Both the position numbers and the translations under genes were made by a program. This document shows, in pieces, positions 1 to 64,000 of a stretch of DNA of 64,000 bases. Position 1 is the stretch's first letter; each line of letters starts with the position of its first letter. The notes under the pieces are model-generated. The model saw nothing but the letters and a program-made list of their open reading frames with translations. It had not been told where the DNA came from and made no database searches. The DNA comes from Botryllus schlosseri (lineage: Eukaryota). The stretch spans positions 9,612,001 to 9,676,000 of the forward strand of contig CM119372.1 of assembly GCA_051294905.1 (NCBI GenBank), written 5' to 3'.

Positions 1-33
1 TATTTCAATAGTCATCCAATCATTCACTGAAAC

Positions 34-138
34 TGAATTCACTGAGTACATGTTGAATTCACTGAGTACATGTATTGGTTTGTTGTTCAATGAAAACATT
101 ACAGCTGAATTCACTGAGTACATGTATTGATTTGTTGT
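34..138. repeat. Three copies of TGAATTCACTGAGTACATGT around the MADF gene stop codon
   Basis: Copies at ~34, ~54 and ~106; the last overlaps the stop codon of the 111-557 ORF. Confidence 0.85.
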
Positions 139-1230
139 GCAGTTAGAACATTACGTTTCGCCTTCGAAATACACTGCGTAATTTCTTCTATCACTTCAGA
201 TCTCTTAGGTTCTTCGATGGTCTTCAGTGATCCTGTGATAAATCTGGCAAAGTAGTCGAGTTCATCAGAATCTTGTTTCAAGTGTTTGAGAACAAGCGAA
301 TCAAAGTCGTCTAGCACCTCCGTACGCTTTCTCGCGGGAGTCATGCTTGTGTTCTGTGTTGAAGATAGGCTTGATATTTTTGAAGAGACTGATGGCAAGG
401 GAGAGCTATAGCTTTCTTGTGTAGGAGATGACAACACGTCCCCGGTAGATTCCAGATCCGTAGAATTTGATTGAGCCTCGATAGCTTCAGCTTCAGGATC
501 TAAATCTGCAGAAACGGGTTCCTCCTGTACTAACTCGATCATGATCGTTTTATCCATGTTACTGGATGTCCTGCAAAAAGAAGTGAATTTGTAATGTGTG
601 CGAGAAAATCGGTAGTCAATGATTTCATAGACTCGTAATATTATTCATCATACGGCCTAATCATCCCCTTGATAACATTTTCATCAAATATAAATACACT
701 GATTGCGATATAATGAACATATAGGCATAGGTTATTTGATGAAAGATAAATTAAATAAATATAACGGTGAAGATGGAAGTTTCGTGTTTTATTGAAAATG
801 AGATGAAACAAGGACAATTCGAAGAAAGGAAGATGGTATGGTATGCGAACCAAACTCACGTTCTTGACTGCACAGTGCACATACGGTTCGATGAAAGCCA
901 TCTGCTTCTGAAGGGGCCACTCACTGATAAAGCTTGCCCCTGCTCCACTTTTCTTCAGTCTCTTCCCATCACGGCGATTCCTCATGTACTTCTGCCTTAA
1001 AGAGTCCCATTTAGCTTTAGCCTCTTCTGCTGTACGACAATTAATTAAAAGATAAGATAGACATAACAGTAGACAATATTTCATTTTTCACCTGGTATGT
1101 TCAAGGCCTTGCCAATGCTTGTCCAGCTCTGTTCACGAAGAGAAGACTTCCTGTAGGACTTTGTCGATTGGTCATATAAATACACATGCTGCCTGACCAA
1201 CAAAATCAGCGTCTCTTCGAAATCATACAT
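111..1230 (-). pseudogene. MADF (Myb/SANT-like) domain protein with C-terminal BESS-like helices; 3 exons (1230-1092, 1029-860, 570-111); frameshifted in this haplotype by a 7-bp insertion in exon 2
   Basis: Spliced translation MYDFEETLILLVRQHVYLYDQSTKSYRKSSLREQSWTSIGKALNIP/AEEAKAKWDSLRQKYMR...KKSGAG...WPLQKQMAFIEPY has the MADF pattern (LYD, W..I...L, KW.SLR..Y). Introns are GT-AG. Exon lengths total 769 nt. Removing 7 nt at ~869-881 gives 762 nt (253 aa) reading ...YVQSRTTSSNMDK... into the 111-557 ORF. As written, the frame stops (AAC/GAC ATC CAG TAA) after ~106 aa. Confidence 0.75.
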
Positions 1231-1657
1231 TATTCCAGTTCTGCAAACTATTCCTGTGCATAGTCAGCCGAAAGCTTCGCTGGAGACAAACTTTCACTGG
1301 ACTCGCGCAGCCTGTTCACTGTTTTGTTCAGTGTGGCCACCCTGTGGCTGTGGTTGGAGTGAGAACAAAACCGCGCGTTGGAATGTTTCATTGTGTGTGA
1401 TCGACCCTTAATATTCAGTTGCAATTCAACAAGTCGTATTATCAGTGTTGTGTGCGGCCAATTAGCTAGATTCGTCTGAGCACATTGCACAATGTAACGC
1501 GACGCGAAGCACACGATCTCCCGCTGAGATGATTGCGAAATTAGATCATTGATTGCCGCGCTATCGGCAATCGTTGCTGGCCTGGTTTATCGCGTCTCCA
1601 GCGAGCCAAGCTCCGCTGGCTTGAATAACCGCAAAAGGCCCGGTGCGCACTAAAACA

Positions 1658-2626
1658 CAGTGTTGGGATCAAGTCACTACCTTCGAGTCACGAGTCATTG
1701 CACGTTTTGACTTGAGTCAAGTCAAGTCAATCGATTTTCGAAGGTGACTCGAGTCAAGTCAAGTCAAGTCACTCGATTTTTATAGGTGACTCGAGTCAAG
1801 TCAAGTCACGAGTCAAGTCACAATTCAAGTCAAGTTGCCTTTTCGAATTATGAGGCATGATTATGTCATTGTATTTTGCTGACTGTCTGAAATACAGATT
1901 GAGTGATCATTTATTTTGAACCGATGAACGAGTATAATAGAGTTTAATATACACGGAAAAAGGGGCTGTATCGCTCACATATACGTAGAACTGCTAAACT
2001 ATGTAAGTAATTGCATAGCCTCAGTTTATAGTTACCAGTCAAAATAGAGAATAGAGAAACGAATTGATAAGATGCAATACATTACCCATTTACAAAACTG
2101 ACATGATACAATTCGAACCTGCGCTAATGGTTGAGGACTAATTAAACTAAATTCGAATTCAATTTCAATAAAACAAGAGGTTTGGTTAAGGTAATAACAT
2201 AGAACAGAAATATACATTTTGCTATTAAATTACTTTACTATACTAGTTTACGACAACGCAAGCTGTAAGCTTCGATCACTTCGTTTGCGGTCAATTTATT
2301 TGTGAGCGAACAATGGAGGCTCAGTAAAACACACGATCATTGAATTATAGAGACTGTAGGACCTACAGTCTCTATAATTGAATGATTGGTCGCTCTTACG
2401 GGTTACGCCAGCGTTTCGCGAACAATCCGAACACATGCAAGGTACAGTGATTTTAAACGATACCGATTTCTTGATGACTTGAAATTGACTCGTGAATTTT
2501 GCTCCGAGTCACGAGTCAATCCACATTTCTGATACGCCGAGTCAAGTAAAGTAAAGTCATTTTAGCAAAGTGACTCGAGTCAAGTCAAGTCATAGGGAAA
2601 AGGTGACTCGAGTCATCCCAACACTG
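1658..2626. mobile_element. Non-autonomous hAT element/MITE with GAGTCAAGTC subterminal repeats
   Basis: TIR CAGTGTTGGGAT...ATCCCAACACTG; perfect 8-bp TSD CTAAAACA (1650-1657, 2627-2634); arrays of (CAAGT)n/GAGTC at both ends. Confidence 0.93.
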
Positions 2627-3029
2627 CTAAAACATCGATAGCTGTCACAATCGCATTTGCATTGGCCTGGTGCGTACGATATCATCGCTGGCCTAACTAT
2701 CGCGTCTCGGGCTTAGCATGCTTTGGCTGCTTTCTCCCGGTGGCTTGGAGACAATGCCGTTAAGTATATGTTGATTAGCGATTGTGATTAAAAAGTGAAA
2801 TCGCGAAACTGAATGACATCGAATGTCCGTAAACATGTGCGACGCGTGCGTACAGTACATGCGTAATTGATTTTCGCTAATACTTAAACATAACCATCAG
2901 ATGTGTGTCAAGGCCTGAGTTGTAATAGGGGTTCAGGTTGGTTTGAACCACCTGAAATCGGCGACGTAGCACATATTCCATAAAAACTCGGAGAGTTACA
3001 CTTGCGCAAATCGTCGCCGAGGCTACGTA

Positions 3030-3460
3030 AGACGCGTTGACCTGTGGTGTACCCCAAGGCTCAGTACTTGGACCAGTCCTCTTCACCTTATATGTCAACG
3101 ACATTCTTGATACCTCATTGAACACCACACTGTTCGCTGATGATACTCACCACGTCTCTCTCCACCTTATATGTCAACGACATTCTTGATACCTCATTGA
3201 ACACCACACTGTTCGCTGATGATACTCACCACGTCTCTTCGACATCACAGCCCTGACTAGTGACGAAATGCCCGAAGTGCACCAGTAGACAACCCAAAAT
3301 AACCTTTGCATAAACGCCTCGAAATCCCAATTGCTGAAACTAAATTCAAAAAATAACCTAACCGTTAACATCGCTCGTCAGCCCGTTTCCAACACAAAAA
3401 ATGCCGAATATTTTGGGTTACTGGACCCGGACATGTCCTGGAAGAGTCATATTCAGTATT
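3030..3460 (+). mobile_element. Degenerate non-LTR retrotransposon (CR1/L2-group) reverse transcriptase fragment with internal 79-bp tandem duplication
   Basis: Translates TCGVPQGSVLGPVLFTLYVNDI...TLFADDT, then N.L.IN..KS and LDPDMSWKSHI with stops and frameshifts; 3084-3162 is repeated at 3163-3241. Confidence 0.88.
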
Positions 3461-3706
3461 CAGAGTATTTTGAAATAGTAGGATTTTGTTACTGACCAGC
3501 AAAGAAATATTTGTACAAGAGCACGAGACGAGACCCCCAGATACTCTGAACATTCCACCCACACAGCTTCGAACTCAAATACACAAAGTTGATTTTGTAA
3601 ACTTCCGAGGATCTTCATGTATTTCAAATCATTACCAAATATGACAAAAACATCATATCAAACTATTTTCGTAAATTTGTAAGACGCTACATCACAACCG
3701 ACTTCG

Positions 3707-5635
3707 TCAAGACTGTGCCTGTGCCGCCTGTTGCGCGAGCACCTTGTTCCCGGCTATAAAAGTGACGCTCCCCAGAAGAGCCAGGTACCGCAGAGTAGTG
3801 AACATATTCAGCTGCACCCAGAAGCAGTAGTAGAGAACGAATATGCCGACCAGACCGCCGTGGAAAACCAAATGCTTCGGCGAGAAGCTGATGTTGCCCA
3901 GATTCACTCCGATTCTCATCCACATGACAATCAGAATAAACAACGGCGCGATGCAAGCAATCGTGAAGACAGTCGACACAACCGCAGGCGGGCGTTTCTC
4001 AGATACGCGGAACAGATGGTGGATTTCTGGTCTCGGAGCGTATATGGATGCTGGTTCCTCGGCTGTCGTGGATCCCGCAAACGATAGCTTGATGTTGCAC
4101 ACATGCCAGAAAACTGGGTTTGCTATCGCGGCGTCTCCGATAATGAGGTGCACCGTGTATTCCCCACTTTGAGAGTTGAACGATTCTTTACCGGCAGCGC
4201 TGAGATCCACATCAAACTTGTAGACGGAGGAGCTGTCCGCCTCGGCCACAAATATAACCTCTTGGTTTGTTTTTACATTTTGGAACAGCACAAACACTTG
4301 GTGAGGCTTCATCGGCGTGTTGTCGATAGTATCTTTTACCTTGAATGTCATCACCACCTTCTGCTGCGAGTCTGCTTTCATGTTTGGTGCTTTGGCGGGG
4401 AAAGATATCTTTTGCCAGTCCACCGATGTAGACTCCTGCTCTTGAGTTCCGATTTGCGAGTCCAAAATCTCAATAGAGGTGGTGACTTTGACTCGAAATT
4501 CTACATCCGAAGCTCCGGCAAGCTTTCGTCCGCCGGTTGGTACTACGTTGAGCGTGATATCATAAAATCCGCTTTTGGGTTTCAAATCCCACATATTTAA
4601 ATCATATCCAGTCATGGCAGAACCAATGATTTTCTTCATCGGCACGTTCGATATGATTACTTCGTTGTCGGATGAGCGGGTGACCGAGTCTACTTTTACA
4701 GTGAGGCCATCAATGGGTTGGTGGAGTACATTAGTAACAGCAACTCTCAACGCACTCTTGTCTTGTGAAATAGCATTACCAGACAGCAGTTGCACTTTAC
4801 CGACAGACATAGCAGAGTAGGTAACAATCGCATTGAGCGGAGCAACAACATTGTATGCACCTTCGAAAGAAGTGGCCCCTTTGTGCTTCATAATGTAGTT
4901 GGCAAACATAATAACTTGATCATCGGACAGTCCGAGCGGGCGCTTTTTGGTCTTGGCAAGCTCAAAGGCAGCTCGAAGAAACATGGAAGTCGTCCGTAGA
5001 TCATTTTCGAAGTACAAATACTTCTCATCCACCTCATCCGCTTGTGCAGCTAAGTCCTCCACATCCAAAACTTTACCTAACAACGCTTTCAAACCTGGTC
5101 CATCTTCTAGGTGAGAGGCTAGAAGAATAGCTTGCGACGATGCAAGTACACTTTCGTCCTCATTCAATACGTTAGTGAGGTAAGTCAGAACATCGGCAGC
5201 AGGTATCTTTTTGCCAAGATTCTTAAGGACTGTGGTTGCATAATATAGAGTTTGAATATCGGCGCCGTCTACAATTTTCTTCGATACAGAGTCGATCACA
5301 GCAGCGGAGAATTGATGTTTGCATGATGCACCCAGGGCGTTTACCAAAGATGAGGCATAAAACATCGATTCTAAATTTTTAACATTAGCCGATTTCACAG
5401 CATCGCACGCAGCTTTGGACATTGACGACGAAAGAGCTCCGCCCTGGGTCAGTGCCTTTGAGCCGAGCACAGCATAGTAGGCGTTGGAGATATCTGAATA
5501 CGATGAAACCTCGAATATTTTTTTGATGTTCTGTTGATCGGTCGATGTGAGTACTCCCGACAAATGTACAGTGGCATTTGAATAGCAAACGAATAAACTC
5601 ACGAAGACTATGCAAAGTCTCTGCAGAACACTCAT
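3707..5635 (-). CDS. RPN2: Dolichyl-diphosphooligosaccharide-protein glycosyltransferase subunit 2 (ribophorin II), single coding exon, 642 aa
   Basis: N-terminal signal peptide; ribophorin II motifs PHQVFV, QEVIFVAE, SGEYTVHLIIGDA, PRPEIHHLFR..EKRPP; three C-terminal TM segments with FH.GL and LNMF.TL. Confidence 0.96.
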   Translation of the reverse strand: MSVLQRLCIVFVSLFVCYSNATVHLSGVLTSTDQQNIKKIFEVSSYSDISNAYYAVLGSKALTQGGALSSSMSKAACDAVKSANVKNLESMFYASSLVNALGASCKHQFSAAVIDSVSKKIVDGADIQTLYYATTVLKNLGKKIPAADVLTYLTNVLNEDESVLASSQAILLASHLEDGPGLKALLGKVLDVEDLAAQADEVDEKYLYFENDLRTTSMFLRAAFELAKTKKRPLGLSDDQVIMFANYIMKHKGATSFEGAYNVVAPLNAIVTYSAMSVGKVQLLSGNAISQDKSALRVAVTNVLHQPIDGLTVKVDSVTRSSDNEVIISNVPMKKIIGSAMTGYDLNMWDLKPKSGFYDITLNVVPTGGRKLAGASDVEFRVKVTTSIEILDSQIGTQEQESTSVDWQKISFPAKAPNMKADSQQKVVMTFKVKDTIDNTPMKPHQVFVLFQNVKTNQEVIFVAEADSSSVYKFDVDLSAAGKESFNSQSGEYTVHLIIGDAAIANPVFWHVCNIKLSFAGSTTAEEPASIYAPRPEIHHLFRVSEKRPPAVVSTVFTIACIAPLFILIVMWMRIGVNLGNISFSPKHLVFHGGLVGIFVLYYCFWVQLNMFTTLRYLALLGSVTFIAGNKVLAQQAAQAQS

Positions 5636-6309
5636 TATGAAACTGCTCCTGTGCCGATGCAGCTTCTGTGAGAATCTGCAACTTTAACTATCTTGCAAAG
5701 GCGACGAAACTCTTGCGGCAACTATACCAAACTGAGACCGGTGAATTAACGCGGAAATCGCAAGGCAAACGTAGTACGTGCGTGGCAAAGTGCAATCAAC
5801 CGCAACATTTACTTGGCTTCATAGTTCAGATTGGATTTTCTATCATGAACTTGGCGGTACAGAACTTCAACCATTCATATTGAAATGAACCTGAATATTT
5901 TCGGCTGACACTCGTCGGGACGACAGATTCCGTGTTGTCGGGAGAGGTCGTTCACACTTTCATTTGGATATTGCAGCGAACAACACATTCATATTCGCAA
6001 TTTATTAACCGTAACCTTTTCAACTGACACACATCGGGAGCAAGGGCGTAGCCAGAAAAAATTTGTGGGGGGGGGCGAAAAATTTGATGACGTAAATGAG
6101 CCCCTCCGATTCGGGAGCGGCCGTCAGTACTTTCATTTGGCTGCCATCTGGAGTCTATTTTACCAAAGTACGCCAACCAAGCCTGAGTCTATACAGATGG
6201 AGTTCATGTACCATCTAAAAATAGTACAATTTTAGCCCCGATTATTCGAATTTTATGCTCGTAACGTCACATTTTGTGATACGAATGTTGATATACAATA
6301 TTCTACTAG

Positions 6310-7070
6310 TTTCTCAATCAATCAATCAATCAGTTTTTATTAATATTTTGATAATTTCAAAACACCACAAGACTGCAATACAATGAAAAGATAGGAAGGT
6401 GTCGAAACAACTTGGAGTAGCCTTTAAGATCAGACACCCACCTTAGCCTAGGCCATTGCTTTTCAACCTTTTTGAATTTCATTCGCACAAACTAATCTTA
6501 AATTGTTATACAAAAAGAAGATGAAGATACTTACATTTTGTTCAAATGTGTAACAAATTGGCTACTATATGTAGCCTATCTTATGCCATCAAGTGTCTCA
6601 TTAAAAAGGCAACTTTTCTCGCTCGTTTCGATTTCAACTATTTCACTTACCCTTCTCGGCCAAACAAGTTGTTGGATTTTGTACAAGAACGTCTACTATA
6701 GTGCTTGGATGGCCAGGTCTTAAAATCTGTTGTGTACTCCTATCCAAAATGGTATTTTTCGCGAGTGAAAAATGCTTGCTGACAGAAATCGTTTTTTAGA
6801 GCTGACACAAAGGTCCCGGAGTCTCCAGTTTGTCGAAAGGGCGAAAAACCTACATGCCTGTTTTGAGGCTTTTGCCTTATGTCTTGGAACATAAGGTGCA
6901 AAACGATCACGGAGAGTAGGCACATTAGAGCTCGCTACCTTATGATACGTTGCTCTCGCGAGTATATGAGAAAAGCAAATAACGATACTGTGTTCTGCTC
7001 TTTAGCTCAATCTAACTTGAGAATTCATCATAGTTTTATAACGGCCAAGCAGCTTTTAGACTACCACTAA
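6310..7070 (-). mobile_element. Probable decayed LINE 3' end with (GATT)n tail
   Basis: Broken minus-strand frames ending in an F..R.IP.W-like stretch typical of the CR1/L2 ORF2 C-terminus, followed by a (CAAT)n microsatellite at ~6315-6331. Weak. Confidence 0.35.
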
Positions 7071-7152
7071 AATCTCAATTTTTGTGTCATTCTGCGACCC
7101 GGGCCTCACCGATGAAACGGAATTCATTATTAATATTACATCTGTATGCTAA

Positions 7153-7396
7153 CCGAGCGAGATAGTGTAATGGTTATGCGTTCGGCTTCTCGAGCGGTAG
7201 GTCGAAAACGTAGAAAGCGTAGACTCGAAAATTGGTATCCGCAGCTATCCTGCTAGGCGCTCAGGCTTTCTTCTCGTGGAGGAGAAAAACAACGGGGCCG
7301 CAGACTAGATGACCTCATGGGGCCGTATCGCAACTCCGTCGTCAAAGCATCTCGATGGTGCAGGCGAAAAAGAATATCATATCTCTCTCTCTCTCT
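7153..7396 (+). mobile_element. tRNA-derived SINE remnant, possibly with a Meta-domain
   Basis: A-box-like TAGTGTAATGG in a tRNA-like head; central AGACTCGAAAATTGGTATCCGCAGCTATCCTGCTAGGCGCTCAG; (CT)n tail at ~7382-7396; B-box not evident. Confidence 0.5.
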
Positions 7397-8309
7397 GCTA
7401 CGATTTTCCGGACATGTATGACATACAGAACGCGCACAACAAAATACTACTCAACACATCTCTACCAAACATGTCTGACGCACGCCATTTCAAACTAGGG
7501 CGAATTAAATTCATCTGCGTGTTGCAGTTTTAATACTGTCTGCGGATCATACCCATATCGAAAGGTTTGGCCATCCAGCATAGGTCATTTTTCGACCAAG
7601 GGTTTGTCGCCGCTTATGTTTTTGGCATCTTATCAGCGGCTTGTTCGCCAAAACTTAACGTCTTCATGTGCCCCGACGCAGAAAGCCGGTTGACCTCGAA
7701 ATGAAGGGGTCTCATAGGCCTGAACTCGCTTATTGTACACATCTACACTAGTTTATCCCGACGTTCTTCGATCGTGTTTTTCAAAAAAAAAACAGTCCGG
7801 CAAATCTTATCACGAATTATTATGATAAAGCCATATTTTCTGCGTGTCTCGCTTATTGGCTACAGCTAATATACCCAACACAGTGACCTTGGATATGTAA
7901 AACCTACTGCAGGATTTTTGGAAATAAATTCAACAAATATGACATACATATTAACAGATAGCTCTGACACCGTGTCGACCCAAAATTGTACCCTTTGCGA
8001 TCCATACTTTATTAACCCTACGTTACAGTAACTTACAAATGTGAGTCTGTAATGATGGTCATTTCTTCAGCCTGTCGCAGGCTAAGACGGGCTGATATAC
8101 TGTATGTCTCCCAGCTTCCAAACCAGGCTTTTGGTTGCGTAATAATTATAATGCGAACATATTAATTCACCAAGGCTTGTGAGAGCTATGATTAGTGGTG
8201 CTTCGTAAGTTCTAGAAGTTTTTACAATTACATCGCCATTACAGAAGTTACACTGCCTTGATTTTCCTATTAGGTTTATTTGGATCATTCCATGTTAGAA
8301 AAATAACAA

Positions 8310-9057
8310 TTATTCACGATTTTCATTCGCACTATTCGCACCCCCTTCGTCATTCGCACTGCATTTCTTTTCATTCGCACTAGTGCGAACCGTCACACAG
8401 CTTGAAAAGCACTGGCCTAGGCGAAGTAAAGAAGAGGCATGCACAGTTGCACACTGAATGAAAAGTAATGCAGAGAATATAAGACGCAAGCGACAAAATG
8501 TGGTGGCATGTGGCATGTTAGGTCGTGGTCCGGTAATCCCGAAGGCTATGGCTAGTATTCATAGAAGAAATTGCTTGTATTTCGACTTGAATGTGGACAT
8601 GCTCAACGACTGTCGGATAGCCAGCGAGATGCTGTTCCACAATTGGGGTCCGGCATACTTGATAGAGCAATACGTTTTCTTGTATTCCGTCCTGATCATA
8701 TGGTAGTTGTTGTTCTTCGTTGACACGCGTGTGCTGTAGCCTACTTGTTCGCTTGTGACTCTGAGGTGAAGTAGTCGTGGCAATTTCTAGCTTCCTCATA
8801 TCTTCTATGTTTAGAACACCAAATCTTTTGAGAAGCGATTTGTCAGTTGCACATCCAGGCCCCCGCGGGGCTTTGGCGATAATGCGGATGTTCCGATGTT
8901 TAAGTTTTTGCAGTGGGTCAATCGTATTCTTGCAGGCAGCACCCCAACAAAGAATTCCGTACTGTAACTTTGATAGGAATAGAGTGTTGAAGAGTATCAA
9001 CAGCACACTGACTGGCAGAGTGTAGCCAAGGCGGCGAAACAGACCACATACCTTCAA
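8310..9057 (-). mobile_element. 5'-truncated LINE (CR1/L2-like) ORF2 C-terminal fragment and 3' end
   Basis: LF.TLFLSKLQYGILCWG...LQKL...IRII and, after a frameshift, YCSIKYAGPQLWNSI...IRQS.S.STFKSK are typical post-RT regions of CR1/L2 elements; TCATTCGCACT repeats at ~8324-8381 lie near its 3' end. Confidence 0.8.
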
Positions 9058-9859
9058 TAGTTGTGGTATGAGTGATTGCTGACGATATTCGGGTTCATTT
9101 CAATATGAATATACTATTCAATTGTCTCATGAAGTTGAAAATGGCCATAAAATAGTCGATGTTTAGGCTAATAAGTTTAAAGAAATAGGTTCGAATCATA
9201 TCATAGTCAACTGTCTTATTGGATGTATGTTCATGTTCATGAATGGCAATTTTCACTTCGTTGGAAGCTTAGATTAAGAAATCGGATTGGAAGTAGTCTA
9301 CTCAAGTAGTTTCCCCCAGTTGCAGTACTTACTCAAGTAAATCAAACTTTACGCTACTTATACTTGGTACCATTTTGAGATTTACTTGCTTTCCCAATTT
9401 ACAGTTGTCAAGTAGAGTGCTATTTATCGAATGTGAATACCTATATATGTTATTCCAATGAGAGCGAGACTGCATGAGACTGAAAAATGCAGGGAGTGTT
9501 TTCCCGGAGTAGGCCTATATACAACCAAAAGTTAAACAAAAAGCATTGGATCGCAGTCTTGTGTTGTTTTGAAATGATGAAACTATTACTAAACAAATTC
9601 TACTGAGAGTCCAGAGTTTTTGTAGCACTTCGCGCGAAAAAAGATATGGAGTGGCAAGTATTTTCGCGAAAGTATCGGGTTGGCTGCTTTTACATTGTCG
9701 CCCATATGATATATGTCTCATCAGAGTAAATATGGCTCAGCAAAAGGTCTGCAACTATCGTTTCTTCTTAACTGCGTGTCTTATAATACTGGGAGTGTGC
9801 GGCTAGAAGGAAAACAAAAGTTAAGAACCACTGTTCCATAACAAAACTGCCATTTGCAC

Positions 9860-10449
9860 CAGGGGCGGGCAACTTACGGCCCGCGACGGGGTTTTGAGCG
9901 GCCCACTGACACATTCTACCCTGAAAGAGAAATTCCAACCTGAAAGCGTGGGCAAATTTTCCGACCTGAGAAAAATGACCTTGAAATGTTCCTATCTACA
10001 TATACATTCCCGAGCAAATATTTTCGATCATGAATATTTAAGAAGACAATGCTGCGTCTCAATTTAAATAATGTTTACGTGCAGTCGTTACTAAGGGTTT
10101 CTACGTCCGACATGGAGCCAGAGTTAAACAACTTGTTGAAAACTTTGATCGACCACAGATGTCTCAGTTATCGGAATTCGGAAGTCCCTCGGTCGGACTC
10201 GAACCCGCATCCGTTGGTGTTGCAGCCGCGGATTATACCACTGCGCTATCTCGCCACAACTCCAGCATTAATAATTCATTAAAAACCTTTTGGTCTGTAT
10301 GATTTAAACCTAAAGTTTACATTAGATACGATTTATTCCTTGTATAGGTGGTTGAATACGCGATTAATCTATCGATTCACGAGCCCGGCCCGCCAACCAC
10401 TTCATTCTCCCATATCCGGCCCGCCGACTGGATAAGTTGCCCGCCACTG
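9860..10449. mobile_element. hAT (Buster/Charlie-like) MITE, family CAGGGGCGGGCAAC, with a nested tRNA-like SINE head
   Basis: TIR CAGGGGCGGGCAACTTA / TAAGTTGCCCGCCACTG; TSD ATTTGCAC/ATTTGCAA (7/8); GGCCCG subterminal motifs; homologous to 36707-38080 and ~63117-63400. Confidence 0.85.
10175..10258 (-). mobile_element. tRNA-derived SINE head (not a functional tRNA)
   Basis: Minus strand GGCGAGATAGCGCAGTGGTATAATCCGCGGCTGCAACACCAACGGATGCGGGTTCGAGTCCGACC: A box TAGCGCAGTGG, B box GGTTCGAGTCC; no acceptor-stem pairing. Confidence 0.7.
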
Positions 10450-10566
10450 ATTTGCAACACGGTCGAATTCGTATGCCGTGGGCTGCATATTTGCTAAATC
10501 ACCACTGTCGCAAGTCAAACCAGAAGTAGATGCAATTTACAATTTGTACAATATACGTACGTGCAT

Positions 10567-13040
10567 CAGACATGGGGTGATTACTTCACGAATGTAATCG
10601 ATTGCGATTACGATTACTTGTGACTCCCGCGATTACGATTACGATTACAGCAAAATCAGGAAGTAGTCGATTACGATTACGATTACATTTCAAAAGTAAT
10701 CACGATTACTCACGATTACATTTGTTTTGCTTCCTAGAACTAATTTCAGAAGAGATATTGGAAGACAATATAAGACTTGCGATGAAAAGGTCTAATGAGA
10801 TAACAACTTTATTTATAAATCATACGCCATTTGCTTGTTACGTCATAATGTACCCATTGCCCAACTCTATGCAGGACTATTTGTCGCATCCAACGATTTG
10901 CATTCTTGCCAGGTCCGTAACTGCCACACCCCAAATTCCCCAATAGGACCGGGAGCGAGCTCTAAGCGGACTCAAAGGTATTTTCAAGAGAGTTAATTAA
11001 CTTGAAAATTTTCTTCGAGCGTCGGGATTTATTGTCTCTAAATAGCTTGATCTTGAAATGCATACCGCTCCCCCTCAAGAAAAAAGCATGCATAATTTAT
11101 AGGAATATGCATTTCGGTGGCGGTCATTACCCCGCCACGACACACCAAAAGACGTATGCAATTTCGGCCAACATGCAACTCCACAAAGTGTGCTACCAGA
11201 GAATGACCTTGGCCAAAACTTTGGGTACGTGTCCATTGTCTGTAGCCGTGACGAATAGTCCGGTCATTCCAATCTGAACCCTAACAATGCAAATGCCAAC
11301 CGGGGCACTCACAGACGAATGAAGACATGACAATTTGTATGTGCGTCTCACGAAAGTTTTTCTTTTAGTCTGCTACGTTTGGGCGATTACAGTATCTTTT
11401 GATTATATAAAAGACGGGAGGTCACGAATTAACAACATACAAAAAAGTAATTATAACAACATACCAGATGCTATAATTATGAATTACGTGCCCCCAGCTC
11501 TACCGGTAAATCTGAATGAATAGAAATATAATGCAATTACCAATATTATTGACGAAATTCAGTCATCAACTTGAAAACTGACCACCCTATGGGTCCGACT
11601 CGAGTCGCGATTTTTTGGTGACTAAATCGGACTCGAGTCATTTTTTCAAATGCGTAAATTGACTCGACTCGAGTCAATTTTTGTATTGACTCGACTTGTA
11701 CTCGAGTCGTGCAAGTCATATGACTCGAGACTAGAACGGCTAAGACATTCCATGTAACTTCGAAGAATAGTAAATTTACCACATTATTTGCATTTTGTCT
11801 ATCAGTCCTGATGTTTGGAAATGGGGCCGTAAACTGTGAAAACTGATGAAAATTACTATATTATGAACACGAGCCATTCTAAATCACTCGAGCAGAGTTG
11901 AAAAAGTGGGTTGAACCGGAATGATCTGAAAATTGATCTGAGAACATAACGACTTGGACTCGTACTCGAGTCAAACACTATGACTCGGACTCGACCCTAT
12001 ACTAGGTGACTTGGACTCGGACTTGACTCGGGGGTGAATTGAAAATGACTCGACTTGACTCGAGTCAAAACTATGAAAGTGAGATTGACTTGTAACTCGG
12101 AACATTGTGACTTTGGTTACAACCCTACCAATACCAATGTTTGGAGTGGGGGACAAATTGCTGTTTTGGTCCTGATTGTACATACAACCCACGCAAACAT
12201 GGCGACTGGTATAAATGTCGAGTGAAGAATTGTGAAATAACGATTGGCGCCCGTTCCAACCAAGTAGAGTCATATGAGAATAAGATTAAGTGAACTTAAA
12301 ATTCTACCTTACACTTAATACAGAAACTGAAAGTTGCCGTTACGAGAAACGGCATAGAACGGCTCGATTATGATATATATCACCAGCTGTTGATTTTAAC
12401 CATCATAATGTTTTATTTGACGAGTACAAAATTTCAAATCTTTGTCCGGTGTCCGTACAATACATACGTATACTACAGAGATAGGCCTACTGCTCGCCAA
12501 GCAGCAACGCTGCAACGGTCAAACTGTGTTTAACTAAGCATGACCAAACATCAATACATAAATTACTATTTGAAACTATCGGCTGAGTGGTGATTACTAT
12601 CTTACTGCGAGGTAATGGCGTCTGGAATGTATTGATAACCTGATATACAGCATGGCTTACACTGTTCTAACAATCACACAACAATGTACATCGAATTTAT
12701 ATTTACTACGTGTGGATACTTCTTACGCAAGAAATGGCAAAGCTAATACTTCTGACGTAATAATGAGCAGTGGCGTTTGAAAATCAATCGTTTACGCTAT
12801 CAATAACCTGGTAGAATATTTCTTCCTTGTTCACGAATGTCCGGTTATGTCATATTCATTGTACAAATAAAAAGTAATCGTTCTTTCACAAAGAAATCGA
12901 TTAGATATGTGAAGTAGTCGATTACGATTACGATTACTTTGGATTTTTTTCGAATGTAATCGATTGCGATTACGATTACTTGAAAATGCTGTAATCGTCG
13001 TAATCGATTACGATTACTAATCGCGATTACCCCATGTCTG
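10567..13040. mobile_element. 2.47-kb non-autonomous hAT element with (CGATTA)n subterminal repeats, containing nested repeats
   Basis: TIR CAGACATGGGGT...ACCCCATGTCTG; perfect TSD ACGTGCAT (10559-10566, 13041-13048); CGATTA arrays at both ends; no transposase ORF. Confidence 0.93.
11590..12127 (-). mobile_element. GACTCGAGTC-repeat MITE nested in the 10567-13040 element
   Basis: Reverse-complement homolog of 31627-32100 (terminus AGGGTTGTAACCAA); GACTCGAGTC arrays. Confidence 0.75.
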
Positions 13041-14400
13041 ACGTGCATACATTGTACAATAGGTGAATTTATTATACTTATTATATTTATTCGACACCAA
13101 TTAGTTATAATTCGTTGAAATTTTACTCGAAAATTTCGCATTATGTTGCCCGACTCAATCCACTTTTCTGAATCGCCGAGTCATCAGAAGTCTACATAGT
13201 TTAGTCGTTTTTGTAGAGTGACTTAAGTGCAGTCAAGTCACGTGAAAAAAATCATGTCTAGATTGCATGGCCTCTACCAACTATAACTATAGTTGCACTG
13301 TGAAAATCAGATGCGATTTCGGCTGAGCATGGACCCCATTGACCCACAATAATTCACTTGCCACATTTGTGGCAGGCTAACAATCGCTCCATTGCCTTTC
13401 CGCTCGCTCCATCAAAAAAATCGTTGATTGTGCTAGTATTCGCAAACGTCATCAAGCACTGGATTTGGAAGGTTCTATAGTTACGCCCATGCGATGTGAC
13501 AATCGTACGTCCGACGGTCCGTCAACGGAGACCATTGAAATGCTGTGTGAGCCGACGCACTGTATGATGGACCACTGTCGGGGGAGTTGACGTATTATAG
13601 TCTGTAGATCCACCGCCGTCGCCGCGAGAGACCTTGGCCAGTATCACGTTTCGAAGTGTGCGAGTTTTATCTGATGAGCTACTCCCCTGTGCTGCTCAGA
13701 GAAAGACCAGACGAAGGCAATGAAAAAGCGAACAACAGGAGCAAGGGAAAGTAAAACAACCGGGATATCAAGATCTGTCACACCACTGTTAGGTGTTAGC
13801 CCTACATCGGGAATTAGGCCGATACGGGTGTTGGATTGAAATACCTATATGTGGTCGTTGCGACGTCCTCCTATCGGAATTACACATTGCGTTGTCTTGT
13901 GTATCGGATGTACCTTGAGTGTCTTGAGTGGACAAAATAAGAGAACCTCAATTACGCACTAGTTCCACCAAATTTTTCTTCATTATAATGTTGATCTATA
14001 GATCCAATGTACAAACCTATATAGGTCACCATATATGTAGCCGTCTATAAGTTTGGTTCTGGAAACTGTCCTCTGAGAAAAAGACTGCGATCGGTTAAAA
14101 TAATGAAGATCGACATTTTTCCATAAGAATATATTGTTCAGTAAGTAGGCCTAGCCTATCTCATCACGTTCGCAAATTCATTGCCGTTATCCTGAATTAG
14201 TTTCTAAGTGGGTTTAGGTCACGCACCACATAATCCAGATTTTAACGGCGCTGCAAAGATGATCACGATGAAGTGCAGGAAGTCGCGTCATTATTCTTCG
14301 AATTGTCATCGATCTTTATGTCCACCAGATCTCTATTTGGTCACCAATGACCATTTTCTTCAAACCTTCCAAGCATAGGCCTTGCTGCGGATTACGACGG

Positions 14401-16719
14401 TCATTTTACTACAGATTGCTCTGGTGTGCTTCGTCGCTCCTCTTGGCTACTTTTTACTCTTGTGGACTTGTTAGATTTACGCGATTCTCGTGACGTTGAT
14501 TTTACAGACTGTACCAATCTTACTTCACCTTGCCTTGCCCTGCTGGTTAACCCGTCATCCTTGTATAGTCGGCAAACCGGAGCAAGTCTGTCCTTCCAAT
14601 CAACAAAAGAGCAAACAATGCAAATGACGTTGACCAGGAGATTTCCATCGCGTATTAAATTGAAAACAATTGTCGGTGTAGTGTTCGGCATTGCTATGGT
14701 GGCTATGAAAGCTGCGCAATCTGCTATGAAACAAATCCCGGTGGTCATGCACGCACGCCGAACGAGAGCGATCAACAGCTTGTTTTCTGGGCTGAAAATA
14801 TAAATTATTGATTATGAGTTTGTACATTCTTATCGCTATAGAAATAAATCGTCCTGATGGAATTAAATTTTAAGCAATTTAATCGTGATATATTTTGAAA
14901 TTAAGTTACGTTTTTATGTAATCCAACATGATTAAAAATATATTCTAGTCAAGAGTGCATAAAAACTGAATATAGTGACTGTATCTGATCAAACTTCAGA
15001 GTATATGGGTGGATCGACGAGAATGCTTCACTCAACGGAACTCACATTGATATGCGGCTTCTTTAGCTGGATAAAGTGTATTTAGCAGCAGCTGCATGTT
15101 GATTTAAATGTCTACTGCGATTGATTGAATCACATTGTACGTGAGATAATTGTCGAGGTCTATGCGGAATTTTGACATGCCAATTGCCTAGGCAAACATT
15201 TCAATGTATACAATATACAATACATATACTCACAGCTCATTTTCGGTCTCTTGTGAATGTTCAAGAAGTGGATACACGAACAGACCCAGCAATGTGATTT
15301 GTATAGCTAGTATTCCTACAAACAGTACTATCTTCGGAGAGTCGTTACCGGACATCTCAACGCACCCCCTGGCAGAAGTCTTGTAGTCGTATATCGCGAT
15401 CGTCGATATCAAACCTGATACAGATCATATTTTTCAGAGATCGGTTATTTATGTCGATGTTTTTTATTCAGAAGTATACCTGACACAATAAATACTAGAA
15501 AGATGGGAAGAATTGCGCAGCTCAGCCATCTGAGGTATTTGCTACGCTGTAGCGCCAATGTGGAACTACTGTAAAATACCCGCTGTCTGATCCACAAGAA
15601 GCTATAAACGCATACGACTCCGCAGGGGTAGAATACAAAACTGAATGTCTGTAATGAATACCATCATGTTACAAGTTAGGAGTATTTTTATCTATTATAA
15701 TATAGGCAACTGACCATCATCACTTTGCAAGTTTCATTCGTAGTTTCGCGCAAGTATATTGAAGGAATGTCGACGATGCAATTGAGAAAAGAGAATACGC
15801 CACTTGCCACGCATAAATATCCAAGCCAGTTACTCAAGCGCTCTATAATACACAAATATGTAATCAAGCAATCGAAGATCAATTGAATATATTTATTCAG
15901 ATGATTAACCACTCCAATGTTTGAGATGGGATAGTACCGCAGCTTATCAACATTCTAAAACGAATATATTCTGTAATAATTAGGGATGGGCAGAATCGAA
16001 TCACAGCTGATTCGAATCAAACTGCATATTCAAACGAATTTTGAATCACTTATAGCCCATATCAATATTCAAATTGCTGTCAGTCCAGAATGTATAATCT
16101 CAGTAGTTGCGATATGTTTCTTACACAATGAGTCCTGAAACACATTGCTGTCCTGTACAAAGAATCCAAATACATATAGGCTGCCCGACAAAAAGTCAGA
16201 ATAGGTATGCCGTAAAACAAATCACGGCCTACCATAGACAGTAGACACGTAACACTGCCACAACTAAGAAATAGAACGGGCTCTCGTCGAGAGACAGTAC
16301 CCTTCGATCTTCTGTCGTATAGTGAAAGTGACAGTCGCATACCGATATAAAAAGGTCATCAACTCATCATGGTCGCAGTTTTGCTGTTTACTTATTCTGA
16401 GAAAATTATAAACTTGAATTTCAATAGTATCAGACACCTCTCATTTAAAAAAAAGGAATAATAAAAGACATTTGGTGAATATGATCTCACTTGATGTCTT
16501 GCCTCTGGATCGGCTACGTAGTGATTTCGAATCTCCTCGTTCCTTGCGTTTGAGCAAGTTATTCCTTTTCCTCATGGCCACGTTATGAACTATCATTGAT
16601 ACCATGACGTAGCCAGCGCAAGAAGAGAGAAAGGTACCAACTATTGGACATCCCACAGTCAAACCTCGACCAACCTCTTCTGCCTTTTCTGCGTTCGTTG
16701 ATTGATTGGCGCTATCCAT
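14401..16719 (-). CDS. Orphan seven-transmembrane (GPCR-like) protein, 365 aa; exons 16719-16491, 15842-15715, 15648-15480, 15414-15234, 14791-14401
   Basis: Five GT-AG-bounded exons in consistent phase (1,0,1,2) total 1098 nt with no internal stop. Seven hydrophobic segments, N-terminal NQS sequon, Cys before TM3 (TCKV) and in ECL2 (RGCV), YSFLWIRQRVFY after TM3, LFVYPL in TM5, SFVDWKDRL after TM7. Confidence 0.88.
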
Positions 16720-19700
16720 ACTATAAAATGACGTATTTATGCATCGAGACTGCGAAAATTTCTGAAACAAAATTATGAACATCTTCACACTTAGTAAATA
16801 CTACCGAAGAATAATTTTCACTTTAAAAAAAATTAAGGCTGCTGACTGCTGACTGCTGGATAAAGTGGCGCGATTCAAAAATAACGCGATGTTTAAGGAC
16901 CTTAGTACTTGAGCAAATCATGTCGAGAAGTGACGGCGTACACAGCGCCTGGATAGCAATCACCAAAACCTTCCCAAGACCTATTTAATGAGTAACTAGC
17001 GAAGTTTCAGGCAAGGTTTAATTAAACACCCACTGTATGTTCTATCGGTGTGTGTAATGAATCAAAAGCTCGCGTCACTATTCGGTGCGAATGAATATAT
17101 TCAGCAGGATAATATTCGATGATGATGATGGTCGATTATTATAACTCTCCTGTAACGCGCAAACAACCTTGAACGAGCCTGCTTGCGAATTCACTATGGT
17201 GCTATTGAATTTAGCATGTGCGATTGTTGTGCGTGCACGACTGCACGTGCACGTCACCAGCATATTGCGGGGTCCAGACTCTGCTCGATTTGCCCATAGT
17301 TTGTATACATTCATATCCCCTGTACTTTCCATGTTATGACATTGTATCTGTATTTTATCATCCATTGTGCAATGTTTATGCCTCTTTCAGCGATTTTACA
17401 CTTATTATTTTCTTTTATTATTTTCTTTTGAATGAGGTGAGTGTTTGATTAACACACTTCACTAACGAGATTTCGACTCCTTTTATTTTGTATTTTATGT
17501 TATCGCGATCTTATGTAGTTTTTAGAATATTATAATGAATAGAAGAATGGATGATGAATCGATTGTGCCTTGCGCGGTACTTTCAGATAATCAACGTGCC
17601 TCTTCATTTCCATTGCTTATCCATTTTATGCATTCAGTGTGTGATCGCAAATGTGCTGCGCATGTCCCATATTTTACATGTTCTTCTTTTATTACTATCT
17701 ATAATCCGAAGTTGGTTCTTGATTCTCCGTTGTATCTTGTCATTCTACATCGGTGTTTTCAGCTGATGTCGGCTGAGCAGGTCGATATACTCAATTTAGG
17801 GCTTCCTCGCAATTGTTCATGCCTCCATCAAGATGATTAGTGTGTGAAAGTTTGCATGAGCACAGTGCATAAACTATATATAGAGTAGGGGTCTTATAAT
17901 GATATTCGGCAAAATAAACTAGCAATAGCCTTGCTGCAATCATGTGATCAGTCTTACTGTGCAGTATATATTTACAATTATATTGTCACTCATCCATATC
18001 GGCAATTCTCCTAACCAAAGAAGGAGATGGTAGAGATGGTCCGTTTCACCAGATTCAGCACTTCAGCCGTTTACCGTTGGAAGTGTGACGATGTTTGTGT
18101 TTCTTGAAAGTACGCGCAGGTGATTTCGAGAAGAATAGTCGTTCGTATGAGGTGCTCAAGGTGTGATAGATATGGAACAGAGACACCAACGAAACGATGC
18201 TTGTTATCGATAGACGAGATAGGAATGAGAATCATAAACAAGAAATGGTCAAACGATGGCGTTCCATTATTATTTATCAACTGCGCCTCATTGTAAGTCA
18301 TTTCACACTACAGTGTATTTTTACTACTGTGGTGGTAATATGTGTTCAAGTACGTAGCAGTTACAACTGGTACGAACTTTCGAGGTTGTGAGAAATTGCT
18401 GATCCATATTGTGTTTCAATAACACGAATTTCGTCCTGTCAAATACCGTTGCGGATACTTGAAAGCACAACAATGTCGTAGCTAATACGCAATATGATAA
18501 CCCATATTTCACCTGGTATTGCTTCCTCCTTCGTAGGAAATATCGGTTCGAAATTACTTTGGACTGAACTCAATGCGTTCCTCGTGCGGAATTATATGCG
18601 AATCAAAATCGGCCGAAACGACAAGGTTATAAGTTATCAGGATTCAGGAAAGGCCCGTCGTATAAGTTATTGTCGAATTATGAGGAGTCAAATTAGTAAG
18701 TCTTTATTATCAACTACGGACGTTAATTGAAGGAGTACGTTAAGCGCGACTTGGCTTCCGACACAGTCTCGACTGCTTCGTCAGGCTTCAGGCATTTCGT
18801 CATTAAACAATGGCTATCGTGTATGTTCCCAAGCAATCAAATCACCCACGAGGTAAATACTTGATCGAGAATTGTGTACATATACAGTCCATCTTTCGTG
18901 ATGTATTTAGTAAACGGCAATGTCAATATCCCAATATCTTGTGGATTAAAAATAATTTAAATCAGAAATTCACGAGTGAAACAGTTTCAACGTGAAACAC
19001 TGCCTTGCTATCTCTCGACGCTTCGCTTCAATGAACGTACAGTCGTAAACATACGCGGAAAAGTCGTAGATCGATCGATGGACTTTGCATGTGACTACGA
19101 GTGAGGTTTCAAAGACCTTGAGAATAATTTCGCTTGGCATCAGTCGCGATATTTTGATAAAATACTATCTATTTTGTTGGATTTTCAGTTGTATATAGAG
19201 TGTATTTAACCTGGAAATCTACGAGGTAAACCGTTTGTTTTAAAATCATTTTTATTCAAAATATGTTTATCATACGTTGTTGAAAACGTATGTTGCACTG
19301 TTTCATTTACGTACCGCCACAGATCAATTGTTACGTAACGCGCAAAATGACGTAAATATTGACGTATATGACGTAAAATTCAATATTGAGACTTTCGTCC
19401 CCCTGTGCCTTCCTCCTCCTTCTGACTACGTTGCGGGGATCTATACTAGAATTATTGTCGGTCGCCAAACCAATCTAATATTTTCCGGGAGTAATAACTA
19501 TAACTATAATAAATATCCATATCCAAACATGTCTATTTTCGATATTGATTTTTTGAATTAATTCTTTACGACTTGTATAAGTTGAAACACAACCCTGATT
19601 GTATTATCGACTAATCTCACGAATTTATAAGCTTTGAGATCCTGCGACGGAAAGTCGGTAACAAACTGCATATCTAGTTATCTACCGTCTTGGAGTTTGA

Positions 19701-21285
19701 GGCGCTGTGCTGCCAAGTGATATTCTCATCCATCAAGTCTAGCCGTATGCAACGCTTCCATCCAAGTCTTTGCACCCACAGCACTATTGGCAAATTTCTG
19801 GTAACTGCGGGTCTGTAGCTGCCGTTCATACCCGCCCATCTTATAAGCGAAAGGTATCCACCTGGCACCAGATGCCTCTTGTAGACTGTAGACGCGGTAT
19901 GTTTTCGCGCATGCTATGAAATTGATGGAACAGTAGTCTGATCAATAACGACAAAAGTCAGTCTTTGCGCAAGCACTATCTAGAACTCCAATCAATTACA
20001 TTGTAGCGGAGACAGGATCGTTGCCATACTTTCCAGGCGAAAGATACGCGCTGAAGTTCACGTGCAGGTTAACGCAAGGTTGTGCTCTCTTTCTGATGTC
20101 AATTGAAATAATCCCTAAGCAAACGATTCGAATGAAACAAATTAAGATGGATATCTGCATATTTCACCCCACACCGCACGTACCGAGTAAGCCATGGCTT
20201 CGTTGGCTTTATGCCGTATTCACTGATCATGATCAAAGGAGGTTGCCGAATATGATGTGGATTGCGGATGCATATCATATTAGTGTTTGAATTACAACAA
20301 AATTGGCAAAATTCTAAAATTCTACGAAGATAATAGACAGCGGTGATCATTAACAAAGTATTTCTACATTCTCGGAGTACCCAAGTAGATTTTTTGTACT
20401 TGACGTTCTTACTTAAGTGATTATATGCTCAGACTCTCTGCGTGCATCACTTTGACACTAATCAAACAATTTTCGACGCAAAACTACCACCACATTTTTA
20501 CACTGTTGTAAGCAGGGTGCATTTAAAGGAAAAAATCAATTTATAACGAACATGTTTAAAACATGGCCCTTGATTAAAACGTTTTTTAGCAGTGACGTCA
20601 CGGATATTCAGTTGTGACATCACAACGGTGTGGCATTGACAATTGAAATTATAGGGTAAATATGGTTCCCTTGACGTAAACGACTTCCGACCCCTGTCAT
20701 AAACGGACAAAAAAATATCTTTGACCTGGACTACAACGTTCGGAAGCTTTTTTACGGTCGGCGGTCATCATCATCAGAACATCCCTTCCGTACCAATGAT
20801 CTATATCTACGTGTTATAACAGTTGAACTGACGACGATTTGGAGGGTTCTAACCATTCCAATATGTATACGTTACCACATCAATTTGCCGAAATAGCCTC
20901 TGTATGGTGGTACCGAAATATATTTTCGAAAATTGCTGTATTCATATGGTCAACAGTCGTTTTGCGTTGCGGCGAATATGCATTTTGGCTATAGCCATCC
21001 TCCGATTTACTACTAACAGCATGCGACACCTCCAAATCTACTTCATAAAACTGCTTACTTGAGTAGTTTTCAAACTATCCATTTTCTACTTCTACTTGAC
21101 GAAGTTTTTGCATGTCTTGGTAATAGCTACTTTTATTTTTACTAGAGTAAAAATTTATGGCATTACCTGTACTTGAGTAGATAAACCGGCTACATGACCA
21201 CATCTGCGAATAGAACATATGTTGTGCGTCGAAGATATACATCGCTAACTTTATGACATTATATCCCTTGCAGATATATATTATA

Positions 21286-24200
21286 ATGTTGATACGAATT
21301 TTATTTTACTTCTGCATCTGCTGGGAGTTATCATCGGGGATCACCTGTCTCGACTGTAAGCACGTTGTAGTGCAATGCAACGCCACGACTTGTCACGTAG
21401 TGGAATGCGAGCAGGTCGTGGATTGCCAGGGAAGCTGCGTGCTCAATTTGCAGTACCAAGGCCAGATTCCAAAAACGGGAATTGCGACATGTATGCCTGG
21501 GGTGAGAGGAGGAACTATTAAGTGTTCATGTTTTAACTTGGTGATATTGGCGCGCGGAAATTATGACCTACTTTTTACTTTCTCAGACGTTACATCTACT
21601 GGATAACTAGAGTACCAATGATGAATATTACTTTGATCCCCTTTACACTCTATAGGCCAGTGGTTCTTAACCTTTTTCTCCGGCGCCCCTTTCAAAAATT
21701 ATCATGCTCCAGCGCCCCCTCATATTGTAAGGACTGTAATAAAGACAATGGGTAAGAGGGAGGGTCGTAACATCACTTCGTCAGCCCCCCTAAAAAACGA
21801 TTGTCTAGCGCACCCATAGCGTGATGAACCAAACCTCGTGACGGCTTCGCCCCCAAGAACCCCAACAACAATCGGGTACGGTCTCATACCCCGTGGTTCG
21901 AATCATCCCGAATTCACATCAGCGATTGGCAATACGGGGAAATTAATGGTATTGGATTTTGTCTTAGTGCTTTGTGTAACTATAAGAAAGTCGACTGAGA
22001 ATGGGATGCATATATCTGCTCACATTGAATTTAGTACCGTATTAATTTCAACATGAATATTGAATGTATTCCAAGCAAAGCAACACATACTGTCTAACGT
22101 TCATGGGTTCATGTGAGGTTGTGAACCACAACACTGGATAGTATCATCCTTTACGATACGATGAAGAAATATTCTGACGATTTCATTTTGTAGCTCTCAA
22201 ATACATGAATATTTAGTTATTCATTTCGTGCACGAAGCTTCAAAACTTATTTTATGTACAAGGGGCTCTCACTCTCAAAAGTTATATACAAGTGCCTCCT
22301 TCGATTTTCACACGCTGTGCGCTGCGGGATATAAACATTTTGTTGAAAATGACGCTAGCAAGCGTGTCGGCATTGTTGTAACGGGAAATCGGCGGCCTAA
22401 AAGTACGCGGAATTCGTTTTACCTGAATTATAATAACCCATTACATATATCAAAACATATGTAGCAAATATCGTCGCGTAGCGCGACCAAAAATTTCGGG
22501 ATTTGACATGTTTTGTGGAATGTTTATTTGCTCTGAATACTTATTAAGGATATGTCCTACTACCACATCATCTATTGCGAAGCCATTTCTCCTCAGCGCC
22601 CCCCATATCGCCCGTTGGCGGGCGCTGGAGGCAAGGTTAAGAACCACTGCTATAGACGTACGGTGTGCAGTATGCATTGTGTTGCACTCTCGATTTGATG
22701 AATTCCTTGCATCGTGAACAGCGTGACTTTTCGTAGTGTATTTACTGTAACGAAAACCATCAATGAAATTCAGTTTTCTTTCATCGGTATGGTTACAATA
22801 ACGACGACAATAATAGATTGCCTTTCGACATCGCCGACGAACAGTCATAGTCAAACATGTCGCCCTCCACATCAAAGTAAGATAAATATATTTGGTTACC
22901 AGTCAGGTTGAAGGCCTACAATTGAAGTCACTTGACGCTTGCTGGGAAATGCCACATGCAAGCATTTACCGACTAGAAATAATAATATTATATCACCGAC
23001 AGTCTTGTGAGACGATCGATGTTTATGTCAGCAATATTCTGCATAAGACACGATTCGCGTGATGTCGTGATTAATGGTTAGTCATACATCTGTCTTGGAA
23101 TGTATTCAATATGTGTAAGTTAAACTGATTTTCAATATTTCCTCGCCGTTACCATATGTGTGGTCAATGGTCATAGGCTCATTTTGGTTGCTTCATAGCT
23201 TGGATATATTTTGCTGTGCAGTGTCTGCTTGTGCGGTATCAGACTGCTGGCCTCACAATCACATGGGCTTTCTAGTAGTTACAACGTCCAGAATTTCGTT
23301 ACGAACTAGCAACGGTGCCGGCGACTTGTCAATAAAATTTGATACTGAAAAACCCATAGGCCTACGTTAATAAGTTAGACAACACATGAGCTCAAGGGAA
23401 ATCTCACAAAGCGAGAAAAACATTTACAGATTACTCTGTCAAAAATGTTCATTGTTCATTGCTCATATGCAAAGTCAGCTTCTGCATATTTCGGCGACTT
23501 TTTGTCCACTCTCTTAGCCCACATGAACTTAGTTCAAACGCACCAGCAGATAATAGGCTCAGCTGGGAACCCATCCCGCGAGCCAATAATTCATTATGGG
23601 TGGGAAAATATCGATCTGCGGGCCGTGCTTCACGCGCAAGCCGCAGCCCGCACAAGTGCACAGTGCACCACACAACCTTGCTTCAAAGCATGTAGCCAGC
23701 TTTGGTTTCTCGCGACATTTACGGTGACACTTGAACGAACCTCGCTTATCGCCGTTTCATACCTGGGTTTCGAGGAGCACGGCTAATCGCCTTGCGTAAA
23801 GTCTGATTTCCTCGCGAGTGGCGATGCCTGCCTGGTTATACCGTACATTTTTGGAGGTAGTTTAATGTTCAACAACGTGTTTCAACGGCCAGCGTTTTGT
23901 TTCGCAGTTCAAAGCTCCGGCGGAGGATGTGCTCGATCAAAGAGAAATTGGTAATTTTTGCGTGCAAGCGAGGGACGCTATACACGATGACGAAGGGAAC
24001 TTGACAGTCTCGCACTGCATGTGCCAGAGTGACAGATGTAATTCCTTCATGATATTTTCTGAAGATGAGATCGAGGAAAAGCCAGAGGAAAAGCCTGCAG
24101 AAATAGAAGGTATAATAATATATATGAGACTCGTGCTTATCCCAGTATAGGCCTAACAATAGACTGAATAGTGAACACTGAGTAGTAGTCAAAGACATAC

Positions 24201-27200
24201 CGCATACGTATCAGCGCTATTGATGGACGTTTTGACAATTTGTATTTGTTAAGTACAATTGTAATTTACAATTGGTAAAGTATGCTTCACAGATTGAAAA
24301 GATGCTGTTCATGTAATGAATATACTGTAGTAAGTAAAAATGAAACTTAGATAATATATACTTTTGTGAAATAGACATCGTTTGAAGATATACTATAGTT
24401 GGGAGATATGACTACAAGTCAGGTGATAACCGATCGAAATAGAAATATATTTGACAAATTATAACGGACACCAATCAGCGTAGTAGGATATACCATGCGC
24501 AATGTAAACGTGGCATTTGTCTCCATCCCTACTATCACCATCCCCTACAATTCCGGTTGTTTTCATTATATACAACTTGGTTTCACTGGGATTACTGTGT
24601 GTATTGGGGCTACGTATCTCGCCGGCATCGTAATCCATGGTGTTTCTTTACAGATATTTGGAACGTGGTCTACATCGTGTGCGCGATAGTAGTGGTATTT
24701 GCCATCGTGTCCGTACTCTTTGTCGCCACGTATTGCTGGCGGAGTAATAAGAAATCGCGCGAGAAGCACCTTTTGGACAAAACTCGTCACGAGCAGCTGT
24801 CTTCGGATAGCTGCAGCTTGTTGGAAGGAGGATGGGACGAATCGGGAAAGCATAGCTGCTCAACATACAAGTATGGTTACCGTGATTGACACTGGGAAAC
24901 ACGGGGGTCACGTTCTCTGTGGCGGCTTTGATCGGAAAGTGGTCTTTATCAAACCCGCAGTCAAGTTTAGTTTATTGATAATTTTATAATTTTAAGACAC
25001 CACAATATTACGGTAAATAGACACTTGGACAGGTCGGAAGGAGTCGTAACGACTTGTAGTCGTTTTTCGAGCGGAAACTATCTGGGCCTAGAGAGCATGT
25101 AAACAAGACCAGGGGTGGCTAACCTTTTCGTCATTCACGGCCGCATTTCGACTACTGATGCGGTCGCATTCCAGGGCCTAGTCGTAGTGAACTAGATAGA
25201 CGCCAAATACACATGTTAAAGTGTATGTGGCAATTTCCTGTGAACTTGGGACTAAGCTATTTAATCATATAGGGCTACTATACGAACCCAAGTCGCGAGT
25301 GGTGACTGCGTGGTCACGCTACGGAACTGCCCAAGTGCCCATATAGTCGCGTCAAGCGCGATTATTTTTTCAGTTTCACTAATGAATTTCGTCATTAATA
25401 TTAGCAGTTTTATATATTATTGTCAAACATTTATCCTTTCTTAGGCCATGTGATCAGATTTACTGGTAAAGTTGATGGAGGGGGTGTTTTCTAAAATTTA
25501 GGGCAAGTTATAAATGATGATGCGTCTTCGGTGGGCCAACTGTTATTAGTCACTTTGTTGCATGCCGTTATTTCTTGACCTCCCATCAGGATTGTCCGTA
25601 CAGTGAGGAGCACCCTAGTGCTAGTTTGTATTTCAATATGGGGCGAATCTGTATTGTGGGCGCTGATTGGAAAGGGCGCTACTTTATATTAAAATCCGAA
25701 AACGAAGTCACGTTGAATCGCGCGCATCGCGAAGAAAATCTCAAAATCAGTTAAAATCTCTTGAGAAATAGGAAGTAAATTCGTTAATATAAATTGCATG
25801 TCGACGGCCGCCAACATTGAATTACGTGTCCACGGCCGCACAAATTTCGATCCACGGCCGCAGGTTGGCCACACATGAACAAGACTAACAGGCGCGCACT
25901 TGATTGCAAATGATGGTGCATATGTCGGTTGGTGACTTCGATATGCCAGATCGTGGCTCAGTAATCTCATGCGCGGACTAGTATTTATTCAGCAGAATCT
26001 GCTTGTATTTTGACTTCAATGTTGACATGACCGAAACACTGGTCCATCCGCCGTGCGTGTTATAGGCTTAGACCTTAGAGCAATGCGTTCTCTTGTTATT
26101 CGTAAAGAACATATATATCGCAGTTGGATGACGAGGACGCGCTTTACGGTGTTTATCCCTGTCTGTAACTTTGCGTACACGGAGCGCGCTTCGTGGTAGT
26201 TGGGAGTTATTTCAAGGAATTTTCATTTTCAAGTGTTTTGCTACTTCATCGAGTCCGTGCCGTTGCGGCTGATCTAGCTAGCTATCTTGCTAGCTGATCT
26301 AGTGAAATCTTTTTATCACCATTCGCGGCCATAGTCGTCTTTAATGAGATAAATAAGATTCGATGGCGGTAAAGGCTAATATATTACAGGGACATAATTT
26401 GAATATTTCTGCAGGTACTCGACAAGCCTAAGTTCCCAGTACAGCAGAGGGTCGAAAGGAAACGCGGTCAACCAGAACGACCAGCACTTGCCGATCGAAT
26501 TGGAGAAGATTATCGGTAAGACTAATCGTATATAGAGGTCGGTAAAATCGTTAATCGCCGACGAACCACAGGTTGTCAAAGTATTCGACGTTGGTACTGA
26601 AGTGGAGACAGAAATGACGTAAATTAGCGAATTTTACAAATATTGAACATTCTAGGCCTAATATTGTCTAAAAAAGTTAAGCAGTCTCAAAACCACTTGA
26701 ATGGGTTTTAAAGATAGCAAGATTTCCAAGTATTCTGGTCTATAGTATTGCCAAAATCGGACAACATAAGCGGTCTAAAATCAAAATCAAAACCAAAACC
26801 ACTTTAGCAAGAAAAAAATACTTTAGCAATATAGAAGTATTCCGTTACTGACCACCTCTGGGAGGAACCAATCTGACAAGACGTCTTGCGTAGTATTGCG
26901 GCTCCATCACGCATTCCAGACGCCCCGCGTAACGCAAAACATCCTTGTCGCGACAGCGCACTCAACCTATTTGAGACGCCTCAACATGCTACGAACACGA
27001 GCTGCCCGGCTGCGCGAACTACTCGTGTTCAGTCGCGCGTGTCGCGGTTAATGTCGGCTTTTGTGTTCTGCCGTTCACGGTTGATGGGCGAGCGAACTTG
27101 CGCGACCTCAACATTGGAAATCTCAGCGGGATCGCTGCGATTTCTGCCGCGTGCGTCGAATCGGTTGATAAGAAACGCGGGTTATATCATAGGAACAACC

Positions 27201-30200
27201 GAATAATTGAAATCCAGATTGCAGCGTATAACTGAAAGCGCAGCTGGTCAAAATAGTCAGCGTTGCTACTCTAGTAGAAGTAGAAGTAATGCCGCAAAGT
27301 ACTACTCAATTATTAGTATAAGTAGCGAATCGTCATCACATTATGAAAATTTATATTTCGGGACATGTCAAAATATTACAAGTGTAAGTATAGTAAATGG
27401 AAGGTCTAAATCTAAAAGCACTCGACTGTTAGTTAATCGCAGATGGCTACATTTGAAACTGCAAGGTATAGGTAGCTTCGGGACTAGCACAAAAAGAAAA
27501 GCACTCCGCAAGGGTACTCTTCGAACACATTTTCAGGTACCGTGATCCACACTCTTAGCTTGGGATGTTATATTTTGATATTCGAAAAAGAGAACACTTA
27601 TAAAAAATTCTAAAATCTCTAGCACCGGAAAAGAAAACTGGTGATTTTGAAAATTCTTCGACCAATAGTATACTATGGTAACTAAAAAAAGGTCAACTTT
27701 CCGACTCGACTCCTGAATTACCCGCTTTTACCCCATTTCAAAGGTGTTGATTAAAAATAAGGACATCTTCCACATCTCTGCTCCCAAGATATCCGTCGCG
27801 CCGTATTATTCGTCGGCTGTGTTTCCAACTCTGGCGTTCGCTGCATGGAGTCCAGTTTTTGAGCGCATTTTAACACCTTTTCTAGAAAAAGAGGACAAAT
27901 TCCCAAAAAAGAGGACATTTAGGCGTCCCCCGAGGACAATTTACCGAAAAAAGTGGACATACGGTACCGCTACTCTCAACGAAAAGAGAGTGCAGTATTT
28001 CCAGTTTCCACCCGTGCACCACATAAGATATACGGGTGTGAATATACACCCATGGCACACGAAACCTGAAACCTCCTCTGACTTATACCGCGGTATAAAT
28101 CGAGTACAACGGTTTAATCCAAATCCAAAGGACAACACAATTCTGACAAAAGGCATCACGCCGTAGTATTTATATGACAATAAATTACCATGAAGTCACC
28201 ATCACCATCCTCGATATCAAGTTATTTTCTCTTGGATCTCTCCGTTGGTATTTTGCTCTGCGCCCCGGCCAATCTCTAATTTCCAGACGCCCAAATTTTA
28301 TTAACGTGAGTCACGATGTTTGTTGTCGAAGGGATCGATAATTGCGATTTATAGCGACGTGCGGAACGCGATAATAGATTCGTTCGTCGAAGTCATCGAT
28401 CGATATTTTCAGGGCGCGGGAGATACGCGGACGTGTGGAAGGGCAAACTGCGGCAGGAAAAAGAAGCGTCGAAAGACATCTCGGTCAAAGTCTTCAAACT
28501 GCCTAACTACGGAGCGTGGAGACAGGAGAAGGAGATACTTTCGGAGAAGTAAAATAGCCAACATATTAAACTGGACCTATTATGGATGTGCAGTACACCG
28601 TAAATACATGGGTGGATAATAGTAGGTTCGAGTGTAAACCGGGCCATACATACTTTCTGGTGTATATGGGTAAAAACGCGTTGAATACATCAATCATTAT
28701 GGCGATATTTTGCAGGGGCGTATAATAGGTTCTTGTACGTTTACTACCGCGTTACGCCTTCTTGGGGTGGTACACGCAGAGCCTGCCCCGCCCATGCGAT
28801 ACATCTCTGTAAGAATGGGTGTATGCGACTCGTTTTCACTCATTGAAATGGGCGTGAAAACAACATTTCGTACCATCACAGCATCATTTGGTTCCTACTC
28901 TGGTGAAAATCGTTCAAATTAGGCATTTCGTTTACAGTGTGTCGCGCTGAAAATGTAGTGTGATCACGTGATTCGCAGCGACTCCCAAACAAACATTGGT
29001 TTCCATCTCTTATTAGATCTCGATTCATTATGCCGATCGATCAAATCCTATCATGCAGCACAGCAATGGTTGTCGCTTGCGATTTGTTACCCATTGAACA
29101 CACGACGTATGTCGCCACGAGTGTTGAGATTTCAATTTAACCACCCGATCGCCTTGTAGAGCGCTACCTAATGATTTAGGATAACATTAATATTCGGAAC
29201 GAATTTCTCAATCCAGACAATGTGGCGATTCAAGCAAAAGAAGTGGAAGAAATGTTGTGTGAGGTTTCACTTGAAATTTTGACAATGCGTGAACATGCAG
29301 ATGCAGATGCATAAGGGCATTCTGGAATAGTTAGTACGGTATTTAGACCATAGAACTCCAGTAAACCTGAACTATTTGCGATGATCGCCAGAGACTGAGT
29401 AAATCGGGCTTCTGTGCACCACACCAGAGACTGTGAGTCATTTATAATGCGTAGATGGATGAAACACGAGAACCTGATCGAATACTACGCGTCGGAGCAG
29501 CATTCGAAGCGCGGACTCCAGTATTGGCTCATAACCGACTACTACGGCAGAGGAAATTTGCAAGACTTTCTCAAGAACAGCACCTTGAAATGGAACGAGT
29601 TCTGCGACATGGCGGCGTCGATAGCGAACGGTAAGTGAGAAATAACTCTGTCACTTGGAACAGGATGCCTGCTGCACATCGCATACCTTCCTCCCGTGTG
29701 TGTCATTCGGACACTCCCTTCGAGATATTTTAGTTTACGGGGTATGACCCTGCGTTCCGCACCTCTCATTCGTCATGTACATGATCTCAGACTGGTATAC
29801 TGTAAATCCAAATGATGCGGTGTCATATAAGGTGGCTAAAGTTGTCCACCATATATGATGTAACGCTAATGCTCCCTCGGAACTGTTGGAAATATTTTCC
29901 ACCCTGACCTTGAAACAATGTGACCAAGATATGGCCCAAAAACAGGAAGATTTTACGAAAACTTGATTTACTATCAATTTGAAAAATAGATCTCAAAATT
30001 CGAACAAGATGGATATAAGCTACTTTATTATGAAGGTTATCTCAAATTGGGGTTTACCCACCATGTATATAGTGTATACCATGTTTAATTGCATAAATAG
30101 TTTGTTCTGATATTCCGATCTAATCCTCAAAACACAAGCTTATACGTTATGTTATACGTGTTCCCCTTGGCAGGTTTGACGTATTTGCACAGCGAGCAAG

Positions 30201-33200
30201 ACGACGAGGGCCGCCAAAAACTGCCTGTGGCCCATAGAGACATCAAAAGTTGCAATATACTGGTGAAGAACGACGGGGTCAGTTGTGTGCTGGCGGACTT
30301 CGGACTGTCGCTCAAGCTCGATCCAACGTTAACCCAGGAAGAGCTCGCGAACGCAGGTTTGCTTCTATATGGCGGTTGATTCATAATCTAAGGCTAAATC
30401 ATCTATGTATTGTATATTGTAGAACTATAGTGTATATATATTGAATTCATACAATGTACTTGTACATGAATACAGTAGAGAGGCGGTCAGTACAAAAGTA
30501 CTTCTACCGTAGGCTTTGGCTACTTTCATCTATTACTCAAGTGTTATGCTTCTAGAATACTTCCGCTTCCATTCGAAGTTTTTTAGTCAAAAACTAGTTA
30601 CTTTTCACAATTTGCATTTTGAAAAGTAGCAACTAGTTTCGGCATAATTTTGCGTCACTTCCTACGGGTGAGGTTGTCATAGCAACCGTTGGAAATAGCT
30701 ACTGTATCGCGGTTGCTAAATATGTGTTTGAAGATTACAGCTGTTTGTAGTGCCATTACTCATTTGTCGTTTTGCGCTATAGCCACAAAGTTACATGTTG
30801 AAATTACGAAAGTAACCACCTCCGACTAACTGCAAAAAGCATTACCTTTTATTTTTCAGTATCCACTTTATGAAATTTAGACGTATCTTGGAAATCATTA
30901 TTTCTACGTGTGCCTGAGTTGTAAGTTACGGGGTTACTGCTCCTTTTATTTGAGTAAAAACGGTAACTACCTTCACCATCTGTGATAAACTAAGAGAAGC
31001 TATCGCGTTACCATTATATCTCATCCGTTTGGAAGCTATTTGTCAATTTAAAAACAGACAGCATATCATATAGTGCAGTGTTCGACAATATGAATTACTT
31101 CCCGTGCGCTGGGCAGGTCTAGACTTGAGGCGCCAAAAATACTTTCCCGCGCGCCAAGTTGAGGCTTTGCAACACTTGATTGTTACTTACTTTTACCGCG
31201 CTAAGGACAAGTCGGTACATCGCGATACATGGCACCGGAACTGCTGGAACGATTGGTCAACCTCGCCGATATTGAGATGTTCAAACGCGTCGACATGTAC
31301 GCGTTCGCGCTGGTCATGTGGGAACTAGCGACTCGCTGTGAAGTATTTCCAGGTAAGACATGAAAACGGTATTGTGTTACTCAGAGTTTATCATGATCAG
31401 TGACGAAGTACTTCCACTTTTGCCAGGCTTTTAGGAAAGACTATACTTTCCTTTTCGACTTTAGAATTTGAAATTTTGAAAGTAGTTTCGACTTTTTGGT
31501 ATCTTTACACCACCGTCATGAGTGAATTCGTAATATTACCTAAACCTGTACAAAATGGCAAGTATTTTTCTTTTTCAGCGAAGATGCAACCTGCAAAAGT
31601 AGTCAATTCTGATAAGCTGCTAATAGCAGGGTTGTAACCAAGTGACAAGGTTCCGAATCGCAAGTCAATCTCGCTTTTATAGTTTTGACTCGGGTCAAGT
31701 CGAGTCATTTTCAATTTACCACCGAGTCAAGTCCGAGTTCAAGTCAGCAAGTAGAGGGCGGGGTCCTAGTGCTGTGACTCGAGTCCAAGTCATTGCGGTC
31801 GCTGTTCAGTTTTCAGTTCAATGCGGTTCAACTCACGTTTTTTAACTCTGCTCGAGTGATATAGAATGGTTCGAATTCATAATATAGTCATTTTCGTCAG
31901 TCTTAACACTTTCTTGCCCTATTTTCCAAGTAGCAGGACTGATGGACGAAATACCAATAATGCGGTAACTTCACTATTCTTCGGATGATACAATGAAATG
32001 TCTGTCTTGGCCGCCCTAGTCTCGAGTCATGCACATTGTGCATTGCACAGTGACTCGGGCACAAGTCGAGTCAATACAAAAATTGACTCGAGTCAATACA
32101 AAATTTGACAGGTTTACACCTTATCACTGAGGTAAATCATTTCCACCTTGTATAAAGGGTGGTGGATAGTGGGAAAAAACACGATTTAGATAGACGGGTG
32201 CGGTTAAATTATATCGGTACAGTTTTCTGACCCTTCTCGCGTATTTACGTAGGTATCGTGCAACCGTATCAGCCGCCGTATGGCGATCGCATCCCGGATC
32301 ACCCTACGAAGGAACAGATACTGCTTCACGTGTGCCGATCAAAACAACGACCTACCATCCGCCGAGAATGGGAAAAACACATGGTGAGTTACGTGTCTGT
32401 TTCGTATCGCGCCAAATATCACTGTGTGCCCACGGCATCGATGATGTAGTATGTAGAGCTACGTACACATCAGCGCTTGTGAATCTGAAACTGCCACGGT
32501 CGTCTACTTGGTGTGAATTACGGTATCTCCCCCTATGAGCTGAGTCCTCGCATTCCCCTAATCTAAGATAGCACTCATGGTTTGATTGGAGATACACACT
32601 GCGTTGATGCGCGTTTTCCAGGGTATTTCTGTACTGCTTCACCGCCTGACCGCGCATACGAATGTAACGCTAGAATCACGGGATAGCGTACATGATATTT
32701 TGTTTTTCGGATCACGCGCCGATGAAAATACCTGTAACGAATACTGGCACTCGCATAAGTGACGGTGATGGTATTCGAAGGGCGCTTGAATATGAATAAC
32801 CTAAATTTAGGACGAGATTCGGTATTTTTCCACTCCCCGTCGGGAACAATGTTATTATTGATGTGCTTCGCCTCAAATTGTTGATCGGCTATTTTGGCTC
32901 TGCGAATCCGAATCCGAAAGGACGATAGTCTAGTTTCCGAATCCAAAATTTCTCCATCTCGAGATACGAAAGTATATTTTCAGCTTGTGGAAAGTGCGTG
33001 CAGGTTCAAACTCATGTGTGCCGCGAAGGCATTGCTCGCTGCCAATGTCTCAGGTGGAGGCGGTAAAACCACAATTTATAACACCTAAAGATATATTTAC
33101 CTCTTTACCATATTGCGAAACAGAATCTGAAAATATCCGAAGTTGAAGTTGGTTATGTGAAGTTGAAGCGTGGAATATCCGATCCGATCTAAAGTATTTC

Positions 33201-34729
33201 CAAGACACTTATGCAGACACATACAAAACAAGTACAGACGTTCGTAATATGTTGATAGCGTTGTGACGTCAACGATTCAGTAGCAAGCATAACAATACCA
33301 GTAACGCAGAATTAACTATGCCCGTTTCGAAATAAACACGCCGATATGGGCTATGTAAGTACATCGATCAACGAAATCGAAATCCATCGCTTGACCCGAG
33401 ATACCTGTTCAGTGAGACACTGTTCATCATGCACTGGCTTCGAACTTGGTATTGTTGATCGCGTATTCGTTAGCGTCTACCTAAAGTCAACATAGCGTGT
33501 GATGCGTGTAGTTTAATTCACGTTGCGTGCAGAGGAATGCGGTGAATCCCATTTCTGAGGATAAAATAACGTTACCGCGTACTTCTCTGTCAAATACGGA
33601 CCCACTGAAACTATTGTCTTAAACCGCAATACTGTATTTTATTATATGCTATAACGAAGGAGAATAAGCCAGTCACCGAACTGCTTTTCCTATTGAAATG
33701 TAGGTCGAAGTTGAACGTTCTTCCAAGCTAAGATATAATTTCGAAAACATCGAGCAATACGGCTTGTTTGTTGATTCGCACACGGGCGCCATGAGTCACT
33801 GTGTATTAATGTTTTATAGTGGGGGAGATAAATTTCGTAATTACGAAAAACTCCGTGGTCCATCGGCGAAAATGACGTATCAGGCGTACCATCGCAGACT
33901 ATGCCATTTGAATGTAATCGCTCCTGAATACTATTTATATTAGTGATTTGTATTTACAAAGGTGGCCTTCTATCTATTTGGAGAGTCTTACAATATTGTA
34001 CTCATGGGCGTAGCCCTGACAAATTTCGGAGGGCGACAGAATTTCTTCTTTTTATTTGTGAGGAAAGGCCGGAATTTTTAACAACGACGCGATGTCACAA
34101 ATCCACTCTGACGTGGTGAGTAAAGATGACGTCACAACGAATAAATCTCGACCTATTTGCCGTAATCGGGACGAAAATTAAGAGTGGCAGCAGACGAGCA
34201 GATGAATCGTATTTTTTATTCTATATTTTTCAACAGCTGTGTTTCGTCACAACCCTTTGTGACCAGAGGTGAAAGTAGTCAGCGTTGCAACTGAAATAGA
34301 AACCGAGGCGACGCCTAAAATGTTCACTCAAATACGAATAGAAGTAGTAGTTTCAAAGACATATCAATACTACTTCACGGAGAAGTAGAAAATGTAGGGT
34401 GGGTGCAAAGGTGGCTTTTGCCCCCTCCGCTACGCCGGTGCTTGCATTTGAGTCGTTATCTCTACCCGACCGAATTCGCGTAACATATCATCACGCAGGG
34501 CCTGTCGAAATACGTCGCCACGATGATCAAATGCTGGGACCGGGAGCCGGAGGCGCGATTAACGGCGAGCTGCGTCTACCAGCGAATCGCGAAGATACGA
34601 AACGATGACGCGCTCACGGAGCTGCCGCTGTCGCCCGCGAAAGAGGAGGAGGCCTTCGAAAAGGAGCATCTCGTAGTCGTACGTAACGACATCGCGCAAC
34701 TCACGGAACTGATATCGACTGTGGTGTGA
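21286..34729 (+). CDS. TGFBR2: TGF-beta receptor type II serine/threonine kinase, 579 aa; coding exons 21286-21501, 23908-24109, 24654-24870, 26415-26515, 28413-28548, 29455-29630, 30174-30356, 31206-31352, 32253-32383, 34499-34729
   Basis: All introns are GT-AG with matching phases (1740 nt total). Signal peptide; 12-Cys ectodomain ending [12 protein letters not shown]; one TM; no GS box. [57 protein letters not shown] and [15 protein letters not shown] match TGFBR2 signatures; short C-tail. Confidence 0.94.
21658..22649. mobile_element. Non-autonomous Buster/SPIN-type hAT element in the first TGFBR2 coding-region intron
   Basis: TIR CAGTGGTTCTTAACCT / AGGTTAAGAACCACTG; TSD CTATAGGC/CTATAGAC (7/8) with central TA; GCGCCCC subterminal motifs. 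Confidence 0.88.
25110..25877. mobile_element. hAT MITE in TGFBR2 intron 3
   Basis: Imperfect TIR CAGGGGTGGCTAACCT / AGGTTGGCCACACATG; perfect TSD AACAAGAC (25102-25109, 25878-25885); CGGCCGC subterminal motifs. Confidence 0.88.
31627..32100 (+). mobile_element. GACTCGAGTC-repeat MITE fragment in TGFBR2 intron 8
   Basis: Starts CAGGGTTGTAACCAAG; collinear with the reverse complement of 11590-12127. Confidence 0.75.
34003..34440. mobile_element. Degenerate MITE (GGCGTAGC...GCTACGCC termini) in TGFBR2 intron 9
   Basis: CATGGGCGTAGC / GCTACGCCGGTG inverted termini; TSD only 5/8; a similar terminus occurs at ~6044. Confidence 0.5.
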
Positions 34730-36706
34730 TGACGGTTCGCGATTGCGAGAAGTGACTTGCCGGAAATGGCCACAGGGCGCGCCTGTGGGACGGATTAGAG
34801 CCGAGCTTGCCTCCGATTTCGTTTCTCGCGGCGCATGACGACTTGGTGACTCGAACTGCGGCTCGACAAAACGGGCATGAGGGGAAGGCAGGATTCGGCA
34901 CAGCGATTCGTGTAGTGTGGGGCGATCATCTATTTTTTTGTCGTCACAAGAGGAATGATGCCAGTTACAGGTCGTCCGAAATATTTCCGTATTTTTAGAC
35001 CGTGAACATTAGTGGCCGTGTGCGACATGTTTATAAATGTTGACATGAGGGCATGAAAAGTAGGTGTATGAAGCATATTTTTCGTTGATAAAATATTTCT
35101 CTTGTCGCGAAGACTTATATTCACGTCTTTTAGGAGGATTTGTCCTCTTTTTTTTCGATAAAAGTAGAATGTTCCCAGGTGATGACCAAACGACCTCTTT
35201 CTCGCATGCCGTCCTCTTTGTTTTGCTTTGAGGTTTAGTTGGTTAGTCAGCGAAGACTAAAAAGGTCAACACATCTGCATAATCTGAACTAATTCCCCGT
35301 TTTCATGTCTGTTATTGAAACTTGAAAAAGTGTCCTCTTTTTGGGGATATGAAAATATGGTAACCTTAGTATCATTACAATCGACCCCAGTTTCTTCCTA
35401 CACATTATCGTATGAGCGAGCCAATTCATTCCTCGAATCTGATGACAAATGATAGGAATAAGCCGGTTTCATGGCGCTTGTAATCCGCTAAGTATAGTAC
35501 GTTGGCTATCTAAGTGACATCGATGAACGTAAGTCGTATAGTTGTCACTTTCAACGACATACGCGTAGCTGATATGAAACGCGCGGATATTGTAACAATG
35601 GCGTATCCTCGTTCGTATATTGTGACAGTAAAACATGTGTGTAGTGGTTCAAACGAGCCCCCTCTCCGCGCCAGTGCTTCTGTATGTTGGAGCATGGATC
35701 TTCCCAGTCCCCATCCTTGGTAGTATCCATTTTAGGGTCATGATCCTCATATGTGTTTGCTGAAGCACGTAATTGCGTCGATCCGCAACGGAATATGCCT
35801 AAGCATCGTCAGTTACAGAATTATCTTTTGCACTTGCCAGTTGCTTTTATATATTTCATTTTCTACTTCAATAAATGCGATTTTGAATATGCTTTTGGTC
35901 GGCGTCTTGCTCCGTTTAGTGTGACATGTATATCCGGTAGGGGGCGCTAGCGATTCGATCGACGGGATCTTCGAAACTGCCGGGGCAAAAGAGTCGTATC
36001 GCGACATCGGCATAAATGATGTGTACCTTTTATGCGACCACAGAGAATATAATGCCAGTTCGAAATCTCATTAACGATTGTTTAGTGATTTTTCGACCGT
36101 ACCTATTTCATCGCACTTTGTGGCAATGCTGTGGGCAGATAACGACTTCGCAGATGTGTCATTCCAATTAAGGTGCAGAGATTCGTACTTCCTGTTGCGG
36201 ATACGATCAATCGAGATCGAGGTGGCCCGTGAAAGCTACCGGTAGCAAGCAAAACGAATTTCAGTCGCCCAAATTGTTGTTTGTAGTGTTTGTCGACTAC
36301 TATGGTCATTTACACCGGGCCAATTTTCTTCATTTATATTCCGTAGCTGCCGATTTGTAGCACGGCCCACTTCCAGGCTTTTATATGGCACCGCTTACAC
36401 GGATGAGATTGCGAGGAAGAGCCTGGATAAACGTACAACACATAGGTAGGGATTTTGGAGTCGACGTCGGTCGGAATCGAACCCACCGCCCGATTGCAAG
36501 CAGCTGAACTGTAAGTAACAGCGCCGTATGAGAGAGATGCCCCCACAGGGCTACACGAAAAAAGTGTGTATTCACAGCTCACACTCAAAAAGCGATACAC
36601 CAAAGCAGAACCTAAATAAGAATTATATCGTACCTACATACGTGCATACCATCCTACGTCCTTATACAAGCATCATTTGCATTAAAATGTTGAGTTTGAT
36701 TTATAT

Positions 36707-38080
36707 CAGGTACGGGCGACATACGGCCCGCGGGGATTTTGAGCGGCCCGCAAAGAGTTTCTGTCCTGAAAGTGAAATTCTAATCTGAATGGATTGACAA
36801 ATTTTATGCGTCACAGAATGAATCAAGTTTGCCAACCTAAGAAATATGGTCATGGTCATGAAACTACTTGATCTGTTCGGGTCTACTCTACAATCTACAT
36901 ACATTTTTGGCCATGAACATTAACGAGACAAGGCCGCGTTCCAATATAACTGGTGTTCACGTGCAGTAGGGCTGTTCAAAAATAACTTTTTTGTCGGATT
37001 CCAGCCATTCACTGATTAAATTGTCAGGTCACCCTGAAAAACGCTGCACACCAAATTTGGTCCAATTCTAACAAGTATAAGCCGCCACAGAGCCAATTAA
37101 AATTTCTAATTTATAAGGAAAAATTATTTTAAAAAATTCAAATTTTTCTGCCAATCCCATGAAACTGTTGAGTTGTCTCCTAAGACGATGCAAAACAAAT
37201 TTGACTCAATTCCAACTAGTAGAAGCGGAGTTATCTGAGTTTTTCGTTGATAATTCTCGGATTATCCAACAATCAAATTTGTTTTGTATCGTCTTAGAAG
37301 ACAATTAACTCAACAATTTCATTGGGTTGACAGAAAAATTTGAATTTTTTTTTTAATTTTCCCTAATAAATTGAAAATTTTAATTGGCTCTGCGGCGGAT
37401 TATACTTGTTATAATAGAACCAAATTGGGTGTGCAGCGTTTTCTAGGGTTACCTGACAATTCAATCAGTGAATCACTGGAATCCAGAAAAAAGTTAGTTT
37501 TGAACAGCCCTAACGTGCAACCGTTACCAAGGGCTTCTACACATGGCATGCAGCCGGAGTTAAAAGAACTCGTTGGCAACTTCGAGCGACCACAGATGTC
37601 TGGTTGTCTTCAACTGCTATTAGTGATCAATTCATTAAAAACTGTATTTGGTCGCTAAGTTTTAAACTTAAAGTTTCAGTTCGGGTGTACATACATTTTC
37701 GACCATGGACATTAGCAAGACGAAGCAGCGTTCCAATATAACTGATGTTCTGTGAGCATTGTTCACGTGCAGTCGTGCAGTGCGGGGTTTCAATGTCCGA
37801 CATGCAGCCAGAGTTCAAAGAACTTATTGGCAACGGTGATCGACCACAGAGGTCTCATTGGCTTCAACAGCTATTGAAGTAGCCTACATTACTTTAATAC
37901 AATACAATACAAATACTGTTTTGGTCTCTATGCTTTAGTCTTAAACTTTACATTAAATACGATTTATTCCTTATATGGGTGGACAAATACGCGATTATTG
38001 TAAATATTCTGTAGTCTGGCCCGCCAAGTACTTCATTATCCCATATCCGGCCCGGCGACCGGAGAAGTTCCCTGCCCCTA
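36707..38080. mobile_element. CAGGGGCGGGCAAC-family MITE with an internal duplication and a nested fold-back element
   Basis: Collinear with 9860-10449; TSD ATTTATAT/ATTTACAG (6/8); the internal segment CATGCAGCC.GAGTT.AAAGAACT occurs twice (~37548, ~37801). Confidence 0.75.
36967..37512. mobile_element. Fold-back (almost wholly palindromic) hAT MITE
   Basis: TIR TAGGGCTGTTCAAAA; arms of ~270 bp are inverted copies; TSD ACGTGCAG/ACGTGCAA (7/8). Confidence 0.9.
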
Positions 38081-40068
38081 ATTTACAGCGTAGTGTAAGT
38101 CTGAGGTAGGTTTCCATTTTCGAGTACCACAGGTAGTACACGGGTTTGAACACACACTTCATTCGCTGAGAGTGTAAGTTGCGGACTGAGTTAACCCCAT
38201 ATCGATATTCATCGTTCTTCGAATCGAACCCTTGCCGGGTTCCAGTATGGCTCTCCAGCACTTTAAAGCAAATGGTCATCTGGTCGTAGTATTCAGTGTT
38301 GTTACTCAAATAATGTTACTCAAGTAGAGGAGGATTTCTGCTCGATTGCAAGTAAAAGTATCAACTTCCAAGCCATGTCAAAACTACCTCCAAGTGGGGC
38401 TAGAAAATCAAGATAAAAAGTACCCAAGTAAGCAGTTTCGAAAGTAGATTTAGTAAAATGGTCGCATGCTCTGAGCGGTGATCGGACGTGGCCTAATTTG
38501 GAAATCGCAAGGTGCATTATTCGCGAGTAACCTAATGTAACTATGACACTACGTATAAATATATGTAAATTTGAAAAATATATTCAAATCCATGTATCGT
38601 GATCGTATCGACTATTTCGCCTAGTTGTTACGACGTTGAAAAAACGTGATGCAAACATATCCCGAAACTACGTTGTACTTAACAAAATCCAAAGTGTAAA
38701 AATAGTAAGAAATCGCATGTCGCAATTCATATTTTACGTCATCTGAATTTTGACGTCATGTAATGACGATTCAATCTTCTGCACCCTGCGGCTGAGAATT
38801 TCAGAATGCGGCCTCGTATATTTCTACAGGCAATATTCGAAGGATTGGCCGTGATATGTCTGTTAAGAATCATCTGTATTTACTACAGGTGCTAATATGG
38901 ATACATACATGTGACTGTGGAACATGCATGACATTTCTACTACAAATTGTCGTTGCTATCTTTTTTATATCGCGATTCACGTGGACCTAAAAATGTGAAC
39001 ATATGAGCTAACTACCGACATGTAGGAGTAGTATAGATTTTACGACCTTTCCAATGAACCGCGAGGTAACTTTATAATGCATCGGTCCAAACGCCCGGCG
39101 ATCAAATTCAAAACCTGGAATTGTACAATTTATGAAAATACCGAATCAATCGGACAGCTCAACACTCGGCAGCGAAAATCCGTTTCGATTGATTGTGAGC
39201 GCGCGATAAAACCAGAATTGTGGTTTATGGAGAAATGCACATATAATGCCGAGTCACGGTGCAATTTGTGACGCTCGGGTGAAACTGTTTTCTCAAGAGC
39301 AGTGCCGGCATCATTCAACTCCTCCGCTAAATCTCGGAATAGAGAGAAAACGAGGTTCGTTTTTTTTCGGTAGGAAGTAACACTTAATTCCACACTTCCA
39401 TCGTCACGAAAAATCAGGTAATCTACTACGAAACAAACTGTGTTGTATTCTCTTCTTAAAACATGCGTGCAATGATGACCGTGTGCTGAATACGTTTAGT
39501 ATTTCTATTAGCCGCGTGATTTTGTCACTACGAAAAGGTAGTAAGGTTTTGTAAACGGCCTGTCGGGTAGTTGATCGCCCACTTCGGACTGCAATGGTAA
39601 TTATATGTATTTAAGTACAGGAAAATATGTCACAACGGCGAATAATGCCGTTTACAGGCCCTCGATAGTTACGTATCCTATGCGGCACAAGTTTACAGAA
39701 GTACTGTCGTAAATCATACATATAACAATACACACGATAAAGCTATTTACCGGACTTTCGATTTTATACGACGGGTCATCATTATCATGATTCGTGCAAA
39801 TTACAGGTGCTTAACTGGTGGTTTACAAATAAAGCTATGCTATAGATTTGTACTTCTATACATCGTGGTCCGTATAGCTGATGTGTGCATAACAAATGAA
39901 ATTTGAACCCGGGTCTGAGTGCAAATTGAACGCGTAGTAAAATATATAGTGTTACAAACGAAAATTATGCGGACGTGTAAGTCGTCTGCAGTGGATTAAT
40001 GCTGTGGTCGACTTCGAGATCTATCTAGGCGCATTTCCGTAACACCCCATGCAATACTCCTCCAAACC

Positions 40069-40120
40069 ATCAGTAATAGACTGGCATATCATCAGTAATA
40101 GACTGGCATATCATCAGTAA
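40069..40120. repeat. 22-bp tandem repeat CATCAGTAATAGACTGGCATAT (~2.4 copies)
   Basis: Direct inspection. Confidence 0.85.
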
Positions 40121-43100
40121 CGTGGAGGTGTAAGTCGTTTGATTTGCGTGGCACTGCGATAACTAGGATATTCATTCACTATAAAGCATGTGTTGACTGA
40201 CCGACCGATAAGGAGTTGTTGTGACTATCTATCTCCTTGCAAACAAAGACAGTGTTTTCATCGCCGCACGGTTCACGCCGCAGTATAATCGTCGATAACC
40301 GCAGATTATCATCAGGTGCTGAGTTCACTATTTGCAAGACGCGTTGGCTCTTTCAAGTCGCGGCTAAGAACCCGGCACCGGTTGTTACGGTTGTTACGAG
40401 TTTCACGCATATACATTATACACACACGCATGCCGCATGTAAATAAGCAACGCAAATAGGATTCCCATCTGGATATACAAATACAATCTACAATCTACAA
40501 GTGAGGTGTTAACTCTAACATTTACAGTACATCGTTCTATATTGTTGTTGTTGATCAAGCTGAGACTGAGCATAATGACAGGATCAAGTCACAAATGAAC
40601 CTAAAAATGCAAGCCCAAACTTGTTCAAGATTTTGATCAGAGCATCAAAAAATAGGATTAATATTGCTGTGTTGTTTTCTACAAGCAGCCGGTTTCTGCA
40701 ATTTGGTTTCAACAACATTCAATGCATGGGTAGGTCTTGTACCTTTTCGGACACCTGTATGTCCGAGATGTTTCAAATTGTCCATACAGTCATCTGCAAT
40801 ATATCATTTATGACAGGAGACAACCAAACATCAGGGGATTCAGGGTATAGGCTATCTCTCTGTCTCCTGCTCCAGTATTTTCCAGCATCCTCAAGTGATC
40901 ATAGTTCTATTATAGGAATCATCCACTCAGTTTAATAGACATGTATGGAACTGTTTCGCTATAGATTCTATGGAATGCCTCTTCGTTTAATAAGCAGCAT
41001 TCATAGTCAAGACAATTATGGAATTAAGGTGAAAGGTAATGCGGATTTGTGACGTCACATTACCTGCGAATATGATTGTTAGCGTTTGTGGCGTAACATT
41101 GTGACTGCTGTTCGAGTCGGATACTCATTCCGTGCCATATGAAATCCGTCCAACTGTCCAGTGTCCATGCACGAAGGTTGAATCCCGGCATTAATTAATG
41201 CTATTATATTATGCAATCTCTAAATTTGGTTGTGACATTATCATCTGTAGCAATATATGGTGATTAATATGATTTCAAAATCAACCCCATTATCGAAAAT
41301 ATTTTGTGAAGTCATGTCTTTATCGACATTTGCCAAAGAAAAACAAATTTCTTATTCACCAAATTTCAACAAGTCATGTCATTGGCGTTGCGTGGTAACA
41401 ATGTAGGGTTGAAAATAATTGGTTGAATAAGAAAGGACATAATTTCATTGATAGTTGACACCATCGCGTCAAAGACTAATTTGTGGTTACATAATATCTG
41501 AATCAGCGTTTGCAACACTGCAGATCTTTTTGTTGCTACGTTAGATGGATATTTACTAGCACTTTTTGTTATGCTCGGCAATGGGCGAGGCGAGACGTAA
41601 CAGCAAACTCATGACGTCGATACGCCCTAAATACACCGTTACTACGGCGTAGACAGTTGAGTTGTGCGAACATCAGTCATACTTACTGGACGGCGTTGTC
41701 TTCCATATTCTGGACCAATGCCAATTTATATGTTACAGTGAAATAATAAGGTGTTTCTCGTCATTGTAAACAAAGACCAGAGGATTGAAGAAGATAAAAT
41801 TTGTGTCTACTGTCTATTCTCTTTGTCTTCCTTCTCTAGGAAAGCTCTAATAATTATGAGGGTGTTCAGTAGGCGTTTGGACTTTGTTCGGAATGGGAAT
41901 CAATGTTCACGCTGCTACCACTAACGACCTTTGTTCGCGCGTTACTCGAAAAAGCGAGCCGTACCTGCCAATGAGAAGTCGACACGAAATGCTGCTATTT
42001 TTAGATTTCGATAAAAATACTCTTCTAAATCTGAACGGTTTGGTTTAGGTTACAGTCACAAGAGGTGTACAATTGGCGGTCATTCAGGCTCTCCGCTCTG
42101 TCGTAACCATGTTATGTAACACTTACTAATCGGGAGTAACAAGTCGTTAATTTACTTACAGATCTTCTTTGTAGTAATTTTGGTAAACCTGAATGCATGA
42201 CAGCGCTGCTAGACGTTGATAGTATGTTTTTTGTATGGAATTGGAGAAGTGTAAAGACGAACATAATGAATATTAAAACAAAGACTTATTACGAATGATA
42301 TTCGCAAAGTATTGGGAATTGCGATCATGAGTTATCCGCGTGGTTTGCATAATAAAGAAAGAAAGCTAATCCTATCATTGTTGAGTGCCATCTCGATCTG
42401 CGACTTGCACAAAACTCATATAACCCTCTTTATTCGTGGACTGACACAGAAAATTATGCGGACTCTTTGTATTTTTCCTAATGCTGTTTGCTTGCGAAAT
42501 GTTATGCAACCGAGTGTCTTGATGCGATTGACTATATTTACAAATATTGCTCACGATTTGACTACCTTATTGCAATTCGAGTCTAACTATAACTTTGAGG
42601 TAACCCAAGTAATAGTTGAGCAAGTCTGACTCCGTGCAAATTGAAATCAGAATCCAGAAGTGATCACTCACCATGACCATATTGACCAATGACCATATAC
42701 ACGGGCGCCGAGGCCTGCAATAAGTTATGATGTATCTCTACTTTATCCCAATATGCTCCAGTTGATTGCCGTAGTATTTTTGTGGACTACATTTAATCCA
42801 ACAGGTTTTCTAGTCAGATGATTTATTAACCACTGTTCTACTTCGCAAGCTTATACAGTCTGATCGGGGCCTATGATAACTTATCTTAGGTCCCAGTCTG
42901 ATTTATGACGTAGCTGCAGCACTGATCAAAACCAGCGTAAAGTATGTAGCCTATAGTGCTAATGTTGCCATCGTGGGGAATGGGGATATATAGTATCAGA
43001 ATTGCATCTTTATATACTATCGCTAATCACTACTCGGTTGGTCTTGAACATTATTTTGTAATTTTGAAATTTTGAAAGTTCTCAACGTCTATTGGCAAAT

Positions 43101-45032
43101 ACGTCGCAAAGCATCGCCGAGCCTGTCACTGTCCGCCGGAGTTCCATTGCTATTAGAGTAGTATCATGTGACTGCTCAAACTACCGCAATGACAAATGGT
43201 ACATTTCGAATTTGTGTACCGCATCCATATTAGTTGAATCGTTTCGATATCATATCCGAAACCGTGACACAAAGAGCGAAAATTTGGCGGTGTCTATTGT
43301 GGTGAATGAAAATTATTTTCAAGGTCCCTTATGGGGGAACGGGGGTCGCCACGTGTGGGTGCCGGGTGAATTTGGAACCCTCCATATATGGTGTTGAGCG
43401 GAGACCACTCTATAGGAAGGAAATCTCCACTATTTGAACTTATACTGTAGAATGCGTCATATACAGGTCCGTAATTCGTTGGTATTGTGTCAGATTGCAC
43501 TCGTGAATATAGCTGATTATGCTGAGCATGAGCAATGGGATGGGACATGTGCGGCCAAAAAATACATGAAGCAAACCGCATTGGAAACAAACCACTAAAT
43601 TGCTACACTGACTGTGTGTGGTATTTTGCGGATTGTCCTCTATCAGTATAATGACATATTAAAAATGAATCTATGAACTAGTTAGACAAGAGGTGAGAAA
43701 ATTACGGCCCTCGACTACTTTTTGCGCGGCCTACGGAAAGCTTTCAGGAAAAATATATGAAATGTTTAAAGAATTTCCTGATCATGACCTAATTATACTT
43801 CTTCATAATAATATGAGGAAGGCCGTCAATTATACGAAGTGAGACTTATTATGCCGTTCACCGAAATTGCTTCTGCGAAGCATGTTTTAAGTCGTTCGAA
43901 TGCACTCGTCAATCAACGTCATCAAGACAATGAACGAAGATTTAATACGTGTTTACTGTTCAAGTTCAGTGTTCAAACGTGATCAAATGTACAATGATTT
44001 CAGTCGGTCGTTTTGACCATGTAATGACAACCATCGCCTTCAGTCTGCTCATAATCATTTAAGCGGGAATCACCATATTCCTATACCCTAAATAGGCAAC
44101 GGCAAAGGAGCAAAACAAATTTTCACCTTACGCTACACCAGCATTCGTATTCGAAACACACTATTTGCTCTGCGAAAGGAGATATCACGACATATCTCTT
44201 TACTAATAAGGCAAGGAGGCGTTGAATGGCTATTGTGTCGGCGTCGGCTTACGGGCGGAAGGATATTCACTGTTTTGTTGAATAGCACGCCTCTCCAAAT
44301 AAGGGCCGGATCCCGATATATTTCATAATCTCATCTCTGGATACTGTTAATGGTGATGTTTTTCGCGAGAAGTGTAATGAAGAAGTACGCTGGGCTAACA
44401 AATTTCCCAGCCGACAGCAAGGTTTCAATACCTTGTGCAAATGCTTACAATCGCGAGCATGCAGTTAAACAAACGGTTTCCTTTCTCCTTACTGGAGCTC
44501 AACCATGGTATATATTTGCTTCGCAGTGAACAACGCCAAAAACGGAAACAGATCCTATCAGTAGAGCGCTGTTCGAAAAATACTACCATGAATGGCGGCG
44601 CGGCTTATACCTGCTGTCCTCTCGATTCCATACACCTTGCTGGCATTGGATCATTACTAGCAATCATGAAAGTGCGATTCCCGGAAATATCAATTAGGTA
44701 CAATTAAATTTCATATGCATGATAAATATGGGAATTTGACTTGACTATGCTAACAATTCAATACGGTAAATACACAAAACAACACACCAGATCCGGTGCA
44801 AAGGAAAATGTTGCTGCCCCGGAATTATCTGCAGTAGGATTATCATTATTGTAATCAGGGAATGTGAAAACCACACATGATTGTAGTACAATGCATTATA
44901 CATATGCACAATGTGCATTGCAAGTGGCGTATAACATTGCCGTCAGGTATTCATGCATACGTTTTTGCGGCGAATAGTTGGATAAATATATTTGAGAAAT
45001 ACATATAATGGTAGAACTCTGGGGTTTTAAAA

Positions 45033-45463
45033 CAGCGGTTCCCAACTGGGTTGGCCGCAAAGCCATTCAAGAGGGTCGCGCAGCACTTCTAAATGTAGCA
45101 GTTTTCTATTCAATATGTCCTATAGGGATGCTCCTGGTTGCTATGGAATACCAGCAATCTTCTAGTTGATATGATAGCAATTTCATGGTCATATATGAGA
45201 CTAATGTCGATGATACATATGGCGGTGGTCAAAATATGTCTACCTCGACATAAGTATTTCTGTATATTTTACGAGTAGGAAAATCAAGCCAATCAAGCCC
45301 GCACATCATGTTATATTATCCAATATGCAAGCTCAACGTTTTCATTACTAGTAGATCGCATGTGCATGTGTGTGTATGCATTATACATTGTTCCTTTTCT
45401 CCAAGATTTGTTTTTTCATTCGTTTATAACCAATTGTGGGTCGCACAATGTTGGGAAACACTG
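45033..45463. mobile_element. Degenerate Buster-type MITE
   Basis: CAGCGGTTCCCAAC / GTTGGGAAACACTG termini, GGGTCGC subterminal motifs; TSD not conserved. Confidence 0.6.
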
Positions 45464-45810
45464 ATTTGAAGGATAATGAAATAAGCACTTGTTGAGTTTG
45501 GATTTTTTACCATCCTAATACCGAATGTGAAATTTTGGTGCGCCTGAAAAGAAGCTTCCTGTCTTAAAAACGAAGTTTCTCATCAGGGACAATTTGAGGT
45601 AAGTTCGCATTTTGTAACCTCTAACAAGTATGCAAGTTGTGTTGGTAATTTCATCTTGATTTCATCGCGTCTCGGTAAACATCTTTCAAATGACTTCGTG
45701 CAAAAGCCTATGACGAAAGTGGGCCGTTCCACAATTCGACAGATCATAAAAATAATTTGTCCTGCTTGTTGTTATTGGTATTCATGGTGATTTTCGACTG
45801 CGATGGTCAT

Positions 45811-46765
45811 TAGGGCTCTTCAAAAATGACTTTTTTTCTCAAATCGTACTGGCTACTTGATAAAATTGTTAGGTTACCTACTTTAAGCCTACACACAAAA
45901 TTTGGTTCAATTCCAGCTAGTAACCGCTTTGCTACAGGAGAAGAAAGTTTCAATTTATTATATAAAAATGAATAATAAAAAATTTGAAAATTTTCTGTTC
46001 ACCCCATGAAAGTGTTAGGCTATCTATAAAAACGATGCTCATTTTGGTTGCTTCTGGTTACCATTTTTACCTTCAAAGTTTCTCTGCTTTTTGGGTTCCA
46101 ACGGCTGTCACAAGCAGGCTTTGGCTGGGGGCGTTTGCGGAGGCTTGTCCCGCCGCCAACATACTTGTGACTGGGATACTGGCCAGGCAAGCTGACACAG
46201 ATCCCGGGTCGGAGCATGAAGGCCTGACGGCCATACTTCTCCTAGGTGTGGGAGTGACTGGAAGTATCGGTTGTACCGCGAGGGTTTCGCACCGCCCAGC
46301 GTCCAGTAACCAAATACTCCAATCGATGCTCACCAAATTTGGTTCAATTCCAACCAGTAGAAGCCGAGTTATTGCCGTCGAAAAATTTGGATTTGAATAA
46401 AATAGTATTTACGGTGACCGATTCTTTGTTTATTTATTATAGTTGTGCTCACCATAAATACTATTTTATCCAAATCCAAATTTTTCGACGGCAATAACTC
46501 CGCTTCCACTGGTTGGAATTGAACCAAATTTGGTGATGATCGTTTCTATAGACAGCCTAACACTTTCATGGGTTGAATAGAAAATTTTCAAATTTTTTAT
46601 CATTTATTTTTATATAATAAATAGAAACTTTCTTCTCCTGTAGCAAAGCGGTTACTGGCTGGAATTGAACCAAATTTTGTGTGTAGGCTTAAATTAGGTA
46701 ACCTAACAATTTTATCAAGTAGCCAGTACGATTTGATAAAAAAAAGTCATTTTTGAAGAGCCCTA
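45811..46765. mobile_element. Fold-back hAT MITE related to 36967-37512, with a 282-bp insertion in its left arm
   Basis: TIR TAGGGCTCTTCAAAAATGAC; perfect TSD ATGGTCAT (45803-45810, 46766-46773); arms nearly identical inverted copies. Confidence 0.93.
46042..46323. mobile_element. Unclassified GC-rich insertion flanked by a 9-bp direct repeat
   Basis: CGATGCTCA at 46033-46041 and 46324-46332; sequence absent from the opposite arm of the host palindrome. Confidence 0.8.
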
Positions 46766-47159
46766 ATGGTCATTTATACCAGATCGATATTCTTGATTAT
46801 GATTCTGTATCTGCCGAGTTTCAGCATGGCTCACTTCGGCCTGGTGTAAAATCAATGTCCGATGTAGTCAAAAAACCACGACTACCAAAACGACCAACTG
46901 CGTTTTGGTCCGGGTAACATATTATTTTGAGAAGCAACGGGCTAAATAGAACGTAAAGGTGGACAATGTCTACAGTCGCACATCTTCCACAAAAGGCATT
47001 CGCAAATCGCAGTGTATATGGGCATGAGCAATGAGCATAGTACATGCGTGATGTATTCAGTCGGTCTTGAGAACATTCCTATTAAAACGTAATCGCAACT
47101 TGATGGTGATACACCGAGATACAACTGTACGGTGCCGCTCTCGGCGTGGCTACGCGAAG

Positions 47160-47250
47160 ATGTGAGAGCGCTCGAAATGGAAATTCTGCTTTATAAAGCT
47201 TTTCTCGCGTGAGTCTGCCATTGCGCATGCCTCATTGGATGACATCATAC
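47160..47250 (-). promoter_or_regulatory. Candidate Pol II core promoter (CRE/AP1-like, CCAAT, NRF1-like, TATA, Inr)
   Basis: Minus-strand order TGATGTCA (47240-47247), CCAAT (47234-47238), GCATGCGCA (47222-47230), TATAAA (47190-47195), TCACATC ~30 nt downstream. Confidence 0.5.
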
Positions 47251-49365
47251 TATGAATGTGAGACAAATGTACAGCCGGGGTGTTACTACATCACTTCATT
47301 TGGATAAGTTGTAATTTGCTCGTTATCACTGTGCTGTGCTAGCGATCGGATAGTAACCACGATCGATGCGAAATTATGTACGACGCTGTAACGTTAACGT
47401 TACTGGCTGACAACCTATATTTTCCACCGATACTCCGTACAAATAGGAACTTCTACAACGTACATATTCGAATACTCGGATTGAGTGATGGCTGATGGAT
47501 TAATTGAGGCCACGTGACATATTAATATGGTCAGTGGCCACATCTTCGAAAAGCATTGTGACTGAGTAAATGTGTATGAGTCGATGCATCCCCAACTGTT
47601 CATCTATTTGAAAGCGAGCGTTGATTTTCTCTACGAATTGGAAAATCGGTATTGTGGAACTACAAATAACTCGAACTAGTGTGACATAAGTGAAATAATA
47701 TTTATCTACCAGACTGCCAATATCTCACCGAATCGATGGAAATGAACTACATCGATATTTAACTTAATATTACTACGCGTGCGGGATGACATATTTTCAC
47801 AGATAATAAGTCTGGAATCGGTTTGTATGCTGGAACTTGAACTTTCAAATATATACTAGGATAGTCGAACTCCCTAAGTTGATGTGATGAGTCCACAATA
47901 GTGTGGTATATATAAGTACGGTGACTCACTGCAATTGCAAGGAATGTGATGAAAAAACTCATGATCTAACCGTGCAACCTACAGCCGTCGCATCTGCAAG
48001 GCGTTCCAAAAAGAAACCAGCAATTTGCTCTCAGAAATCTTACGAGTAAACATTCTTCTCCAGTACGCTACGCGAAATGTTGCATCAGAAAAGGACACGT
48101 CACGCAAACAATAGAATGGAAAGGTTACGTTATTATTACCATACGTATGCGAAGGGACTTCGAGAACATTCTCAATTAACGTGACATCTGTTTGGATATA
48201 TGGATCATAAATATCAAGCATAAGCAGTTAACACTTTGAACAGCTAATGCGCTACTAGCGTTACTTAGGCGGTCCTTCCTGGGTGCACAGAACGAGATTA
48301 CGTAATTGAATGAACGCGCATAATTTGAAAGCGAAGATGTGGCACGCGCTATATCACAAACCAGATAATCTCGCTCGTGTTCGGGAGGATATTTGATGTC
48401 CCAGCGACACACACTACCGTTGGACACAGGTATCGAATATTGCATTGCGCAAGTTAGACACATACCAGATAATTTCAATCGTGTTCGGGACTACATTTGT
48501 TGTCCCGGCGACAAACACTCCCGTTGGACACTTATCTAATGTTGCATTGCCCAACCATAAAATATCACAGGGACAGAAAGGGGGAATAGGCGAAATCGAT
48601 TTGTAATCGAATTACTCATTGCAATCCGTCACAAATCTATCCCCGCATAGTGACACACAAAGAGTCTAAACATCTATCTCAAATACATGTGACTCGATTA
48701 GTGTGGCAACACCATTCCCATAGCTTTGTATCGATACGGTGGTGTCTAGTCAACGGTGTGCTGCTTGGTTTTTAGGATCCACACATGATTTGTGATTCGA
48801 TTTTATGGATCTTTGTGACAACATCAGTCGGACGTAAGGATCCAAAAATAGACTCTGTGTTTAGAAACTATTATATGATTTTCAGGTGAATTGCGTAACT
48901 CTTCCGACACGATAATGCTATACATTGTTACGTACTACAAATTACATTTTGCGCTTGCAAAACAAACATTTCCAAATTCTTCATTAAAAGATGACAACGT
49001 TTATATTAATTGGAAGAGTGTCTAACTGTCTATCTATACAGTCAGGGAATGTGGTCATCGAATTTGATCTCCTCCGGATAAGTTTTATCATATGTATATT
49101 TATGTTCAACCTCCCAATTTTTGTTTGATTGCTAGCGAAAGTAAAGACCAGTTCTTTTCTGTTTGATATTAGTGTTATCATGGTCTACTCAATAGGTCAT
49201 GCTACTATACTTTCACGGGAAACATGTTGTAGTTCATGAGGAATTGACCGTGAAGAATAATGATAAATAATTAATATTCCGTTTTTATGAACTCACAAAT
49301 GAAATATATACGATTGGCAATGTCAATTGATCATTTTACCAACATTCATCAAGGTTCGTCAAGCC

Positions 49366-49759
49366 CAGTGGTTCCCAACGTGGGCGATATCGCACCCAGT
49401 AGGTGATTTTGAGAAACAAGGGGGCGAAAATACCAAGTTGGCGACCGGGGGGCGAAAATGTTAGAACGTCCAGTGAGATATATTTAATTAGCACGGCCCA
49501 AAACTACCAGTGAAGACGGCTTATTCTGAATATGATGCGAAAAACGGTCAACTCAACAGAAAGTAGACTCGGAAACAGATTTTCCCAGCACCTGCCACCT
49601 CTGAAAATTGTCTTTTTCAGTAAATTCATCAGCGATCAGAGTTAGGTGAAAAAATTCCCGATTATATGTCCTCTTTTTCGGACCCGTAAATATGAGGGGC
49701 GAAAATTTGAGTCGAGCTTGAGAAGGGGGCGATGAGTCGAAAAAGATTGGGAACCACTG
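49366..49759. mobile_element. Buster-type hAT MITE
   Basis: TIR CAGTGGTTCCCAA / TTGGGAACCACTG; TSD GTCAAGCC/GTCTAGCC (7/8); GGGGCGA subterminal motifs. Confidence 0.87.
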
Positions 49760-52700
49760 GTCTAGCCTCAACGTTGGGCACGTGAAGGCCGGTGCGACAG
49801 CAAATTGCTAAGAATTTGCTGGATATGATGAGAAGCGTTACTGGCATCTCTTCATACAGTATACTGATACACTGCCCCATCTTCGGTGATGACGTGTATA
49901 TTAAGTATTAACACATAAATAAGTAATCCACTGTCCATGACACCAGGAGACTCCCTAACATTCTAAATCAGTTACATTACATAATCTTTTAGACGCACAT
50001 TCTCGCTGCATGCTACCACACGCTGAGGCTACATCAATAGGCCAAGGGAGGCGACACAATTGAGTCGCGTGCGACCCGTGCGTTTAGGATTACACATAGC
50101 CGAATATCGTTACACTGAATGTCTATAGAAGCTATACCGTAGCTACTGCAGGTACAATGTAAACAATTACATCATAAATTAATGAAAGCCACGCGTTCAC
50201 CCTTTATAGTCCATTGTATCCACCGGCGCCCAGACGGTTAGCTAAGAAAACATTGTAAGGTCAAGTAAACGTTGTATATTATGAAAACACGTGACAAAGT
50301 AGCCTGCATCACGAAATGTTTTACGTACGTGTACAGTAGGCAACTTAACAGCAATAACTTGATTATTTAATATCGATTATTTCTGACGTGCATAGATAGC
50401 TTCGCTACTCGTGATTGCACTCACAAGAGCGAGCGCATATTTTTGTCACGAGCTCAAGTCACATATTTCCGATTTCCGCTACAACATTTTGCACGTTGCA
50501 AACGCGTATGTGTCTATTAGTTCTGCGGATGACTTCACACAGTTGATGCGAGGAGTATGCCGCTTGGAGGCTTGGTGAGATTTATTACCGCATAAAGCTC
50601 ATGAATTTTTAATATCATGGAATGACTCATAGATTACATACCGAAAATAGTGCCTCATTTCCCAAATAGGATTAACGGAGCACAATTAAAACCAGCTTTT
50701 TATGATGGTGAACAGGTAATAATGCCTTAACTACGGACCTTCGAACGTGAATGGGTCTCGAAGGTGACATGTGATTAAGTAGATTATAATTGTCTTGTCT
50801 TACACCTACGGTAACTCAAACACTTACAGATTCCGTACGATTCGATTATGCAAATGTAATGATAATGCAAATGGGATGCTAACGAAATATCTCAAATTTG
50901 CCGCACCAAATAGTGACCGTTACCATGAATCGCAAATAATTTGTCAAGATCGCTGTAATAAATGATGTGAACTGCTGGATCACGTGTCCTAAATTTCCTA
51001 TTCATTACCAAATACTGATATCCCGAAAGAACAAGCTTAAACTCGGAGATCGGACAACTTTCGACTAAATACAACGGTTATATTCAAGGGGTATGGGGCG
51101 AAGCTGCACCTAATACATCCATCTCCTATACCCATACAGCTATTGATACTGAATATATCACCCAACAACTGAGTATACTGCAATGACTGTACCAAAATAT
51201 GTCACAATATGACGTACCAATGGTTCACAATCATTTTGCCATCGCGGACCCTTTTCGGTCCACCAATGCCCCCGCGGACGCCCGACGTTTGTTGTTCAAT
51301 TTCAGCTCAATTCGTCTACAACCGTCATCTTTCTTGTATGCATATTCATTGGAGGATCGTGATAAACTGAAAAAATGTGCTTGTGCACCTCTCTTGAAAA
51401 TATCGTCATACTATGCAGAGTTGCAAAGACTTTGATTGTTTCAAACCGAGTTCACTTAATAGCATTTTTGAATCTGCATGTCAGAAGTAAATCATATACA
51501 TGCGACCGTGTTTTGGAGATCCAATATTTACATATAATATGAATGAGAGCCGACAATCAACTTGTGGCAGAGGCGAATGGAATAATAACGTGTAAAGCTT
51601 CCGACAGCACCTTTGGGTTTGATCGTGACATGAAGCACCCAAATTCTGAAATATATTTCAAATGACTATATCACGTCCATGAGCCTATAGTCATTCCTAT
51701 CAAGCAGCTCATTTTGTAGTTTGTCTGGATTGGCGACTATCTCTTTCTCGTGAGAAAAGGGATGCCGTGCAGCGGTGTCAACCTCTTTGGGGCAGATTAG
51801 GAAAAGGGTCCAGGGATGATGTTTCAAACGACTGTAAATGTTCGCTAATTTCCTTAGACTGGCATCTTTAAATCCACGAAGTATTGCAAAGATTGTAAAG
51901 TTACTCTGATTTATACCTTTCTATTCCAAACTTTTATAATTCCCACAACTCCTACAAAACATCTCTAAACAGAAATGTGTTTGTATCCATAGGCCTGAAC
52001 CTTGACTAAATGGAGGAGATCATTCATCAGTGACGATGGATATGCGGAAGTGATATGTTACAGGTTATCAGTCAGTCATCTCTAACCATCCCAACGCTAT
52101 AGTCTGGAGCGCTGGGAATCTGCGGATACCATTTCTGCGTTCAAATCTTTGGTCTGACCCGTCCGGGGAATCACAGTAGGATATTTCATCACAAGCGGCC
52201 ATATATTCTACTGATGTTAGCACTGTCGTTTTTGCATGTTGCAAATTTAGTGGTTTCGCGGACCCGCGATTGCGAACAACTGACTTATACAATAAACACG
52301 TGACCAGAGGCCTTGTAAAATTCACCATGGAGCATAACTTCACTAATATTTCAATATTTCTTTAGGTGGACAGGCATTTATATATTATATACTCTTATTA
52401 TCATCGGATTCCGCGTGCTCATATCTTTGTCATCATATCGTATACACAAGAAAATTTTTCAGACGACTCTGGGAGAGGTTACCTAAAAGGTTCAAAAGCC
52501 ATACATGCCAAGCAGCACATTTGAAAATTCGCCCAACAAAATATTGGAATCACGGTAATGTAGCAATATCATTTGCGTCAGCTTCGCTCCCCCCCTACAG
52601 TTGCTTTCACGCCCCCACCCCCCGTTTGAGTACCACTGCCTTGGAATTATCACGGTGAAATATACTAAAAAAAGTATAATCAAGTCCCTGTATTAATTCG

Positions 52701-53015
52701 ATTGTTAGTACGCATTTTATCAATATTTTTAAGGTTTTCTTAGACTCTCGCGGGCCGCATGCGGCCCGCGGGTCGTAGTTTGCCTACCCCTGGTATACAG
52801 TATAGTGTACAGTATAGAAGTATAGCTACTGTACTATACAACTGCAATAATAATAATAATAATAATGAATGTACTACTGGACTAAGGCCTTGAATGCACC
52901 ACTGGACTAAAATTACACTTGTGAATAACAGCATAATTTCTGTAATTTCGATTCTTCATTTTCAATCATCTCTACCTCTGCTCTGTAACCTTTGACAATT
53001 CTTCATCTGCTGGAA

Positions 53016-53361
53016 TTCTGTAATCTGACTTCTCCATGTATTGCATAGGAATAACAATTTCAATGTATTACTGAAATTTTAAAAATTTACTCCAATCTCG
53101 CCATTTTCCTTTGGGCGCAGGTTGCTCCCCGGATTATGTGTGTATTGACCAGTTTCTTACTGTGAATAAAGAATATAATAATTCTCCATCTACTGCATTT
53201 CTGTAATCTGACCTCTTCGTGTATTGCATAGGAATAACAATTTGACAGTATTACTGTAAAAAATTACTCCAGTCTCGCCATTTTCCTTTGGGGTCAGGTT
53301 ACTCCCCGGATTATGTGTGCAATTGTGCATTTACCAGTTTTACTGTGAATAAAGAATATAA
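53016..53361. repeat. ~185-bp tandem duplication
   Basis: TTCTGTAATCTGAC...GTATTGCATAGGAATAACAATTT...CTCCCCGGATTATGTGTG...TACTGTGAATAAAGAATATAAT occurs at ~53016-53180 and ~53200-53361. Confidence 0.85.
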
Positions 53362-54654
53362 TCATATTCATTGTGTCATACTTTTATAGTTGACAGCAAT
53401 TAAGATATGGTACTGTTGACTGACATTTGCATTTATTAGCTGCAACACCATTCAGGAGTTACGAATCACTTCGGACCAAGTTCCAGCGCTCGCAAATATT
53501 TATATCGAAAAAAAGTCATTATTATCTTCTGGAGAATGAATTGTCTTAATTATATGAAGCCGCTTTTAATGCTTCGTAACATAATAGGTATGGCTCATTC
53601 TTTCCTGGAGTCCGAAATATGGTTCCGGCGCTCTATTAGTTTCAGATTCACCGTACACACGCGAATCAAGTTTCCACGCCTCAAGTTCAATGTGGGCAGA
53701 ATGCAGTTATTGTTGCATGATACGGCACATTTTCGCTGCTAAGATTTGCAGATTAGCCTACACCTACACATTCTTAATTTTCTCATACCGGCGCGACTGT
53801 TGAGAAAGGAGAGACGGTTGCTGTTGTAGTAGGCCTACAGCGTTATGGCTGACAACTTGATCGCTATGGCTATTGCCTTTACGTAGCCGAATTCCGTGCC
53901 TTCCAACGCTGAGAGCGGTGATGAGAATCTACCCGTCGGGGTTTTTTGCTTTTCACAAGGCCACTTCAACGCTTGTCATTGAGTATGCACAGAAACTCTA
54001 ATATGGTCGTGAATTCATAAGGTGGGTACTAGGTAGGATATAGGCTACGCTTCGCAAAAACTTGGTACAAGTTTCTACTTTTCCGTCGTAGTGCCAAAAA
54101 GAGTATTTCATTAACCAATCCTCCATCACTCCTAATCCATATCGTATCGTATATTTAAACGTAATTCTCTCAAAGTGGGCTGTAGTTACAGGATAAGACG
54201 AACAGTGATGAAACGACCCACAAATATATTGCGACCTCGATTCCACTGCATAGAGTGGAAAAATGGACATCAGGACTTCATAAACTGACTAATTAGTTTG
54301 AAGTGTGAAATGAGCTGGTGCTGAATTCACGCCAGGGCTTACATACGTCGCACTGCGCCAGATCTCATAACTAGCTTCCGTTGATATGATTATATTATTT
54401 GCTATATTTCGTCTTTCATTTTGTTCTTTCGTGGCCTTTTGAGAACTAAAAATTTATCTGTGGTTGGCCTTCTCGTTGGACACCTGGACAAGTTGGAGTG
54501 ACTCCGGGGCAGTGGCCAGTCGCCGCATGTAATACCCAATTTGAATACGGCAAAATATTTCAATGGCAGATAGTCACAGCCAGACACCGAATTTTTCAAT
54601 GTCAGTCGAAATGAATGAAATAGAAGGAATTGTGATTGGCAATCTTATCTTACC

Positions 54655-55126
54655 TAGGCTTACCATATTTCGGAAATGAAAAAAGAGGACACTTTTTCAG
54701 AAATTTCAGACAAGCAAAACTGGAGAAGAATTCTCAAAAACAGGTAAATTTCACCCGCTTCATGATCGGTTGACTAAAAAAAAAAAAAAAAAAAAAAAAG
54801 GTCATCACTTCCGCTCAGAGCTCAAAAACACGTTTTTCACTCCACATTGCTAGGTGGATGACTAAAAAAAAAAAAAAAAAAAAAAAAAGGTCTTCTTTTC
54901 GCTCAGAGCTGAAATCACCACTTTTCCCTCCGAAATACCCGCCGGAGCTTCACTTCTGCGCTAATTTGCGGCATATCACTCGCAATTTCCTCTAAATCTG
55001 ACCTAAATTTTCAAAAAAGAGGACAAAATCTCAAAAAAGAGGACAAAAGGGCGTCCTCCGAGGACACTTTCAAAAAAGTCAAAAAAGAGGACAAATCCTC
55101 TTAAAAGAGGACGTATGGTAAGCCTA
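54655..55126. mobile_element. hAT MITE with AAAAGAGGAC subterminal repeats and two internal poly(A) tracts
   Basis: TIR TAGGCTTACCATA / TATGGTAAGCCTA; perfect TSD ATCTTACC; related degenerate copies at ~27680-27972 and ~35120-35369. Confidence 0.92.
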
Positions 55127-56816
55127 ATCTTACCGGACTCACACGACAGGTCAGCCGTTATGTGGTATCGTTCTGTACTGCTAGTCCGTTCGTCGAATTA
55201 GCATGGCAAATAAAAGGACTGAACTCTTCGTAAGACATCCGAAAATCATTCATCACGAAATTGGGCGAAAGTCACGTGACTGTCGTTTCCTGTTCTATAT
55301 ATATTCCCGTAGGCGTAACTAGGGTGTGAACAAGGGGCGCGCTATAAGATCTGTGTTGTGCACGTTTACGTATAGCTAAAATTCCAGCCGGTGCGATCTG
55401 CGCATTCTTTCAATACTCAAATTCAAATGTATTCGGTAAGTAGAAACAAAACGGAATAGAGCATTCCCAATGCACGACTTTGGACAAGAACAAGAGCTAC
55501 GCTGCGCGTAAGAATTAAGAACAAACCAGCATTCCGATCTACGTGGAGCTTTTGACGCCGGTCACGAGACAGTCTCGTATAGCCGCGGAAGTAATCCGAT
55601 CATCTGACTTTTGCTTTTGCCACGTGGCAGTTTTTAAGAAGCCGAGTGTTAATATGTGATGATCTTCCTATTGTGCTCGTAACCATTCAATCTCTTCAGC
55701 GGAAGTACAGCAATTATACGCGATCACATGACAAAACTTCCTGTATAGTCTCTGTAGTACCGGTACTACGACAAGTGGAGAGCGCGAGTTACCGAACAAA
55801 ATTCCCCTCGTTTCAACTAACGACAAGACACCACTGCAGCAATTTCAGTATGTTTTCTATTAAAATCACATGCAGTTCAACGGTAGAAATACAAAAGATG
55901 TCACATTCAAGCCTGCATAACGGACTCATAATATATCATAGTGGAACATTTGAAATCCTATTAAAATCGTCGAGCACGGTTCATCCGCTTCGCTAACACC
56001 TTTACAGGTAAATTGCAGAGTAGAACGTAATTGACTTGGAACTGTCCAGCATCCCTTTTTAGTTTTAAATTTGTGAACACATCTGGGCCGTTGATCTTAA
56101 AGCCGTTCACCGAGATAAAGGGGTTAGCGACGCGGTCCAAGCGACGCGGTTACCAAGAACTTGAGTTCCATAAATTTAAACACATGAAGGCAGAGGTGAT
56201 CAAACAAATGCGATTAGATGTCGCGATTAGCATGATTCCATCATAGGAGCTAATCTCGAAGTTGCAACTGTAATATCCGCGTGCGATGTGTCATTAGCTG
56301 ATGAATATAGGTAAATTGCGGTTGTGAATAACTCGCGAATCACAAAAAAGATATAGAACCACTGCGTCAAGCCGACAAACACGGGGAGAGTTGGTGAATA
56401 GACCTAACGGCGTTGACTACGCATTTACCTGCAGCGCATTGTTGGTCTAGCGCGCGAATTCATCATAACCGCAGGCCATTGCCAAAAATTGAAATGTTCT
56501 GTCTTGCAAAGCAGAATATTGTAGATTGTACGACGTACACATAGGAAGTAAAACTACTTCGAGACAGCAACAGCACAAAATCAACATACGAAATCTATCT
56601 GGCTCTAAATATAGAAATTAGATATATTTGCACAGTATTTAAGCGCATAACGTAAATAAAGAAGTAGACAGCCCAGCAGAAAAGCATGGCACTTTGCTTG
56701 GAATTGAAAGAATCAACGGTATTAGCAGGTAATGCACCGACTATACCCTGCGTCGTCAGTACGAATTCGTAAATTCCCGCGAAAATGAATGTGACATCAC
56801 CAGCTGCATATCAGTT

Positions 56817-58078
56817 TCACGACTGCCGTAGCAGCCAATCGATACCCTTTTCGACCCCTTGCATATCAGAAACTACCACGTCCTGTACCCTCCACTGTCT
56901 GTCAGATACGTCGTGAAGGCCCAACATAGCGATGATTTGAAGCGTACTCAGCCTACTGGCGGCATCGTCGTGAACACAAGATAAAATGAGCAAAGGTCTC
57001 TTACTGTCAACATTCGAGGCGCCGATAGATTCGGAAGAATTTTCGGTGTTATTTTCCCGGTTCTCACCCTCTGCAGCATCGCCGCCTACCAGGGCCGAAT
57101 TTATGTTAGTATCGGGGACTGTTCCCTTCAAAATCGCGTCGAGTTCCAGTTTATTGCATACGATGTCTTCCCACTTTTGCCCTACGCTAGCATCCACCGT
57201 GTATATCAATTTGTAATTGCCTTTTCGTTCAGCGATATAAAAACGCACTGCCTCGTGTAAAGTCAAAACAGGCTCGGATTCAACATTATCGTCACGATCT
57301 GCCGGTTCGCGTACCAATTCCACCATGTTACTATTGCGCAATCTTTCCATGCCCGTTCTATTCTCGCGGACTCGATTATTGCCGGAATACATGGCGATCA
57401 AGTTGAACGATGTCTTTCCCTTGAAAACTACTTGCACGCCAGAGCCTATCCCGTCCCTGTTGCCGGGTAGCAGCCCCTTTGTTTCCAAAAATTCGTTACC
57501 CCACATTAAAGAACGGAATAACTTGCTTGTTCTGGGAGAATCTATGCCGGGTCCGGTGATGATTACTTCGCCCTGGCCGTTGTCATTACCAGGCCATATC
57601 GATTTAAGCAAACCGGGCAAGCCATACGCGGGATGGGATTCGTCAATATCGTCCTGTGCTCTTTGGTAAGAGGAATGGATATACAGAGCTTTATAGTTAA
57701 CTTCTTCTTTCCGTCGATTTTCCAAACTGCTTGATTTACCACATATTTCAGTCTCTGCAGAACATAAGCTGTCGTCGAGTGGAATCAAATCTGCGATATC
57801 GACACCATACCCAAGTTTACTGACTATGTCGCTGTTCCAAATTTTCGGTAAAAGCGGGTGGCTTTTGTTGGTCATGCTGCTCCATCGGCACATGTCTCTG
57901 ATTAGCAATTCACGCCATAATATTTGATCGTTGGACACATGGTGCCAGTGACTGTTTGCGAGCGACATGTTGCACACATCTCCCGTTTCGAGAAACGACA
58001 GAACCATAAGTTTGCAGTAGATTGGTAAAGAGTTCAGACTTGCAACACTGTCGTCGTCATCGTCGGCATCACTGGTTG
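56817..58078 (-). CDS. FBXO4: F-box only protein 4, large last coding exon (5' exon(s) not located)
   Basis: Acceptor TTACAG at 58079 opens ...SLNSLPIYCKLMVLSFL...W...DQILWR (F-box). The C-terminal GTPase-like substrate domain has GPG, DGIGSGV, FNLIAMYS, RPLLILSC, WRVQD and GIDWLL, as in FBXO4. Confidence 0.9.
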
Positions 58079-58302
58079 CTGTAACATAAACACGGGTTCA
58101 ATACAGGGGATTCATTAGAAGTCAAAATCTGGAAAACCCTAAGGAAAAACCTGACATATACGCTACAGTGGTTAGTAACAAACTTGGACAACTAGACAAT
58201 TCAAGTTGTCCAATTGGACTAACTAGAGCGAAATGCCGGTAACACTGGTCTACAAATTTCGAAAAGATTTTTGCGACACAAATTTTAATGATTGATATAG
58301 GC

Positions 58303-61199
58303 CAGTGGTTCTCAAGCTTTTTCACTGTGGGAGCCATTTTATGAACCTCAACTCTGTCGGGAGCCGCATGATGGCACGAATAACGTAATTTATTGAGAAT
58401 AGAAAAATATCATCAAAAATGGTATCAACGAAATGGTGTACGGCTAAAATAGCGACGGCCTTAATAGCGACGGCCAAAACACCGACTGGCCACAACAGCG
58501 ACGGCCATAACAGCGACGGCCAAAACCGCGATTGGCTCAAACAGCGACGGCCAAAACAAATACGACAATTTCCCCAGACGACACTGTGACAGCGGGCACT
58601 CCCCATACGGACAACTTCCGAAACGACGTTACCCAGCCACGTCCCTTCACCGATGGTATACCGAGGTATACCCTTCACCGTTGAAGCCGATTGCGGATGA
58701 TTTACAATTTACATTCTTCCAGATAGTAAATAGATAGTGATCACCACAGATTTAGCGTCACAACATGTTTATTGAGACTTAATCCACAATCTTTCTGAGT
58801 TCCGAGAGCATGTGAATTGAGTTTGGATGAACAAGGCGTGACGCTAAATCTGTGGTGATCACTATCTATTTTGCAACTTAGTGCGAAACTTGAAATTGAA
58901 TTTGATTTTTCACAAGTTTGTCATAACGAGGTTTCATCGTGGAGGAAGCTGTGCACAAGAGCTGTTTCAGATGACGATCAGTCAATCGGTTGCGATATTT
59001 GCTTTTGATCCTCACTAATTTGCTGAAAAGGGCTTCACATACATAGGTTGAACCGAACATGCAGGCATTCTTCGATGCGTTAGCTATCAGGTTGGGGTAT
59101 TTTTCTTCAGGAACAGCACCCCAAAATTCAAGGAGTCCATTGCTTTGAAACAACAGTCGCAATTCTATATCGGACTGCAAGTCCAGCAGTTCCATCTGAA
59201 AAATATCAGGGGCAGTGGCGGCATCTACTGCCATTGGGTTTGAAAATATATTCATCAGGGGTACGGAATGATGCATTCCCTCTATTCGACGTTTAAACCC
59301 GTCAATCAAGGTACTAATAACCTGGTCATATGTTTTGAATGATCCATTCTGTCGGTGGTTTGAAAGCGTTACAAAATGTGTCGTAACACCCTCCTCTAGG
59401 TGCTTTCTCCAAAGACACAATTTCTCAATGAAACCAGACACTGTCCCGTACCAGGCGTGACAGAGCTTGTTATTTCCTTGTAAGTTCCGATTTAGTGACG
59501 ACAGGTGTGAGGTAATATCCACCATGAACGCCAAGTCAGCAACCCAGTGTTCGTTTCCCAACTGAGGGATGTCTTTCTTTCCTTCGACAAATATTTTAAT
59601 CTCAGGAAGTAGCGCGTAAAATCTTTTGAGGCATGCAGCTCGGCTTAGCCATCGTACAGCGGTGAACATGATCAAGTCTCCATGGTCAGCATCAATATCG
59701 GTGAGAAAAGCCTTGAATTTTCGATGGTTAAGTGCGTTTGCTCGAATCCAATTTACGGTCGATATTACTATATCTGTCACATTGGACATCTTTAATGATT
59801 TAGCAACAAGACTTTCCTGGTGTATAATGCAGTGTTGCCAAGTCACAGCGTCAAGATTCTGTTCAGCACGCCATTTGTTGACGAGTCCTTGAAGACCTAG
59901 ATTTTTGCCGAGCATTGCTGGGCAGCCATCTGTCGCCAATGAATATAATTTCGATGGGTCTAAATGCGCTTCTTGAAGAGTAGCATGAAATTCACGAAAC
60001 ATGTCGGTTCCCTTCGTTGTGCCATGAATAGATCGCAAAGTAAGAAACTCCTCGCAAATCTTGAAATCTGGCATGACTCCCCGGATGAATACAGCTAATT
60101 GCTCTATGTCGGTAATGTCGTTAGTGCTGTCAAGAGCAAGCGAGTAGTAAGAAAAATCTTGCGACTTGTGAATAAGTTGCTCATGCAGATCTTGGGATAT
60201 GCAATCGACACGACGCGTTACTGTATCATTGCTAAGCTGCAATTTTTTAGCTTTCTGCTGAATGGCAGGAGAACAATTGTCTTCGGTAAACAAAACAATA
60301 GCCTGCTTCGTAATTTCGCCATCAGAATATGGCTTCATATTGCTGGCCAATAGATGACTGATCTTATATGATGTTATTGTTACCTCTTCGGGTTCTTTTT
60401 TTTTTAAAAACATTTTTCCTTGTTTGCTACGCTCTGCTTTCAGACATTCTAACTTCCGTTTCCTTGATTCACCTTGATAGACGTCGTATTTTCCCGCATG
60501 TGTTTTATAATGCCTCTTAACGTTGAAAGATTTTACACCGTTTATTATTATAGGGCACAGAAGGCATTTCGCTTTGCCGTTTTCCTCAATTTGAAAATAC
60601 GCCTCTTCCCATTCACTTTGAAAGGCCCGATTTTCTTGCACAAGGGCTACGAGATTTCTTTGCAGGTTGATCTGAACCTGACATTATCATCGAACCAAAG
60701 TCTCCGATATTTTCTAACGCTATCAAGATCAAAGCAAAGAGTAAGAAAATAAAGTACCTGCAGTTACCCCAAACGTTGATTGTCTTATTGACCGAGTCTC
60801 TTGTCACCCGTATTCTAATATGAGCCGCCGTCTCGAGCGAAATAAACTTCGCCCGTCTCATTACAGACACCTGATTAGGCTTAGGTCAGACGGTCAGAGC
60901 CTTCAGTAAAGCAGTAAAGGTTCGGATTTAAAGCCTACCGAAATTACTATCGGTAATGTTACGTCACAACCCGTACAACTTGTATTACGTAGGATTCTAT
61001 TGTGATCAGGGAATGACCTTCGCGTCAGTAAACGTGAACATAAACGTACATTTGTTGTGTTGAAGGCGCGATTTATTTATGATCATGAATAATTAGAATT
61101 TCCGTAGAAGCATCAATGATTTCACATCGTTAGTGAGAGCCGCACGGAGAGCAGTCGAGAGCCGCATGCGGCTCGGAGAGCCGCGGTTGAGAATCACTG
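58303..61199 (-). mobile_element. Full-length hAT transposon, Buster/SPIN (GTF2IRD2/ZBED5-like) clade, 2897 bp
   Basis: TIRs CAGTGGTTCTCAA / TTGAGAATCACTG; perfect TSD ATATAGGC (58295-58302, 61200-61207); GAGCCGCA subterminal repeats at both ends; one transposase ORF. Confidence 0.96.
58878..60641 (-). CDS. hAT transposase (Buster/SPIN-like), 587 aa, apparently intact
   Basis: BED-like zinc finger (CLLC...RHYKTH); catalytic LALD, ATDG and STYVCE; CIIH (CxxH); VRWLS; C-terminal hATC region (FS...IKSKYRNRLTD). Confidence 0.94.
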   Translation of the reverse strand: MQENRAFQSEWEEAYFQIEENGKAKCLLCPIIINGVKSFNVKRHYKTHAGKYDVYQGESRKRKLECLKAERSKQGKMFLKKKEPEEVTITSYKISHLLASNMKPYSDGEITKQAIVLFTEDNCSPAIQQKAKKLQLSNDTVTRRVDCISQDLHEQLIHKSQDFSYYSLALDSTNDITDIEQLAVFIRGVMPDFKICEEFLTLRSIHGTTKGTDMFREFHATLQEAHLDPSKLYSLATDGCPAMLGKNLGLQGLVNKWRAEQNLDAVTWQHCIIHQESLVAKSLKMSNVTDIVISTVNWIRANALNHRKFKAFLTDIDADHGDLIMFTAVRWLSRAACLKRFYALLPEIKIFVEGKKDIPQLGNEHWVADLAFMVDITSHLSSLNRNLQGNNKLCHAWYGTVSGFIEKLCLWRKHLEEGVTTHFVTLSNHRQNGSFKTYDQVISTLIDGFKRRIEGMHHSVPLMNIFSNPMAVDAATAPDIFQMELLDLQSDIELRLLFQSNGLLEFWGAVPEEKYPNLIANASKNACMFGSTYVCEALFSKLVRIKSKYRNRLTDRHLKQLLCTASSTMKPRYDKLVKNQIQFQVSH

Positions 61200-62899
61200 A
61201 TATAGGCTATTTTAAGGTTGGTGAATCCGAATTTGTGCTCGGAATTTCTTCAGCACGTCAGATTTTTTCCGTATGAATTTTTCTCATTTTCAGAATTTAA
61301 TCAAATTTCGGCATTCGTTAGTGACATCACGGTAAGCATACAACAGCAACAGATCAAATATTGTTACTGAGATCATCTATAATGATGAAACCTGGGTCGT
61401 TGTAGAACAAAATAACTGAGTTGTCGGTGAACTTGAATCCAGTGGTTCTCTATTTTCTTTCAATCAGGACCTCTATTCCACCCATAAATTTATACGTGGA
61501 TGCAATTATTTATATACGGTAGCAGTTATCATCTTTATATACCACTCTTCGTTTAGAGATTGCGATTATTAGCTCCGTACCTAATTTAGTTCCATACGTT
61601 ATCTATCTTTGTACATCCGTCCTGCAGACTTAATCTGCCAATGCATTTTGTGACAGCACACTGCTATGTGGCCCTTTAAGCTTGTTTTAAAACATTAGAA
61701 GAAACAGGCTGTCTGCTTTTCCAAAGAAAAAGGTGCTTATCATGATAACTTGGGAAGAATTTATCATCATTAATCTCCACCTGCACTTATCATCTTCTAC
61801 AGTTTCCATATATTGTCACATATTAACGGAATCGAGGAAAGCTGTTTCTGAACTGTTTTTCTTTTGGTTTATTGCCATGATGTAAAGGGCTTCTTTTGAA
61901 TTGTCTATTATAGACAACCAGATGAAAGGAGACTACTTACTAACAGTAACAGCTCAACACGAAACCTGAAGTGCGTGTTACTTCACAATAGAAATAATTA
62001 TGCATCGGTTCTAGGAAAGTCGATCCCTATTGACATGTGACATTCTGTGACCTACACCAAATACCACGTGTTCTACGCTGGAACAGAGCCACAGAGATTA
62101 GCATTGGATAATTTCGAGGCTTTTATTTAGTGTTTTGCATGATTAAACACCAGTTTTAAATACAAAAAGCTTCACATTTTGGGTGGTTTCTGATTTGCTG
62201 TAATATTTTACTACGAACCGGAGTCCGAAGTGATCAGCGTTGCTACTCAAATAGCACAAGTAACGCCTTACATTTCTACTCAATTAGAAGCAGAAGTAGT
62301 CCTTTCTAAGGCATGTCAAAACTACTTCAAGTAGAAGATGAAATGAAAGGTCTGAGAATTACTAAAAGTCATTAAATGTCTAAGTAGGCTTGGTCGGGGG
62401 GAGGGTGGTCACATACTTTAAACAGTTTGTCGGAGGTGGCTACTTACGAAATCGTAAGATGTACCGCCGCATATAGCGCAAAATGACTATAATGACACTA
62501 CCCAAGGGTAAAATCCTCGAAAAAGATATACTCAGTTACCGTGATTCAGAGGCTATTTTACGCGTTTCTTATGGCAATTTAACTCATGATAGTGGTGCAA
62601 TATTATCCCTGAACTACTTTCTACTTTACAAAAACCCAATTGCAAAAGTAATTAGTTCATCCAGAATACTGTTCAGGTAGATGTTGAAGTAGTTGTAAAA
62701 CATTGCCATATTAGTAAGTACTGCAAGTAGCCAAAATCTACTCGAGTACTTCGAGAAAGTAGAAATATTCCACATATATAATATCTCAAAAACGTGACGT
62801 GATGGAGTAAAAATAACGTCAGATTCGTATTCAGCGCCCCCAAATCAGGTATAATTGACTCAAAGAAGTCCTGGTGCAAAAATCGTGTAGACCAGTGTA

Positions 62900-63680
62900 A
62901 TCTAATTCTAATCTAATTTTTGAGTTATGTTTTTATGCTCTAATTTCAATTCTAATCTAATCTAATTCAGGAAATGTTTTTATGCACTAATTTTTATTCG
63001 AAAATAATTTGTGAAATATTTTTATGTTATAATTTTAATTCTAATCTAATTTATGGATTTCATGAAGACTACAGGAGAACAGCATACTGCGAAACGAGCC
63101 AAGATTGGTGTACATGAGGGGCGGGCAACTTCTCCAGTCGGTGAGCCAGATATAGGAAAATTAAGCACTTGGCGGGCTGGATTCCCAAATTGATCTATTC
63201 ATTGATACATTGATACACCCTCACCCTATATAAGGAATAAGTCGTATCGGGGCCAACGGTCTACAGCCCCCGGCGTATATAATGTGAATTTGAAAACACG
63301 ACGCCCAAAACAGTATTTAATGAATTTGTTAACTGAATATACTTCAATAGCTGTCAAAGTCAATGAGATCTGTATTCTGTGGTCAATCAAAGTTGTCAGG
63401 CCGCTTAAAACCCCTTTGCGGGCTGTTTCCGGCCCATCGCCCCTGGTTTACAGAATACAGAGAAAGACATTTGTCCCATGCTTATAAGAATCAACTCTTA
63501 TCTGATGTAAACCGAACTCAACTCAATTCAGAAGTTTACCGAATTCAGTAATTCTAATTCTAGTCAAATTTGGAAATAACTTTGAGGATTATAGCTATAA
63601 TAATGCTAATTCTAGTCTAATTTCAAAAAGTATGTGTGTATTGTCGGGACTCGGGAGTCACTATAATTCTAATTTGGAAA
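62900..63680. repeat. AATTCTAATCT-type low-complexity repeats interrupted by a CAGGGGCGGGCAAC-family MITE fragment (~63117-63400)
   Basis: Arrays at ~62900-63052 and ~63540-63675; GAGGGGCGGGCAACTT at ~63117 with similarity to the reverse of the 9860 family. Confidence 0.6.
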
Positions 63681-64000
63681 AGCTGGGAATTTTATAGTTG
63701 TCCAACTAGTAAATTGACTACCACCATAGAAGTTTCATATATGAAATTCACTGTCACGGATATGAATTTTCAGTAGAGTTAGGAGATGTATCGATGCTTC
63801 CCATGGCAGTGAGTTTGTGTCTACAATGCGTATAATAATTCTTTCAATTCTTGGCAGAAGAGTGGTAATTAGCAATGAGACCCATGACATGATATAATAT
63901 AGAACACAATTCCTTCACTGACCGTGCAGCTGTAGAAAAGGTGAAAATTTAAGAGGGTGCTCCAAAATATACCTCAGGATGTTACGCTAAATTTAAGAAA

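Follow-up and report, generated by a model that had tools for sequence, protein, structure and literature searches.

A full-length but probably disabled Buster-like hAT transposon upstream of the main exon of an FBXO4-like gene in Botryllus schlosseri, and the young multi-copy family to which it belongs

Introduction

Transposases of the hAT superfamily bind the terminal inverted repeats (TIRs) and subterminal repeats of their element via a BED finger, excise it and insert it, leaving an 8-bp target site duplication (TSD). Young Buster families are common in animals, membership of SPIN in the strict sense means near-identity to the vertebrate SPIN transposase, and Hermes represents the Ac family of hAT, with a different target preference.

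In the available text of PMC3517528, hAT elements are described by an 8-bp TSD, short TIRs and a length of <4 kb, and GTF2IRD2-like proteins are placed with Buster; the Buster TSD consensus is nnnTAnnn (PMC3499496 and PMC3517528, available text). The native Busters (TcBuster, AnBT, HvBT and LlBT) are, according to the available part of PMC12637253, 2.5-3.0 kb long, with one ORF of 597-677 aa, TIRs of 14-16 bp and young, high-identity copies, and two of five similar young Buster candidates showed minimal activity in cells. The accessible content of the three supplements of that study holds no ascidian names, and a literature search of mostly open-access sources, with repeat libraries outside its scope, retrieved no description of the family treated here. 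A large hAT-Charlie load in B. schlosseri has already been reported (PMC5882950, available part).

Here we describe a Buster-like element from a 64,000-nt stretch of the B. schlosseri genome (the window; GC content near 41%). We consider it fairly probable that the element entered the first intron of an FBXO4-like gene recently, as a full-length copy of a Buster hAT family that is young and multi-copy, and that a one-base insertion has disabled it.

Results and Discussion

Structure and boundaries of the element

The element occupies positions 58303-61199 (2,897 bp; Table 1). The flanking copies of ATATAGGC match at 8/8 positions, an agreement with a computed chance of about 2e-5 at the given ends, and their TA centre fits, for this one site, the Buster consensus. 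The TIRs (13 bp, one mismatch) are of the CAG...TCAAC type and agree with the 14-16 bp expected of the Buster family, and the length below 4 kb, the 8-bp TSD and the short TIRs are those of the hAT superfamily. The perfect TSD and the single TIR mismatch of the initial annotation were thereby reproduced. The mismatch is ancestral, since the related element L001 has the same TIR asymmetry, and decay was rejected as its cause. L001 (positions 2225-5929 of its own sequence) is 3.7 kb long and retains both TIRs and a 7/8 TSD with TA at positions 4-5, but is decayed, with several frameshifts and internal insertions.

Table 1. Coordinates of the element, its flanks and the adjacent FBXO4-like exon (window numbering).
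Feature	Position	Strand	Remarks
FBXO4-like host gene, main exon (F-box)	56817..58078	-	
Left TSD, ATATAGGC	58295..58302	none	TA at 4-5
TIR, 3' end of the element	58303..58318	+	15/16 bases identical to one SPINon TIR, by-eye comparison
Candidate BED-binding repeats, subterminal GGCTC/GCGGCTC	58331..58367	-	L001 has one of these motifs at the corresponding end
15-bp tandem repeat, 7.8 copies, 3' UTR	58440..58558	none	Family feature, not private to this copy
144-bp palindrome, 71-nt arms	58728..58871	none	Starts 7 nt past the stop codon
Transposase CDS past the frameshift: BED finger, DDE core, insertion domain, hAT dimerisation domain	58878..60644	-	
A10 tract, sense strand	60396..60405	-	RNA reads heap just upstream
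Frameshift site: single additional base relative to the family version, next to a substitution	60647..60649	-	Contigs, RNA reads, P0001, L001
Likely start codons, ATG 60690 and 60684	60682..60690	-	Relatives begin at the second; frame stops at 60615-60613
Candidate 38-nt 5' UTR intron or cryptic acceptor (AG ending 60720)	60720..60757	-	Sequence alone
5' TIR and subterminal GCGGCTC repeats	61140..61199	-	First 14 nt the same in L001
Right TSD, ATATAGGC	61200..61207	none	

An unbroken contig of sequencing run X1 (56044-58325) spans the left junction with 0 differences from the window; hence a chimeric assembly does not explain the insertion. The terminal sequence at 61140-61199 is common also to other abundant elements. 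High-depth variants at positions 61175 and 61190, and internal sequence that differs past 61159 in run X7, suggest the existence of non-autonomous relatives with a common 5' end.

No second copy of the Buster element was found in the 64-kb window. Two shorter elements were noted there: a 992-bp non-autonomous hAT-like element (21658-22649) with CAGTGGTTCTTAACC ends and a 7/8 TSD (CTATAGGC/CTATAGAC; TA at 4-5), and a 394-bp hAT MITE (49366-49759) with CAGTGGTTCCCAA ends and a 7/8 TSD (GTCAAGCC/GTCTAGCC). Abundant repeats form a dense mosaic at 61290-63700, where a solitary hAT-type end lies at 61440, and positions 55001-55126 hold an extremely abundant short repeat (mean depth of about 307,000 in X1, bin 55001-55300), which is also present in RNA reads. 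Two further minus-strand frames resemble what we take to be a MADF-type DNA-binding protein (111-1087) and, presumably, a LINE reverse-transcriptase fragment (8518-9099).

Relationship to described elements

The initial classification of the element as a Buster/SPIN-like hAT is supported by the nnnTAnnn TSD, the SPIN-like TIRs, and the BED and DDE features. Compared by eye with SPIN/SPINon, the TIRs match at 15/16 and 13/16 positions (PMC12637253, available part of Table S2), the transposases are of similar length (about 602 aa versus 601-603 aa here), and a Spin-doc-type zinc finger gives a weak match below the cut-off. The first catalytic motif is LALDS, whereas it is LALDES in most relatives; damage was ruled out as its origin, the motif being common to the whole clade described below. 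Among the 120 matches listed, in which SPIN itself bears no label, the best named vertebrate proteins are 36-40% identical and none exceeds 40%, so the element is not a SPIN in the strict sense; for SPINon itself the sequence comparison covers the TIRs. The element resembles the native Busters in its length, single ORF, TIRs and young, high-identity copies, but differs from them in its ascidian host and in a 3' UTR that contains the 144-bp palindrome and the 15-bp repeat.

The closest proteins are GTF2IRD2-like transposases of Ciona savignyi and Clavelina lepadiformis, which share 69-70% identity with the Botryllus family as well as the LALDS motif, and are 81-90% identical to each other. In a quick tree of 74 of the database hits, the Botryllus family is the earliest branch of a clade with these two ascidians (SH-aLRT 99), sister to Tachypleus; this tree consists of database hits alone, without labelled Buster, Ac or Tip references or an outgroup, its careful topology search being unfinished.

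The transposase frame and its frameshift

A stop-free frame of 601 codons extends from 60683 to 58878 on the minus strand. It contains the BED finger (C2H2; C99/C102/H117/H121), D244/D311/E609, the CxxH motif, W404 (numbering of the Logan protein P0001) and the C-terminal hAT dimerisation domain; the hAT domain set (DDE, BED finger, CxxH, W and dimerisation) is present in the family version, and each of its residues was also located in the window frame. The uninterrupted transposase claimed by the initial annotation therefore holds for the motifs, which lie in one stop-free frame, but not for the gene, which carries an additional base at 60647 and lacks an in-frame ATG ahead of the BED finger. 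The first in-frame ATG (60413) is located past the entire finger; translation from the ATG at 60690 or 60684 would follow a different frame and terminate after 25 or 23 codons, respectively. As assembled, the window copy lacks a start codon from which the full transposase could be read in frame, and it cannot be called intact, as it had been; the family version is in frame.

Relative to the family version, the window carries one additional base at 60647 and differs by substitution at both 60649 and 60691. Four of the 24 listed runs were examined at these positions. In all three contig runs (X1, X6 and X7) the base at 60647 is absent and both 60649 and 60691 are changed; in RNA run X23, about 3% of which was read, 39/39 reads lack the extra base, 39/39 show the change at 60649 and 17/18 that at 60691. 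Hence the window state of 60647-60691 is absent from the examined contigs and RNA reads, except possibly for 1 of 18 reads at 60691. P0001 carries an ATG-started N-terminus in frame and is otherwise identical to the window frame except at residue 479 (587/588 residues downstream of the frameshift). Since L001 (about 60% amino-acid identity) is also without the base at 60647, the extra base is the derived state. A 660-aa form of P0001, starting at ATG 60861, was rejected as the true protein: its first 57 residues have low pLDDT, relatives start at M60, and its hydrophobic stretch derives from a pyrimidine tract.

The near-absence of the window version from contigs and RNA reads also leaves room for an error made locally when the repeat was assembled or polished, the copy being intact in the animal. 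We regard this as unlikely, although it deserves serious weight: the three differences fall within 45 nt, the remaining ~2,850 nt being free of them (for two independent events, such clustering has a probability of about 3%), and no listed contig of X1, the run that matches the flanks, has the window version. However, the X1 flanks show 0 differences over 4,089 nt (4 contigs), so assembly error is rare here, homopolymer slippage does not account for the changes at 60647-60691, and contigs would lose a variant confined to one of ~40 copies, so that its absence from them is expected. Setting the flank agreement and this expected loss against the tight clustering, we favour, with appreciable doubt, a real mutation at 60647 over a local error.

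If the one-base insertion is real, the copy would have acquired it near codon 12 after inserting, and would make only a peptide of 23-25 residues or a BED-less product of 511 residues. The N-terminal 78 residues of Hermes, including the BED domain, are indispensable in vivo (bioRxiv 2022.09.16.508221, available part), and for this reason, by analogy, the BED-less product from 60413 is unlikely to transpose. The frameshifted copy would be non-autonomous and, having intact ends, could move in trans via intact copies.

The AlphaFold model of P0001 has a pLDDT of 84.5, and its best structural match is Hermes (E 2.6e-10), but the two are only 13-15% identical; a sequence search of the PDB gave no meaningful match (best E 0.23).

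Copy number, transcription and mobility of the family

In X1, the element contigs have depths of 689-693 and the flank contigs of 15-20, a ratio of about 35-46, which is a rough figure, contig depth being distinct from copy number. A single contig, at depth 691, covers the ORF in this run, and in three runs of three studies the ORF collapses to one contig of the same sequence, although contigs drop rare variants and the uniformity of the family may be overstated. In 20 of the 24 listed runs, from 10 studies, 0.80-0.89 of the query words are present, about the share of the query contributed by the element, and in X6 one contig passes from the end of the element into flanking sequence other than that of the window.

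RNA reads of X23 accumulate to a depth of 45.8 at 60401-60700; their strand is that of a second pile (depth 28) at the 3' end of FBXO4. Because these reads sit directly upstream of the A10 tract, they are likely to result from internal oligo-dT priming or early polyadenylation; most of the RNA signal lies upstream of this tract, and read-through from host genes could supply it.

An intact ORF, both ends and transcription were all found for the family (P0001, contigs and RNA reads). It is young, uniform, multi-copy and transcribed, and dozens of near-identical copies appear intact. The perfect TSD, the intact ends and the near-identical multi-copy depth bear out the recent insertion proposed initially, while the proposed new active transposase is to be sought in the family, which is in frame and transcribed, rather than in the frameshifted window copy. 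The family transposase is a fair candidate for activity, and the family is probably still mobile. Working like those of TcBuster and SPINon, its transposase would bind the TIRs and subterminal repeats by the BED finger, excise the element and insert it at nnnTAnnn, leaving the 8-bp duplication.

The initial annotation had named a domesticated, fixed single copy as one outcome that would overturn it. A single-copy transposase gene of GTF2IRD2/ZBED type, maintained by host selection, might be suspected from database relatives named 'GTF2IRD2-like' and from the low dN/dS (about 0.16 versus L001 over 392 codons, with a dS of 1.75, near saturation). Neither a single copy nor loss of the TIRs was found: the TIRs and TSD are intact, the depth is about 40 times that of the flanks, X6 has a different flank and the window copy is frameshifted. 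The intact ends and the multi-copy depth in effect exclude domestication, to which we give almost no credence.

Position relative to the FBXO4-like gene

The element and the FBXO4-like exon are both on the minus strand, and the putative acceptor AG (58080-58079) lies 224 nt from the element end, in accordance with the same orientation and the distance of ~225 bp noted initially. The FBXO4-like protein is 55% identical to that of Styela clava and 35-36% to that of Ciona intestinalis. Its relatives carry about 80 conserved FBXO4 N-terminal residues; no N-terminal exon was found in the six frames of the window (tblastn) or by HMM (best E 1.6). Since no window frame encodes this conserved N-terminus, exon 1 is probably located past position 64000 and the element probably lies in an FBXO4 intron, as had been suspected. 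A local first exon ending in ATGTCAG/GT near 58150 is phase-compatible, and was rejected as unable to supply about 80 conserved residues. The C-terminus of the FBXO4-like protein (56817-57000, minus strand) gives a weak Arf small-GTPase-like match (22.1 bits; cut-off 22.3), and the same match is precomputed for some relatives.

Among the 15 of 328 joints displayed, there was neither an FBXO4-element joint nor an empty site, and hence no sign of the disturbed splicing or chimeric transcripts suggested initially; X23 carries other FBXO4 alleles and may therefore be without this insertion. The 60720 acceptor is pyrimidine-rich and has the same phase as the FBXO4 acceptor. Splicing to it would enter the transposase frame, and the window copy would then end after about 34 codons. 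There is, in our view, a slim chance that this cryptic acceptor captures the upstream exon of FBXO4 and joins it, in the same reading frame, to the start of the transposase, the frameshift truncating the fusion at ~34 codons.

Untranslated regions

The contigs of X1, X6 and X7 covering 58303-58757 show 0 differences from the window. A repeat-rich segment of the 3' UTR (58427-58690) is family-wide, absent from L001 and possibly a captured fragment of another element. The palindrome, also absent from the short 3' UTR of L001, has a predicted fold of -77 kcal/mol (z -13; 0/200 shuffles). An Rfam search over the element gave 2 matches of miRNA-hairpin type, both far below the gathering score and explained by the palindrome. 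The palindrome is fixed in the family; it is a speculation that each full transcript would thereby contain a dsRNA stretch, which could serve as a source for small-RNA silencing. Sense-strand AATAAA sites are present at 58773 and 58394.

Horizontal transfer

The initial annotation suggested a comparison with distant marine taxa for anomalously high identity. None was found, the nearest named non-ascidians (Tachypleus and Octopus) being about 54% identical, and a scan of viral contigs yielded 52 pattern matches and 0 relatives.

Six runs under three other organism labels (B, C and D) contain 0.83-0.84 of the query words, and X6 has no contig for FBXO4 but covers the element at depth 11.5, as might follow from a very recent transfer of an identical element into other organisms. 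However, the two of these six runs that were examined (X6 and X7, from the labels other than D) also carry host repeats in which the X1 variants recur, and X7 carries the host FBXO4 3' flank at depth 2, a pattern that fits mixed samples with a small amount of host DNA. Recent cross-phylum transfer was not found, both examined runs containing host DNA, and we hold it to be very improbable.

Between ascidian orders, the transposase is 70% identical to that of Clavelina and to a cluster with C. savignyi proteins, those two being 86% identical. For comparison, RPN2 (ribophorin II), used as a control gene, is 62% identical to its Styela, 47% to its Phallusia and 42% to its Clavelina counterpart, with 56% between Clavelina and Phallusia. 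Together with the FBXO4-like identities, these values point to a stolidobranch, styelid-like host, and the GC content of the window agrees with Botryllus or Botrylloides (PMC5882950, available part). In the window, RPN2 occupies 3707-5683 (minus strand) in one uninterrupted, apparently intronless frame. The 70% identity of the transposase versus 42-47% for RPN2 suggests an older transfer among ascidian orders, in a comparison that uses two control genes, a different phlebobranch comparator, unnamed ENA members and protein identity in place of dS. The wider proposal, that the family is transposing now and that horizontal transfer has spread its clade across all three ascidian orders (70-86% identity for the transposase versus 42-56% for RPN2), is tentative, and we consider it possible rather than probable.

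Conclusions

The locus as such is ordinary, and its value lies in the family. It also illustrates that a long stop-free frame does not equal an intact gene. With some 40 near-identical copies and a transposase that is intact and transcribed, the family is a ready candidate for a transposition assay and a possible native tool for transgenesis or mutagenesis in ascidians, and the clade is a lead for horizontal transfer among ascidian orders. If present-day transposition and such transfer were both true, the family would represent a native active Buster of a chordate invertebrate and a case of transfer among fouling ascidians.
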